The notes under the pieces were generated by a model, which saw only the letters and a list, made by a program, of their open reading frames with translations, had not been told where the DNA came from and did not search any database. DNA of 64,000 nucleotides, from positions 53,243 to 117,242 of the forward strand of contig JAUNKV010000004.1 of NCBI GenBank assembly GCA_030532575.1, given 5' to 3'. The position numbers and the translations under genes were made by a program. This document shows positions 1 to 64,000 of this stretch, piece after piece (the first letter of the stretch is position 1; every line of letters starts with the position of its first letter). This stretch comes from Propionibacteriaceae bacterium. Its GTDB lineage: Bacteria; Actinomycetota; Actinomycetes; Propionibacteriales; Propionibacteriaceae.

Positions 1-2
1 GG

Positions 3-545
3 CTGTGGCCCCGGCTGTTCGCGATCTGCGCCGACGAGGATTTCGCCCGGGTGCTCGGAATGCGCGTGAGGCTGCTCAACCTGCTCGTGGTCGTGGTGGC
101 CGCGATCACCGTCACCATCTCCATGCGCACCGTCGGCCTGCTGCTCATCAGCGCCCTCATGGTGATCCCCGTGGCCACCTCCCAGCAGCTGTTCGTCAGC
201 TTCCGCTCCGCCCTGCTCGGGGCGATGGCGGTGGGAGTGATCGCAGCGGTCGGTGGCACCGTCGGCTCGTACCATCTGAACACCGCGACCGGAGCCACCA
301 TCGTGGTCACCGCCATCGTGTTGCTGGGGATGGCCACCGCCGTGGGCACGCTGATCCAGCGGCGCAGTCGCCGGGTGGTGTTCATCCCCGATCACGGTGA
401 ACATCCGCATATTCCCGCTGAGCCCCACTCCGATGCCCGGCGCTCTTCCGGTAAGGTGACGGTCATCCAGCACGGTGACCACCTGGACGAAATCGTGGGG
501 GTTCACCGACATGCCCGGCACGGAGACCACTATGACGAGCACTAA
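3..545 (+). CDS. znuB: ABC-3 family metal (Zn/Mn) ABC transporter permease, 5'-truncated at window edge
   Basis: Frame-3 translation 'LWPRLFAICADEDFARVLGMRV...' continues into ORF 51..545, which is polytopic, hydrophobic and ZnuB/MntB-like. A Fur-family (Zur) gene follows immediately. Confidence 0.75.
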   Translation: MWPRLFAICADEDFARVLGMRVRLLNLLVVVVAAITVTISMRTVGLLLISALMVIPVATSQQLFVSFRSALLGAMAVGVIAAVGGTVGSYHLNTATGATIVVTAIVLLGMATAVGTLIQRRSRRVVFIPDHGEHPHIPAEPHSDARRSSGKVTVIQHGDHLDEIVGVHRHARHGDHYDEH

Positions 546-927
546 CACCCGCAACACCTGGCAGCGGGCCGCGATTCGCGCCCTGTTGGCGAACACGGAG
601 GAGTTCCGTACCGCAGCCCAGATCCATGCGGAGTTGCGCCACGTGGGCGACAAGGTCGGCCTGGCCACCGTCTACCGGGCGCTGCAGACCATGAGTGACA
701 ACGGTGATCTCGACGTGCTGCGCACCCCGGAGGGTGAGGCGGCCTACCGGATGTGCTCCAGCGGGCACCACCACCACCTGGTGTGCCGTTCCTGCGGCAC
801 AGCCGTCGAGATCGCCGGGGAGGCCGTGGAGCGCTGGGCCAACGAGGTGGCACAGGAACACGGCTTCAGCGATGCCGGCCACGACCTGGAGATCTTCGGG
901 CTGTGCCGCAGCTGCACCAAGGGCTGA
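511..927 (+). CDS. zur: Fur-family zinc uptake regulator (Zur)
   Basis: ORF 475..927 has a Fur-like HTH ('ATVYRALQ') and a C-terminal HHHH...CRSCG...CRSC metal site. ATG at 511 gives about 138 aa and overlaps the permease 3' end. Confidence 0.8.
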   Translation: MPGTETTMTSTNTRNTWQRAAIRALLANTEEFRTAAQIHAELRHVGDKVGLATVYRALQTMSDNGDLDVLRTPEGEAAYRMCSSGHHHHLVCRSCGTAVEIAGEAVERWANEVAQEHGFSDAGHDLEIFGLCRSCTKG

Positions 928-937
928 CCTCGACACT

Positions 938-1672
938 TCACAGAGCACTTCCCTCCAGGAAGGGCAGGGATCGAAGGGAGCGGTCCAGGTGCCAGCCTGC
1001 GAAGGCCCCCACGATGCCGTGGGCCCGGGACCGCAGGTTGGGGGCCACCGCGCAGACGTGGTCCCAGTCCCCCGCCAGCAGCGCCCCGATGAGGGCGAGC
1101 AGCTCAGGGCTGGCCGAGGCCGACCCCTGGGCCCGGCAGGTCGGGCACACCGCACCACCGAGCTGGGGGGAGAACCACCTGAGGTCCTCGGTGTCACCGC
1201 AGCTCACGCAGGCCTGAACCGTCGTGGCCCAGCCCGCCGCGGCCAGGGCGCGCAGCAGGTAGGAATCGACCACCGCCATCGCCGGGAGCTGGCCGCGCCC
1301 CAGCGCGATGAGCGCCCCCAGCAGGAGCCGGTACTGGCTCAGCGACGGGGAACGGTCCTCGCTCACGATCCGATCCGCGGCCTCCACCAGCACCTGGGCC
1401 GCACAGAATCGGTCGTAGTCGGAGCCGAGCATCGGTGGGTGCAACGACTCCACCTGGGTGATGGTGTCCAGCGATCCGCGCCCCTCGACCAGCTGGACGT
1501 CCACGTGGCTGAACAGCTCCAGCCGGGCCCCGAACTTGGAGCCGCTGCGCCGCACCCCCTTCGCCACGGCACGGACCTTGCCGTACTCGCGGGTGAACAG
1601 CGAGATGATCCGGTCAGCCTCCCCCAGCTTCCAGGTGTGCAGCACGACGGCCTCGGTGCGGTAGGTGCGCAT
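938..1672 (-). CDS. recO: DNA repair protein RecO
   Basis: N-terminus 'MRTYRTEAVVLHTWKLGEADRIISLFTREYGKVRAVAKGVRR' is a canonical RecO N-domain, with a C-terminal zinc motif CVSCG...CPTC. Start chosen at the internal ATG. Confidence 0.85.
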   Translation of the reverse strand: MRTYRTEAVVLHTWKLGEADRIISLFTREYGKVRAVAKGVRRSGSKFGARLELFSHVDVQLVEGRGSLDTITQVESLHPPMLGSDYDRFCAAQVLVEAADRIVSEDRSPSLSQYRLLLGALIALGRGQLPAMAVVDSYLLRALAAAGWATTVQACVSCGDTEDLRWFSPQLGGAVCPTCRAQGSASASPELLALIGALLAGDWDHVCAVAPNLRSRAHGIVGAFAGWHLDRSLRSLPFLEGSAL

Positions 1673-1676
1673 GGGA

Positions 1677-2372
1677 TCAGGACTCGTCGTGCTCGTGGGA
1701 GGACTGGACCTCCACCACACCGGGTATCTGGGCCAGCGTGTGGATCAGTGGGGCGAAGGAACCGCCCTGGCTGTGCAGCTCGATCCGCACCCGCTGTGTG
1801 GGGAAGGGCACATCGTCGGAATCGTGGGGCAGCACCTTGAGATGATCCATCATCACCGCGTGGTCGCCGATGGCGGTCATGATGTCGCGCAGCACCCCCT
1901 TGCCGTCACGGTAGGTGATCCACACCGTCTCGACGGTGGAACGGGCGTGTGGCAGGCGACGTCGCAGCGGCTGCAGGCCGACGACCGCCAGCATGTAGAG
2001 CACCGTCCCGGCAATCGCGATGTCGATGGTCCCGGCCCCTGCCGCCATCCCGACCGCCGCGACCAGCCAGATGCAGGCCGCAGTCGTCAGGCCCCGCACG
2101 GAGTCGCGACGCACGAAGATGAGCCCGGCTCCCATGAAACCGATCCCGGAGACGATCTGGGCCGCCACCCGGGAGCCGTCCACATTGGTGACGGTCAATC
2201 CTGGCAGCAGCCACTCACCGTGCCGGGAGACCGCGGTGAACAGCGCCGACCCCAGTCCGACCAGCGCGCAGGTCCTGATCCCCGCCGGTTTCGAGTTGAA
2301 CTCCCGCTCCAGCCCGATGGCCGCCGACAAGACGGTGGCCAGGGCCAGCTCCGCGATGACCATCCAGTGCAC
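1677..2372 (-). CDS. MgtC/SapB family membrane protein
   Basis: 231-aa polytopic protein 'LERE...GIRT..LVGLGSALF...GIGFMGAGLI' with an MgtC signature, directly upstream of recO on the same strand. Confidence 0.7.
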   Translation of the reverse strand: MHWMVIAELALATVLSAAIGLEREFNSKPAGIRTCALVGLGSALFTAVSRHGEWLLPGLTVTNVDGSRVAAQIVSGIGFMGAGLIFVRRDSVRGLTTAACIWLVAAVGMAAGAGTIDIAIAGTVLYMLAVVGLQPLRRRLPHARSTVETVWITYRDGKGVLRDIMTAIGDHAVMMDHLKVLPHDSDDVPFPTQRVRIELHSQGGSFAPLIHTLAQIPGVVEVQSSHEHDES

Positions 2373-2425
2373 TGACCCCTCCTTGTCCTCGACCGAGCAG
2401 AGGACCAGTCTATGGGCCGGATCAC

Positions 2426-3613
2426 TCAGCCTTGGCAGAGTGTGGTCTCCAGTGTGTCCTCCAGCTGTGCGAACAAGGGCATGATCCGTTCCACATCAGT
2501 CGGGTCCTCGACGAGCGCGAGAGGAATTGCCGTGGTCACCAGGGTCATGGCGGTCCCATCGGGTCCAACGGCGTTGATGCTCTGGTACCCATGGATGGTT
2601 CCCCCGTGTCCCCAGGCCTCGCCGCAGCTCAGCGAACTCTTGATCAGTCCCAGCCCGTACTCACTGCCCTCCTGATCCGTGGTGACGGTGCGCTGCATCT
2701 CGGCCAGGCTCTCCGCCGAGAGCAGGGTGCCATCGAGCAGGGCCTGGAAGAAGATGTTGAGCTCTCCCGGGGTCGAGACCATGGAACCGGCCGCCCACCC
2801 CCAGGCCGGTTCCATCTCCGTGACATCGACCAGCTCCCCCGAGACGTCGCGATGATAGCCCTGCGGATGCGCACCCCGAAGGAACCGCTCACCAGGATGG
2901 GGCATGTAGGTGTTGTGCAGTCCGAGGGGCTGCACGATCCGCTGGTCGATCTGCTCACTCACCGTGCGTCTGGTCACCTTCTCGATGAGCATTCCCAGCA
3001 CGATGTAGTTCGTGTTGGTGTAGGCGTAGCGGTCACCGGGCTCGAAGGCAGCTGGTTTGGCCAGGGCGACATCGAGCAACTCCCGGGGAGAGAGGTAGTC
3101 GTTGCGATGCTCGATGAAGTCCCCTGTCGGCACCACGGTGTCGGTGTACTCCGGCAACCCTGAGGTGTGTTGCAGCAGCTGACGCACCGTGATCCGTGAG
3201 CCGTCGACGCCTTCGCCCCGAAGCAGACCCGGTAGGTGGGTCTCCACCGGCTCATCGAGCTGCACCCGGCCCTCCTGGACCAGCTGCATCACCACCACCG
3301 CCACGAAGGTCTTGGTGTTCGACCCGATGCGCACCTGCCCGTTCACCGGGGCCGACGCGCCAGTGTCCTTGTCCCCGAGGCCCACGGCCACCCCGGTGGA
3401 GCCGCCCTGGGCATCAGTGACGGTCGCCAGGACAGCCGGGTATCCCACCTCCAACAGGGCGCCCATCCGGGTCTGCAGGGACTGCTCCGACGGTGTTGCC
3501 GCAGCAGGGACAGTGGTCAGGCCCGTCATGCCGAGCCCGAGGGCTCCGATCAGCGACGCTGCCACAAGGCGTGTGGAGTGGCTTCGGTACGGTGTGTTGT
3601 TCACAGTGTTCAT
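2426..3613 (-). CDS. Secreted serine hydrolase, beta-lactamase/D-Ala-D-Ala carboxypeptidase (class C-like) family
   Basis: 'GSNTKTFVAVVVMQLVQEGRV' contains the S-x-x-K active-site motif. Signal-peptide-like N-terminus from ATG at 3613 ('MNTVNNTPYRSHSTRLVAASLIGALGLG'). The long upstream extension of the ORF was rejected. Confidence 0.75.
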   Translation of the reverse strand: MNTVNNTPYRSHSTRLVAASLIGALGLGMTGLTTVPAAATPSEQSLQTRMGALLEVGYPAVLATVTDAQGGSTGVAVGLGDKDTGASAPVNGQVRIGSNTKTFVAVVVMQLVQEGRVQLDEPVETHLPGLLRGEGVDGSRITVRQLLQHTSGLPEYTDTVVPTGDFIEHRNDYLSPRELLDVALAKPAAFEPGDRYAYTNTNYIVLGMLIEKVTRRTVSEQIDQRIVQPLGLHNTYMPHPGERFLRGAHPQGYHRDVSGELVDVTEMEPAWGWAAGSMVSTPGELNIFFQALLDGTLLSAESLAEMQRTVTTDQEGSEYGLGLIKSSLSCGEAWGHGGTIHGYQSINAVGPDGTAMTLVTTAIPLALVEDPTDVERIMPLFAQLEDTLETTLCQG

Positions 3614-3736
3614 ACCCTCAATCCTTCCCACCGTGGGCTCGGGGGACCATGGGGGCAGCTGGTCAAATCCCTGTCCGGGTGGCTTCATGAGATGGTGCCC
3701 GCAGCCCGACATGACTTTCGCAACAGGCCCTAGGCT

Positions 3737-4501
3737 GTGCTCATGGCTCCTCTTGCTCCCACCCCCCACCCTTCTGGCGCCCGTCCCCCGGCGCTTCCCT
3801 CGACCAAGCTGCCGAAACACGTGGCCATCGTCATGGATGGCAACGGCCGGTGGGCCAAACAGCGGGGTCTGAAACGCACGGAGGGCCACGCCCGGGGGGA
3901 GGCCGCCCTGCTGGATGTCATCCACGGGGCCATCGAGCTGGGCATCCCCTATCTCTCGGCCTATGCCTTCTCCACCGAGAACTGGAAGCGCTCCCCCGAC
4001 GAGGTGCGCTGGCTGATGGGCTTCAACCGCGACGTGATCCACCGTCGCCGTGACGAGCTGCACGCCCTGGGGGTGCGCATCCGGTGGGCCGGGAGGCGGC
4101 CCCGGCTGTGGGGTTCGGTGATCCGGGAGCTGGAGGAGGCCGAGGCGCTGAGCCAGCACAACTCCACCCTCACCCTCCAGTTCTGCGTCAACTACGGCGG
4201 CCGCGCGGAGATCGTGGACGCAGCCCGCGAGATCGCCCGGCTCGCCAAGGAGGGCAGGCTGGACCCCAACCGCCTCACCGAGGAACGGTTCCGGCGCTTC
4301 CTCGACGAGCCGGAGATTCCCGATGTCGATCTGTTCCTGCGCTCGTCGGGGGAGCAGCGCACCTCGAACTTCCTGCTGTGGCAGTCGGCCTACGCCGAGT
4401 TCATCTTCATGGATCGGCTGTGGCCGGACTTCGACCGCCGGGACCTGTGGGCAGCCGTCGAGCAGTACGTCACCCGGGAGCGACGCTTCGGCACCGCCTG
4501 A
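3737..4501 (+). CDS. uppS: Isoprenyl transferase (undecaprenyl-diphosphate synthase)
   Basis: '[17 protein letters not shown]...EGH' and 'NYGGRAEI' are conserved cis-prenyltransferase motifs. Confidence 0.9.
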
Positions 4502-4534
4502 AAGGGCGCACGGTGCGGTTCAGAACGGCGCGGC

Positions 4535-5446
4535 TCAGAACAGCACCGTGGACAGCCGACGGCGCGCCTTCAGCACCTCGGGGGCGCTGCGACCCACGAT
4601 CTCGAACAGCTCCAGCAGCCGCACCCGGATGGTCTCCTTGTCCTCCGGGCCCACCTCCGCGGCGAGCCCGAGCAGCCGGTCGAAGGCGGCTTCATTCGCC
4701 CCCTGGATGACCTCCAGGTCCGCGGCATCCAGTTGCGCTGCGATGTCATCGGGACGCTCCTTGGCGGCACTCACCACTGCAGCCCCGTCGAAGTTCACCG
4801 AGCGGGCCAACAGCGCCGCCTGGGCACGCCCGGCGATCACCTCGGGATCCCCGGGGGTGGCCGCCAGCAGCGCGTCGAACTCCTCGACCGCCTGGGCGTA
4901 GTCCCCCGCTGCCAGGGCTGCATCGGCCTTGTCGAAACGGGGATCAGCCTGGGGAGCCTGCTCCTGAGCACTCGGCGCCATCCCGATGGGCTGGGCCCGG
5001 CCGGTCAGCCCGTTGGCCACCGCGACCTGGGCCACCTGGTCCAGCATCGCAGCGATCTCGGCACGCTCCCGGGTGCCCTGGAACAAGGGGGCCAACTGCC
5101 CGCCGATCAGGGCAACCACCGTCGGCACGGCCGCGATTCCCAGCGCCTCGGCCAGGCGGGGCTCCGCATCGATGTTGACCCGGGCCAGCAGGAAACGACC
5201 ATCGGCGGCGTTGACCACCTCGGCCAGGGCCTGGCCAACACCTTGGCCAGCCACGTCCTTGGCGGAGTGGAACTCCACGATCACCGGATGCTGCATGGAC
5301 AGCCCCAGCAGCTGCTGGAACCCGGCCTCGGTGACATCGGTGACATAGGTCGCGGTGGCGCCCCCGGGAGCCGCCGCAGCGGTGGCCTTCGAGGCGAGCG
5401 CGGACAGGTCGACGGCACCGGGACGTGAGAAGTTCGGGTCACTCAT
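4535..5446 (-). CDS. Thioredoxin-domain protein with TPR-like C-terminal region (YbbN/CnoX-like co-chaperone)
   Basis: Thioredoxin fold N-terminus with an Ala-rich TPR-like C-terminus. Start at 5446 ('MSDPNFSRPG'); the upstream extension was rejected. Confidence 0.65.
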   Translation of the reverse strand: MSDPNFSRPGAVDLSALASKATAAAAPGGATATYVTDVTEAGFQQLLGLSMQHPVIVEFHSAKDVAGQGVGQALAEVVNAADGRFLLARVNIDAEPRLAEALGIAAVPTVVALIGGQLAPLFQGTRERAEIAAMLDQVAQVAVANGLTGRAQPIGMAPSAQEQAPQADPRFDKADAALAAGDYAQAVEEFDALLAATPGDPEVIAGRAQAALLARSVNFDGAAVVSAAKERPDDIAAQLDAADLEVIQGANEAAFDRLLGLAAEVGPEDKETIRVRLLELFEIVGRSAPEVLKARRRLSTVLF

Positions 5447-5504
5447 GCCCCCAATCTTGTCGGGCCTGACCAAATCGGACAACCGGGGATGCAAGGATGG
5501 GGTC

Positions 5505-7136
5505 ATGGCACACGAGCGCGCGGGCCAGGTGGCCCAGGAATCCGATCTCATCGACGTCGAGGCCCTGCTGGCGGCCTACCACGACCGGGTCCCCGACCCG
5601 GAAAACCCCGATCAGCGGGTCACCTTCGGGACCTCCGGGCACCGGGGCTCCAGCCTGGACCTGGCCTTCAACGACCTGCACATCGCCGCAACCACCCAGG
5701 CCATCGTCGAGTACCGACGCGGCCAAGGTGTCGCAGGCCCCCTGTTCATCGGCAAGGACACCCACGCGCTGTCCCTGCCAGCCTGGACCACCGCCATCGA
5801 GGTGCTGGTGGCCAACGACGTGGTGGTGCTGGCCGAGCGGGAGGACGAGTACACCCCCACCCCGGCGGTCTCCCGGGCGATCATCCGCTACAACCGGGAG
5901 CATCCCGACAAGGTGGCCGACGGCATCATCGTGACCCCCTCCCACAACCCGCCCCGCGACGGCGGGTTCAAGTACAACCCGCCCACCGGCGGCCCGGCTG
6001 ACACCGATGCCACCAGCTGGATCGCAGCCAGGGCCAACGAGCTCATGGCCAGCCCCGGCCAGATCCGCCGGATGTCCTACGCGAAGGCTTCCCCACGGGT
6101 GAACCGCTACGACTACCGCACGCCGTACTGCACGGAGCTGGCGGCGGTGCTGGACCTCGAGGCCATCGCATCGGCCGGGGTCAGGATCGGGGCCGACCCG
6201 ATGGGCGGGGCCTCCGTCCAGTACTGGCAGCACCTGGCCGAGCACGCGGGGCTGAACCTCACCGTCGTCAACCCCGAGGTCGATCCGACGTGGCGTTTCA
6301 TGACCCTGGACACCGACGGCAAGATCCGCATGGACTGCTCCTCCCCCGACGCGATGGCCTCCCTGATCGCCAATCGGGATCGCTTCGACATCGCCACGGG
6401 CAACGACGCGGATTCCGACCGGCACGGGATCGTGACCCCTGACGCCGGCCTGATGAATCCCAACGCCTTCCTCGCGGTGGCGATCAACCACCTGTTCACG
6501 CACCGTCCCGGCTGGTCAGCCGATGCCGGGGTCGGCAAGACCCTGGTCTCGAGCTCCATCATCGACAAGGTGGCGGCGAAGATCGGGCGTCGTCTGGTGG
6601 AGGTCCCCGTCGGGTTCAAGTGGTTCGTTCCCGGCCTCACCGACGGCTCGCTCGGCTTCGGGGGCGAGGAGTCCGCCGGGGCCTCCTTCCTCGACCGCGA
6701 GGGCCGCACCTGGACCACCGACAAGGACGGCATCCTGCTGGCCCTGCTGGCCAGCGAGATCCTGGCGGTCACGGGACGCTCCCCCAGCCAGCTCTACTCC
6801 GACCTGGAGGCCGAGTTCGGCACCTCCTGCTACGCCCGGGTGGACGCTGATGCCGACCGGGAGCAGAAGGCCCGGCTGGCCGCACTCTCCGCTGCGGATG
6901 TCTCGGCGACGGAGCTGGCCGGTGAACCGATCACCGCGATCCTCACCACAGCCCCCGGCAACGGGGCACCGATCGGCGGAATCAAGGTGACCACCGAGTC
7001 CGGCTGGTTCGCGGCACGCCCCTCCGGCACCGAGGACAAGTACAAGATCTACGCCGAGTCGCTGCGCGACGCCCAGCACCTGGCCCAACTCCAGGTCGAG
7101 GCAAAGGTCGTCGTCGACGCCGCCCTCCAGGGCTGA
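5505..7136 (+). CDS. pgm: Phosphoglucomutase (alpha-D-glucose phosphate-specific)
   Basis: 'GTSGHRG' phosphoserine-loop motif and 'GGPADTD' sugar-binding motif. ATG at 5505 is preceded by an AAGGATGGGG RBS. About 543 aa. Confidence 0.9.
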   Translation: MAHERAGQVAQESDLIDVEALLAAYHDRVPDPENPDQRVTFGTSGHRGSSLDLAFNDLHIAATTQAIVEYRRGQGVAGPLFIGKDTHALSLPAWTTAIEVLVANDVVVLAEREDEYTPTPAVSRAIIRYNREHPDKVADGIIVTPSHNPPRDGGFKYNPPTGGPADTDATSWIAARANELMASPGQIRRMSYAKASPRVNRYDYRTPYCTELAAVLDLEAIASAGVRIGADPMGGASVQYWQHLAEHAGLNLTVVNPEVDPTWRFMTLDTDGKIRMDCSSPDAMASLIANRDRFDIATGNDADSDRHGIVTPDAGLMNPNAFLAVAINHLFTHRPGWSADAGVGKTLVSSSIIDKVAAKIGRRLVEVPVGFKWFVPGLTDGSLGFGGEESAGASFLDREGRTWTTDKDGILLALLASEILAVTGRSPSQLYSDLEAEFGTSCYARVDADADREQKARLAALSAADVSATELAGEPITAILTTAPGNGAPIGGIKVTTESGWFAARPSGTEDKYKIYAESLRDAQHLAQLQVEAKVVVDAALQG

Positions 7137-7138
7137 AC

Positions 7139-7180
7139 CGGATGCGGCTGCAGGGATTCAGACCCCTGCAGCCGCATCCG
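7139..7180. terminator. Bidirectional rho-independent-type hairpin between convergent pgm and the PH-domain protein gene
   Basis: A perfect 17-bp inverted repeat 'cggatgcggctgcaggg' / 'ccctgcagccgcatccg' with a 7-nt loop. It overlaps the stop codon of the minus-strand gene. Confidence 0.55.
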
Positions 7181-7706
7181 AGTCCCGCATCTCCATCTTC
7201 TTGCGCAGACCCGAACGCTGGATGACCTCCTGGATCTTCAGGTCCCGCTTCCCCGGAGCCGCGATGTAGCGGATCTCCCGAAGCCCCTGGGCCTGGGCGG
7301 CCGACTCGAAGACCAGGTGGCCGTAGTCGAGAATCTTGCCCCAGAACGGCTGCTCCATCGAGATATCAAGAATTCGGGTCATCGGCATCGTCGCCAGATG
7401 GGTGTTGAACACCCCGTGGATGCGAAACACCCGCATGTTGGTGATGACGAATCGGTCCATGTGGTAGACGTGGGCCTTCCACATCCCCAGGGCCAGCACA
7501 CCGAGCCCCAACAGCATCGGGATCCAGAACAGCCCGCCCATGTAGGTCATCAGGATGAACAACGGAATGCTGGTGGCCATGAGCAAGGCCCACGGCACCA
7601 CCACCACCCAGTGCTTCTGGACGTTGTCGATGACCCGCTCGCCCTCCTCGTCGAGGAGATGCTGGTCCACGTCGGGGTCCAGCATCGCACCGATCAACCC
7701 CGCCAT
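7158..7706 (-). CDS. Bacterial PH-domain (bPH_2/YdbT-like) membrane protein
   Basis: Two N-terminal TM helices followed by a soluble domain. A typical small PH-domain membrane protein. Confidence 0.55.
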   Translation of the reverse strand: MAGLIGAMLDPDVDQHLLDEEGERVIDNVQKHWVVVVPWALLMATSIPLFILMTYMGGLFWIPMLLGLGVLALGMWKAHVYHMDRFVITNMRVFRIHGVFNTHLATMPMTRILDISMEQPFWGKILDYGHLVFESAAQAQGLREIRYIAAPGKRDLKIQEVIQRSGLRKKMEMRDSDAAAGV

Positions 7707-7714
7707 GACGAGGC

Positions 7715-7873
7715 CTACCGGTTTGCGAGCTGGTTGAAGAACCTCGCGATGGACTCAAATCCTCCGAAGAAGGCCTTGACCGCGTTCGCGGCGTCCTCAG
7801 GCCGGGTGAAGAGATAGAAGACCACGAAGGACACGCCAAGCACGACAAGGACCTTCTTGATCCAGCCAACCAT
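7715..7873 (-). CDS. Small (52 aa) single-TM membrane protein
   Basis: 'MVGWIKKVLVVLGVSFVVFYLFTRPEDAANAVKAFF...': a hydrophobic helix then an amphipathic tail. ATG at 7873; the upstream extension was rejected. Confidence 0.4.
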   Translation of the reverse strand: MVGWIKKVLVVLGVSFVVFYLFTRPEDAANAVKAFFGGFESIARFFNQLANR

Positions 7874-8022
7874 GATGCCTCCAGGTCTCAGGGTGGGAAG
7901 AGGGCTGCAACCAACACCCACCAGTGTGCCACGTAGCCGGGAGTTCGCAGGCCGACGCGCCGCCGGGGCCTCTCGGGGACCCGGCTGGGGGCTCGGACGA
8001 CAGGGGTGGAAGAATGTGCCTC

Positions 8023-8472
8023 ATGGAGAATCAAGACCTGTTCATCTGCATCGATCACGTCGGCCTGGCCGTCCCTGACCTCGACGAGGCCATCAAGTTC
8101 CACACCGAGGTCCTCGGCTGGCGGGAACTCCACCGTGAGGTCAACGAGGAGCAGGGCGTGGCCGAGGCCATGATCGGCACCGGAGACCAGGGAGAGGAGA
8201 ACGGCAAGATCCAGCTGCTCGCTCCCCTGAACGAGGACTCCACCATCGCCAAGTGGCTGGGACGCAACGGCGGGCCCGGTATCCAGCAGCTGGCCTACCG
8301 CGTCCACGACATCGACCACGTCTGCGCGGTCCTGCGCGAGCGTGGCCTGCGACTGCTCTACCCCGAGCCCAAGCGTGGCACCGCGAACTCGCGCATCAAC
8401 TTCGTGCACCCGAAGGATGCCGGTGGCGTGCTGCTGGAGCTCGTCGAGCCCGCCAAGGACGCCTCCCACTGA
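8023..8472 (+). CDS. mce: Methylmalonyl-CoA epimerase (VOC/glyoxalase family)
   Basis: 'IDHVGLAV...EAMIG...IQLLAPL...GGPGIQQLAYRVHDID...GVLLELVEP' matches Mce. ATG at 8023. Confidence 0.8.
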   Translation: MENQDLFICIDHVGLAVPDLDEAIKFHTEVLGWRELHREVNEEQGVAEAMIGTGDQGEENGKIQLLAPLNEDSTIAKWLGRNGGPGIQQLAYRVHDIDHVCAVLRERGLRLLYPEPKRGTANSRINFVHPKDAGGVLLELVEPAKDASH

Positions 8473-8575
8473 GCGATTTTCCCCGCCCCGGCCGGTGGCT
8501 CATCTGGAACCACCGGCCCTTCGGGGTCCACTCAGGGTAGGCTCAAGCTGTTCGTTCCGACGCCAGGAGACACAC

Positions 8576-9655
8576 ATGACCGACGCCCGCACCGATCACG
8601 ACGAGTCGTCACCCGGGCTGAACCTGTTCGACGCCCCGGCCGCCGCAGCAACCAGCGGCTTCCCGACGACGATGCTCGGCTATGACCGTCAAGCCGTGGA
8701 CCAGTACGTCCGCGAGACCGAGAACCGGATCGTGGAACTCAAGGTGCAGTTGCGGGAGCAGAAGCTCACGACGGATCATGTCCAGGAGCAGGTGGGGACG
8801 ACTGACTTCGGGCGGCTCGGGGCCCACACCCGTGGACTGCTCGAGGCCGCGGAGGCCCAGGCTGCCGAGCTCGTGAGGCAGGCCGAGGAGGAGGCGGACC
8901 GCATCCGTTCGGAGGCCAGGCGCGCGGCGGCTGAGACCCGCGAAGCCGCCCAGCAGGAAGCTGACGACGTCCGACTGACCGGGCTGTCCAGCCTGCGCAA
9001 GCTCCGCCAGGAGCAGGCCGAGGCTGGACAGGCCGCCCTGGAGGCCGCCCGCCGGGACGCCCACCTGATCCGTGTCGAGGCGGAGGCCCGCGCCAAGTCC
9101 CTCATCGAGGAGACCGAAACCAAGATCGCAGCCGAATCCGAGGCCGCCCGGGTCCAGGCCGCACGTCTACGCCAAGAGGCGGAACGTGACGCCGTGGCCA
9201 CCAGGCTCGCCGTCGAGAACGACACCACCCAGGCGCTGAAGAAGCAGCAGGATGCCGCCGATGCGGCCGAGAAGACCGTGAACACCCACCTGGAGCGGGC
9301 CCGTCAGATGGCCGACGAGGCCGTCAAGCAGCTGGAGACCGCCCGGTTGGAGAGCCTGGGCATCCGTGAGACCGCCATCACTGAGGCGGAGGAGCTCAGG
9401 GTTGCCGCCACCCGGGAGTGTGAAGAGAGCTTGGCGACGATGCGCCAGGAGCTCAGCGACAAGCGCGCCGAGCTGGAGGAGCAGATCGCCTGGCGCAAGG
9501 AACAGCTGGAGCGTGAGATCGCTGCCCTCACGGCGCGACGTGCCTCGATCGTGGCCTCCATGCAGAACCTCAAGGCCATCGCCGCGGAGGCCGAGGCCGC
9601 CCCCGAGGACGAGGAGACCATCCCCCAGCTGCGCAACACCGAGAAGGCCACGTGA
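8576..9655 (+). CDS. DivIVA-domain coiled-coil protein
   Basis: N-terminal 'MLGYDRQAVDQYVRETE' is a DivIVA motif, then a long Ala/Glu/Arg-rich coiled coil. AGGAGA RBS before ATG at 8576. Confidence 0.7.
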   Translation: MTDARTDHDESSPGLNLFDAPAAAATSGFPTTMLGYDRQAVDQYVRETENRIVELKVQLREQKLTTDHVQEQVGTTDFGRLGAHTRGLLEAAEAQAAELVRQAEEEADRIRSEARRAAAETREAAQQEADDVRLTGLSSLRKLRQEQAEAGQAALEAARRDAHLIRVEAEARAKSLIEETETKIAAESEAARVQAARLRQEAERDAVATRLAVENDTTQALKKQQDAADAAEKTVNTHLERARQMADEAVKQLETARLESLGIRETAITEAEELRVAATRECEESLATMRQELSDKRAELEEQIAWRKEQLEREIAALTARRASIVASMQNLKAIAAEAEAAPEDEETIPQLRNTEKAT

Positions 9656-10998
9656 GCTCCCCTGAGCAAGACCCCTCGACCACACCTGAGGGCTCGCCCG
9701 AGGACGAACCGACGCCTCAGACTCCGGCCGTACCGGACTCCCCCACCGAGCCCCCCGTGCAGCGTCGCCGTCGCGGCCTGTTCAGTCGCCGCAACGCGAA
9801 GGTACCGAGGGATGACCAACAGACCCGCTCCTGGGGCAGCAGGGCGCGGGGCCACCTCGAAGGCCTGCTCGGCAATGCCGGGCGCGGTGCCCGTCAACTG
9901 CTGACCCCGACCCCGGAGCCGCAGAACCTCCCAGTGCCTCCCATCATCGTCAACAACGATTCCCCCCGGCTGCTGTCCTACTCCCCCTTCAGCATCGGTT
10001 TCATCGGTGCGCTCGGTGTGCTGTTCGCCATCGCTCTGATCGGTGCTGCAATCCGAGTGCAGCACGTCCTGGTGCTGGTGGTGCTCTCGCTGTTCCTGGC
10101 CCTGGGGTTGAACCCTGCCGTGGAGTTCTTCACCCGACGGCGGGTCCCGCGCCCGATCGCCGTCTTCGTGGTCACGATGGCGCTGCTGGGAGTGGTGGTC
10201 CTCGGGATCACCGCCATCGTCCCTGTACTCAGCACCCAGGTGCAGTCGCTGACCAACCAGGTGCCCCATTGGTTGGAGATGCTGAACTCCAACGAGCAGA
10301 TCGCGACCTGGAACCGCGAGTACGACATCATCAACCAGGTCAAGACCTACATCACCTCCGGCAACATCGTCCAGAACCTGTTCGGCGGCATCTGGGGAGC
10401 TGGCGTGCTGCTGGCCAACCTCATCTTCTCGCTCATCATCACGCTGGTGTTGACGATCTACTTCCTGGCCTCGCTGCCACTCATCAAGGAGGCCATCTAC
10501 AAGATGGCCCCGGGGTCGCGTCGGGACCGAGCCCGTTACCTGGCCAACGAGATCTTCCGCGGCATCTCGGGCTACATCACCGGGATGTTCCTGATCGTGA
10601 CGGTGGCCTCCGTGTGTGCCTACATCTTCATGAACATCATCGGGTTGGGGGCCTACTCCCTGGCCCTGGCCTTCGTCGTCGCGATGTTCTGCTTCATCCC
10701 CCTGGTCGGCTCCTCGATGGCGATGATCGCTGTCGCCCTGGTCGGTTTCGGCACCTCCCCCGCAACCGGGGTCGCCACCATCATCTACTTCTTGATCTAC
10801 CAGCAGTTCGACGCCTACCTCCTCTACCCCACCGTCATGAAGCACACGGTGAAGGTGCCGGGAGCCCTGGTGGTGCTCTCCGCCGTCATCGGTGGCCTCC
10901 TGCTCGGTGTGATCGGGGCACTGATCGCCATCCCGACGACCGCCGCGATCCTGCTGCTCTACCGAGAGGTGCTGCAACCCCATCTCGATGCGAGCTGA
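9652..10998 (+). CDS. AI-2E family transporter (PerM/YdiK-like)
   Basis: Eight-TM profile with the conserved 'YFL..LP' and 'IPLVG' segments. Start overlaps the upstream stop (ATGA). Confidence 0.8.
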   Translation: MSSPEQDPSTTPEGSPEDEPTPQTPAVPDSPTEPPVQRRRRGLFSRRNAKVPRDDQQTRSWGSRARGHLEGLLGNAGRGARQLLTPTPEPQNLPVPPIIVNNDSPRLLSYSPFSIGFIGALGVLFAIALIGAAIRVQHVLVLVVLSLFLALGLNPAVEFFTRRRVPRPIAVFVVTMALLGVVVLGITAIVPVLSTQVQSLTNQVPHWLEMLNSNEQIATWNREYDIINQVKTYITSGNIVQNLFGGIWGAGVLLANLIFSLIITLVLTIYFLASLPLIKEAIYKMAPGSRRDRARYLANEIFRGISGYITGMFLIVTVASVCAYIFMNIIGLGAYSLALAFVVAMFCFIPLVGSSMAMIAVALVGFGTSPATGVATIIYFLIYQQFDAYLLYPTVMKHTVKVPGALVVLSAVIGGLLLGVIGALIAIPTTAAILLLYREVLQPHLDAS

Positions 10999-11027
10999 GA
11001 CCAGAACCGGTGAGGTAGGTTTGGCCT

Positions 11028-11720
11028 GTGCGCCTCATGATTGCCCAGTGCCAGGTTGACTATTCCGGTCGACTCACCGCCCATCTCCCGATGGCGAAGC
11101 GACTCATCATGGTCAAATCCGACGGCTCTGTCTCCATCCATGCCGACGACCGCGCCTACAAACCATTGAACTGGATGAGTGCCCCCTGCACCCTGACCAT
11201 CAGCGAACCGGATGAGCTGGCCGAGGCCGCCGGTGCCTCCCAGCTGTGGCAGGTCCGTTCCAAGGACGGCGACACCCTGCGGATCGCCATCGGTGAGATC
11301 CATCTCGACGAGGAGCAGACCTTCGGAGCCGATCCCGGGCTGCAGAAGGATGGAGTCGAAGCCCACCTGCAGGCCCTGCTCGCGGAACACCCCGGAACCT
11401 TCGGTGAGGGCTGGAAGCTCGTCAAACGGGAGTACTACACTGCCATCGGTCCGGTGGACCTGCTGCTGCGGGACCCTGACGGCCTGCATGTCGCCGTGGA
11501 GGTGAAACGACGCGGTGAGATCGATGGTGTAGAGCAACTGACCCGCTACCTGGAACTGATGAACCGCGATCCCCAGATCGCCCCGGTCAGGGGGGTCTTC
11601 GCAGCCCAACAGATCAAGCCCCAGGCAGCCACGTTGGCAGCCGACCGTGGCATCGCCTGCCAGCTGCTCGACTACGACGCACTGCGCGGCATGGACAACG
11701 CCGAGGAGCGGTTGTTCTGA
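11028..11720 (+). CDS. nucS: Endonuclease NucS (mismatch-specific EndoMS)
   Basis: '[16 protein letters not shown]' canonical NucS N-terminus with a RecB-like C-terminal nuclease motif. GTG start with GGTGAGGTAGG RBS. Confidence 0.9.
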
Positions 11721-11995
11721 TGGCCCGCCGCCCGTCGAAGCACCTGCGCCCACCGCGTCCCCTGGACACCTCCCGCGCCGCCCGACGCGAACACAGGCAG
11801 GCCGGTTCCTACATGGTGCGCGACGTGCCTGCCCATCGGGCCGAGAAGTCCTACACCTGTCCCGGCTGCCAGTCGGTCATCCCAGCGGGAATGGCCCACC
11901 TCGTCGCGTGGCCGGAGGAGCCCGGGCTTGGCTTCGCCTCAGGAATCGAACAGCGTCGTCACTGGCACACCCACTGCTGGAGGTTGCACCGATGA
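11720..11995 (+). CDS. Conserved hypothetical Cys/His-containing protein translationally coupled to nucS
   Basis: TGATG overlap with nucS at the 5' end and ATGA overlap with the hydrolase at the 3' end. CPGC...HWHTHC suggests a possible metal site. Confidence 0.5.
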   Translation: MARRPSKHLRPPRPLDTSRAARREHRQAGSYMVRDVPAHRAEKSYTCPGCQSVIPAGMAHLVAWPEEPGLGFASGIEQRRHWHTHCWRLHR

Positions 11996-12780
11996 TCCAC
12001 TCCACGACGGTTGGCACCGGCCCCGTCCAGCTGGTCTTCCTGCACGGCCTGTTCGGGCGGGGCAAGAACTTCTCCCGGATCGCCGATGCCCTGTCCGATC
12101 TCGCGACCTGCCACCTGGTGGATCTTCCCAACCACGGTTCTTCCTCCTGGACCATCGACTTCTCCCTGGACGGGCAGGCCTACCACATCGCCTCTTGGAT
12201 CGCAGACCACCTCACCGACCCGGTCTCCGTCATCGGCCACTCCCTGGGCGGCAAGCTCGCGATGCGGCTGGCACTGAGCTACCCGGAGGCGGTGGAGCGC
12301 CTCATGGTCGTGGACATCTCACCGACGCGCAGTGAGGGGCCCGCCAGTTTCGCCCCGCTGGTCGCCGCGATGCAGGGCCTCGACCTGGAGAACCTGACCA
12401 GCCGCAGCGCAGCCAGTGACCTCCTGAAGGCGGAGATCCCCGACCCCGTGGTCCGTGGTTTCCTGCTCCAGAACCTCCGCAAGGTGGCCACGGGCTGGAC
12501 GTGGGATGCCAACCTGGACCTGCTCGGCGACTCGTTGTCGAAGATCGGCGGGTGGCCCCCGACCAGCGCGGTCTACGAGGGCCCGGTGTGGTGGGTCTCC
12601 GGGGGGCGTTCCCCCTATGTGCAGCCGGAGCACACCACCGACATGAAGAAGCTGTTTCCCCTGGTGGTCAGCATCCGGCTGAAACGTGCCGGACACTGGG
12701 TCCACGCAGAGGAACCCGAGGCCTTCATCACCTTGTGTCGGGAGTTCCTGGCCTCGGGTCCAGCACTCAGCCCAGCGTGA
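11992..12780 (+). CDS. Alpha/beta-fold hydrolase
   Basis: 'LVFLHGLFG' oxyanion-hole motif and 'GHSLGG' nucleophile elbow. ATG at 11992. Confidence 0.8.
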   Translation: MIHSTTVGTGPVQLVFLHGLFGRGKNFSRIADALSDLATCHLVDLPNHGSSSWTIDFSLDGQAYHIASWIADHLTDPVSVIGHSLGGKLAMRLALSYPEAVERLMVVDISPTRSEGPASFAPLVAAMQGLDLENLTSRSAASDLLKAEIPDPVVRGFLLQNLRKVATGWTWDANLDLLGDSLSKIGGWPPTSAVYEGPVWWVSGGRSPYVQPEHTTDMKKLFPLVVSIRLKRAGHWVHAEEPEAFITLCREFLASGPALSPA

Positions 12781-13459
12781 CCGAGGTGATCTTCGCCTCC
12801 GCGATGGGGGTCATCCTGTCCGCCGCATCCACCCCTTGGGCCGCGATGCCCCGCACCACCTCGAGACCGGCCGCATCGACCTTCCCGAAGACCGCGTAGT
12901 CGGGAGGCAGCGGGGTGTTGTCCCACACGATGAACCACTGCGAGCCACCGGTCTCTGGCCCAGCGTTGGCCATCGCGACCGTGCCGGGTGGGTAGTTCAC
13001 GTTGTCGTTGTCCACCTTCTCCAGCGAGGTCGTGTTCGGCGTGAGCTCATCGGGGATGGTGTAGCCGGGGCCGCCGGTTCCCCTGCCGCTGGGGTCCCCA
13101 CACTGGAGCACGAAGATTCCATGATCCACGAGCCGATGGCAGGAGGTGTCGTCGAACCAGCCCTGCTGAGCCAATGAGACGAAGGAGTTGACGGTGCACG
13201 GCGCTGTCGCCCGATCCATCGTGATCTCCAGGTCCCCTGCGGTCATGTGCACGGTGACCTTCGCCTCGCCGGTGTTGATGACATCGTTCTCCGACGGCGG
13301 ATCCACCGGCTTGACCGGCTCCCCGGCGAGAGGGTAGGCGCAGGCTGAAGCCCGGGTGACCCCCTCCTGTTCGGGACGAGGAGCGGAATCATTGGCATTC
13401 GTACAACCGATCAGCACGACGGCAGTGGCCATCACTGGGGCAGCATGTCGAAGCTTCAT
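12767..13459 (-). CDS. Peptidyl-prolyl cis-trans isomerase, cyclophilin type (lipoprotein)
   Basis: Lipobox 'LIGC' signal peptide plus cyclophilin motifs ('FHRLV..GIFVLQCGDP', 'GTVAMAN'). Confidence 0.85.
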   Translation of the reverse strand: MKLRHAAPVMATAVVLIGCTNANDSAPRPEQEGVTRASACAYPLAGEPVKPVDPPSENDVINTGEAKVTVHMTAGDLEITMDRATAPCTVNSFVSLAQQGWFDDTSCHRLVDHGIFVLQCGDPSGRGTGGPGYTIPDELTPNTTSLEKVDNDNVNYPPGTVAMANAGPETGGSQWFIVWDNTPLPPDYAVFGKVDAAGLEVVRGIAAQGVDAADRMTPIAEAKITSVTLG

Positions 13460-13543
13460 GGCCGGTATCTTACGGAATGCCCTTGCTCACAGGCGGTTGA
13501 CGGGCCGCCACGTACAATCCCGTGAACACTCTAAGCTTGGGGC

Positions 13544-14170
13544 ATGGTGAATCTCACACGGATCTACACCCGCACGGGAGATGCCGGGAACACGCGCCTG
13601 TCGGACAATGCCGAGGTGCCGAAGACCGATCTCAGGGTGGAGGCCTACGGAGCGGTGGACGAGACCAACTCGTGCCTCGCCGTCGCCCTCTCCCACGGCG
13701 GGCTACCGGAGCGGGTCGTGGAGATGCTGGACCTCATCCGCAACGAGTTGTTCGATGTCGGCGCCGACCTCAGCACCCCCAAGCATCCCTCTCCGCCCTG
13801 GCCACCGCTTCGGATTGAGCAGGCCTCCATCGATCGGCTGGAGGCCTGGTGTGACGAGCTGGGGGCGGCGCTGCCAACGTTGCGTTCCTTCATCCTCCCC
13901 GGCGGTTCCCCCGCTGTCGCGGGGTTGCACCTGGCGCGCACCACCTGCCGCCGTGCCGAGCGGATCGCCTGGCGCGCGGTCGAGACCCACGGGACCGAGC
14001 CCTCGCCCGAGAAGGGGATGGGGGGGATCAACGTCCTGGCGGTGACCTATCTGAACCGGTTGAGCGATCTGCTGTTCATCATGTGCCGGGCTGCTGCGGG
14101 CAGCGACGGCGATGTCCTCTGGGTACCGGGTACCGACCGCGAGCCCCCACAACAACACTCAGGGCGGTGA
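13544..14170 (+). CDS. ATP:cob(I)alamin adenosyltransferase, PduO type
   Basis: 'MVNLTRIYTRTGDAGNT' is the canonical PduO/MMAB N-terminus. Confidence 0.8.
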   Translation: MVNLTRIYTRTGDAGNTRLSDNAEVPKTDLRVEAYGAVDETNSCLAVALSHGGLPERVVEMLDLIRNELFDVGADLSTPKHPSPPWPPLRIEQASIDRLEAWCDELGAALPTLRSFILPGGSPAVAGLHLARTTCRRAERIAWRAVETHGTEPSPEKGMGGINVLAVTYLNRLSDLLFIMCRAAAGSDGDVLWVPGTDREPPQQHSGR

Positions 14171-14620
14171 ATCCGCACTTCCTGGCACCCAGTGGCTCCC
14201 GGGTGGTGCCGATTCCAGCCAGGCCATGAGCGCCATGACGTTCTCCAGATCCATCGCCAGAGTGTGCTCGTGGCCGGTGACCCGGTCTCTGATCCGTACC
14301 ACCCAGGACTGATTGAACAACGTCACCTCCTCCACGGGGGTGGCGGCCCGACGATGCAGCCACACCGTTGTGGCCCTGGGGAAGGAGCGTGTCGGCCGCA
14401 GCGAGAAGGAGAAGGCGCGGTACCAGTCCAGGCGGTCGTCACGGTAGCGCCCGAAGCCGAGCGCCCACCCGGCCTCTGGCGGGTGCTCCCGCATCCGGTG
14501 CGCACAATCAAAAAGGCCGCCCTGGTTGGAGAGCCAGCGGCGGCGTGCATAGAGCAGGACCAAGGGAAGCAGACAAACAGCGATGATGCCCACGATCACC
14601 CCAAGCGTCGTCCAACCCAT
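14159..14620 (-). CDS. DUF2550-like membrane protein (conserved neighbour of atpC in actinobacteria)
   Basis: N-terminal TM then a soluble domain. Positioned like M. tuberculosis Rv1312 after atpC. Confidence 0.55.
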   Translation of the reverse strand: MGWTTLGVIVGIIAVCLLPLVLLYARRRWLSNQGGLFDCAHRMREHPPEAGWALGFGRYRDDRLDWYRAFSFSLRPTRSFPRATTVWLHRRAATPVEEVTLFNQSWVVRIRDRVTGHEHTLAMDLENVMALMAWLESAPPGSHWVPGSADSPP

Positions 14621-14712
14621 GAGTGAAAAGATAGCGGCAACATCGTCATCTGACGAGATGGGGGCAACACCGATGCCGGTGTTGCCCCCAAAAGAACGAC
14701 AGGCGCGAAGGC

Positions 14713-17488
<2,776 letters not shown>

Positions 17489-17494
17489 GGGGCC

Positions 17495-19132
<1,638 letters not shown>

Positions 19133-19164
19133 TGCGTCCTACTTTCGCTTCTCGCTTGGAGTTT

Positions 19165-19956
19165 TCAGTTCAGTTGCCGGCGGACATCGTCGAGCCGCGC
19201 GGCGATGGTGGATTCGTACACGTCAGACCCGAGGGTGACGCTCATGCCGCCGAGCACGGCCGGGTCAACCTCGAACTGGAGGAAGACCTTCCCATCGACC
19301 TGGGCCTCGAGGGCCTTGCGGAGCCGCTGCGTACGTGCGGCATCCAGCGGCCGGGCCACGACCACACGGGCGACCCGTTCCTGGGCCAGTTCCGCAGCCA
19401 GGGCGAGGTAGTGCCTCAACGTCAGCGCAACGGTCCGCTTCCGAGCGGCTGCAGCACGGCTGGCCAACGCCCTGGTCACCCCGGTGGCCTTGCCACTGAG
19501 AAGCCTGCCGATGAGCGAGCGGCGGTCCGCCAGGCTCCGGCCACGGTTGCGCAGTGCATCGGCCAGCTCGGGGGAACCGTCGATGGCGCTGGCGAACTGG
19601 TTCAGCTCCTCCTGGACGCGCTCCAGTTCACCGACATCCCTCGCGGTTCTCAACAGACCACGGATGCCCTGCCGCTCGATGGCGCCGACGAGCGCACCAC
19701 CGCTGGCCCAGGCCTGGCCTGCAATCTCACTGACGACGGTCAGCGCCGCCGGTGAGACCCGACCTTCGAGGAGCCGCCGTGCCAGGGCCTGCCGGTCCTT
19801 CGGGGTGGCCGAGGGATCCGACAGGGAGCGACGCAGCGGTGGCTGCTCCTCCAGCAGGTCGACGACGGCGAACAGCTCGCCTCCGGCCTGCTCGTCGATG
19901 CGCGTGGCATCGGCGACGGCGTCGAAGGAGCTGAGGGCGGCGTCGTGTGACTTCAT
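19165..19956 (-). CDS. atpH: F0F1 ATP synthase subunit delta
   Basis: Position and OSCP-like C-terminus. Confidence 0.8.
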   Translation of the reverse strand: MKSHDAALSSFDAVADATRIDEQAGGELFAVVDLLEEQPPLRRSLSDPSATPKDRQALARRLLEGRVSPAALTVVSEIAGQAWASGGALVGAIERQGIRGLLRTARDVGELERVQEELNQFASAIDGSPELADALRNRGRSLADRRSLIGRLLSGKATGVTRALASRAAAARKRTVALTLRHYLALAAELAQERVARVVVARPLDAARTQRLRKALEAQVDGKVFLQFEVDPAVLGGMSVTLGSDVYESTIAARLDDVRRQLN

Positions 19957-20504
19957 CGGGCCCTGCCTGCCGCTTCGAGTTCACTCAGGAACCGGTCGAC
20001 GGTGCGATTGGCGCGCTCGTCGTCGGTGAGGGATTCACCCACGATCTTGCCTGCCAGGGTCGTCGCCAGGCCACCGATCTCGCCGCGCAGTTCAGCCATC
20101 AGCTGGCTGCGTTCGGCCTCGAGCTGGGCACGCCCGGAGGCCAGGATCCGGTCGGACTCCTTCACGGCCTTCTCGCGAGCATCGGCCAGCAACTGGGCAC
20201 TGGCGTTCTTGGCCTCCTCGCGGATACGCGCGGCTTCCTCACGAGCGGAACTCAGCTGGTCGTTGTACTCGGCGAGTGCCGCCTCCGCCTTGGCCTCGGC
20301 CTGCTCGGCCCGACGGATGCCGCCCTCGATGCGTTGGTAACGCTCCTCGTACATCTTCTCGAAGGCCGGGACGACGACCTTCCACATGACGAGGAACACC
20401 AGCAGCATCAAGATGATGCCGACGACGACCTCGGAGAGGTGATGGGGCAGAAGAGGTCCGAGATCGATCCCGGACTCGAGCAACGCCCCTGCAACGGGGA
20501 CCAC
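19953..20504 (-). CDS. atpF: F0F1 ATP synthase subunit b
   Basis: Single N-terminal TM then a long charged helix. Confidence 0.85.
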   Translation of the reverse strand: MVPVAGALLESGIDLGPLLPHHLSEVVVGIILMLLVFLVMWKVVVPAFEKMYEERYQRIEGGIRRAEQAEAKAEAALAEYNDQLSSAREEAARIREEAKNASAQLLADAREKAVKESDRILASGRAQLEAERSQLMAELRGEIGGLATTLAGKIVGESLTDDERANRTVDRFLSELEAAGRAR

Positions 20505-20512
20505 GTTGAACC

Positions 20513-20737
20513 TCAGTTCAGGACGAAGGCGAGGGCGATGGCGATGATGGCGAGGGCCTCAACCACGGCGAAACCGATGAAGGCGGTGCTCATCATGGCG
20601 CCACGGGCCTCGGGCTGACGGGCGGTGCCGTTGATGACGGAGGCGAAGATCCACGCCACACCCAGCGCCGGAGCGATGGTGGCGATGGCGTAGCCGATCA
20701 TGTTGAGCGAGCCGTTGATTTCCAGGAGGGTCAGCAT
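20513..20737 (-). CDS. atpE: F0F1 ATP synthase subunit c
   Basis: Hairpin proteolipid with 'GTARQPEA' loop and a conserved carboxylate in helix 2. Confidence 0.85.
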   Translation of the reverse strand: MLTLLEINGSLNMIGYAIATIAPALGVAWIFASVINGTARQPEARGAMMSTAFIGFAVVEALAIIAIALAFVLN

Positions 20738-20793
20738 GGTTTTCCTTTTCTCGGTGGCCCCTGACCGGGATTGGTCAGGGGTCTGGATCTGGG

Positions 20794-21597
20794 TCAGTGC
20801 GCCTCGGAGATCGAGGTGGACACGTACTGGGCGGTGAGGACAGTGAAGATGTAGGCCTGGAGCGCACCGATGAACAACTCGAGGAAGAGGATGGCGAAGC
20901 TGAAGGCCACGGAGACCCCACCCGAGATGTTGTACATCAGGTTGTTCTGGAATGTCAGCAGGAAGGAGCCCCCGACCACGAAGACCAGCACGACGAGGTG
21001 CCCGGCGAACATGTTGGCGAACAGACGCAGCGCCAAGGTGACAGGTCGGGTGACGAAGGTGGCGAGGAACTCCAGCGGAACGATGAGCGGCAGCAGGTAC
21101 CAGGGAACCCCGTCAGGCACCAGCGCCCGCTTGAGGAAACCGATCCCGAACTTCTGGAACCCGGCGCCGACGTAGACGCACCAGGACAGGAAGGCCAGGC
21201 CGTAGGCGAAACCGACATTGCTGAAGGTCGGGAGCATGAAGAGGAAGAACTCGCCGAACCAGTTGTTGACCAGCAGGAAGGAGAACAGACCCAGCAGGTA
21301 GGGCAGGAACCTCCTGTAGTCGTGGTGGAGGATGTCACGGGCGATGCCGTTGCGCACGAACTCGTAGATGGACTCCGCGAGGAACTGCTTCTTGCTCGGC
21401 TTGACCTGGAGTTTCCGCGACGCCAGCCACCACAGCCCGACCACCAGCAGGGCACCGATGACAGCCTGCCAGAAGGGCTTGTTCATCCAGACGGGGGTGC
21501 CGGGGATGACCGGGGTGTCGAAGATGAAGTCGTTGACACTGGGGGGTGTGTACCCACCGTCGTGGCCGCTCTCCAGCGGAAGAAGCCAGGGGATCAC
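20794..21597 (-). CDS. atpB: F0F1 ATP synthase subunit a
   Basis: Polytopic protein with the conserved Arg helix 'LRLFANMFAGH'. GTG start at 21597 chosen because it overlaps the upstream stop as GTGA; the in-frame upstream extension was rejected. Confidence 0.8.
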   Translation of the reverse strand: MIPWLLPLESGHDGGYTPPSVNDFIFDTPVIPGTPVWMNKPFWQAVIGALLVVGLWWLASRKLQVKPSKKQFLAESIYEFVRNGIARDILHHDYRRFLPYLLGLFSFLLVNNWFGEFFLFMLPTFSNVGFAYGLAFLSWCVYVGAGFQKFGIGFLKRALVPDGVPWYLLPLIVPLEFLATFVTRPVTLALRLFANMFAGHLVVLVFVVGGSFLLTFQNNLMYNISGGVSVAFSFAILFLELFIGALQAYIFTVLTAQYVSTSISEAH

Positions 21598-21818
21598 GCG
21601 CCGCTCCCGTATCTCTTGATGATCATGTAGATGCTGCTCACCAGGCCGATGATGAGGCCGAGCGGCAGCAGCCACGAGGTCTTCCAGTAGTGGTCTCCCA
21701 GCCAGCCGAGCCCTCCGTAGAAGAGCAGTCCGGCAAGGATGTAACTGAGCACGACCATGCCGTCCTCGGTACCGCCCCGATGCCCGGGCTTCTCCTCGGT
21801 CTCTGGTGTGGTGCCCAT
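21594..21818 (-). CDS. AtpZ/AtpI-family small membrane protein
   Basis: Two-TM 74-aa protein immediately upstream of atpB on the same strand. Confidence 0.5.
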   Translation of the reverse strand: MGTTPETEEKPGHRGGTEDGMVVLSYILAGLLFYGGLGWLGDHYWKTSWLLPLGLIIGLVSSIYMIIKRYGSGA

Positions 21819-21877
21819 GTCGGGAGTGAGCCTAGCGGAAAAACCTCCCGCTCACACACCCGGGGCCTCAGCGTCGC

Positions 21878-22315
21878 TCAGTCGTCATGGATGTCGTAGA
21901 CGGGAACCCGTTGCCGCGCCGCGGTCAGCACCACCCCGGTGGTCCAGGCGAGCACGGTGACCACCACAGCGGCAGCCAGCCAACCACGGTCGATGGCAGC
22001 ACCGATCACGGGGTGTCCGAGCAGGAACCACAGCCCGGCCCCGATCCCGGTGACCCGGATGGCATAGCTCGCCAGGACGATTCCCATCCCCTGGGTCGGC
22101 TCCAGCTCGCAGGCCACGACCTCGATCGCCTGCCCGATGGAGAAGAAGATGACCACGGCGGCGAAACCGAGCAGGGCTCCCACCAGGGCCTTGCTCCCCA
22201 CCACGAGTGCGAGTCCGCACACCCCCAGACCGAGGGCGTGTCCGGCCACCAGGCCTCCGAGCATCATCTGCCGGGCCCGGCGTGTCGCCCCGGTGACCCG
22301 GCGCTCACTGCGCAT
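21878..22315 (-). CDS. Hypothetical 4-TM membrane protein (positional equivalent of M. tuberculosis Rv1303)
   Basis: Hydrophobic 145-aa protein lying between rfe and the atp operon. Confidence 0.5.
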   Translation of the reverse strand: MRSERRVTGATRRARQMMLGGLVAGHALGLGVCGLALVVGSKALVGALLGFAAVVIFFSIGQAIEVVACELEPTQGMGIVLASYAIRVTGIGAGLWFLLGHPVIGAAIDRGWLAAAVVVTVLAWTTGVVLTAARQRVPVYDIHDD

Positions 22316-23417
22316 GGGATCTCTCCTTGAGCTTCTTCACGGGCAGCAGGGTCAGCACCAGCAGAGCCACCGTGCCCAGCACGAAGAGCCACCAGGTGGC
22401 GGGATGGTTCAGCAGGACGGTGCACACCAGGCCACCGGAGATGGCGAAGGTCCAGGCGTACAGGATGACCACCGCTCCTCGGTGGCTGTGCCCACGAGCC
22501 ATCAGCCGGTGGTGCAGGTGCTGCTTGTCGGGGACGAACCAGTGTTGCCCACGCGCGGTGCGTCGGATGTAGGCCAGCACGAGGTCCGCCATCGGGAGGA
22601 ACAAGGTGGCGAAGGGCAGCAGGATCGGCAACACCGCTGGCCACACGTCCCCCGGGGTGTCGCTCAGTGCGCTCGGATCCACCTGCCCGGTGAAGGAGAT
22701 CGCGCTCATCGCCATGAGCAGCCCCAGCAGCATCGCCCCGGAGTCTCCCATGAACATCCGGGCGGGCTGGAAGTTGTGGCCCAGGAAGCCGAGGCAGACC
22801 CCCACCGTCGCCGCGGTCAGCAGGCTCGCCGTGGTGGCGCGGCTCAACTCCTGCTCATAGGCGAGCACGTAGGAATAGGCGAAGAAGGCCCCCGCGCCGA
22901 TGGCGACGACCCCGGCCGCCAAGCCGTCGAGCCCATCGACGAAGTTCACCGCGTTGACACACATCGCGATGAAGAAGACGGTGATGAGAATGGATGTGGC
23001 CTCGTCGAGGCTGATGACGGCGTTCGGCAGCGGGATCCAGAAGATCTTCACCCCGCCCAGCACGGCGATACCCGCAGCCAGCACCTGTCCCCCGAACTTC
23101 ACCAGAGCCGGCAGGTCGTACTTGTCGTCGAGCACCCCGACCAGACAGATCACCCCTCCGGCGACGAGCACCACGGCGGCGTCGTGGCCGACAGTTGCCA
23201 GCCGGGACAGGAAAGGCATCTGCAGCGCCAGCAACATGCTGATGCCCAACCCGCCGAGCATCGCGATCCCACCGAAGTACGGGACTGGTCGGCTGTGGAC
23301 ATCCCTGGAACGCACCTGGGCCAGCACCCCCCAGCGCATGGCAAGTTCTCGGCACAGCCCCGCCAACAGGTAGGTCGAAGCTGCCGCGACGAGCAGGACC
23401 AGCAGGTACTCGCGCAT
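22305..23417 (-). CDS. wecA: UDP-GlcNAc:undecaprenyl-phosphate GlcNAc-1-phosphate transferase (GT4 MraY/WecA family)
   Basis: 'VLDDKYDLPALVKF', 'NAVNFVDGLDGLA' and 'MGDSGAML' motifs. Matches rfe (Rv1302) in position. Confidence 0.85.
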   Translation of the reverse strand: MREYLLVLLVAAASTYLLAGLCRELAMRWGVLAQVRSRDVHSRPVPYFGGIAMLGGLGISMLLALQMPFLSRLATVGHDAAVVLVAGGVICLVGVLDDKYDLPALVKFGGQVLAAGIAVLGGVKIFWIPLPNAVISLDEATSILITVFFIAMCVNAVNFVDGLDGLAAGVVAIGAGAFFAYSYVLAYEQELSRATTASLLTAATVGVCLGFLGHNFQPARMFMGDSGAMLLGLLMAMSAISFTGQVDPSALSDTPGDVWPAVLPILLPFATLFLPMADLVLAYIRRTARGQHWFVPDKQHLHHRLMARGHSHRGAVVILYAWTFAISGGLVCTVLLNHPATWWLFVLGTVALLVLTLLPVKKLKERSHAQ

Positions 23418-24070
23418 CAGTCAGCCTGGATCTCCGGCACGACCTCGCGCAGTTCCTCGACGCTGATCGCCCCCGGCCGCAGCACCCGGCCGTGGTCGGT
23501 GACGGTGAAGTCCACGATGGTTGAGGCAGCCCCTCCGGGAGCCTGGCCCCCGTCGAGGTAGACCGCCACCGCTTCGCCCAGCATCTCCTGGGCGGCCTCG
23601 GCCGTCGTCGCTGCCGGAGCACCCGTGACATTGGCCGAGCTCACCGCCAGCGGGCCGGTGCGGCGTAGCAGGTCGCGTGCGTCGTCGTGGTCGGGGACCC
23701 GGACCGCAACGGTGCCCTCGGCCTCACCGAGGTCAAGTTTCAGGGCTCGCTGAGCTGGCAGGATCACGGTCAACGCGCCCGGCCAGAACCGATCCACCAG
23801 GGCCTTGGCCGCCTCGGGGAGCTCAGCGGTCAGCGCCCGCAGCATCGAGGCCTCGGCGATCAGCACCGGGGCAGGCATGTCACGACCACGCTGCTTCGCC
23901 GCGAGCAGGCGAGCCACGGCCTCGGGGTCGAAGGCACCTGCCCCGACCCCATAGACGGTGTCGGTGGGCAGCACCACGCACTGCCCCTGGAGCACGGCAC
24001 GCCGGGCAGCCTCGAGGGCTTCCTCCCGCTGAGTTGCCAGTGAGAACATCTGGGAACCGGTTTCGTTCAC
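23417..24070 (-). CDS. tsaC: L-threonylcarbamoyladenylate synthase (Sua5/YrdC/TsaC)
   Basis: 'VVLPTDTVYGVGAGAFD' YrdC motif. Confidence 0.85.
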   Translation of the reverse strand: MNETGSQMFSLATQREEALEAARRAVLQGQCVVLPTDTVYGVGAGAFDPEAVARLLAAKQRGRDMPAPVLIAEASMLRALTAELPEAAKALVDRFWPGALTVILPAQRALKLDLGEAEGTVAVRVPDHDDARDLLRRTGPLAVSSANVTGAPAATTAEAAQEMLGEAVAVYLDGGQAPGGAASTIVDFTVTDHGRVLRPGAISVEELREVVPEIQAD

Positions 24071-24909
24071 CCGCCCATCCTGCCACGTCGGGCCAGGCAG
24101 TGTCTGGGTCGGCCTGCGAGATCACGCACCGTGCGGGCCCGGACGAAATCCGGGGGTGCGAACAGCTCCAGGACCTGGGCGGCATGGGATTCATCGTGCT
24201 CCACCGCGATCAGCCCGCCCTCGCGCAGCAACCGGGCTGCCACCTGGCGCACCACCCGCAACGCCGCCAACCCGTCCGCCCCGGCGAAAAGGGCTTCCTG
24301 CGGGTCCCAGGCCACGTCCGGGGGCAGCAGGTCCCGGACGGCCTCGGGAACGTATGGCGGGTTGGCCACCACGACGTCCACCTGAGCGTCGAGGTCGCCG
24401 AACTCCTCGGCCATGTCCCCCAGGCGGCAGTCCACACCGAGCCCATCCAGGTTGCGCAACAACCAGGGCCAGGCCTCGGGGGAACGTTCCACGGCGTGCA
24501 GCTCGAGCCCGCCCCGCTCCGTGGCGAGGCTGTGGGTGATCGCCCCGGAGCCGGCGCACAGTTCGACGACCCGGCGGGCCGTGGGATGCTCCCCGAGGAA
24601 GTGCAGCACCTGATCGACGAGCAGTTCCGTCTCGGGCCTGGGGATGAAGACCCCGGGGCCGACCGCCAGCATCGCGTAGCGAAACGCGGCCTGGCCGGTG
24701 ATGTACTGCACGGGCTCCCCCGCCCTGCGACGCTCCACCAGGTGAGCCACCCGGGCCCGGGCCTCAGGTCCCAGTTCGCGCGTGACCAGTGCTGCGGCAT
24801 CACAGTCGAGCACATGGCACACCAGCCATCGGGCATCCGCCGCCGGGCTGGCGACCCCCGCTGCCGCGAGCTGCTCCGCGGCCTCCAGCACCACGTCCCA
24901 GGCCCGCAT
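24067..24909 (-). CDS. prmC: Release factor glutamine N5-methyltransferase PrmC (HemK)
   Basis: 'VVANPPYVP' NPPY motif. Overlaps the prfA stop. Confidence 0.85.
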   Translation of the reverse strand: MRAWDVVLEAAEQLAAAGVASPAADARWLVCHVLDCDAAALVTRELGPEARARVAHLVERRRAGEPVQYITGQAAFRYAMLAVGPGVFIPRPETELLVDQVLHFLGEHPTARRVVELCAGSGAITHSLATERGGLELHAVERSPEAWPWLLRNLDGLGVDCRLGDMAEEFGDLDAQVDVVVANPPYVPEAVRDLLPPDVAWDPQEALFAGADGLAALRVVRQVAARLLREGGLIAVEHDESHAAQVLELFAPPDFVRARTVRDLAGRPRHCLARRGRMGG

Positions 24910-25985
24910 CAGGACCTCGACGACGTGGCCCCGGCCAACCGCTCGGCCAGGTCGGCCTCCGCGAGGGCGTCGAGCACCGGAGCGAGTGCTCCCTGCAGCA
25001 CCAGGTCCAGGTTGTGGGACTTGAAGCCGATGCGGTGGTCCGCGAACCGGTTCTCCGGGAAGTTGTAGGTGCGGATGCGCTCAGAACGATCCACGGTACG
25101 CACCTGGGACCTGCGGGCCGCCGATGCCGCCTCGGCCGCCTCGGCCTCGGCAATGGCTGCGAGCCTGGCGCGCAACATCCGCAGCGCCTGCTCCCGGTTC
25201 TGCAGCTGGGAGCGCTCGTTCTGGCAGCTCACCACCACCCCGGAGGGCAGGTGCGTGATGCGTACCGCGGAGTCGGTGGTGTTGACCCCCTGGCCCCCGG
25301 GGCCGGAGGCCCTGAAGACGTCGATCCTCAGGTCCTGCTCGCTCACCTGCACCTCCTCGGCCTCGACGTCCGGGGAGACCAGCACCCCCACCGCCGAGGT
25401 GTGGATGCGACCCTGGGTCTCGGTGACGGGGACCCGCTGCACACGGTGCACCCCACCCTCGAACTTCAACCGGCCGTAGGGACCCACCCCGTCGATGGCC
25501 GCCCCCTTGACGGCGATGGTGACGGACTTGAAGCCGCCGAGATCGGTCACCTGGGCGTCCAGCACCTCCACCTTCCACCCGATGGCCTCGGCATGACGCT
25601 GGTACATCCGCAGCAGGTCACCGGCGAACAGGGCGGATTCCTCGCCCCCCTCCCCCGATTTGATCTCCAGGATGGCGTCCACGTCGTCGTTCGGGTCACG
25701 AGGGGCCAGCAGCCGGGTCAGCCGTGCAGCGATCTCGTCGAGTCGTCGCCGCAGCTCCTCGGCCTCCTCAGCGAAGGAGTCATCGCTCTTGCCCAGTTCC
25801 TCGGCCGCCTCCAGGTCGGCAGCCGTCTCACGATGGCTGGCCAGTGCCTCCACGATGGGGCGAAGCGCAGCGTAACGCCGACCGACCCGGCGCATCAGCA
25901 CCGGGTCGGCATGGGTGGCGGGGTCCGCCAGCTGTGCCTCCAACCGGTCGAATTCCTCGACCAGAGGCGCTGCGGATTCAAACAC
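24909..25985 (-). CDS. prfA: Peptide chain release factor 1
   Basis: '[22 protein letters not shown]' GGQ motif. A PAT-type tripeptide context expected for RF1. Confidence 0.95.
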
Positions 25986-25994
25986 CGAGCAGGG

Positions 25995-26204
25995 TCACTT
26001 CTTCTTGGCGTACATCCGCTCGAAGCGGGCGACACGGCCACCGGTGTCCAGGATCTTCTGCTTCCCGGTGTAGAAGGGGTGGCACTCAGCGCACACGTCT
26101 GCACTCAGGGAGCCCTTGACGGCGGTGCTGCGCGTGGTGAAACGGTTGCCGCAGGTGCAGTGCACCTCGGTCTCGACGTAATCGGGATGGATTCCCTGCT
26201 TCAT
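25995..26204 (-). CDS. rpmE: 50S ribosomal protein L31 (zinc-ribbon type)
   Basis: 'MKQGIHPDY...CTCG...[10 protein letters not shown]'. Confidence 0.9.
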
Positions 26205-26314
26205 GGTCTTCTCCTGTTCGTGGTTTCCCCGGGTCGCCCTCACGCCGTGGCGTGATGTGGGCGTGAACCGGCACAAGCTGCAATTGTGCCACCAAGGGGC
26301 ACAGCTTCCAAACC

Positions 26315-28054
26315 TCAGCCGTCCTGGGCCGGGGTGGTCTTGAGGACGCTGAGCAGGAACTCGTGGTTGTTCTGTGTCTTGCGCATCCGGGCGAGCAGCG
26401 TCTCGAGGGCGGCCTGGTCGTCCAGCCCGGACAAGGCCCGACGCAGCTTCCAGATGATGTTCAGCTCGTCGCGTCCCAGCAACAGGTCCTCACGCCGGGT
26501 GCCGGAGGCGTCCACGTCGATGGCGGGGAAGATGCGCTTGTCCGCGAGCTGACGGGCGAGCCGGAGCTCCATGTTGCCCGTTCCCTTGAACTCCTCGAAG
26601 ATCACCTCGTCCATCCGGGAGCCGGTCTCGATCAGGGCCGTGGCCAGGATGGTGAGCGAGCCGCCGTTCTCGATGTTGCGGGCTGCACCGAAGAACTTCT
26701 TCGGCGGGTACAGCGCAGCCGAGTCCACACCGCCGGAGAGGATTCGTCCCGAGGCCGGTGCGGCGAGGTTGTAGGCGCGACCGAGCCGCGTGATGCCGTC
26801 CAACAGCACCACCACGTCGTGCCCCAGCTCCACGAGGCGCTTGGCGCGCTCGATTGCCAGCTCCGCGACCACGGTGTGATCCTCGGCAGGGCGGTCGAAG
26901 GTGGAGGCGATGACCTCGCCGGAGACGGTGCGCTGGAAATCCGTGACCTCCTCGGGCCGCTCATCCACCAGCACCACCATGAGGTGGACCTCGGGGTTGT
27001 TCGCGGCGATGGCGTTGGCGATGTTCTGCATCACCATCGTCTTGCCCGCCTTGGGCGGGGAGACGATCAGGCCACGCTGGCCCTTGCCGATGGGGGCCAC
27101 CAGGTCAATCACCCGGCCGGTGAGCTGGGTGCCGACGGTCTCCAGGCGCAGCTTCTGCTGCGGGTAGAGCGGGGTGAGTTTGGCGAATTCAGGACGCCCC
27201 TTGGCCTTCTCGGGGTCGTCGCCGTTGATGGAGTCGATGCGCACCAGTGGGTTGTACTTCTCCTTCCGCTCCCCCTCGCGTGGGGTGCGGATGGCCCCGA
27301 CGATGACATCGCCACGACGCAGTCCGAAGCGTCGCACCATCGGCAGCGGCAAGTAGGCGTCGTTGGGGCCGGGAAGGTACCCGGTGGTACGGACGAAGGC
27401 GTAGTTGTCGAGGATGTCGACGATGCCGGAGACGGCAGCCAGCACGTCATCCTCCGCCACCGTGGGTTCCGAGTCGAAGCGCTCGAAGCCCGCCGATCCA
27501 CGGTTGCGACGGTTCTGACGTTCCCGGTTGCGACGACGACGGCTACGGCGGCTGCCGTTGTCATCGTCGTCGAGACGGCTGGCACCGGAACTTGCCGGAG
27601 GCAGGGCCGGTGGGGTGGCAGGCTGCCCGAGGGCCAAGGCCAGACGCTCGCCCACCTCCTCGTTCGTGGCCTCCTGGGCCGCCCTGTCGCGGTCCCGGTT
27701 GCGACGACGGCGGTTGCGCAACACCTCGGCACCACTCTCGGAACCTGAATGGTCCGCCCTGGGATGCGCCCTCTCCGTAGGCTTCTCAACGCTCCCCGAG
27801 GGCTCGGCGTGGGAGCTCTGGGCTCCCTTGGCCTGGAGCAGTTCAGGCTGTTCGGGCTGCGACTGCCGACTGCCCTTCGCACGCTCCGCCGCAGAGGTCG
27901 AGGGCCTGCGCACGGGGCGGGCGTTGTTGGTGATGGCTTCGATGAGATCACCCTTGCGCATCGTGGAGACGCCCTTGAGCCCCATGTCCGAGGCCATCTT
28001 CTTGAGCTCGGGGAGTTTCAGGCTCGCCAGGGTGTTGGTGCCGGATTCGGTCAC
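26315..28054 (-). CDS. rho: Transcription termination factor Rho (actinobacterial type with Arg/Asp-rich N-terminal insertion)
   Basis: P-loop '[17 protein letters not shown]'. Start taken at GTG 28054 ('[28 protein letters not shown]'). An upstream ATG at 28147 is possible. Confidence 0.85.
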
Positions 28055-28179
28055 GGAGTGCCTTTCCAAAATTTCTGGACACCGGGAATGCAGAACTGAA
28101 GGTCCCGGTTGTGCTGAGGTCACTGTGCGATTCTCGGTGGCAGACATTCCCACCGGCGCTACAGATGACTGCTGCGAGT

Positions 28180-29067
28180 TTAGCACACAATTGCGGCCAC
28201 GCCCTGCCCGATCCCAAGATCGTGGCGGGTGAACCCGTCGTGCCCCACCTCAGCCGCGGCCGCCAGCTGCCCCGGCAGGCCGAGGGCGAACACCGTCGGC
28301 CCCGCGCCGGAGATCGTGGCCGGGACGCCGTGGTCCCGCAGCCGGTTCATCAGCTCCCAGGACTGGGGCATGAGTTCGGCCCGGTGGGATTGGTGCAGCC
28401 GATCCCGGGTGGCACTCAGCAGCAGATCAGGGCGCTGCTCCAGGGCCTTCGGCAGGCTGGCCGCCCTGATGGCCTGGGCGACGGCGTCACTGCGGGTGAC
28501 CACCTCGGGCAGCACCGCTCTGGCCCCCGAGGTGGGGACCTCGAAATCCGGGACCAGGGCGAGGCAGCCCAGCCCCGAGGCCGGTTCCAGCCGGATCACC
28601 TCCACCTCCTGGCCTTCGATCCAGGCAAGGATCGCCCCGCCCCACACCGCGGCGGCGGCGTTGTCGGGGTGTCCCTCCAGCAGGGAGGCCACTTTGGCCA
28701 GCTCCGGGCGATCCAGCTCCTTCTCGGGCCAGGCCAGGGCGTGGGCCAGCGCACAACCTGCGGCGATGGCCGCTGCCGAGGAACCCAGCCCCCTGGCGTG
28801 CGGGATGGTGTTGTGGGCGCTGAGCCTCAGCCCTGCCGGGCCGGGAACCTGCCACAGCTTCAGGCAGTGCCGGATCGTCGCGATCACGAGATGACTCGCG
28901 TCCAGGGGAACCTGCGCGGCCCCCTCGCCGGTCACCTCGATCTCCACCCCGGGGGTGTCACTGGTCTCGAGGGTCAGCTCGTCGTACCAGTCCACCGCCA
29001 GACCGACGCAGTCGAAACCGGATCCCAGGTTCGCCGTGGTGGCCGGGACCCGGACCTTCACCCTCAT
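28180..29067 (-). CDS. thrB: Homoserine kinase
   Basis: 'PATTANLGSGFDCVGLAV' GHMP-kinase motif. ATG at 29067 overlaps the hom stop (ATGA). Confidence 0.85.
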   Translation of the reverse strand: MRVKVRVPATTANLGSGFDCVGLAVDWYDELTLETSDTPGVEIEVTGEGAAQVPLDASHLVIATIRHCLKLWQVPGPAGLRLSAHNTIPHARGLGSSAAAIAAGCALAHALAWPEKELDRPELAKVASLLEGHPDNAAAAVWGGAILAWIEGQEVEVIRLEPASGLGCLALVPDFEVPTSGARAVLPEVVTRSDAVAQAIRAASLPKALEQRPDLLLSATRDRLHQSHRAELMPQSWELMNRLRDHGVPATISGAGPTVFALGLPGQLAAAAEVGHDGFTRHDLGIGQGVAAIVC

Positions 29068-30377
29068 CCGCCCTCGATGCGCATGTAGTTGATGTCCTCT
29101 CCGACGAAGCTCGCCCCACGCAACTCCGCGATGACCGCCTGCAGGTCGGACTCCCGGGCCTCGTGGGTCATGAGGTTGAGCCGCGCGGTGAAGCCGTCGG
29201 TACGACCCAGCCCTTCGAGGTAGGACTGCTGGCAGGTCTGCAGTGAGACCCGGTTGTTGCCGAAGATGGTGGCGCACTTGGCCAGCACACCTGGCCTGTC
29301 CTGCACCTGGAAGCTGATGTGATAACTGCTCGTCGCCTCCCCGATGGGGGCCACGCCTCGCTTGGTGTAGCCGGTCCCCAGATGGCTCGCGGTGCCCCGG
29401 ACCCGGTTGCGGGCCACCGTCACGACGTCCCCCATCACCGCCGAGGCCGTCGGCGCGCCACCGGCTCCCTGCCCGAGGAACATCAGCTGCCCGGCCTCCA
29501 CCGATTCCACGAAGATCGCGTTGTAGGCCCCCGAGACCGAGGCCAGCGGGTGGGTCTTGGGCACCATCGCGGGATGGACCTTGACGATGACCCGGTCGTC
29601 ATCGGTCAGGGTCGCCACCGCCAGGAGCTTGATGACGCAACCCATCAGGTCGGCGGCGTGGATGTCCTCCTGGGTGACCTTCGCGATTCCCTCACAGAAC
29701 ACCTCGGAGCGGTTCACCGAGGTGTGGAAGGCCAGCCCGGCCAGGATCGCCGCCTTGGCCGCGGCATCATGGCCCTCGACGTCGGCAGTGGGGTCCGCCT
29801 CCGCGAAGCCCAGTTCCTGGGCCTGCTTCAGCGCGACCTCGAAGCTCAGGCGGTTGGTGGTCATCTGGTCGAGGATGTAGTTCGTGGTGCCGTTGACGAT
29901 TCCCATCACCGTGCGGATCTCATCCCCGACCAAGGACTCCCGAAGTGGCCGGATGATCGGGATGGCACCGGCAACGGCGGCCTCGTAGTAGAGATCCACC
30001 CCGCCTGCCCGCGCGACCGCGCTGAGTTCCGCCCCCTGTTCGGCCAGCAGGGCCTTGTTCGCGGTGATGACGGAGGCCCCGGCGTTCATCGCCTCGGTCA
30101 GCAACGTCGCGGCGGGTTCGATCCCCCCGATCACCTCGATGACGAGATCGAGGTCTCCGCGCTGCACCAGGGCGTGGACATCCGTGGTGAACAGCGCCGG
30201 ATCGATACCGGGACGCTTGGTGTCGATCCGGCGCACCCCGATCCCCACCAGCTCCAGGGGACGACCGATCCGCTGCCGGAGCTGTTCGGCCTCGTTGGTG
30301 ATGATCCGAGCCACCTGGGAGCCGACCACCCCCGCCCCGAGCAACGCCACCTTCAATGGCGCCGTGTCCTCCGCCAT
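29064..30377 (-). CDS. hom: Homoserine dehydrogenase (with C-terminal ACT domain)
   Basis: 'KVALLGAGVVGSQV' NAD-binding motif. ATG at 30377. Confidence 0.9.
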   Translation of the reverse strand: MAEDTAPLKVALLGAGVVGSQVARIITNEAEQLRQRIGRPLELVGIGVRRIDTKRPGIDPALFTTDVHALVQRGDLDLVIEVIGGIEPAATLLTEAMNAGASVITANKALLAEQGAELSAVARAGGVDLYYEAAVAGAIPIIRPLRESLVGDEIRTVMGIVNGTTNYILDQMTTNRLSFEVALKQAQELGFAEADPTADVEGHDAAAKAAILAGLAFHTSVNRSEVFCEGIAKVTQEDIHAADLMGCVIKLLAVATLTDDDRVIVKVHPAMVPKTHPLASVSGAYNAIFVESVEAGQLMFLGQGAGGAPTASAVMGDVVTVARNRVRGTASHLGTGYTKRGVAPIGEATSSYHISFQVQDRPGVLAKCATIFGNNRVSLQTCQQSYLEGLGRTDGFTARLNLMTHEARESDLQAVIAELRGASFVGEDINYMRIEGG

Positions 30378-30379
30378 TT

Positions 30380-31783
30380 TCACTCCCCTACGTCCAGACG
30401 CATCATGTCGTCGAGGGTCTCGCGGCGCAGCATGGTGCGGACCCGCCCCTCGGCAACCGCCACCATGGGCGGTTTCGGAAGCTGATTGTAGTTGCTCGCC
30501 ATCGAGCGGCAATACGCTCCGACCCCCGGCACCGCGATGAGATCACCCGGTGCGATGTCGCGGGGCAGGAACACGTCACGGATCAGGATGTCTCCCCCCT
30601 CGCAGTGCTTGCCGACCACCCTGCTGAGCACCGGGTCTGCATCGCTCGCCCGGTTGGCCAGGGCGCAGGAGTACTCGGCGGCGTAGAGCGCGGGGCGGAT
30701 GTTGTCACTCATCCCGCCGTCCACCGAGACATAGGTGCGGCTGCGTCCATTGTCGAGTTCGACCACCTTGACCGTACCGACCTCGTAGAGCGCCACCCCG
30801 GAAGGCCCGCAGATGGCGCGCCCGGGCTCGATGCTGAGCTGAGGGCGGGTGATCTGGAAGGCGCGGCACTCGTGGTCAAGAATCTCCTCGAAGGCCCGGG
30901 CCAGGTCCGCGGTGCTCTTCGGGGAGTCCGCCTCGGTGTAGGCGATACCGAAACCGCCGCCCAGATCGAGCTCGGACAGCTCCACCCCCGTGGCGGTTCG
31001 GAACTGCTCGGCGAGCTTCAGGGTGCGCCGGATCGCCACCTCGAAGCCATGGGTCTCGAAGATCTGGGAGCCGATGTGGGAGTGGATACCTCGCAGTTCC
31101 ATGTGCGGGGAGGACTGACAGCGCACCAGGGCGGCCAGCGCGTGCCCGCCGAGGATCGACAACCCGAACTTCTGGTCCTCGTGGGCCGTGGCGATGTACT
31201 CGTGGGTGTGGGCCTCGACCCCGGTGGTGACCCGCACCAGCACCTTGGCGACGACTCCGAGCTCCGTGCAGGCCCGCTCGATCCGATCAATCTCGTTGAA
31301 CGAGTCGACGATGATGCGCCCGACCCCGCTCTCGAGCGCGAAGCGGATCTCCTCGAAGGACTTGTTGTTGCCGTGGAACCCGAGCCGCTCTGCGGGCATC
31401 CCACCGGAAAGCGCGATGTGCATCTCGCCCATCGTGGTGACATCGAGGCCCAGACCCTCCTCGGCGACCCAGCGCACGATGGTGCGGGTCAGCAGCGCCT
31501 TTCCGGCGTAGTAGACCTGCCATCCCGCGAAGCTGTCCCGGAACGCACGGGCCCGCGTGCGGAAGTCGGTCTCGTCGATGACGTAGACCGGGGTGCCCTG
31601 CTGCTCGGCGATCTCGGTCAGGGGGAGGCCACCGACCCTGATCCGCCCCTGGGCGTCGCGTTCGGTTCCCTCCGGCCACAGCTGCTGCTGCAGGGCGTTG
31701 AGATCCGTCGGCAGGGTGAGCCACTGCGGCCCACCCTGGGCGACATCCGCGTGGATCGCCCCGGCGATGTGCGTGTGTGTCAT
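30380..31783 (-). CDS. lysA: Diaminopimelate decarboxylase
   Basis: Fold-III PLP decarboxylase with 'EPGRAI' and 'GGGFGIAY' motifs. Confidence 0.9.
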   Translation of the reverse strand: MTHTHIAGAIHADVAQGGPQWLTLPTDLNALQQQLWPEGTERDAQGRIRVGGLPLTEIAEQQGTPVYVIDETDFRTRARAFRDSFAGWQVYYAGKALLTRTIVRWVAEEGLGLDVTTMGEMHIALSGGMPAERLGFHGNNKSFEEIRFALESGVGRIIVDSFNEIDRIERACTELGVVAKVLVRVTTGVEAHTHEYIATAHEDQKFGLSILGGHALAALVRCQSSPHMELRGIHSHIGSQIFETHGFEVAIRRTLKLAEQFRTATGVELSELDLGGGFGIAYTEADSPKSTADLARAFEEILDHECRAFQITRPQLSIEPGRAICGPSGVALYEVGTVKVVELDNGRSRTYVSVDGGMSDNIRPALYAAEYSCALANRASDADPVLSRVVGKHCEGGDILIRDVFLPRDIAPGDLIAVPGVGAYCRSMASNYNQLPKPPMVAVAEGRVRTMLRRETLDDMMRLDVGE

Positions 31784-31887
31784 GGCTCCACAGGGTGCCA
31801 GAGCACTCGCCGGGATGCGACCCCCGACTCACCATGTGGCACTTTCGCCTGAGTTTGCTACCCTTTCTCAGGTCGCGTGATCGATGC

Positions 31888-31959
31888 GACGAGTTCAGCC
31901 CCCGTAGCTCAGGGGATAGAGCACCGCCCTCCGGAGGCGGGTGCCGAGGTTCGAATCCT
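31888..31959 (+). tRNA. tRNA-Arg (anticodon CCG)
   Basis: Cloverleaf folded by eye: acceptor GCCCCCG/CGGGGGC, D-arm GCTC..GAGC, anticodon stem CCGCC/GGCGG with loop CTCCGGA, T-arm CGAGG/CCTCG with TTCGAAT loop. Confidence 0.85.
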
Positions 31960-32016
31960 CGCGGGGGCGCTGGACAGCCGGGACCACCGGCACAGCTATC
32001 TCCAGGGGGATCGGGT

Positions 32017-33495
32017 GTGACCACTGCCGCGTCATCACCCACCTCCCCCAGCCGCCGTCTTGGCTGGGGGATCATCCTGATCGGCACCTTCTTGGCCACC
32101 CGGGTGCTCAACATCTGGTTCTGGCGCACACCTGGTGCAGACTTCGTGCAGAACGACGTCTCCTACTACGGCTACTGGCTGTGGTGCCTGCTCGGTGACG
32201 GGGCCGGTCAGCAGCGCTGCGCGGATGCGTTGGCAGGCGCAGGGGTCATGACCGAGTACCCACTGCCCGCCGTGTGGTTCCTGGAGTTGGTCTACACCCT
32301 GGGGTCCCCGCTGCCCGTCTGGCTGCCGTGGGTGCTGCTGGCCCTGGCTGTTGCAGCCGTTGCCTGCCACGCCCTGCTGCGCGCAATGCGTCGGCCACGT
32401 GCCGCCTGCTGCTCCACGGTGTTGCTGCTCCTGATCGCCCTGGGGGTGTGGTTCATCGCAGCACTCCCCCTGCGTCCCGGGGCCTTCAACACCTGGCTGC
32501 CCCTGTTCGCCCTGACCATGCTGTTGCTCGACGGCGTCGTCGCGGTGCTGCTGCATCGGCACGGCTCGCCCCGGGGTGCATTGTTCTGGATCCTCTACAT
32601 CGGCGCCTGTGGTCCCATCGTGTGGTTCCGTTTCGACATCCTCACCGCTGCTGCCGTCGCCCTGGCGTGCCTGTGGCTCACCCGTCATCCCTCGGTCTCC
32701 GGCGCCCTGGTCGGGCTCGGTGCGGCCGTCAAGCTGTGGCCTGCCCTGCTGATCTTCCCGATGGCCTCCTCCGATCCGCAGCGTCCGGGGGCGGCCCGAT
32801 CCCGGGTGGTGGGGTTCCTTGCCCTGGGGGGTCTGCTGGGGTTGGCCTCCCTCATCCTCGGCGGATGGGCACGGTCGGTCTCCCCCATCACCTGGCAGTC
32901 GAACCGGGGATTGCAGATCGAATCCGTACCTGCGACCCCCATCCACATCTTCCGTGCCTGGACCTCGGAGACCAGCTGGTCCCTCGAGTTGAGTCAGTAC
33001 AACGCCATCGAGCTGTTCGGCCCGGCGACCGAGCACCTGCTGCGGGTCTCCTCCCTGCTCACCCTGGCCTCCATCCTGCTCACCGGGTTGTTGACCTGGC
33101 GGTTGTTCCGCAACGTGCCCTCCGAGACCTCCCGGCACCCACAGGCGGTGCTGCTGAGCGTCCTGGCCATCGTCCTGGCCACCATCGTGGCGAACAAGAC
33201 CCTCTCGCCGCAGTACATCCAGTGGCTGGCGGGTCCTCTGGCCGCGCTGCTCGCGCTTCCCGTACGCGGCTGGCTGAGACGCCCCCTGTTCGCCATGTCC
33301 GCCCTGCTGTTCGGGGTCGCGATCCTCACCCACCTCACCTATCCCTGGGCCGCGCAGGGGATCATGGCCCTTCCCAGCCCGGGTGGCCTGGAGGTCGCCT
33401 CGCTGGTGGGGCGCAACCTCCTGCTGATGCTCATCTGTGGCCTGGCATGTGGACTCGCCTGGCGTGCGACAGCCCCATCGTCAAAGTTTCGCTAA
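32017..33495 (+). CDS. GT87/DUF2029-family polytopic membrane glycosyltransferase (mannosyltransferase-like)
   Basis: Many TM helices and a Trp-rich profile. GTG at 32017 with AGGGGGA RBS gives an N-terminal TM ('LGWGIILIGTFLATRVLNIWFW'). The upstream part of the ORF overlaps tRNA-Arg and was rejected. Confidence 0.6.
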   Translation: MTTAASSPTSPSRRLGWGIILIGTFLATRVLNIWFWRTPGADFVQNDVSYYGYWLWCLLGDGAGQQRCADALAGAGVMTEYPLPAVWFLELVYTLGSPLPVWLPWVLLALAVAAVACHALLRAMRRPRAACCSTVLLLLIALGVWFIAALPLRPGAFNTWLPLFALTMLLLDGVVAVLLHRHGSPRGALFWILYIGACGPIVWFRFDILTAAAVALACLWLTRHPSVSGALVGLGAAVKLWPALLIFPMASSDPQRPGAARSRVVGFLALGGLLGLASLILGGWARSVSPITWQSNRGLQIESVPATPIHIFRAWTSETSWSLELSQYNAIELFGPATEHLLRVSSLLTLASILLTGLLTWRLFRNVPSETSRHPQAVLLSVLAIVLATIVANKTLSPQYIQWLAGPLAALLALPVRGWLRRPLFAMSALLFGVAILTHLTYPWAAQGIMALPSPGGLEVASLVGRNLLLMLICGLACGLAWRATAPSSKFR

Positions 33496-33575
33496 GCTGG
33501 CCGCTGGGCGAAGAGGGATCGCCTGTGTTCATTCACTCTCACGTAAGGGGAAAGTGGCTAGCGCCGCTGGCAAAG

Positions 33576-36500
33576 ATGTCGAATCCTGACTCCAACGAAG
33601 CATTCGGAGCCAACTCCTGGCTGATTGACGAGATGCGCGAGCGGTGGGAGAAGGACCCATCCTCGGTCGATGCATCCTGGCAGCGGTTCTTCGCGAGCGG
33701 CGCCACCGCTGCGAAGCAGCCCACCCCACAACCCGAGGCGCCCGTCGCCACCACTGCCCCACCGGCCCCGAAGGAACGGGGGTCCCGGCCGGAGAACAGC
33801 CAGCCCAGGGTCGAGTCGAAGGCCGCGGCCACCACCGAGACCCCGGCCTCCCCGGGAACCGGGGCGGGGTTGTCGGCCAACGCCCCCAACCCCTCGGTGC
33901 GCGATGAGGCCGCCGCCGTCGAGCCGAGACTCACGGTGCTGCGCGGTGCTCCCATGCGCACCGCCAAGAACATGGATGCCTCCCTGAGCGTCCCCACCGC
34001 CACCTCGGTGCGCTCGGTCCCGATGAAGCTCGTCATCGACCAGCGGATCCAGATCAACAACTTCCTGACCACCTCCAAGGGCGGCAAGGTCAGCTTCACC
34101 CACATCATCGCCTACGCGATGGTCAAGGCCCTGAAGTCCGTCCCGGCGATGAACAACGCCTACGACCTCATCGACGGCAAGCCGACGCTGATCGAGAACC
34201 CCGCGATCAACCTCGGGATCGCCATCGACCTGAAGAAACCCGATGGCACCAGGCAGCTCATGGTCCCCAACATCAAGGGCTGCGAGCGGCTGAACTTCGC
34301 CCAGTTCTGGTCCGACTACGAGAAGGTGGTGGCCAAGGCCCGCAAGGGTGAACTGACCGTCGCCGACTTCGCCGGGACCACAGCCACCATCACCAACCCG
34401 GGCGGCATCGGCACCAACCACTCGGTGCCACGCCTGATGAACGGCCAGGGGATGATCCTGGGGGTCGGCAACATCGACTACCCGGCCGAGTTCCAGGGCA
34501 CCTCGATCTCCCGCATCACCGATCTCGGCATCTCGAAGATCACCACCTTGACCTCCACCTACGACCACCGGGTCATCCAGGGCGCCCAGTCGGGAGAGTT
34601 CCTCAAGGTGATGCACGAACTGCTGCTCGGCGCTGACGGTTTCTACGACGAGATCTTCGAGGCCCTGCGCATCCCCTACGAGCCGCTTCGGTGGAGCCAG
34701 GACGTCTCCGCACACCGGGCGAGCCAGGTGAGCAAGCAGGGCCGGGTGCTGGAGCTCATCAACGCCTACCGCACGGTCGGGCACCTCGTGGCCGACACCG
34801 ATCCACTGGAGTACCGGCAGCGCGCCCACGAGGACCTGCGGCTGGAGACCCACGGCCTGTCCATCTGGGACCTGGACCGCGAGTTCGCCGTCGGTACCTT
34901 CGGGGCGCAGAAACGCTCCTACCTGACGCTGCGCGAGATCCTGCAGATCCTGCAGAACTCGTACTGTCGCACCGTCGCCTACGAGTACATGTACATCGCC
35001 GATCCCAGGCAGCGGGAGTGGTTCCAGGAGCGCATCGAGGTGCCCCGGCAGTCGCTCACCCACGAGGAGCACATGCACGCCCTCGACAAGCTCAACGAGG
35101 CCGAGGTCTTCGAGACCTTCCTGCAGACCAAGTTCGTCGGACAGAAGCGGTTCTCCCTGGAGGGCGGCGAGTCCGTGATCGTGTTGCTCGACGAGGTCTG
35201 CCAGCAGGCCGCCTCCGAGGGGCTGGACGAGGTCTGCATCGGGATGCCCCACCGTGGCCGACTCAACGTGCTCACCAACATCATCGGCAAGCACTACGGC
35301 CAGATCTTCCAGGAGTTCGACGGCACCATCGACGTCTCCGGCACCGGTGACGTGAAGTACCACCTGGGGGCCGAGGGCGAGTTCGTGGCCCACGACGGCT
35401 CGACCATCAAGACCTCCGTCGCGGCCAACCCATCCCACCTGGAGGCGGTCAACCCGGTGCTGGAGGGCATCACCCGGGCCAAGCAGGACATGCTGGGCGG
35501 CGATGACTTCGCAGTGCTTCCGGTGCTGCTGCACGGGGATGCGTCGTTCTCCGGACAGGGCGTGGTCTTCGAGACCCTCCAGATGAGCCAGCTACGCGGC
35601 TACAAGACCGGAGGCACCATCCACATCGTGGTGAACAACCAGGTCGGCTTCACCACCGCCCCCGTGGAGTCCCGTACCTCCACCTACTGCACCGATGTGG
35701 CCAAGGCCATCTCAGCCCCCGTCATGCACGTCAACGGTGACGATCCCGACTCGTGCATCCGGGCCGCCCGCATCGCCTTCGCCTACCGCGAGAAGTTCCA
35801 CAAGGATGTCGTGATCGACCTGGTGTGCTACCGCCGTCGTGGCCACAACGAGGGCGACGACCCGAGCTTCACCCAGCCGAAGATGTATGACCTCATCGAG
35901 CAGAAGCGTTCAGTGCGCAGGCTCTACACCGAGGCCCTGATCGGTCGTGGCGACATCTCCGTCACCGATGCCGAGAACGTGATGAATGCGTTCCGCAACC
36001 GCCTGGAGAACGTGTTCAAGGTGGTACGCGAGGCGAAGAGCTCGGGCAAGGTCTCCGAGGACTACACCCGGGTCCCCTACTACCCCACCAAGCCGGAGCG
36101 CCGTCTCACCGAGATCACCCCGGAGATGATGCGCCGCATCAGCGAGGTCCACACCCGACTGCCCGAGGGTTTCACCCCACATCCGAAGGTGATGCCCCAG
36201 CTGGAGCGCCGCGCCGAGCAGATCCTCGAGGGACCCATCGACTGGGCCACCGCCGAGCTGCTGGCCATCGGCTCCCTGCTCATGGAGGGACGCCCGGTGC
36301 GACTGACCGGCCAGGACTCACGACGCGGTACCTTCTCGCAGCGTTTCGCTGCGATCGTCGACCGGGTCACCAACGAGGCCTGGGTACCGCTGAAGCACCT
36401 CAGCGACGACCAGGGCACCTTCGATGTGTTCGACTCGCTGCTCAGCGAGTACGCCGTCCTAGGCTTCGAGTACGGCTACTCGGTGGCCCGCCCCGACGCC

Positions 36501-37280
36501 CTGGTGCTGTGGGAGGCGCAGTTCGGCGACTTCGCCAACGGCGCCCAGACCATCGCGGACGAGTTCGTCGCCTCGGGTGAGGCCAAGTGGTCGCAGAAGT
36601 CCGGGGTCGTGCTGCTGCTGCCGCACGGCTTCGAGGGGCAGGGACCGGACCACAGCTCGGCGCGCATCGAGCGCTGGCTCCAGCTGTGCGCCGAGAACGC
36701 CCTGGCGGTCTGCCAGCCCTCGACGGCGGCCAGCTACTTCCACCTGCTGCGTCAGCACGCCTACGTCAACTGGCACCGTCCCGTGGTCATCGCCACCCCG
36801 AAGTCGATGCTGCGTGCCAAGGCCGCCGCTTCGATGCCGGATGACTTCACCTCCGGCAAGTGGGAACCGGTGCTGGACGATCCCACCATCACCGATCCGT
36901 CCCGGGTGGAGCGGCTGCTGGTCTGCTCCGGCAAGATCCGCTGGGAGCTGGTGGCCAGGCGGGAGCAGTTGGGCCTGGACGGCAGGGTGGCCATCGTCGC
37001 CCTGGAGCGGCTCTATCCGCTGCCGGGCGCAGAGATGGCCAAGGTGTTGGCACGCTACCGCCACGTCACCGACATCCGTTTCGTGCAGGATGAACCGGCC
37101 AACCAGGGACCATGGCCGTTCATCTCGGTCCACCTGCCCAACGCCGTCGCCCAGCACTCCGATCTGAGGCTGACCATGCGTCGGATCGCCCGGCCGTGGT
37201 CGTCGGCCCCGTCGGTCGGCTCCCTCAAGGTCCACCAACAGCAGAGCGAGGCCCTCTTGACGGCCGCCTTCGAGGAGTGA
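33576..37280 (+). CDS. kgd: Multifunctional 2-oxoglutarate dehydrogenase E1 with fused N-terminal E2 catalytic domain (Kgd/OdhA type)
   Basis: N-terminal 2-oxoacid acyltransferase catalytic core ('DHRVIQGAQSGEF') followed by a TPP-dependent E1 ('GDASFSGQG'). 1234 aa. ATG at 33576. The 1668-aa table ORF is an in-frame run-on from upstream. Confidence 0.9.
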   Translation: MSNPDSNEAFGANSWLIDEMRERWEKDPSSVDASWQRFFASGATAAKQPTPQPEAPVATTAPPAPKERGSRPENSQPRVESKAAATTETPASPGTGAGLSANAPNPSVRDEAAAVEPRLTVLRGAPMRTAKNMDASLSVPTATSVRSVPMKLVIDQRIQINNFLTTSKGGKVSFTHIIAYAMVKALKSVPAMNNAYDLIDGKPTLIENPAINLGIAIDLKKPDGTRQLMVPNIKGCERLNFAQFWSDYEKVVAKARKGELTVADFAGTTATITNPGGIGTNHSVPRLMNGQGMILGVGNIDYPAEFQGTSISRITDLGISKITTLTSTYDHRVIQGAQSGEFLKVMHELLLGADGFYDEIFEALRIPYEPLRWSQDVSAHRASQVSKQGRVLELINAYRTVGHLVADTDPLEYRQRAHEDLRLETHGLSIWDLDREFAVGTFGAQKRSYLTLREILQILQNSYCRTVAYEYMYIADPRQREWFQERIEVPRQSLTHEEHMHALDKLNEAEVFETFLQTKFVGQKRFSLEGGESVIVLLDEVCQQAASEGLDEVCIGMPHRGRLNVLTNIIGKHYGQIFQEFDGTIDVSGTGDVKYHLGAEGEFVAHDGSTIKTSVAANPSHLEAVNPVLEGITRAKQDMLGGDDFAVLPVLLHGDASFSGQGVVFETLQMSQLRGYKTGGTIHIVVNNQVGFTTAPVESRTSTYCTDVAKAISAPVMHVNGDDPDSCIRAARIAFAYREKFHKDVVIDLVCYRRRGHNEGDDPSFTQPKMYDLIEQKRSVRRLYTEALIGRGDISVTDAENVMNAFRNRLENVFKVVREAKSSGKVSEDYTRVPYYPTKPERRLTEITPEMMRRISEVHTRLPEGFTPHPKVMPQLERRAEQILEGPIDWATAELLAIGSLLMEGRPVRLTGQDSRRGTFSQRFAAIVDRVTNEAWVPLKHLSDDQGTFDVFDSLLSEYAVLGFEYGYSVARPDALVLWEAQFGDFANGAQTIADEFVASGEAKWSQKSGVVLLLPHGFEGQGPDHSSARIERWLQLCAENALAVCQPSTAASYFHLLRQHAYVNWHRPVVIATPKSMLRAKAAASMPDDFTSGKWEPVLDDPTITDPSRVERLLVCSGKIRWELVARREQLGLDGRVAIVALERLYPLPGAEMAKVLARYRHVTDIRFVQDEPANQGPWPFISVHLPNAVAQHSDLRLTMRRIARPWSSAPSVGSLKVHQQQSEALLTAAFEE

Positions 37281-37281
37281 G

Positions 37282-37458
37282 ATGTACTACACCGACCGTG
37301 GCCTGGAAGAACTGGCGGCCCGTCGTGGCGAGGAGGAGATCTCCTTCGAGTGGCTGGCCGATCAGTTGCGCATCTTCACGGACCTGAACCCGGAGTTCGA
37401 GACCGCCGTGGACCGGCTGGCGTCGTGGCTGGCCCGACTGGACGACGAGGAGGAGTGA
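37282..37458 (+). CDS. Small acidic hypothetical protein (58 aa) translationally coupled between kgd and galK
   Basis: ATG 2 nt after the kgd stop and a stop overlapping the galK ATG (TGATG). Falls below the ORF-track size cutoff. Confidence 0.4.
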   Translation: MYYTDRGLEELAARRGEEEISFEWLADQLRIFTDLNPEFETAVDRLASWLARLDDEEE

Positions 37459-38591
37459 TGAGCGATCTCGCCGCGAGGTTCACCACGCTGATCGGGCAGG
37501 AGCCCGAGGGCATCTGGTTCGCCCCCGGCAGGGTCAACCTCATCGGGGAGCACACCGACTACAACGACGGCTTCGTCCTGCCCTTCGCCCTGCGGCAACG
37601 CGCCCGGGTGGCGGCGGCCCGGCGGGATGACGGCATGGTGGTCATGCACGCCCTTGATCTGGACGACTCCGTGACCCTGCCGCTGGCCGAGTTGAGCCCG
37701 GGCAGCGGCGGCTGGGCGGCCTACCTGGCCGGGGTGGTGTGGGTGCTCAGGGAAGCGGGACACCCGGTGGGGCCGGTGTCGCTGGTGCTGACCTCCGATG
37801 TCCCCCACGGGGCCGGGCTGTCCAGCTCCGCGGCCATCGAGTGCGCCACCATGACCGCGCTGTGTGATCTGTTCGAGCTGGACATCGCCCCGATGGAGCG
37901 GGCCAAGCTGTGTCAGCGGGCCGAGAACGTCTACGTCGGGGCACCGACGGGTCTGCTGGACCAGGCGGCCTCGACGCTGTGCACCAAGGATGCAGGAATG
38001 TTCCTGGACTGCCGGAGCCTGGAGGCCACGGCGGTGCCGCTTCCTCTGGCTGCCCACGGCATCGAGATCCTGGTCCTGGACACCCGCACCCCCCACAGCC
38101 ATGTTGACGGAGAGTACGGGGAACGCCGTGCGACCTGCGAGGAGGCCGCCTCCCTGCTGGGGGTTTCCGCCCTGCGTGACGTCGATGACCTGGACCGGGC
38201 ACTGGCCGCACTGCCGGACGAAAGAATGCGCAAACGTGTCCGCCATGTGGTCAGTGAAAATGCGCGAACTGTGGCTGCCCTCACCGCTGCCCGGGAGGGG
38301 CGCTTCGACGAGTTCCCGGCGCTGCTGGACGCCTCCCACACCTCCATGCGTGACGACTACGAGATCACGGTGCCCACCGTCGATCTCGCGGTGGAGACCG
38401 CACGTGCCGCGGGTGCGCTTGGCGCCCGGATGACGGGGGGTGGATTCGGTGGCTGCATCATCGCGTGGTGCCGTGGCGGTGAGGGAGCAGGGATCGCCCG
38501 GGCCATCACCGAGGCCTTCAACCGAGCCGGATTCGATGGCCCCACGTGGTTCATCGCCAGCCCCGAGGCCGGAGCCGGTCGACTCCAGTAG
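37458..38591 (+). CDS. galK: Galactokinase
   Basis: 'GRVNLIGEHTDYNDGFVLP' galactokinase signature and GHMP motif 'PHGAGLSSSAA'. ATG at 37458. Confidence 0.9.
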   Translation: MSDLAARFTTLIGQEPEGIWFAPGRVNLIGEHTDYNDGFVLPFALRQRARVAAARRDDGMVVMHALDLDDSVTLPLAELSPGSGGWAAYLAGVVWVLREAGHPVGPVSLVLTSDVPHGAGLSSSAAIECATMTALCDLFELDIAPMERAKLCQRAENVYVGAPTGLLDQAASTLCTKDAGMFLDCRSLEATAVPLPLAAHGIEILVLDTRTPHSHVDGEYGERRATCEEAASLLGVSALRDVDDLDRALAALPDERMRKRVRHVVSENARTVAALTAAREGRFDEFPALLDASHTSMRDDYEITVPTVDLAVETARAAGALGARMTGGGFGGCIIAWCRGGEGAGIARAITEAFNRAGFDGPTWFIASPEAGAGRLQ

Positions 38592-38696
38592 AAATATCGC
38601 GAAACCGCCCCCTGCACGAAGGGGGTTGTCTATCGTGTCCCTGAGGGGTAAGGTTCATCCGCTCGCGAATTGATGACAGATGGAGGGGCTCGACCA

Positions 38697-38948
38697 ATGG
38701 ATTGGCGGCACAGGGCAGCTTGTTTGACGGAGGATCCGGAATTGTTCTTCCCCGTCGGCAACACCGGCCCTGCCCTTCAGCAGATCGAGGATGCGAAACG
38801 GATCTGCCAGCGCTGCGAGGTCAAGGACCAGTGCCTGGCCTGGGCGCTCGAGGCCGGGCAGGACCACGGGGTGTGGGGCGGGATGAGCGAGGACGAGAGG
38901 CGCGCCATCAAGCGCCGTCAGGCCCGTTCCCGCGTACGGGCCAGTTGA
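38697..38948 (+). CDS. whiB: WhiB-family Fe-S transcriptional regulator (WhiB1-like by position next to pdtaS)
   Basis: Cys pattern C..(dpelffp)..CQRCEVKDQC plus the 'GVWGG' turn and a basic tail. GGAGGGG RBS before ATG 38697. Confidence 0.85.
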   Translation: MDWRHRAACLTEDPELFFPVGNTGPALQQIEDAKRICQRCEVKDQCLAWALEAGQDHGVWGGMSEDERRAIKRRQARSRVRAS

Positions 38949-38949
38949 G

Positions 38950-40401
38950 TCACACCTCCGCGGGCAGCACCAGGCGCGCCCTGGTCCCCACTCCCGACTC
39001 CACCGACTCGATCTCCAGGGTGCCACCCAGGTCCCCCACCAGCGTGGAGATGATGGCCAGCCCCAGACTTTTCTGGTTGCCGAGCTGAAAATCCTCCGGC
39101 AGACCCACACCGTCGTCGATCACATCGACGAAGAGGTGCTGGTCGTCGCGGTGCGGATGAACCACGAGCCGACCCGACCCGCTGTTCAAACCGTGCTCGA
39201 TGGCGTTCTGGCACAGCTCCGTGATGATCATGCCCAACGAGGTGGCTGCCTCGGCACGCACTTCCCCGAAGGTGCCCTCTCGGCTGGCCTCGACGGTACC
39301 GTTGGTGGCGGCGAGGTCACCCACCATCTGCAGGATGCGGTCACACACCGCATCGAAGGCGATGTCATCGGTGATGCTGTGACTCAGCGTGTCGTGCACC
39401 AACGCAATGGACGAAACCCGACGCATCGCATCGGTCAGGGCCTCACGCCCCTCCTCCGAGCCCAGCCGCCTGGACTGCATCCGGAGCAGGGCGGCGACGG
39501 TCTGCAGGTTGTTCTTGACCCGATGGTGGATCTCCCGGATGGTGGCGTCCTTGGTGACCAGCATCCGGTCCCTGGAGCGAAGGTCAGTGGTGTCGCGGCA
39601 CAGCACCAGCGATCCCCGACGTTCGCTCTGCACCACCAGGGGCAGCACCACAAGCCGCATCGAGGCCCTGGGCTGCTCCACGTCGAACACGACGCTGCGC
39701 TGCTCCGCCAGGTCGGACTGGACCGTCTGCCCCACCGATTCCACATTCTTCATCACGCTGCGGATCAGCACCGGGAAGTCCTCGTCCGCGACATCGCCGA
39801 GCGCACCGAGCCGCCTGAAGGCGGTGATCGCGTTGGGCGAGGCGTAGCTGATCCGGCCGCTCGGCTGCACCCGGAGCACACCGTCGCACACCCGGGGGGC
39901 CAACGCCTTGTCACTGACCGGGGCCAGTGGGAAGCGTCCCTCGAGGATCATCGAGGTGAGCATGTCGGCAGCCTCCAGGTAGTTCTCCTCCAGCGCCCCG
40001 TTCGCCCGCATCCCCATCTGGTTGGTGTGCCGCTCCAGCACCGCGATGCATCGGCCCCGCCGGATGATCGGCACCGCCCACACATCGACCGGAATCCCGG
40101 CCGAGAGGGCGTTGTCGCTGGTCTCGCAGATCTCGTGGCTGAGAAAGGCCACCAGCACCTGGTGCTCCAGCTCGTAGGAGATGCGCTCCCCGATGACATC
40201 ATCCTCCAGTGCCGTCGGTCCGGTGACGGGGCGGATCTGGGCCACGCAGGTGAACTCCTGGCAGTCCTCGGAGTCGTCATCGGGCACCCACAGCAGCAGG
40301 TCGGAGAAGGAGAGATCGCTCAGCAGGTGCCACTGGCCCTGGAAGGCGAGAAGCCACTCGGCATCTGTCAACTGATCGACGGCGGACATCACCATGGGCA
40401 T
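38950..40401 (-). CDS. pdtaS: Cytoplasmic sensor histidine kinase, PdtaS-like (GAF-PAS-HisKA_2-HATPase)
   Basis: 'IHHRVKNNLQTVAALL' H-box and 'GVGLP' G-box with no TM segments. Synteny with whiB1 as in M. tuberculosis Rv3219/Rv3220c. Confidence 0.8.
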   Translation of the reverse strand: MPMVMSAVDQLTDAEWLLAFQGQWHLLSDLSFSDLLLWVPDDDSEDCQEFTCVAQIRPVTGPTALEDDVIGERISYELEHQVLVAFLSHEICETSDNALSAGIPVDVWAVPIIRRGRCIAVLERHTNQMGMRANGALEENYLEAADMLTSMILEGRFPLAPVSDKALAPRVCDGVLRVQPSGRISYASPNAITAFRRLGALGDVADEDFPVLIRSVMKNVESVGQTVQSDLAEQRSVVFDVEQPRASMRLVVLPLVVQSERRGSLVLCRDTTDLRSRDRMLVTKDATIREIHHRVKNNLQTVAALLRMQSRRLGSEEGREALTDAMRRVSSIALVHDTLSHSITDDIAFDAVCDRILQMVGDLAATNGTVEASREGTFGEVRAEAATSLGMIITELCQNAIEHGLNSGSGRLVVHPHRDDQHLFVDVIDDGVGLPEDFQLGNQKSLGLAIISTLVGDLGGTLEIESVESGVGTRARLVLPAEV

Positions 40402-40481
40402 ACTCTGCCATCACGGGAGCTGGTGGCGCCACGAGGGTTCTGGCACAATGGGCCGTCGCATCGCAAGAGAAGGAGACCCTG

Positions 40482-40556
40482 ATGGGCAAGACCGGTCGCA
40501 AGCGTCGCGCTCGCCGCAAGAACAAGGCCAACCACGGCAAGCGTCCCAACGCCTGA
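40482..40556 (+). CDS. 24-aa Arg/Lys-rich peptide, candidate ribosomal protein bL37-like micro-ORF
   Basis: 'MGKTGRKRRARRKNKANHGKRPNA'. Strong AAGGAGA RBS 7 nt upstream and a GC-rich hairpin terminator directly downstream. Not in the ORF track because it is shorter than 60 aa. Confidence 0.55.
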   Translation: MGKTGRKRRARRKNKANHGKRPNA

Positions 40557-40562
40557 ACGCCA

Positions 40563-40595
40563 GGACGCCCCCGCCCTGACCGGGCGGGGGCGTCC
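40563..40595. terminator. GC-rich stem-loop terminator (14-bp stem) after the micro-ORF; convergent with rshA
   Basis: 'ggacgcccccgccc' - tgacc - 'gggcgggggcgtcc' followed by a T-containing tract 'ttcgtcttcgg'. Confidence 0.55.
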
Positions 40596-40612
40596 TTCGT
40601 CTTCGGCGATCC

Positions 40613-40879
40613 TCACTGGCCGAGGCAGAAGGCCGTGAGTCGATGCCTCAGCTCGGCCGGGGCCCGGGTGGCGGGTTGGCTGCGCTGGATCATCACCGTG
40701 ATGGTCTGCTCGATCTCGAAGCTCTCCATGCAGCGTTCACAGGCATGCAGGTGATGGCGCACCAGGTCGGCCTCGGACTCGGGGAGTTCGCCGTGCAGGA
40801 AGGCGTGCACCGCTTCCAGGGCGCGCACGCACTCGTCCATCTCGTCGTGGTCATGACTCCACATGGCGGGGTCGCTCAT
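40613..40879 (-). CDS. rshA: Anti-sigma factor RshA/RsrA (ZAS family, redox-sensing)
   Basis: 'HLHACERC' is the HxxxCxxC ZAS motif plus additional Cys. Start overlaps the sigH stop (ATGA). The long N-terminal extension in the ORF track was rejected. Confidence 0.8.
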
Positions 40880-41529
40880 CGGGACCTCCCGATGCCGCGC
40901 TGTGCCGCGTACTCCGCCAGTGCGGTGCGCAGCTGGGAACGTCCCCGGTTGAGCCGGGACATCACCGTACCGACGGGGGTGTCCATGATGGCCGCGATCT
41001 CCTTGTAGCTGAATCCCTCGACGTCGGCGAGGTAGACCGCCAGACGGTAGTTCTCCGGCAGCGCCGCCATCGCATCGGCGACGGCCTGGTCCGGGGTGTT
41101 GTCGAGTGCCTCCATCTCGGCGGAGCGCAGCCCCTGCGAGTCGTGGGAGGCGGCCTTTGCCAACTGCCAGTCGGTGACCTCCTCGTCCCCGCTGAGTTTC
41201 GGGGAACGCTCGGCCTTGCGCCATGTGCTGATGTGGGCGTTGGTGAGGATCCGGTAGAGCCAGGCCTTCATGTTGGTGCCGTCCTTGAACGACTCCCTAC
41301 CTTTGAGCGCCTTGGCGTAGGTCTCCTGCACCAGGTCCTCGGCATCGGCTGGGTTTCCGGTCATCCTGAGGGCAGCGGAATAGAGGCGGTCGAGGTGGCT
41401 GAGCGCCTCCTGCTCGAACGCCAGGCCCAGTTCGGCTGCGTCGATCTCCACTGAAGAATCCATCGGGGAAGAAACTACCGCCTCCGGGGTTCTGGCTGTG
41501 CGAGCGTCCAGCATCAGGGTTGCGGTCAT
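40876..41529 (-). CDS. sigH: ECF sigma factor SigH/SigR
   Basis: Region 2 '[11 protein letters not shown]...WLYRILTN' and region 4 '[25 protein letters not shown]'. Start 41529 is supported by a SigH-type promoter immediately upstream. An alternative ATG at 41463 exists. Confidence 0.85.
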
Positions 41530-41538
41530 GCCCCTGAC

Positions 41539-41564
41539 AACGCTGTCGGCGCTCCGTCTATTCC
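41539..41564 (-). promoter_or_regulatory. SigH/SigR-type autoregulatory promoter (GGAAT-N18-GTT) directly upstream of sigH
   Basis: Minus-strand 'GGAATagacggagcgccgacagcGTT' with exact 18-nt spacing. The -10 lies about 10 nt before the sigH ATG, implying a leaderless or near-leaderless mRNA. Confidence 0.5.
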
Positions 41565-41615
41565 GGCCGTGTCGCGGCACGATTTGCGAGGTGTTCGCGA
41601 CGAACGGCCCGGAGT

Positions 41616-42143
41616 GTGGGTATGTTTGGTGGCATGAGTCCGTTGCGCTTCCTCGCCCGTAGCCTCTTCGCGAGTGCCTTCATCGCCGATGGCGTCCACA
41701 AGGTCACCCAGACCAACGATGTGGCCCCGGAGGCCGAGAAGTTCACCTCCAGCGTCGCCCCCGTCATCCAGCGGGTGCTGCCCGCCAAGTACTCCTCCTA
41801 CGTGCCCGAGCTTCCCGAGACCTGGGTCAGGATCTGTGGGGTCGCGGAGATCGCAGGCGGCGTCATGTTCGCCACCGGGATCGGTCGTCGTGCAGGTGCC
41901 GTGCTGCTCACCAAGGCCGGGATCATGAACGTCTTCATGGCGCTGCCCGGGAAGGACACCCCCAAGGCGGATCGGGTCCACCAGCGGCCGGACCTGCTGC
42001 GCCGCCTGGCTCTGGTGGGGGCCGCCGTGCTCGCCACGAGGGACCTCCAGGGGCAGCCCAGCCTGAAGTGGCGCCGCAAGCATGCCGCACGCAAGGTCGC
42101 CAAGGCCAGCGCCCGGGTCAAGAAGCAGGTGATGTCGTCCTGA
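41616..42143 (+). CDS. DoxX-family membrane protein
   Basis: Four-TM small protein with a DoxX-like profile. Confidence 0.65.
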
Positions 42144-43420
42144 TCCGGCATTCGCTGCCCACCGCCGCGGGGCCGGTGGTGGGTACCTGCGCTGTCCCCG
42201 GCTCCAAGTCCGAGACCAACCGCGCCCTGGTGTTGGCTGCTCTGGCCGACGGCCCCGCCACCATCTCCGGAGCCCTGACGTCCCGGGACAGTGATCTCAT
42301 GATCGCTGCCCTGCGCAGCCTCGGTGTGGCCATCGATTCCCCCGCCCCGGGAGTGCTGCGTCTGGTTCCCCCGCCCCGGTTCTCCTCCCCTGCCCAGAGC
42401 ATCGACTGTGGACTGGCCGGGACCGTGATGCGCTTCGTCCCGCCAATGGCTGCCCTGGCGGACGGCCCGGTGGCCTTCCACGGCGACCCACACGCCTCGA
42501 AACGCCCGATGGCAGGGCTGCTCGACGGCCTGCGACAGCTCGGCGTGACGGTCTTTGGCGACGCCTTGCCGCTGACCGTCACCCCTGGCCCCGATGGCCC
42601 GACCTGTCACCCGGGTGAGGTGGTGATCGACGCCTCGGCCTCAAGCCAGTTCATCTCCGGCTTGCTCCTCATCGGAGCCCGAGTGCCCGGGGGCCTGCGC
42701 CTTCGTCACCGAGGCAGTTCTGTGCCCTCGCGTCCCCACATCGAGATGACCGTCTCGATGCTGCAGGAGCGCGGAGTCGAGATCACGAGTCCGGACGATT
42801 CCTCCTGGCACGTGACCGAGGGAAGCATCGCCGCCCGTGACGTGACCATCGAACCGGATCTGACCAATGCCGCGGCCTTCCTCGCGGCCGCGGCGGTCAG
42901 CGGGGGGCAGGTCACCGTGCCGGGGTGGCCTGCCCGTTCGCTCCAGCCGGGGGCGATGTTCCTGGACGTGGCTGGGCGGATGGGTTGCGAGGTCGCCGTC
43001 GCCGATGGCGCAGCCCGGCTGGTCGGCCCCGAGCGGCTGCGTGCCGCCCAGATCGATCTGCACGAGGCCTCCGAGCTCACCCCGGTCGTGGCAGCCCTCG
43101 CCGCCGTCGCGGAGGGCACCACGCGGATCAGCGGGGTGGCCCACATCCGTGGCCACGAGACGGACCGGCTACGAGCCCTGGCGGCGGAGTTGACGAAGCT
43201 GGGGGTGACGGTCGCCGAGCTGCCGGATGGGCTGGAGATCACCGGTGGCCTGCCCACGGGAGCTGCGGTCGAGCTCTGCACCCATGCCGACCACCGGTTG
43301 GCCCACTTCGCCGCGATCCTGGCCTTGGCCCGCCCGCAGATCGCGGTGGATGACATCGGCTGCGTCTCCAAGACCATGCCGGACTTCCTCGACCGCTGGA
43401 CCGCCCTGGTGGGGTCCTGA
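42068..43420 (+). CDS. aroA: 3-phosphoshikimate 1-carboxyvinyltransferase (EPSP synthase)
   Basis: 'VPGSKSETNRALVLAALA' and 'LFLGNAGTAMR'-type motifs. Start is uncertain: GTG at 42068 overlaps DoxX by 76 nt, and no canonical start lies next to the conserved N-terminus. GTG at 42176 is the alternative. Confidence 0.8.
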   Translation: MAPQACRTQGRQGQRPGQEAGDVVLIRHSLPTAAGPVVGTCAVPGSKSETNRALVLAALADGPATISGALTSRDSDLMIAALRSLGVAIDSPAPGVLRLVPPPRFSSPAQSIDCGLAGTVMRFVPPMAALADGPVAFHGDPHASKRPMAGLLDGLRQLGVTVFGDALPLTVTPGPDGPTCHPGEVVIDASASSQFISGLLLIGARVPGGLRLRHRGSSVPSRPHIEMTVSMLQERGVEITSPDDSSWHVTEGSIAARDVTIEPDLTNAAAFLAAAAVSGGQVTVPGWPARSLQPGAMFLDVAGRMGCEVAVADGAARLVGPERLRAAQIDLHEASELTPVVAALAAVAEGTTRISGVAHIRGHETDRLRALAAELTKLGVTVAELPDGLEITGGLPTGAAVELCTHADHRLAHFAAILALARPQIAVDDIGCVSKTMPDFLDRWTALVGS

Positions 43421-44391
43421 TGGCTCGTTGGGATGACGAGCACGCTGCCTTCGAGCGTCCTCGGCGTCGTAGTCGGCCCCGCACCAAGGACCGCCCCGAC
43501 TACTCGCAGGCCCCCGTGGCGATGGTGGCCTCCATCGACCGGGGGCGCTACCGCTGTCTCCTGCCCGACGGTCATGCCGTCAGTGCCACCAAGGCCAGGA
43601 TTCTGGGCCGCAAGGGGGTGATCGTCGGCGACCGGGTCCGGCTCGACGGCGATGTCTCCGGGGCCGCGGGCACCCTGGCCCGCATCGTCGAGGTGGAGGA
43701 GCGTTCCTCCATGCTGCGCCGCTCCGCCGATGACGCCGACACCTTCGAGCGCCCCATCGTCGCCAATGCCGACCAACTCATGATCGTCACCGCCCTGGCC
43801 GATCCCGAACCCCGGATGGGGATGATCGACCGCATCCTGGTCGCCGCATACGACGCAGGGGTTGCCCCGGTGCTGTGCCTGACGAAGGCGGACCTCGCCT
43901 CCCCCGAGACACTGCGAGCCGCCTACGAGCCGCTCAGGGTACCCATCGTGGTGACCAGCCCCGGGGCGGATCTGGACCCGGTGCGTGAGCAGCTGCGAGA
44001 CCTCACGACGGTGCTCATCGGACACTCCGGGGTGGGCAAGTCCACCCTGGTCAATGCCTTGGTTCCGGGGACCGGGCGCGCCACGGGGGAGGTCTCCCAG
44101 GTCACCGGCAAGGGGCGTCACACCTCCACATCTGCGGCCGCCATCGCCCTGCCGGGAGGCGGCTGGATCATTGACACGCCCGGGGTGCGTTCATTTGGCA
44201 TCAGCCATGTTCATCCTGAGTCCTTCGTGGCGGCCTTCTTGGACCTGGCGGAATTCGTCGAGGACTGTCCGAGAGGCTGCCGCCACGACTCGAAAGCCCC
44301 TGAATGTGGGCTTGACGAGGCACTGCGTCAGGGATTGCTCGACGGGGAGAGGCTCGCCTCGTTCCGCAGAATGGAACGGGCCTTCGTGTGA
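43420..44391 (+). CDS. rsgA: Ribosome small-subunit-dependent GTPase A
   Basis: Circularly permuted GTPase with 'GHSGVGKSTLVNAL' and a C-terminal zinc knuckle. TGATG overlap with aroA. Confidence 0.9.
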   Translation: MARWDDEHAAFERPRRRSRPRTKDRPDYSQAPVAMVASIDRGRYRCLLPDGHAVSATKARILGRKGVIVGDRVRLDGDVSGAAGTLARIVEVEERSSMLRRSADDADTFERPIVANADQLMIVTALADPEPRMGMIDRILVAAYDAGVAPVLCLTKADLASPETLRAAYEPLRVPIVVTSPGADLDPVREQLRDLTTVLIGHSGVGKSTLVNALVPGTGRATGEVSQVTGKGRHTSTSAAAIALPGGGWIIDTPGVRSFGISHVHPESFVAAFLDLAEFVEDCPRGCRHDSKAPECGLDEALRQGLLDGERLASFRRMERAFV

Positions 44392-44414
44392 TCGCCCGCT
44401 CACTGGGCTAGGTT

Positions 44415-45212
44415 ATGGTCATGGCCTCCAGCAAATCCTTCACCGATGACATCCGCCTGGCCCATGTCATGGCCGACGACGCCGACTCGATCTCCATGGC
44501 CCGGTTCAAGGCGCAGGACCTCGATGTGCGAACCAAGCCGGATCGGACCCCCGTGACCGAGACCGACACCTCTGTCGAGGAGGCGATCCGCCGAACCCTG
44601 TCACGAACCCGCCCCAGGGATGCCGTCCACGGCGAGGAGATGCAGGACTCCGGCAGCTCCCCCAGGCGCTGGATCATCGACCCCATCGACGGCACCGCGA
44701 ACTACCTGCGCGGGGTGCCGGTGTGGGCCACCCTCATCGCCCTTGAGGTGGAGGGCGAGATCGTGGCCTCGGTGGTCTCCGCCCCCGCGCTGGGGCGTCG
44801 CTGGTGGGCGACGAAGGACGGCGGAGCCTTCACCGGCCGCTCCATCCTCAACCCCACCGAGATCCGCGTCAGCAAGGTGGCCAAGGTCGAGGATGCCTCC
44901 CTGTCCTACGCCAGCATCGAGGGTTGGATCGAGTCTGGACGAGGCCAGGGCTTCGTCGATCTCATGCGGGACGTGTGGCGTTCCCGCGCCTACGGCGACT
45001 TCTGGAGCTACATGCTGCTGGCCGAGGGGGCCGTGGACATCGCCTGCGAACCGGAACTGCAGCTCTACGACATGGCGGCCCTCGACATCATCGTGCGCGA
45101 GGCGGGGGGCCGGTTCACCAGCGTCGACGGCAAACCCGGCCCCTACCACGGCAATGCACTGGCCACCAACGGCCTGCTCCACGACGCCGTGATGGAGCGG
45201 CTCAGCCTCTGA
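44415..45212 (+). CDS. hisN: Inositol monophosphatase-family histidinol-phosphatase
   Basis: 'WIIDPIDGTANYLRG' and 'WDxAA'-type IMPase motifs. Confidence 0.75.
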   Translation: MVMASSKSFTDDIRLAHVMADDADSISMARFKAQDLDVRTKPDRTPVTETDTSVEEAIRRTLSRTRPRDAVHGEEMQDSGSSPRRWIIDPIDGTANYLRGVPVWATLIALEVEGEIVASVVSAPALGRRWWATKDGGAFTGRSILNPTEIRVSKVAKVEDASLSYASIEGWIESGRGQGFVDLMRDVWRSRAYGDFWSYMLLAEGAVDIACEPELQLYDMAALDIIVREAGGRFTSVDGKPGPYHGNALATNGLLHDAVMERLSL

Positions 45213-45228
45213 CCCCGAGGACAGCCGT

Positions 45229-46443
45229 TCAGATCACGCGTACGCGGAGGGTCTCCTCGAGGGACTGGAGTTCTTGGAGGAGACCCTCGAAGTGTTCCCC
45301 GGTGACATCGGTGACGGCGTAGCCGTACTCCCCCAGCGTGGCCAGGGTCTGGGAGCCGATGTTCATGTTGTGGCGGGCCAGCACCTGGTTGAGACGAGCC
45401 ATCACGCCGGGCACGTTGTGGTGCAGGTGCAGGATCCGTTCGCTGCGCGGGGCGGTCACCGAGACCTCCGGCAGGTTCACACACATTGAGGTGTTTCCGA
45501 ACTCCTCGTAGTCGGCGAGCTTGCCCGCCACGTAGCGACCGATGTCGACCTGTGCCTCCTGGGTGGAGCCGCCGACGTGCGGGGTGAGCAGGACGTTCGG
45601 GATGCCCTGCAGTGGGGAGACGAAGGGCTCGTCCTTGCTCTTCGGTTCGCTGGGGAACACGTCCACCGCAGCCCCTGCGATGTGGCCGGAGCGCAGCACC
45701 TCGGCCAGGGCGTCGATGTCGACGACGTTGCCCCGGCACAGGTTGAGGAACAGCGTCCTCGGGCGCATCTGGGCGAACTCCTTGGCCCCGATGAGATTCT
45801 TGTTGGCGGCGCGTCCATCGACGTGGAGGGAGATCGTCTCGCAGGTGGCGAACAGTTCCTCCATCGAGTCCACCCGGGTGGCGTTGCCGAGTGCCAGGCG
45901 ATCCACCAGGTCGTAGAAGTAGACTCGCATCCCCAGGGCCTCGGCCAGCACCGAGAGCTGGGAGCCGATGTTGCCGTAACCGATGATGCCCAGGGTGCGG
46001 CCACGCACCTCGTGGGAGCCGACTGCGGTCTTGTCCCACACCCCGGCGTGCATCCCTGCGCTGCGGTCGCCGAGGCGACGCGCCATCGCGATGATCTCGC
46101 CGAGCGCAAGCTCCACGACTGAGCGGGTGTTGGAGTAGGGGGCGTTGAACACCGGAATTCCGGCTGCGGCTGCTGCGGGCAGATCCACCTGGTTGGTGCC
46201 GATGCAGAACGCTCCGACAGCTGCCAGCCCCGGGTGCGCCTCGAAGACGGCCGGGGTGAGATGGGTGCGGGATCGGATGCCGAGGAACTGCACCCCGTCG
46301 AGGGCTGCTATCAGTTCCTGTTCACCCAGCGCATTGGGGAGCAGTTCGACCTCGTGTCCCCGGGCAGACAGCACACGGACGGCTTCAGGATGGATGTTCT
46401 CGAGCAGCAGGGCCTTCACCTGCGGCATGTTACCCGGATTCAC
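45229..46443 (-). CDS. serA: D-3-phosphoglycerate dehydrogenase (short form with ACT domain)
   Basis: 'GIIGYGNIGSQLS' NAD-binding site and a catalytic His/Glu region with a C-terminal ACT. ATGA overlap with the upstream ABC ATPase gene. Confidence 0.8.
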   Translation of the reverse strand: MNPGNMPQVKALLLENIHPEAVRVLSARGHEVELLPNALGEQELIAALDGVQFLGIRSRTHLTPAVFEAHPGLAAVGAFCIGTNQVDLPAAAAAGIPVFNAPYSNTRSVVELALGEIIAMARRLGDRSAGMHAGVWDKTAVGSHEVRGRTLGIIGYGNIGSQLSVLAEALGMRVYFYDLVDRLALGNATRVDSMEELFATCETISLHVDGRAANKNLIGAKEFAQMRPRTLFLNLCRGNVVDIDALAEVLRSGHIAGAAVDVFPSEPKSKDEPFVSPLQGIPNVLLTPHVGGSTQEAQVDIGRYVAGKLADYEEFGNTSMCVNLPEVSVTAPRSERILHLHHNVPGVMARLNQVLARHNMNIGSQTLATLGEYGYAVTDVTGEHFEGLLQELQSLEETLRVRVI

Positions 46444-47207
46444 AAGGACAGCGTCGCAGCGACCAGTTCCTGCGTGTACGGGTGCTCCGGATGCTCGAGC
46501 ACCTGCGCCACCGGGCCGGATTCCACCACCTCACCGCGTTGCAGCACCACCATCTTCTGGCACAGGTGCCGGACCACCGCGAGGTCGTGGCTGACGAAGA
46601 GCATGGCCAGCCCTCGAGCCCGCACCGCGTCGTTCAGCAGGTTGAGCACCTGGGCGCGCACGGAGACGTCGAGGGCGGAGACCGGCTCATCAGCAATGAG
46701 GAGGTCGGGTTCGCTGATGAGGGCCCGAGCAATGGCGATACGTTGCCGTTGCCCCCCGGAGAGCTGGTGGGGGTAGCGCTCCAGCATCTCCGCCTCCAGG
46801 CCGACGGCGGTCACCACCTCGGTCACGGAGGCGTCGATGGCGACCCCTGCCCGCCGGGTCCACGGCGAGCGCAGGGGCTCGGCAACGATGTCGCGAAGCC
46901 TCATCCGGGGGTTGAGTGAGGAGTTGGGGTCCTGGTGGATCAGGGAGACCCGCCGCCTCATCTCGGCCAGTTGCCGGTCCGTGCGGTGATCGACGCGCTC
47001 ACCGTCGAAGATCACCTCACCGGCAGTCGGCTGAACCAGGCCGAGGATGGTGCGCAGCAGTGTTGTCTTGCCGGAACCGGAGCCGCCGACGAGCCCCACC
47101 CGCTCCCCTGCCGCCATCCTCAGATCCACCTGCCGCAGTGCCGGGAACGAGCTTCGCCCCCGGTGAAAGGTCACATCCACCCGGTTGAGCTGCACGAGAT
47201 CGGTCAT
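46440..47207 (-). CDS. Peptide/nickel ABC transporter ATP-binding protein (DppF/OppF-like)
   Basis: Walker A 'GGSGSGKT' and 'LSGGQRQR' signature. Confidence 0.85.
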   Translation of the reverse strand: MTDLVQLNRVDVTFHRGRSSFPALRQVDLRMAAGERVGLVGGSGSGKTTLLRTILGLVQPTAGEVIFDGERVDHRTDRQLAEMRRRVSLIHQDPNSSLNPRMRLRDIVAEPLRSPWTRRAGVAIDASVTEVVTAVGLEAEMLERYPHQLSGGQRQRIAIARALISEPDLLIADEPVSALDVSVRAQVLNLLNDAVRARGLAMLFVSHDLAVVRHLCQKMVVLQRGEVVESGPVAQVLEHPEHPYTQELVAATLSL

Positions 47208-48025
47208 GGTCGTCTCCAGTGGTCGGCGACGGTGGGCAGCCGCTGCCCCGGTGGCACGGCCAGGATGCGCGCCGCGGCAACCAGGCCCCGGGTGTAGGCG
47301 TGTTGCGGGGAGTCGATGACCTGCTGGATGGGGCCGGATTCGACGATCTTCCCTTCCAGCATGACGACGACCTCCTGGCAGACCTCCTTGACCACCGCCA
47401 GATCGTGGCTGACGAATAGGGCGGCGCGGCCCGACAGCTGGGTGCCCAGCAGGTCGAGGATCTGGCGCTGCACGATGACGTCGAGCGCGGTGGTCGGTTC
47501 GTCGCAGATCACCAGGTCGGGTTCGTTGGCCAGGGCCATCGCGATGAGGGCCCGCTGCCGCTGACCCCCTGAGAGCTGATGCGGGTAGGAACCCGCGATT
47601 CGTTCCGGCTCATCCAGTCCCACCCGTTGCAGCCATGTCGTGACGACGCCACGGATGCGGCCCCGCTGCTCCGGATGGTGCAGGGCCACCGCCTCCCCCA
47701 CCTGCCTGCCGACCCGCATCGTCGGGTCGAGGGCCGTCATGGGCTCCTGGAAGATCATGGAGACCGTCTCCCCACGCAGAGCCCGCAGTTCCTTCTCGGG
47801 ACGGCCCACGAGTTCCTGACCGGCCAGCCGGATGGAGCCGGTCACCGTCGCGGTCTCCGGCAGCAGCCCCATGATCGCCAGCGCCGTCACGGACTTGCCG
47901 GAGCCGGACTGGCCGATGATCCCGAGCCGCTGCGTGGCCTCGAGGGTGAAGCTGATGCCATCGACTGCCACGCTGCGGCGGCGACCGAAGGTGATGCGCA
48001 GGTTCTCGACCTCGAGCAGGCTCAT
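47204..48025 (-). CDS. Peptide/nickel ABC transporter ATP-binding protein (DppD/OppD-like)
   Basis: Walker A 'GQSGSGKS' and 'LSGGQRQR'. Confidence 0.85.
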   Translation of the reverse strand: MSLLEVENLRITFGRRRSVAVDGISFTLEATQRLGIIGQSGSGKSVTALAIMGLLPETATVTGSIRLAGQELVGRPEKELRALRGETVSMIFQEPMTALDPTMRVGRQVGEAVALHHPEQRGRIRGVVTTWLQRVGLDEPERIAGSYPHQLSGGQRQRALIAMALANEPDLVICDEPTTALDVIVQRQILDLLGTQLSGRAALFVSHDLAVVKEVCQEVVVMLEGKIVESGPIQQVIDSPQHAYTRGLVAAARILAVPPGQRLPTVADHWRRP

Positions 48026-48834
48026 GTCAGCTCCCTCAGCCGGGGGTCCAGGAGATCGCGGAGGCCGTCACCCAGCAGGTTGCAGCCCATCGTGGCCACG
48101 GCTACGGCCACACCGGGCCAGAACGCCACCATCGGGGCGGAGAACAGCTGGTCCTGGGCCTCGCGGAGCATCCGTCCCCAGGTGGGGTCATCGGCGCTGG
48201 AGGCCAGGCCGAGGTAGGACAGCCCGGCCTCGGCGAGGATCGCGATACCGACGCTGACGCTGGCCTGCACCCCCAGCACCGGGGCGATGTTCGGCAGGAC
48301 GTGACGCCACGCGATGTGGCTGCGTGGGATGCCGGACAGGCGGGCCGCTTCCACGTAGGCCTGCCCCATGACCTGCAGCGTCGCGGCCCGCGCGATCCGC
48401 ACGAAGGCGGGGATGCTGGCCAAGGAGATCGCCATGAGTGCGGTCCAGATGGAACCACCCAGCGCCGCGGCGAAGAGGATGGCCAGCAGCAGGGCCGGGA
48501 AGCCGTAGAGGATGTCGGCCCCTCGGGCGATGAGTCTGCCGGACCAGCCCCGGCTCATGCCTGCGATGATCCCGGCAGGAATCCCGATCACGGCGGCCCC
48601 TGCGACGGAGAGCACGCCGATGAGCAGCACCAGACGGGCCCCTGTCATGATGCGACTCACGATGTCGAAGCCACCGCCGTCGGTGCCCAGCCAGTGCTGG
48701 GGTGAGGGCGGTTCGGCCCGCCCACCGGTGATGGCCTGTGGATCGTGCGGGGTCCATCCCAGCCCGATCACGGCGGCCAGGACAACCAGGACGATGAGCA
48801 GGGTGCCGAAGAACAGGTTGGAGCGCCGGATCAT
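48022..48834 (-). CDS. Peptide/nickel ABC transporter permease (DppC-like)
   Basis: Permease EAA-type loop. ATG at 48834 ('MIRRSNLFF') overlaps the upstream permease stop. The 521-aa table ORF extension was rejected. Confidence 0.85.
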   Translation of the reverse strand: MIRRSNLFFGTLLIVLVVLAAVIGLGWTPHDPQAITGGRAEPPSPQHWLGTDGGGFDIVSRIMTGARLVLLIGVLSVAGAAVIGIPAGIIAGMSRGWSGRLIARGADILYGFPALLLAILFAAALGGSIWTALMAISLASIPAFVRIARAATLQVMGQAYVEAARLSGIPRSHIAWRHVLPNIAPVLGVQASVSVGIAILAEAGLSYLGLASSADDPTWGRMLREAQDQLFSAPMVAFWPGVAVAVATMGCNLLGDGLRDLLDPRLRELT

Positions 48835-49790
48835 CGAAGCCCCCGCTGTTCTCGAAGCCGTGGGTCCACCGCGTGGTAGACCGCATCGACGATGAAGTTG
48901 ATGGTGAGCACCGCCCACACCAGGATCAGCACGATGCCCTGGACCAGAACCAGATCGCGCTGCCCGACTGCGCGCAGCAGTCTGGAACCCAGCCCCTGGA
49001 TCGCGAAGACCTGTTCGATGATGATCGCCCCCACCAACAGGGTGGCCACCTGGAGACCGATGACGGTCAGCAGGGAGATGGCCACGTTGCGGGAGCCGTG
49101 GCGCAACAGCGCTCCCCACCTGCTCCAGCCGACGGAGCGGGCGGTGCGGAACCAGTCCTCGGCCGTGACCTCGATCACAGCACTGCGCACGTAACGCGAC
49201 AGCAGGCTGCCCTGCACCAGCCCGAGGGAGAGCGCGGGGAGCACCAGGTGGATTGCCCACTGGGCCGGGTTCTGGCGGAGTGGGACGTAGCCCCCGGCGG
49301 GCAGCCAACGAAGCTGTACCGCGAACACGATGACCAGCCACATCGCAGCCCAGAAGGCTGGAACGGCCAACCCGATCTGGGAGAGCGTGGAGCTGACGAA
49401 GCCGCTGACGTGGCGTCGTCTCAACGCCGCGTGGGTGCCGAGCGGGATCGCCACACACAGCGCCACAACCATGCCGAAGACGATGAGCCATGCCGAGATG
49501 CCGAGTCGGGGCAGGATCTGGGCCATGACGTCCTGGCCTGAGATCATCGAGGTCCCGAAGTTCCCGACAAGAACCCCGCTGATCCACTCCCAGTAGCGGA
49601 TGACCAAGGGGCGGTCGAGCCCCAGTCGGGCCTCCAAGGCTGCGATCTCCTCGGCGGTGGCCTGGGTGCCGAGCAGAATGCTGGCCACACTTCCGGGCAG
49701 AGCGTTGGTGGCGAGGAAGATGAGGATCGACGCCACGATCAGGCTTGCGACCAGACCGACTATTCGCCGGAACACGGCGCGTGGGTTCAT
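48831..49790 (-). CDS. Peptide/nickel ABC transporter permease (DppB-like)
   Basis: Six-TM BPD_transp_1 profile. Confidence 0.85.
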   Translation of the reverse strand: MNPRAVFRRIVGLVASLIVASILIFLATNALPGSVASILLGTQATAEEIAALEARLGLDRPLVIRYWEWISGVLVGNFGTSMISGQDVMAQILPRLGISAWLIVFGMVVALCVAIPLGTHAALRRRHVSGFVSSTLSQIGLAVPAFWAAMWLVIVFAVQLRWLPAGGYVPLRQNPAQWAIHLVLPALSLGLVQGSLLSRYVRSAVIEVTAEDWFRTARSVGWSRWGALLRHGSRNVAISLLTVIGLQVATLLVGAIIIEQVFAIQGLGSRLLRAVGQRDLVLVQGIVLILVWAVLTINFIVDAVYHAVDPRLREQRGLR

Positions 49791-49792
49791 CG

Positions 49793-51316
49793 TCAGCGGC
49801 TGGTCGCCACGTGGGTGAGGTCGAAGGACAGGCCTGTGCTGTTGGCCTCGATCCCGGAGACCTCCGTGGTGGTGATGATGATGTTCGGCAGCAGGAACAA
49901 CCAGTCGGCGGCGGCGTCGTCGGCCAGCAGCTTGGCGGCCTGTCTGAGGGTCGTGGTGTGTTCGTCCTGCGTGGTGGTGGCGTCAGCCTTGGCCATCAGC
50001 TCCGCGAACTCAGGGTTGTCGTAGCCCCAGTAGTAGTCAGTGCGGGCAAATGCCCCGAGGTCCCACGGCTCGACGTGGGCGACGATCGTCATGTCGTAGT
50101 CACGCTGCTTGTAGACCGAATCCAGCCAGGTGGCGAACTCAAGCTCCTCGGTGACCACCTCGATGCCGACCTCACGCAGCTGGGCTGCGACCAGGCGGGC
50201 GCTGGGCGGAGCGTAGGGCAGGTTCGGCACCCGCAACCTGAGCGTGAGCCCCTCCTGCCCGGCCTCAGCCAGCAGGGCCTTGGCCTTCTCGGGGTCGTGA
50301 GGGTAGGTCTTGGACAGGTCCTCGTACCAGCGGTCGGTCGGCGGCACCATCGAACCGATGAGGGTGCCCTTGCCACCCCATGCGCCGTCGATGATGGCCT
50401 GCCGGTCGATGGCGTGGTTGATGGCCTGGCGGACCCTGACGTCCTGCAGGGCCGGGTTGGCATGGTTGAAGCCGAGCACCACCTCACCGTCGGTGGTTCC
50501 CTCAGAGACCTTGAACCTGGAGGTGTCGCTGAACTGGTCCACGGCCTGCGGGACGGTGAGGTTGGAGATGACGTCGAGCTGCCCGGAAAGCATGGCGGTG
50601 ACCATGGCGTTGGCGTCGGCGTAGTACTTGAAGTTCACCTCATCGACGCGCGGCCCGGTGCCCCAGTAGTTCTCATTGCGCTTCAGGGTGACGCTCGCCC
50701 CCACGTCGTGGGCGGAGAAGACGTAGGGGCCGGAGCCCGCCGGAGCGGTGTTGAGGTCACCGTCGGCACCAAGGTCGTAGATGATGCCCGCGGTGGAGGT
50801 CATGTCATAGAGCCACTGCTGGCTGGGGGCGTTCAGGGTGACCTCGACCTGCCGCTCCCCCACCGCGGTCACCTGCTTGATCTTCTCCAGCTGTCCCTTC
50901 AGAACCTTGGTGGTCTTCTCACCGTCGCGGGTGCGCAGCAGGGAGTCCACCACCGCCTGAGCGTTGACGGGACGACCCGAGGCGAAGGTGGCGGAAGGCT
51001 CCAGGTCAAAGGTGTAGACCGTCGCATCAGGACTGACGGTCCAGGTCCTGGCCAGCAGCGGCTTGATCTCGCCCTGGTCGTTGATCCGCACGAGAGTCTC
51101 GTAGACGTTGTACAACAGCACGAACGGGGTCCCGGCTCCCGTGGTGGTGGCCGGGTCAAGTCCTGTGGGCTCGGCGGTCGCCCCGACGTTGAGGACCACC
51201 GGCTGACTGCCCCCGGTCCCCGTCGTCGGCCCGGTGCAGGCACTCAGCAGGAGGCTCACGCCCAGCAGGGCACCTACCAGGGCGACGAGGCGCCGCAGGC
51301 CGTGGTTGAAGCTCAT
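49793..51316 (-). CDS. ABC transporter substrate-binding lipoprotein, family 5 (peptide/nickel)
   Basis: Lipobox 'LLSAC' and SBP_bac_5 size and profile. Confidence 0.85.
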   Translation of the reverse strand: MSFNHGLRRLVALVGALLGVSLLLSACTGPTTGTGGSQPVVLNVGATAEPTGLDPATTTGAGTPFVLLYNVYETLVRINDQGEIKPLLARTWTVSPDATVYTFDLEPSATFASGRPVNAQAVVDSLLRTRDGEKTTKVLKGQLEKIKQVTAVGERQVEVTLNAPSQQWLYDMTSTAGIIYDLGADGDLNTAPAGSGPYVFSAHDVGASVTLKRNENYWGTGPRVDEVNFKYYADANAMVTAMLSGQLDVISNLTVPQAVDQFSDTSRFKVSEGTTDGEVVLGFNHANPALQDVRVRQAINHAIDRQAIIDGAWGGKGTLIGSMVPPTDRWYEDLSKTYPHDPEKAKALLAEAGQEGLTLRLRVPNLPYAPPSARLVAAQLREVGIEVVTEELEFATWLDSVYKQRDYDMTIVAHVEPWDLGAFARTDYYWGYDNPEFAELMAKADATTTQDEHTTTLRQAAKLLADDAAADWLFLLPNIIITTTEVSGIEANSTGLSFDLTHVATSR

Positions 51317-51413
51317 GCGATATCTCCCGAATCGGTGACAGGACCCGCACGATCCTACCCCTCGTCCACAAATTTGGCGTCCAAGCCGGGAGCGTGTATT
51401 GTTGGTCGAGCGA

Positions 51414-51791
<378 letters not shown>

Positions 51792-51906
51792 GATGCAATC
51801 TTAGGCACTTAAGGGCACCTGATGCAAGATGATGTCACCTAAGGCCACCCACGCAACCTAGGGACATCCTTGACGACAAGGTGACGCTAGGCGTAAGTTT
51901 GACGCC

Positions 51907-52185
51907 GTGGACTTGCAAGACACGTCACTTCCATTACCTAACCGGCCCTTCTGGTCACCTGCCGAAGTTGCCGAGCTTCTCCCCGACACGGAGAAGCGCA
52001 CGGTCGCGCGGTGGTGCAAGGAGGGAAGAGTCCCCGGGGCGAAACGTGCCGTGAACGGACGTTGGCTCATTCCGGCCACCTGGGTTCATGAGCTGCTGGC
52101 CAGCGAGAGCGCGGAGCCTTCCGACCCAGCGGCTGCCGAGTCGCCTCCCCCAGATGATCCGCTGCCTGGGTTGGAGGAGCCGTGA
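51907..52185 (+). CDS. xis: Excisionase-family DNA-binding protein (MerR-like HTH, Xis)
   Basis: 'WSPAEVAELL...RTVARWCKEGRVPGAKRAVNGRWLIP' matches the excisionase-family HTH pattern. Confidence 0.55.
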   Translation: MDLQDTSLPLPNRPFWSPAEVAELLPDTEKRTVARWCKEGRVPGAKRAVNGRWLIPATWVHELLASESAEPSDPAAAESPPPDDPLPGLEEP

Positions 52186-53465
52186 GTATCTGGGCTGTGT
52201 CGTGGGCGCTACGTGTGCGGGGGTTGTCGCGGACGGACAAGTTGACGTTGGTGGCGTTGGCTGATTACGCGGATGATGAGGATGAGGCGTGGCCGCGTGT
52301 GGAGACGTTGGCTGAGGTGTTGGATGCGTCGCAGCGGACGGTGTTCAGGGCGTTGGAGGCGTTGGAGTCTGCGGGGTTGATTTCGCGGATGCAGGGGTTC
52401 GTGAAGACGGCTGGGGGTGGTGTGCGGCAGGTGAATTCGGTGTATCGGTTGCATGTGCCGGACACGGTGTCCAGGCGTGTGGGTCGGGGGGCGTCGAGGC
52501 CTCAGGAGGTGCGCGAGAGTTCGGGCTTCGGTGGTGTTGCCACGCTCGAGGTCGCGGGTGAAACCCCTTGTGGAGTCCGCCATGACACTGGTGTCACCCC
52601 GGACGGCTCGGTTGGTGAAATGCCTTGTCAGGTCCGCCATGACATGGGTGTCACCCCGGAATTTCGGGGTGACACTGGTGACAGTTCCGGGGTGACACCC
52701 ATGTCACCCCTATATAAGGAAGAACCATCAGTAGAACCACCAAGCCAAGCCCCCCTACCCCCCACACCGCCACCGGGGTTGGGGTCGGGTGGCTTGGCTG
52801 GGCTGGGCGGGGTGGTCTCCGCGACCGACGACGACGGGGCTCCCCTGGTCCTGGTGGTTGGCTCTGGGCCGGAGCAGGCTCCGGCCGGGCCGCCCTCCAC
52901 GGTGTCGTCGAGCTCGGGCTCCGGTCCGGGTGCTGACCCTGGGCCTGGGCCTGGCAGCGGGTCTTCGGTGTCGTCGGAGGCGTGGGGGTTGGTGCGGCGG
53001 TGCCTGCCCGAGGGGATGCAGGCGTTGGATGGGCCGGGGCTGGAGCTGGTGCTGCCGCTGTTGCGGGAGCGTTTGGAGGCTGGGTGGCGGCCCGAGGCAC
53101 TACGGGATGTCCTGGCGGCTGATCCGTTGCCGGAGCGGGTGCGGCATTTGGCGGGGTTGGTGGCGCATCGGGTGGGTCGGGTGCCGGTGGATGCGGCTCC
53201 TCCTCCGCCGCGGCCGCGGGGGTCATGGCGGGTGCCTGATCCGCCGTCGGTGCCGTTGAGGCCGGAGGAGGTCAATCCGGTGGTGGTGCGGGCTGAGGCC
53301 GCGCGCCGGGAGGCGATCCGGGTCGGGTCGCCGGATGCGGCGCGGCCGCGGTCGTGGTGGCTGCGGCGGGCGATAGATGAGGTTTCGGCTGGCGAGGAGT
53401 CGCTGGTCGGGATGGACGGGTCTGGTGCCCGTGATGTGCAGCAGGGGCAGGAGTCGCTGCGGTGA
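52182..53465 (+). CDS. Rep-like winged-helix/HTH protein with low-complexity linker (possible replication/transfer initiator of the element)
   Basis: N-terminal 'LSRTDKLTLVALADYADDEDEAWPRVETLAEVLDASQRTVFRALEALESAGLISR' wHTH. The ORF may really be two genes split at the iteron region (alternative ATG at 52698). Confidence 0.45.
   Translation: MSIWAVSWALRVRGLSRTDKLTLVALADYADDEDEAWPRVETLAEVLDASQRTVFRALEALESAGLISRMQGFVKTAGGGVRQVNSVYRLHVPDTVSRRVGRGASRPQEVRESSGFGGVATLEVAGETPCGVRHDTGVTPDGSVGEMPCQVRHDMGVTPEFRGDTGDSSGVTPMSPLYKEEPSVEPPSQAPLPPTPPPGLGSGGLAGLGGVVSATDDDGAPLVLVVGSGPEQAPAGPPSTVSSSSGSGPGADPGPGPGSGSSVSSEAWGLVRRCLPEGMQALDGPGLELVLPLLRERLEAGWRPEALRDVLAADPLPERVRHLAGLVAHRVGRVPVDAAPPPPRPRGSWRVPDPPSVPLRPEEVNPVVVRAEAARREAIRVGSPDAARPRSWWLRRAIDEVSAGEESLVGMDGSGARDVQQGQESLR
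52565..52717. repeat. Iteron-like direct repeats (about 58-bp period) plus inverted GGGGTGACAC/GTGTCACCCC palindromes ending in an AT-rich TATATAA block
   Basis: 'ccttgtggagtccgccatgacactggtgtcaccccgga' (52565-52602) and 'ccttgtcaggtccgccatgacatgggtgtcaccccgga' (52623-52660). Then 'ggggtgacactggtgacagttccggggtgacacccatgtcacccctatataa'. Confidence 0.6.
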
Positions 53466-53523
53466 TGGTTTTGTTTGTTGCCTCCTCACTGTGTGGGGTG
53501 GGTGCCTTGGAAAGGGGCTTGTG

Positions 53524-53739
53524 ATGCAGTTCGATACGTCGATGTTGAACACGCTGATGGATCTGGTGGGTGGCATGTTGGCGGCCCTCGCAGCCATTAT
53601 GGGTGGCTGGGCAGTGGCGGTGCTCGCGATGAATCTCATCGGTGAACGGGATGGTGCGGCGATGAAGAACGCGTTGAACTGGGCCGCTGCCGCTGGGTTG
53701 CTGGGAGCGCTCGGCGGGTTCTTCATCGCCATGTTCTGA
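53524..53739 (+). CDS. Small (71 aa) two-TM membrane protein of the conjugation module
   Basis: 'MQFDTSMLNTLMDLVGGMLAALAAIMGGWAVAVLAMNLIG...' with GGAAAGGGG RBS. Confidence 0.45.
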   Translation: MQFDTSMLNTLMDLVGGMLAALAAIMGGWAVAVLAMNLIGERDGAAMKNALNWAAAAGLLGALGGFFIAMF

Positions 53740-53751
53740 AGGGGGTGAGTC

Positions 53752-54627
53752 ATGGCGGGGCCTGTTGTGTTGTCGTGGGCAACCGAGATTTTGGAGCCGA
53801 TCCTGAACAGTTTGGCTGATGGCAAGATTTTCGGGTTGGATGTGAAGTTCGTGCTCACTGATCCCTCGACGGAGAATCCTGAAGTGTGGGCGTTGGTCAG
53901 CCAGGTTTCGGCGGCGTTGATCTCTTCGGTGGCGGCTGTAATGTGCGTTATCATGTGCTCGATTGATTTGCAGCGGGTTACCTTGATGACCGACGGGGAA
54001 GGCGAGACCAAGACGAAGGCGATTGTTTTCACCGTGGTGAAGTTCGGGGTGGTGTGGGCGATTTTCCACCAGGCCCCGGGGATACTTTTCGATATCTGGA
54101 AGATGGGGAATGAGATCGCGACAAAGGTTTCCGAGCAGCTGGCCCCAGGGACGGGCACCTATGATTTGGATGAGCAGCGACAGGTGTTCCTGGATAGCGT
54201 GAAGGATCTTGATTGGTTGGGGCAGACGCTGCTGGTTGTGCTGATGTTGATTGCTTGGCTGGTGAACAAAGGGGCTGTGCTGGGGTGTGTTGCTGTGGCG
54301 GTGGTGCGGTTGATGAAGATTTATTTGTTCACCGCTTGGTGTCCGGTTCCGATGGCGTTGTTGGCGTCGGAGCATGGCCGTTCGTTCGGGATTGGTTTTT
54401 TGCGGAACTACTCGAAGACCATTTTGCAGGCTTTCGTGCTGTTGTTGTCGTTCGGGATTTACGGACTCCTTTCATCGAAGTGGGCGGACAAGATCATGGA
54501 GATGGACATGTCTCAGGGTGTGGAGGCTGCACTGCAAATCGGTGCGGTCTACATTTTCATGGGTATCGTGTTGTGCATGATCGTGATGGGGTCAGAGAAG
54601 CTGGCCTCGGAACTGGTTGGAGGATGA
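53752..54627 (+). CDS. Polytopic conjugal transfer membrane protein (TrbL/VirB6-like candidate)
   Basis: 291 aa with 5-6 TM helices, placed ahead of the VirB4 ATPase in a T4SS gene cluster. Confidence 0.5.
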   Translation: MAGPVVLSWATEILEPILNSLADGKIFGLDVKFVLTDPSTENPEVWALVSQVSAALISSVAAVMCVIMCSIDLQRVTLMTDGEGETKTKAIVFTVVKFGVVWAIFHQAPGILFDIWKMGNEIATKVSEQLAPGTGTYDLDEQRQVFLDSVKDLDWLGQTLLVVLMLIAWLVNKGAVLGCVAVAVVRLMKIYLFTAWCPVPMALLASEHGRSFGIGFLRNYSKTILQAFVLLLSFGIYGLLSSKWADKIMEMDMSQGVEAALQIGAVYIFMGIVLCMIVMGSEKLASELVGG

Positions 54628-54628
54628 C

Positions 54629-55309
54629 ATGAGGAAACTGCTGGTGACTACGGTGTTCGCGGCCTTGGTCGTCGTCGGGGCGGTGGGGTGTGGCCAGTCG
54701 GTGGATGAGGCCCGTGCGGAGGCTGCTGCTCGTGTGGCCCAGATGCTGTACCTGGAGGACTTGGAGGCGGTGCAGGCTGGGCTGGAGGACGCCGCCACGG
54801 TGGAGGAGGTCCGCAAGCTGGCCGAGAAGGCCGAGAAGGAGGATCAGGAGCGTGGAGAGGCGTACTGGAGCTGCGCTGCGAAGGCTGTGCAGGCCCTGCC
54901 GGGTACCGCGTGGGAGGCTGATGCATGGCATGATGATGGGAGCTGGGATGTTGTGGTGCTTCACCTGAAGGTTGACGCCACCGCCACGTTGGAGCGCACA
55001 GCTTCTCACCTTCCATTTGGCTCGAGTTCAAGCCCGACCGCGCCACCGAGCGAGATGGACACGTGGCTGTCAGAAAATGCAGAGAAAGTTTCGGGCTGGA
55101 GTAGTGATGTCGCGGATCGGGTGGCGTCGCGGAGTGTGTTGGATGGCCAGCCTCCTCATTTCTCGGTGGTGAACAAGTCCTGCACGGTTCAGTTCATGCT
55201 GACGCTGGTCACTGCCACTGGGGCGGTACAGTTCCCTGCGAAGCTGGAAATCCACGCTCATCTCAATCTGGTTGTCAATGGCAAGGACACGTCCAGGAAG
55301 GAGGGATGA
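54629..55309 (+). CDS. Lipoprotein of the conjugation module
   Basis: Signal peptide with lipobox 'AVGCGQ'. Glu/Ala-rich mature part. Confidence 0.55.
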   Translation: MRKLLVTTVFAALVVVGAVGCGQSVDEARAEAAARVAQMLYLEDLEAVQAGLEDAATVEEVRKLAEKAEKEDQERGEAYWSCAAKAVQALPGTAWEADAWHDDGSWDVVVLHLKVDATATLERTASHLPFGSSSSPTAPPSEMDTWLSENAEKVSGWSSDVADRVASRSVLDGQPPHFSVVNKSCTVQFMLTLVTATGAVQFPAKLEIHAHLNLVVNGKDTSRKEG

Positions 55310-55313
55310 GGGG

Positions 55314-55712
55314 ATGGCGCTGGAGGTTCGGGTCCATTCGGAGGTGACCGACATCGATGCCAAGGTGGTTGGGCCGTTGACGTGGCGGCAGTTCGTTTTC
55401 ACCTTGGTGGGGGTTCCGGTCCTTCTCGGGTTGGGGACGGTGTTGTTCTTCTTGGGGAGGTTGCCTGTTTTGCCGTATGTGGTGACTCCGTTGTTGGCGC
55501 CGTTGGCGTTGTGGGCGTGGGCGAAGCCGATGGGGATGAGGTTTGAGAAGTGGGTGCCGTATGCGTGGCGGGCCGTGTGGGAGCCTCGCGTGTTGCGGTA
55601 TGGGAATGATCCTGTTTCGCTGGGCCAGGTGAAGAGTTTTGATGATGCACATGCTGGGAGGAAGAATGTTTCTCGGAAAGAAGCGGGAAAGCGACCCGAG
55701 GCCGGATGGTGA
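55314..55712 (+). CDS. TcpE/PrgI-like small membrane protein of Gram-positive T4SS
   Basis: Two central TM helices ('FVFTLVGVPVLLGLGTVLFFLG', 'VVTPLLAPLALWAWA'). ATG 4 nt after the lipoprotein stop. Confidence 0.45.
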   Translation: MALEVRVHSEVTDIDAKVVGPLTWRQFVFTLVGVPVLLGLGTVLFFLGRLPVLPYVVTPLLAPLALWAWAKPMGMRFEKWVPYAWRAVWEPRVLRYGNDPVSLGQVKSFDDAHAGRKNVSRKEAGKRPEAGW

Positions 55713-58068
55713 CATCCCTGGCGGGAGGCATGGGAAGAAGAGGGGGCGGGAGTCCAGGCGACAGCGCACGGCGCGGGATGTCTTGTGGTATGAGTCGCTG
55801 CTGGAGTCGGGGATTTGCGTGCTCGGCGGCGGCCTGTATTCGGTCATGCTGAGGTTGGCGGACATCAACTATCACATGGGCGGCGAGACGCACCAGCGTG
55901 GAGTGCTGGAGAATTACGCGCGGTTCTTCAACAAGCTTGGTGTTGGTGAAGAGGTGACGGTGATGATCGCGAATCGCCGGATTGATCGCCAGGACCTGGT
56001 GGGAAGGGTGCTTTTTCCTGAGCCTCGTGATGGGGACGATTTGACGGTATGGCGGGCTGACCACAATCGGGTGGTGGAGGCGATGCTGGGTGACCGGGAC
56101 TACATGATCGTGTCGGAGAAGTACCTGCTGTTGACCGTGTCGGCTGAGGATGTGGAGGAGGCGACGGCCCGGCTGGAGCGGTTGGAGGCCAGCGTGATCT
56201 CGGATCTGTTGCAGCTGTTGAGCTGCCGGGCTGAGCGTCTGAATGGGGTCGCCCGGGTGGAGTTCCTGCGGGAGTGGACCCGGGGCGTGTATGCGAAGGG
56301 CTTCGATTTTGAGGCGCTGGGGTTGTCCGGTGCATCGACGAAGGATGAGCTGGCGCCCCAGGGTGTTGATCGGCGGAGCAAGTCACGGATGGTGCTGCAC
56401 GGTGACACCGAGGAGCTTCACTTCCAAACCCTCGTGTTGCGGAACTATCCGGCGTATCTCACCGATGATCTGTTTGCCCGGATCAGTGAGATCTCTGCGG
56501 ATCTGGTGATCTCGTTCAACATCGAGCCGCTTGATCGTGCCATGGCGATGAAGTTGGTGGGGAGCCGGATCGGGGATCTGAAGATGGAACGCACCGGTGC
56601 CAGGCGTCGGGCGATCAACGCGAAGCTGGACCCGAATGTCGATCTGCCGGAACGGTTGGTGGAGGGGTTGGATGAGACTGCGGAGTTGCGGGATGCGATG
56701 CGGCGTGAGGGCCAGCGGTTGTTCTCCACGACGTTGCTGGTCGCTGTGCGGGGGTCGTCGCGGGAGGAGTTGGCGGAGCGGGTTCGGTTGGTGATCCGCG
56801 CCGCGAGTGGTGAGCAGTGCCAGATGTCGGGGATGTGGGGGTTCCAGGAGGCTGGGCTGAACCAGGTGCTGTTTGGTGGGCATCGGGTCCCGGTGAGGCG
56901 GACCCTGACCACGGCCGGAGTGGCGACACAGGTGCCGTTCGCGTCGCAGGAGATTCTCGATCCTGAGGGCGTGTTCTACGGCCTCAACGGCCGGACCGGG
57001 AACCCGATCGTGGTGGACCGCCGTCGCAAACGCAACGGCAACAAGTTCACCGTCGGCACCTCTGGGTCGGGCAAGTCCCATCTGGAGAAGTGGGAAATCT
57101 GCGAGGTCCTGATCGGGAACCCGAGTGATGAGCTCATCATCATCGACCCGGAGCAGGAGTACCGGGCCCTGGGTGAGGCGTGGGGGGCCACCATCGTGGA
57201 GGTTCACGCCGCGTCTGAGCAGACCATCAATCCGTTCGATGTGGAGATGGTGAATCTGGAGGGCAGGCCGTTGCGGTTGAAGACCGAGGCGGTGCTGGGG
57301 ATGCTGGAGGTCCTACTGGGCGGTGATGCCGGTCTGAGTGGGGAGGCCCGCTCCGTGCTGGATCGCTGCGTCAGTAACCTCTACAACCGGTGGGAGCAGA
57401 CCCAGTCGTCGGTGATGCCCACCTTCGTGGACCTGTGGCACGAGCTCCGCCAACAGCCCGAGCCCGCCGCGGCCACGGCCGCGATGAAACTGGAGCTCTA
57501 CTCCGTGGGATCGTTCTCCGGGTTCGCGCAACAGACCAACGTCGATGTGAGCAACCGGTTCGTGATCTACGACACCTCCAAGCTCGGCCACGCCTTGCAG
57601 AACTTCGGGTTGATGGTGGTGCTGGATTCGATCTGGCAGCGGGTCCAGCGGAACTACGGGCGTGGTATCCGATCTTGGTTGTGGGTCGATGAGTTCGCGT
57701 CGATGTTCACCAACCGGCACGCGATGAACCAGTTCATGGAGTTCTTCCAACGCTTCCGTAAGTATGGCGGGATGGCCAGCGGCATTTTGCAGTCGGTGAC
57801 CCGACTGCTGGAGGTCGAGGAAGCGGTCCAGATGCTCAACAACGCCGAAATCCTGGTGCTGATGGGCCAATCCGATGCCGACGCCAAGGCGTTGGAAGAG
57901 TTGCTGGGCCTGTCTGATCAGGAGGTGCGGGCTTTCAGGGCGGTGGAGCCGGGCTGTGGTCTGATCCGGGTTGGCTCGACCTCGTTCCCCCTCAATGCCA
58001 GGAAACCGCAGGACGGGGTCCTTGCGGCGCTGTTCGACACCTCGTTCAAGGATGGTGGTCGTGGCTGA
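55666..58068 (+). CDS. VirB4-family conjugal transfer ATPase (TcpF/ConE-like)
   Basis: Walker A 'GTSGSGKS' and Walker B 'LIIIDPEQE', 800 aa. GGGAGGA RBS before ATG 55666. Confidence 0.9.
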   Translation: MFLGKKRESDPRPDGDIPGGRHGKKRGRESRRQRTARDVLWYESLLESGICVLGGGLYSVMLRLADINYHMGGETHQRGVLENYARFFNKLGVGEEVTVMIANRRIDRQDLVGRVLFPEPRDGDDLTVWRADHNRVVEAMLGDRDYMIVSEKYLLLTVSAEDVEEATARLERLEASVISDLLQLLSCRAERLNGVARVEFLREWTRGVYAKGFDFEALGLSGASTKDELAPQGVDRRSKSRMVLHGDTEELHFQTLVLRNYPAYLTDDLFARISEISADLVISFNIEPLDRAMAMKLVGSRIGDLKMERTGARRRAINAKLDPNVDLPERLVEGLDETAELRDAMRREGQRLFSTTLLVAVRGSSREELAERVRLVIRAASGEQCQMSGMWGFQEAGLNQVLFGGHRVPVRRTLTTAGVATQVPFASQEILDPEGVFYGLNGRTGNPIVVDRRRKRNGNKFTVGTSGSGKSHLEKWEICEVLIGNPSDELIIIDPEQEYRALGEAWGATIVEVHAASEQTINPFDVEMVNLEGRPLRLKTEAVLGMLEVLLGGDAGLSGEARSVLDRCVSNLYNRWEQTQSSVMPTFVDLWHELRQQPEPAAATAAMKLELYSVGSFSGFAQQTNVDVSNRFVIYDTSKLGHALQNFGLMVVLDSIWQRVQRNYGRGIRSWLWVDEFASMFTNRHAMNQFMEFFQRFRKYGGMASGILQSVTRLLEVEEAVQMLNNAEILVLMGQSDADAKALEELLGLSDQEVRAFRAVEPGCGLIRVGSTSFPLNARKPQDGVLAALFDTSFKDGGRG

Positions 58069-60004
58069 TGATCGTCCCCGCAGGTGGCGGGACATTCGTG
58101 TGGTGTCCCGGGCGGGGTGGCGTCACAACGGTCTGGAAGCCGCCCGGCCCCGATACGGTGGCACGATCACCACCACGACGAAAACCGTGAATGGGAAGAC
58201 CGAAACCTGGGTGTCTGAGACCCTCTCCACCAGGCAGCAGATCACCTCAGCGGTCAGGCAGGCGGGTCATGTCGCCTGGACCCAAAGCGTCTCTGGTGCT
58301 GCGACGGTGGGACGAGTCGGTGCCCGCACCACCAGCCGGGCGGCCCGCACCGTCAGGGCCCAGCTGCGGAAGCTCGAAGCAGCCGGAGAGCTGGACGTCG
58401 ATGCCCAGCTCTCCATGGCGGGCCGTGCTGCGGCCCGCACCACCGGACGAGCCACCAAAAGGGTCGCTGCCGGGGTGGGACGTCAGGTCCTGAAGAAGAT
58501 CGGGATCGAGAAGAAACCCCACTCTGGGTTGACTGGCAGTGTTCGTCGGGCAGGGTCCGGGTTGATGCACCAGGTCCGTGGCGGGGTGGGCCTGATGGCT
58601 GATGGCGGCCAACTCGACGTGGACCGTGCCGCGGCGCGGATGACGCAGCGGGCATGGAACAAGTCCGTGGGAGTCACCGGCCGAGCTGCCGCCCGCGGAG
58701 CGAGGGTCACCACACGGTGGGCGGCACGACACACCGGGAAAGCCACCCGGTGGGTCGCGGCACGAACAGCCGCGCTCGCTGTGAAAGCCGGAATGGCCGT
58801 GGCCCACCTCATCGGAGCACTCGCCGGAGCCGTCGGGACAATTCTGCCGGTCCTGCTGATCGTCATCGGCATCGTGGCCGTGCTGTGCGCCATCCTGCCC
58901 TCATTCATCACCGGCGCCGGGGCCGAGAACCAACGTCGCGAGGAGGCTGCACGCCGGTCACAGTTGACGTCGTGCAGTGGCCCTGGAGTGGTCTCAGCTG
59001 CGGATGTTGCGGTGTTTCTGCCGTCACCGCGCGGCACCGACATCTCCGGTTCGTTGTCCGAGGAGCAGCGAGCGACGGCGACGGCGATTGTGGAGGAGGG
59101 ACAGAAAGCAGGTATCCCTCCCAGGGGGTGGGCGGTGGCGTTGATGACTGCGATGCAGGAGTCCACGATGGGCGCCAACCCCGCCACGAAGCAGCCAAAT
59201 GGGGACGGGGATGTGGGGGTGTTCCAGCAAAGAGCAAAACTCGGCTGGTATGCCGATGGGGCAACAATGGCTGAGAACACCAGGATTTTGAATGATGTCC
59301 GCTACGCTGCAAAAACGTTCTTTCTGGGTCACAAGGTTGGCGTTTTCTCGCCATCTGGGGCTGGAAGTCTTGGTTATCAGATCCCTGGCTTGGTCAACAT
59401 TTCCGGGTGGGAGTCGATGGACTTGGGGAAGGCCGCCCAGAAAGTCCAGGTGAGCGCCTTCCCCGACTATTACGCCAAGCACGAGGCCACCGTCGCTAGC
59501 CTTTTGCCGACGCTGAACCCTCAGGGCTGCTCTCAGGTGGATCTGTTGGTGCCAGGGGCCAGCGGTCTGGCGGGCAAGGACGACTACGCGGGCTGGTATG
59601 CGAAGCTCCCAGACATGGTCAAGGCGGAAGGATACGACCCGAATGGGTTCGCGTGGCGGCAGTGCACGTCATATGCGGGGTTCGCGGTCAGGACGTATTC
59701 CCGGCACAAGGATTTCAATAATTGGTGGCGGCAGGACGGGGGCCGGTTCAGCGACGCGAAGCATTGGCATGTGGCAGCGCGCAAGGCCGGGATTCGGGTG
59801 GATCAGACCCCAGCAGTGGGGGCGGTTGCGCAACGCACCTCGGGAGACTGGGGACATGTTGCTTACGTCGTCGCAGTCAATGACGACGGCAGCTTTGTCA
59901 TCAACGAATACAATCACGTCACCACTCGGGAGTTCTCTTCCAGGACGGCCCGGATCGGGAATGGGTCGCATGATTTCACCAACTTCCTGCATTTCGAGGA
60001 GTAA
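58052..60004 (+). CDS. Conjugation-associated peptidoglycan hydrolase: Arg/Ala/Thr-repeat N-terminus, TM helix, lytic transglycosylase-like domain and C-terminal CHAP domain (TcpG/VirB1-like)
   Basis: 'MQESTMGANP...GVFQQR' matches the SLT-like motif. 'CTSYAGFAV...GHVAYV' gives the CHAP Cys/His pair. Confidence 0.8.
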   Translation: MVVVADDRPRRWRDIRVVSRAGWRHNGLEAARPRYGGTITTTTKTVNGKTETWVSETLSTRQQITSAVRQAGHVAWTQSVSGAATVGRVGARTTSRAARTVRAQLRKLEAAGELDVDAQLSMAGRAAARTTGRATKRVAAGVGRQVLKKIGIEKKPHSGLTGSVRRAGSGLMHQVRGGVGLMADGGQLDVDRAAARMTQRAWNKSVGVTGRAAARGARVTTRWAARHTGKATRWVAARTAALAVKAGMAVAHLIGALAGAVGTILPVLLIVIGIVAVLCAILPSFITGAGAENQRREEAARRSQLTSCSGPGVVSAADVAVFLPSPRGTDISGSLSEEQRATATAIVEEGQKAGIPPRGWAVALMTAMQESTMGANPATKQPNGDGDVGVFQQRAKLGWYADGATMAENTRILNDVRYAAKTFFLGHKVGVFSPSGAGSLGYQIPGLVNISGWESMDLGKAAQKVQVSAFPDYYAKHEATVASLLPTLNPQGCSQVDLLVPGASGLAGKDDYAGWYAKLPDMVKAEGYDPNGFAWRQCTSYAGFAVRTYSRHKDFNNWWRQDGGRFSDAKHWHVAARKAGIRVDQTPAVGAVAQRTSGDWGHVAYVVAVNDDGSFVINEYNHVTTREFSSRTARIGNGSHDFTNFLHFEE

Positions 60005-60008
60005 CGAG

Positions 60009-60596
60009 ATGGATCGTCGTACAGCCCTGGGCTTGATTGCAGCTAGTGTGTTGCTGGCTGGGTGCGGGAGCCCGGGCGTGGGTGAGGCACCAGCGCCCAC
60101 CCCTGATGTGGCGGCGTCGGTGCAGGTGTCGAGGGGTGTCGAGGCGAGCGTGGTGCCGTCGTGGGTGGGGTCGGGGCCTGCTCGGCGTGCGGCCGAGTTC
60201 GTGAGGGTCGCGGCAACAGCGGATACCCGGGTGGATGAGGTACCGGAGGGGGCGTGGCGGCGCGCAAAGTCGATGATGACCCCGGCCCTGGTGGCAGACC
60301 TTGAGGCTGGTTCTGCTCTGGGCCAGGTGGCGGGGTGGGGGCGGCTGCAGCGCCTCGACGGCTGGGTTTCTGTCGAGTTCGGGAATGTGTTGGGTGATGA
60401 ACCGCAGGCAGCACCAGGGCCGGAGGACTCCCCCACCCCGAAGGATGGGGTGGAGATTGAGGTGGTGTTCACCCGCACCATTCATGCTGAGGGGCAGCGT
60501 GACGTGCGGGAGTCGGAGCCGTTGGTGTGGGTGGTGCGGGTGGTGGGTGATCAGGTGGCGGGGGTGTCGACGGTGACCACCACGAACCCGGGATGA
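60009..60596 (+). CDS. Lipoprotein of the conjugation module
   Basis: Lipobox 'LLAGCGS'. ATG at 60009 immediately after the hydrolase stop. Confidence 0.55.
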   Translation: MDRRTALGLIAASVLLAGCGSPGVGEAPAPTPDVAASVQVSRGVEASVVPSWVGSGPARRAAEFVRVAATADTRVDEVPEGAWRRAKSMMTPALVADLEAGSALGQVAGWGRLQRLDGWVSVEFGNVLGDEPQAAPGPEDSPTPKDGVEIEVVFTRTIHAEGQRDVRESEPLVWVVRVVGDQVAGVSTVTTTNPG

Positions 60597-60669
60597 GCGA
60601 GTTGTCCACAGACGGCAGATTTTCTGGACCTGGTGAGCATGTCGGGCTGGAGGGTGCACATGGTGATAG

Positions 60670-61002
60670 GTGAAGGAGAAACCACTCGTGAAAGGGAGTG
60701 CAGGGATGAAGGATGTGTGGCGGGTCTGGGCGCTGGTGACCTGGGCTGCGAACGTGCTGGGCAGTGAGGAGTTGGGGGACGTGGGCCTCCAGCTGGTGGG
60801 GCTGCCACTGGGGGTGCTGCAGTTCGCTCCGGCCGGGGAGGCCCCGGTGGTGGTGCCAGTCTTTGATGGTGTGTCGGGGCGGGAGGCTGTGGCGGAAGCG
60901 CTGGGGATCGTCACGTCGTGGGAGCTGACCACGATGGAGGCGCAGGAGTTCTTCTTCGACTTGGTGGATGTCCATGATGCCTTGACCAGTCGGGGGCTGT
61001 GA
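60670..61002 (+). CDS. Hypothetical protein (element-encoded)
   Basis: ORF with GTGATG overlap to the next gene. No recognisable motif. Confidence 0.3.
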   Translation: MKEKPLVKGSAGMKDVWRVWALVTWAANVLGSEELGDVGLQLVGLPLGVLQFAPAGEAPVVVPVFDGVSGREAVAEALGIVTSWELTTMEAQEFFFDLVDVHDALTSRGL

Positions 61003-61814
61003 TGGGGTGGCGTGAGATCACCGAGCAGGCGCATCAGCGTCTGGTCACCGGGGAAGGGCTGGAGTTCGAGCAGTGGCGTGGAGTGATGGCTGCTGTCGGC
61101 CCAGTGGCTGGTGAGGATGCGGCGGTTGCGTCGGCGGTTCAGATGGCGGCTGGGGCTGCTCTTGTCGCGGGGGTTCAGGCGCGTCCCGCTGATCGCCTGG
61201 TTGCTGAGACGGTCGCGGCCGCCGGGTCGGGGTGGGATGGGCAGGCTCGGCTGGCGGTGACGGCGATGACGCATTTGGCGTTGCGGTCCGCGCGTGGGGA
61301 TCGTGAGGAGCAGGTCCTGGCGGCGGTGGAGCGTGAGCTGTTGCCGCATCGGGAGCCGTCTGCCTTGGTGGTGGCGTTGCGGGATTGGCGGGACCAGGTT
61401 GCCGCCACGGGTGTGGGGCCGCATGAGGCGGTGAACATCGCGGCGGTGCAGGCGCGGCTTCTGGTGGAGGCCCGCGGCTGGATCGGCCAGGTGGAGGCTC
61501 CTGCTGGTGTCGAGCTCGCAGGGCTTCAGGACGCGGTCACGGTGGCGGCTGAGGTGTGGCAGGTCGCTGCGTCGTCGTGGCGTGATGTCACCAGGCGGGA
61601 ACAGCAGAGCCCGGCTGCGGTGGCGGAGTTGTCACGGCGGTGGGTGGCTGTTGCTCAGGCGGTGCGGGCGGAGCCGTCGGTGGCTCGTCGGGTGGAGGCG
61701 ATGATCGCAACCGGTTTTTGGGGGGTGTGTGCAGGCTGGGTTGTCGGTGCGGGCGCCGGGGGATGCCGACACTGTGTTGACGCAGGTTGGGGTGGGGGTG
61801 GAGATCGCCGCTGA
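61002..61814 (+). CDS. Hypothetical Ala-rich protein with C-terminal hydrophobic/Gly-rich tail (possible sigma-factor partner)
   Basis: Coupled start. Lies directly upstream of the element sigma factor. Confidence 0.35.
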   Translation: MGWREITEQAHQRLVTGEGLEFEQWRGVMAAVGPVAGEDAAVASAVQMAAGAALVAGVQARPADRLVAETVAAAGSGWDGQARLAVTAMTHLALRSARGDREEQVLAAVERELLPHREPSALVVALRDWRDQVAATGVGPHEAVNIAAVQARLLVEARGWIGQVEAPAGVELAGLQDAVTVAAEVWQVAASSWRDVTRREQQSPAAVAELSRRWVAVAQAVRAEPSVARRVEAMIATGFWGVCAGWVVGAGAGGCRHCVDAGWGGGGDRR

Positions 61815-61974
61815 TCCGCTGCACGGCCTGACCTTCCAGGACCGCACCCCACCACGTCTGCGGCAGCCCACCCCCACGGGGGTGGGTCACTCCCCCACCC
61901 AGCAGACGCCGCCACAAGATCCGGCGGCGGGGGTGGTGTCTGTGTGGCGTGGTGGGGTGGAGAGTGACCCGGAG

Positions 61975-62907
61975 ATGGAGAACACTCATGCCACGCATGT
62001 GGCTGCTGCTCGGATGATGCAGGCGGGAGTTGTTGCGCAGGCCGCGTTGGATGGCCGCCCGGAGGCGGTTCGAGCGGCTGCGGGGGTTCCTCGGCAGCGG
62101 TTGGAGGAGCTGGTGGAGCGGGGACGGCTGGGGAAGGCCCAGCTGATCGCTTTCACCCGCCCGATGGTGGTCGCGGCGTTGCGGGAGGACTTGGCGCGAC
62201 GTCGTGGCCCGGCTGGGGATGATCTGTTGTCGGCGGCGCAAACCCATGTCGCGGAGCAGATCACCACCTGGGATGAGACCCGGGGCCGGTTGGCCGGGTG
62301 GGTGTGGCAGGTCGCACGCCAGGAGGCGGGGCGGTGGGTGACCCGCGGCCGTACCTCGGAGCAGGCCCTGAAACGTCACGAAACCTTGAGCGAGTCTGTG
62401 GAGGACCACGCTCACACAGCGGCGCTTGACTCTCCCACCTTGGGTGTGGAGGAGCAGGTGATGCAGGCCTGGAGTGTCCAGGAGCTTCGCCAGCGCATCA
62501 CGCAGCTGGACCCGACTGTTCGGGATGTGGTCACGGCCCGGTTTGGCCTGGCCACCGGGGAGGTGGAGACCCGCGCCTCCATCGGGAACCGCCTGGGCCT
62601 GTCAGTTACGACGGTCCAGCGGATCGAGGCCCGGGCGGTGCAGGAGCTGCGGCAGGTGCAGCGCACCGAGATCGACCAGTCCCTCCCCGGCCTGTCAGCG
62701 CGGTTGCGTGATGCTGTTCCTCGCGAGCTGGTGGCCCGCCTGGGCCGGGAGCAGAAGCAGCGTGCAGCAGTCAATGAGCCACGGCCGTTGATCGACCGAA
62801 TCAAGGAGCGGGCAGAAGCGGCCCGGAATGAGTCGCAGCTGAGTCGCTGGATGACAGCGCAGCAACCAGACAGGAACAGGGATCGAGAGGAAGGACCAGA
62901 ACGATGA
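61975..62907 (+). CDS. Sigma-70-family RNA polymerase sigma factor encoded by the element
   Basis: Region 4 HTH 'ETRASIGNRLGLSVTTVQRIEARAVQELRQ' and a region-2-like segment upstream. GGAG RBS before ATG 61975. Confidence 0.6.
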   Translation: MENTHATHVAAARMMQAGVVAQAALDGRPEAVRAAAGVPRQRLEELVERGRLGKAQLIAFTRPMVVAALREDLARRRGPAGDDLLSAAQTHVAEQITTWDETRGRLAGWVWQVARQEAGRWVTRGRTSEQALKRHETLSESVEDHAHTAALDSPTLGVEEQVMQAWSVQELRQRITQLDPTVRDVVTARFGLATGEVETRASIGNRLGLSVTTVQRIEARAVQELRQVQRTEIDQSLPGLSARLRDAVPRELVARLGREQKQRAAVNEPRPLIDRIKERAEAARNESQLSRWMTAQQPDRNRDREEGPER

Positions 62908-62940
62908 CCACACAGACGAGCTGGGGAGGGGGTGGCGCTG

Positions 62941-63099
62941 ATGACTGCGATGCAGATGGTCTTGGCTGTGGTGTTGCTGTTGGTGGCGGTGCGGGTGGCC
63001 GGGCTGGTACTGGCCCTGCTCGCGGAGCTGCGCCGCTGGGTCCTGGGAGCCATCGGGTTGATCCTGGCGGCCGCCCTGGTCGCGGAACTCCTCACCTAG
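62941..63099 (+). CDS. 52-aa hydrophobic (2-TM) peptide
   Basis: 'MTAMQMVLAVVLLLVAVRVAGLVLALLAELRRWVLGAIGLILAAALVAELLT'. Preferred over the overlapping Gly-rich frame-0 ORF 62904..63110. Confidence 0.4.
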   Translation: MTAMQMVLAVVLLLVAVRVAGLVLALLAELRRWVLGAIGLILAAALVAELLT

Positions 63100-63109
63100 G
63101 AGGTCTGTG

Positions 63110-64000
63110 ATGAAGAAGGGGATCGTGGTGTTCGCGGGCATCGTTGCCGCGCTGGTGGCGTATGCCGCAAACGTGATCTCGGCGGGGTTGCGGGTGGGCG
63201 CTGAGCCGTCGGTGTCGTGGGTGGTGCGTCTGCCGGATGCGGCCCGTCGGGTGGTGACGTGGCCACCATCGTGGTCGTGGGAGCCTCGCGACCTGGTGAT
63301 CGCGGCCGGGGCTGCCGTGTTTACTGGATTGCTGATCGCCGCCTGGGCCGTGACCCAGCCTCAGCGCTCCGGCGAGGAACACGGCTCCGCCCGCTGGGGC
63401 AAGCCCCGCGATCTGAAACCGTTTATGGACCCGGACATCGAGAAGAACGTGTGGTTGACCAGGGAGCACCGGCTCCGCATCACCCGCGCCCGGAAGCCAG
63501 AGCATCAGCGCAACCTCAACATCTTGTGTATCGGCGGCTCCGGCGCGGGCAAGTCCCGGTTCTTTGTGATGCCGAATCTGGCGCGTGGTCTGTCGTCGGT
63601 GGTGGTGACGGATCCGAAGGGTGAGCTGCTGCGGGAGTGCCGTCCTGGGTTGGAGCAGGCCGGGTTCCAGGTGCGAGTGCTGAACCTCATCGACTTCAGC
63701 AAGTCCGACGGCTTCAACCCGCTGGCATATCTGCGCCCTGGGCATGAGCCGGAAGATGTCGCGCTGTTGGTGCGCACGATCATTGCGAACACCAGCGCAC
63801 CGGGGCAGAAACCTTCGGGCGGTGACCCGTTCTGGGAACGAGCTGAAGCCGCAGTGCTGAACGCGCTGATCGCATTCGTCGCCGCCACCGCCCCACCAGA
63901 GAAGCAGAACCTGGGCGAGGTGATGGACCTGCTGTCGCAGATGCAGGCCAGCAAGGACGACGCCCTCTCCCCCGTCGATGAGCTGTTCCTCCAGGCCGGT
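63110..64000 (+). CDS. Type IV coupling protein (TraG/VirD4/TcpA family), 3'-truncated at window edge
   Basis: AGGAGG RBS, ATG 63110, N-terminal TM helices, Walker A 'CIGGSGAGKSRFFVMPNL' and 'VVVTDPKGEL'. Absent from the ORF track because no stop occurs before the window end. Confidence 0.85.
   Translation, partial: MKKGIVVFAGIVAALVAYAANVISAGLRVGAEPSVSWVVRLPDAARRVVTWPPSWSWEPRDLVIAAGAAVFTGLLIAAWAVTQPQRSGEEHGSARWGKPRDLKPFMDPDIEKNVWLTREHRLRITRARKPEHQRNLNILCIGGSGAGKSRFFVMPNLARGLSSVVVTDPKGELLRECRPGLEQAGFQVRVLNLIDFSKSDGFNPLAYLRPGHEPEDVALLVRTIIANTSAPGQKPSGGDPFWERAEAAVLNALIAFVAATAPPEKQNLGEVMDLLSQMQASKDDALSPVDELFLQAG

Follow-up and report, generated by a model that had tools for sequence, protein, structure and literature searches.

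A 24-codon gene, almost certainly for the ribosomal protein bL37, between pdtaS and rshA-sigH in a Propionibacteriaceae genome

Genomic context

The window, i.e., the whole 64-kb stretch of DNA that was analyzed, contains a short open reading frame (ORF) at positions 40482 to 40556 of the plus strand (ATG, 23 further codons, and TGA), which translates to MGKTGRKRRARRKNKANHGKRPNA. As the initial annotation had recognized, it is preceded by a Shine-Dalgarno (SD) sequence, AAGGAGA (40470 to 40476), and followed by a hairpin. The GGAG core is separated from the ATG by 6 nt, and the hairpin together with a T-containing tail occupies 40562 to 40606. Its divergent neighbor is pdtaS (38950 to 40395, minus strand), encoding a sensor histidine kinase, and it converges on rshA (40613 to 40879, minus strand) and sigH (40876 to approximately 41463, minus strand). 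Further out are whiB, on the pdtaS side, and a DoxX gene and aroA, on the sigH side. No rRNA genes were found within the 64-kb window.

The names given to these neighbors in the initial annotation agree with domain, NCBIfam, and PDB matches. PdtaS carries the Pfam domains GAF_PdtaS (130 bits), HisKA_2, and HATPase_c and matches the Mycobacterium tuberculosis PdtaS structure 2ykf with an E value of 3.5e-40. RshA is a zf-HC2 anti-sigma factor that scores 56.1 bits with the RsrA model TIGR03988, just under the cutoff of 62.5, and SigH scores 294.7 bits with the SigH_actino model TIGR02947 (cutoff, 251.55). In the annotation of relatives, the corresponding proteins are a PdtaS of 481 amino acids (aa), with a start equivalent to window position 40395, an RshA of 91 aa, and a SigH of 195 aa. 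Searches for exact-sequence matches to the window PdtaS (as 483 and 481 aa) and RshA (88 aa) returned none.

The ATG of rshA (MSDPAMW...) overlaps the stop codon of sigH (40876 to 40879), and the 91-aa RshA of relatives likewise has a 4-nt overlap, an arrangement that fits translational coupling of the sigma and anti-sigma factor genes. Upstream of pdtaS, the minus strand reads TGG-CAGAGT (40407 to 40402), then ATGCCC, and then the ATG (40395), which places an extended -10-like box 6 nt before the start codon; this block is kept in four relatives (L038 and L041 to L043) and suggests that the pdtaS mRNA is leaderless.

Synteny was assessed by tblastn of the neighboring window proteins against the 37 listed loci of relatives. 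bL37 stands next to rshA-sigH in at least 20 loci, and in most of those outside Streptomyces, and SigH, often with RshA, is encoded immediately downstream and convergently in Propionibacteriales, Corynebacterium, Demequina, Cellulomonas, Isoptericola, and several metagenome-assembled genomes (MAGs). The order whiB-pdtaS-bL37-rshA-sigH-doxX-aroA is kept in full in Propionibacteriaceae. In three loci (L005 [Propioniciclava sinopodophylli], L027, and L036) bL37 alone is inverted and is codirectional with sigH-rshA. No sigH was found within 4 kb of bL37 in 11 Streptomyces loci or in the Acidimicrobiia loci. In L013 to L023 and other Streptomyces loci bL37 is unlinked to sigH/sigR; in Streptomyces kurssanovii (L023) the gene is flanked by genes for an SRPBCC-like protein, a DUF779 protein, and an aldehyde dehydrogenase. 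Mycobacteria presumably have one or more extra genes between pdtaS and rshA. The bL37 gene of Mycobacterium smegmatis is MSMEG_1916 (PMC10081302) and its sigH is MSMEG_1914 (PMC7033543, PMC11656743), and since the two are only two locus tags apart, the neighborhood seen in the window, which is shared by Propionibacteriales, Corynebacterium, and Micrococcales, extends to mycobacteria.

Elsewhere in the window, the composition shifts directly after a tRNA-Met(cat) gene (51414 to 51490): the GC skew rises to between +0.1 and +0.3, and GC content falls to 0.59 at 54 to 56 kb. Domain matches on the plus strand beyond this point comprise an HTH_36 ORF (52182 to 53465), a TrbL/VirB6 ORF (53752 to 54627), a TraG/VirB4-like P-loop ATPase ORF (55639 to 58068), a CHAP-domain hydrolase ORF (57971 to 60004), and an ORF for a sigma70_r4 protein (61729 to 62907). 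The region from 51414 to 64000 is probably an integrative conjugative element at the tRNA gene, with its far end beyond the window.

Identity of the 24-codon ORF

Likeness to bL37 had been proposed from the composition and C-terminal tail of the peptide, and database comparison bears it out. The ORF at 40482 to 40556 is almost certainly a real bL37 gene (rpmK-like), encoding a tiny large-subunit ribosomal protein of Actinobacteria, because three independent lines of evidence agree: an equivalog model, PDB chains, and an exact match in RefSeq. First, the peptide matches NCBIfam model NF047428.1 (ribo_Myco_bL37), a curated equivalog for the actinobacterial-type bL37 with a cutoff of 30 bits, at 46.8 bits (E value, 2.3e-12) over positions 1 to 24 of 24. 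Second, among all PDB chain sequences, only bL37 chains match the peptide. Chain V of the Cutibacterium acnes ribosome (8crx) is identical at 22 of 24 residues (E value, 1e-8), and the chains from M. smegmatis (5o60_3) and M. tuberculosis (7kgb_v) are identical at 16 to 17 of 24, each without gaps from residue 1 to residue 24. Third, the identical 24-aa sequence is RefSeq WP_390620223.1, [quoted passage not shown] found on 13 contigs.

The peptide has the features of the family, i.e., approximately 24 residues, a basic N-terminal segment, and a C-terminal ANHGKRPN(A/S) loop, and 15 columns are invariant across it and the structure-modeled bL37 chains, including G5, R6, K7, R9, R11, and A16 to N23. 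A local Pfam-A scan of the peptide gave no match even at an E value of ≤10. The identical 24-aa product of a close relative (L039, positions 5293 to 5367) is assigned PF26427 (HR_L37) in a precomputed table, and the discrepancy stems either from a difference in library version or from the way in which filters act on very short sequences of biased composition.

The closest characterized homologue is the bL37 of C. acnes (FB41_0958; Lomakin et al. 2023, PMC10085706), from the same family, Propionibacteriaceae, which has the same length and the same pattern of a helix plus an ANHGKRPNA loop. The two peptides differ only at residues 14 and 15, which are KG in C. acnes and NK in the window and which form the two most variable columns of the family. 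The bL37 proteins of M. smegmatis (MSMEG_1916, UniProt A0QTP4; 5o60 and 5xym) and M. tuberculosis (7kgb) also have 24 aa, but the N-terminal half of the mycobacterial protein differs (MAKRGRKKRDRKHS versus MGKTGRKRRARRKN). The planctomycete bL37 (NF047429) is likewise a short basic peptide and occupies the same pocket of 23S rRNA H39 to H42, H89, and 5S rRNA (PMC10618245), but the window peptide scores only 12.3 bits with that model, against a cutoff of 40 bits (E value, 0.16). Borreliella fills this pocket with an N-terminal extension of its uL30, an element that is fused rather than encoded by a separate gene (PMC10618245). bS22 (MSMEG_0945) resembles bL37 in being tiny, very basic, often unannotated, and discovered in the same structures (PMC10085706, PMC10081302). 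Unlike bL37, it has 33 aa, lies in the 30S subunit near h44/h45, and is unrelated in sequence; the window peptide matches bL37 models only.

Predicted ribosomal role

[quoted passage not shown] H39, H40, H72, H89, and the H41/H42 junction form this pocket, and the N terminus of bL37 touches the H89 backbone. The location proposed for the window protein is taken from this orthologue literature. By analogy, the peptide would consist of an N-terminal helix of approximately 13 residues and a C-terminal ANHGKRPNA loop and would neutralize phosphate charge and buttress H89. The proposed role of bL37 would be structural stabilization and charge neutralization, with possible effects on drugs that bind nearby. 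Its functional importance is unproven: precise deletion of bL37 in M. smegmatis gave no growth, biofilm, transcriptome sequencing (RNA-seq), ribosome profiling (Ribo-seq), or antibiotic phenotype (preprint PMC10081302).

That a knockout had no translation phenotype would also fit a peptide whose main role is extraribosomal, i.e., a cationic antimicrobial or one resembling a bacteriocin, and for which ribosome binding is secondary. In addition, synthetic C. acnes bL37 (92% identical to the window peptide) inhibits Staphylococcus epidermidis and Staphylococcus aureus in disk assays (PMC10085706). However, the peptide is stoichiometrically buried in rRNA in all actinobacterial structures examined and is kept in free-living soil and marine actinobacteria whatever the niche, and no signal peptide, leader, or adjacent export or immunity genes were found in the window. 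Polycationic peptides are often antimicrobial in a nonspecific manner, and staphylococcal inhibition by synthetic bL37 is regarded as such a generic polycation property. A primarily extraribosomal function is therefore considered very improbable.

Conservation of the reading frame

Relatives were collected by a degenerate-pattern scan, with one genome per species, which gave at least 37 confirmed loci, including loci from Propionibacteriales, Streptomyces, Corynebacterium, Demequina, Cellulomonas, Isoptericola, Actinomyces, and Acidimicrobiia. The scan motifs were ANHGKRPN and M[GA]K[TR]GRK[RK]R, so that invariance at those residues arises partly by construction, while the signals from length, start, stop, and third codon positions are independent of motif selection. 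Thirty-five distinct DNA sequences, the window included, were compared, and these encode 25 distinct peptides.

All 35 have an ATG start and exactly 24 codons, with TGA as the stop codon in 34 and TAG in 1. Positional entropy at codon positions 1, 2, and 3 is 0.45, 0.41, and 0.90, respectively, i.e., third positions are approximately twice as variable as the first two, and synonymous codons occur at invariant residues (CGC, CGT, and CGG at R11 and R21 and four codons at A16). The median pairwise dN/dS ratio is 0.33. The reading frame in the relatives appears to be under purifying selection at the protein level. Codon usage in the 35 sequences is almost exclusively AAG, AAC, CAC, GGC/GGT, and CGC/CGT, a bias that is typical of highly expressed genes.

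Variants of 27 to 28 aa, ending in ...KRPN(A/M)GR(R/G), were seen in three loci of Acidimicrobiia and related MAGs (L033, L034, and L037). These lack both an SD sequence and a downstream hairpin and have a TANNNT hexamer 8 to 10 nt before the ATG, and their bL37 transcripts may be leaderless. Likewise, a further locus, in Streptomyces boninensis (L030), lacks an SD sequence, and the hexamer TATTCT lies 6 nt upstream of its ATG.

These comparisons bear on whether the ORF could have arisen by chance in a G+C-rich spacer in which only the hairpin is functional, as a terminator of the rshA-sigH operon. DNA of high G+C content yields many spurious ORFs rich in Arg, most relatives have no stop codon in any of the six frames across the 72 nt, and the hairpin is equally stable on the minus strand, 16 nt past the rshA stop codon. 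Yet among all start-to-stop ORFs of 15 to 60 aa on both strands of the window (approximately 67% G+C; n = 1,784), the only one with ≥40% Lys plus Arg and a 5-mer SD match at -16 to -4 is the bL37 ORF. The start, length, and stop are invariant across orders while third positions vary, and the ORF is kept in Streptomyces, where sigH is not nearby. The initial annotation had taken conservation of the frame, rather than of the hairpin only, as the deciding comparison; it is the frame that is conserved across Actinomycetota, and the hairpin sequence is the least conserved part (against close relative L038, 63% identity in the spacer after bL37 versus 100% in the ORF). A spurious ORF is effectively refuted by the equivalog match, by the presence of the same peptide in ribosome structures, and by this conservation of the frame across orders.

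Expression signals

A putative extended -10 element, TGGCACAAT, was located by phylogenetic footprinting at 40441 to 40449 of the plus strand, with the TG at 40441 to 40442 and the hexamer CACAAT at 40444 to 40449. Among six Propionibacteriaceae loci with diverged flanks, CTGGCA[C/G]AATG is the sole invariant upstream block. In Streptomyces and Corynebacterium loci, TAGACT or TAGAGT stands at a distance of approximately 45 nt, and hexamers of the GACACT or GAGACT type occur in other lineages; overall, these -10-like hexamers lie 30 to 75 nt upstream of the ORF. A scan for consensus sigma-70 promoters from 40100 to 40900 called nothing, and the 10-mer frequency of the -10 block within the window is not significant alone. 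We infer from the footprint that the bL37 unit has its own promoter at 40441 to 40449, with a predicted transcription start at approximately 40455 to 40457, a 5' untranslated region (UTR) of approximately 25 nt, and a transcript of approximately 150 nt.

Membership of bL37 in the SigH regulon was rejected because no SigH/SigR-type promoter (GGAAT-N16-19-GTT) is present upstream of the gene in the window. Among the 37 loci listed, this pattern gave only three matches, which are scattered and at inconsistent distances.

An SD sequence of the AGGAG or GGAGG type precedes the ORF in most of the 37 loci listed, and the centroid fold computed for the predicted transcript leaves that of the window unpaired. 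The hairpin begins 5 nt past the bL37 stop codon. The initial annotation described it as a 14-bp GC stem-loop; the hairpin is real, but the stem (arms 40562 to 40576 and 40582 to 40596, loop 40577 to 40581) has 15 perfect pairs, of which 14 are G-C and 1 is A-U. With its flanks, the plus strand folds at -46.8 kcal/mol (z = -6.4), and none of 200 dinucleotide shuffles was as stable; the minus strand gives -49 kcal/mol (z = -6.35). A weak T tract, TCGTCTTCGG, follows the stem, a T-containing tail is present on the plus strand only, and a simple terminator scan also flags the hairpin. It is probably the intrinsic terminator of bL37, and it may terminate the convergent rshA-sigH transcript as well, since it folds equally on the minus strand just past the rshA stop codon. 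A terminator-like match on the minus strand (40493 to 40475) has a weak stem of 7 bp and corresponds to the reverse-complemented SD region; it was treated as a chance match.

When the 70 nt after the stop codon were folded and compared with dinucleotide shuffles, a 3' hairpin (z < -2) was found in 28 of 38 loci (median z, -3.2), and the hairpin sequences are mutually unrelated. Even between the window and L038, both arms have changed while pairing is kept (GGACGCCCCCGCCC/GGGCGGGGGCGTCC versus GACGCCCCGTCCC/GGGACGGGGCGTC). The unit of ribosome binding site, ORF, and hairpin, whose presence in relatives the initial annotation had proposed to check, is conserved as an architecture and not as a sequence.

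The layout of a short ORF followed after 5 nt by a strong terminator hairpin resembles an attenuator, in which translation of a leader peptide would control the hairpin and thereby a downstream gene, but gene order contradicts this reading, as rshA-sigH lies on the opposite strand and converges on the hairpin so that no gene is left to regulate, the peptide sequence is conserved, unlike typical leader peptides, and no antiterminator pairing stands out, and we give it practically no weight. In the predicted transcript as a whole (z = -1.97), no regulatory structure was found besides the terminator, which is all that the centroid contains. The unit looks like a small monocistronic gene, and the SD sequence, the conserved -10-like box, and the hairpin predict that bL37 is expressed and translated. 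Most likely, the gene would be transcribed from its own promoter into a very short, monocistronic message that ends at the hairpin, and translation would start from the strong SD sequence.

Nucleotide-level conservation

With an exact-match WhiB as a handle, six contigs of close relatives were recovered, the DNA of which is 82 to 88% identical to that of the window; the nearest DNA found is 87 to 88% identical. All six contain the bL37 ORF, identical at 75 of 75 positions in five and at 72 of 75 in one. Between the window and L038, identity is 87.4% over 7.1 kb, and whiB has 90% DNA identity despite an identical protein. The longest exact run in this comparison is 313 nt (40244 to 40556). It takes in ~150 nt from the 5' end of pdtaS, the entire spacer, and the entire bL37 ORF and ends exactly at the bL37 stop codon.

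In the relatives compared, identity between the -10 box and the stop codon consistently exceeds that of the background. Over 40441 to 40556, identity is 116/116 in L043 (background, ~87%), 110/116 in L041 (82%), 104/115 in L003 (~78%), and 92/116 in L011 (~67%). The pdtaS part of the 313-nt run is specific to the lineage of L038 and L042 and probably stems from recombination. L043 shares only a shorter identical stretch, at approximately 40427 to 40556. The run as a whole likely combines a recombination tract with a bL37 unit that is itself under strong constraint.

Much of the excess DNA identity would be explained by strong codon bias, to which a constrained promoter and leader would add. 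A unit of promoter, 5' UTR, and ORF (40441 to 40556) that is constrained beyond coding, with a second, RNA-level role for the bL37 mRNA or locus, could follow from the excess identity combined with the widely conserved convergent layout, in which bL37 and rshA-sigH face each other across one hairpin. Candidate roles could be translational self-feedback or an interplay of convergent transcription with the SigH stress operon. We regard such a second role as unlikely.

Annotation and significance

bL37 has been known since the mycobacterial ribosome structures of 2017, and the exact protein of the window is already named in RefSeq. The initial annotation considered the ORF unannotated and easily missed. 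The latter holds among close relatives: three records span the spacer, of which one has a call for the 24-aa gene (L039, GCA_003859805.1) and two leave the identical ORF uncalled (L038, GCA_030532695.1, and the Logan assembly L040). The former does not hold in general, given the RefSeq entry, the call in L039, and the NCBI equivalog model that now exists. The minimum gene length of Prodigal is 90 nt, and a gene of 75 nt falls below common gene finder limits, which fits the absence of a call in two of three close relatives with an identical ORF. The C. acnes bL37 was likewise entered as "hypothetical protein FB41_0958" (PMC10085706), and the copy in M. tuberculosis H37Rv is unannotated (PMC10081302).

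The conservation of promoter, UTR, and ORF at the nucleotide level above that of their surroundings is the only mildly unexpected point. The position of bL37 near the PTC and H89, close to the oxazolidinone and orthosomycin sites, makes it relevant to species-specific structural work on antibiotics, tempered by the one published knockout, which had no phenotype. The value of the finding lies in annotation quality, bL37 being an ordinary ribosomal protein apart from the ease with which gene finders miss it.
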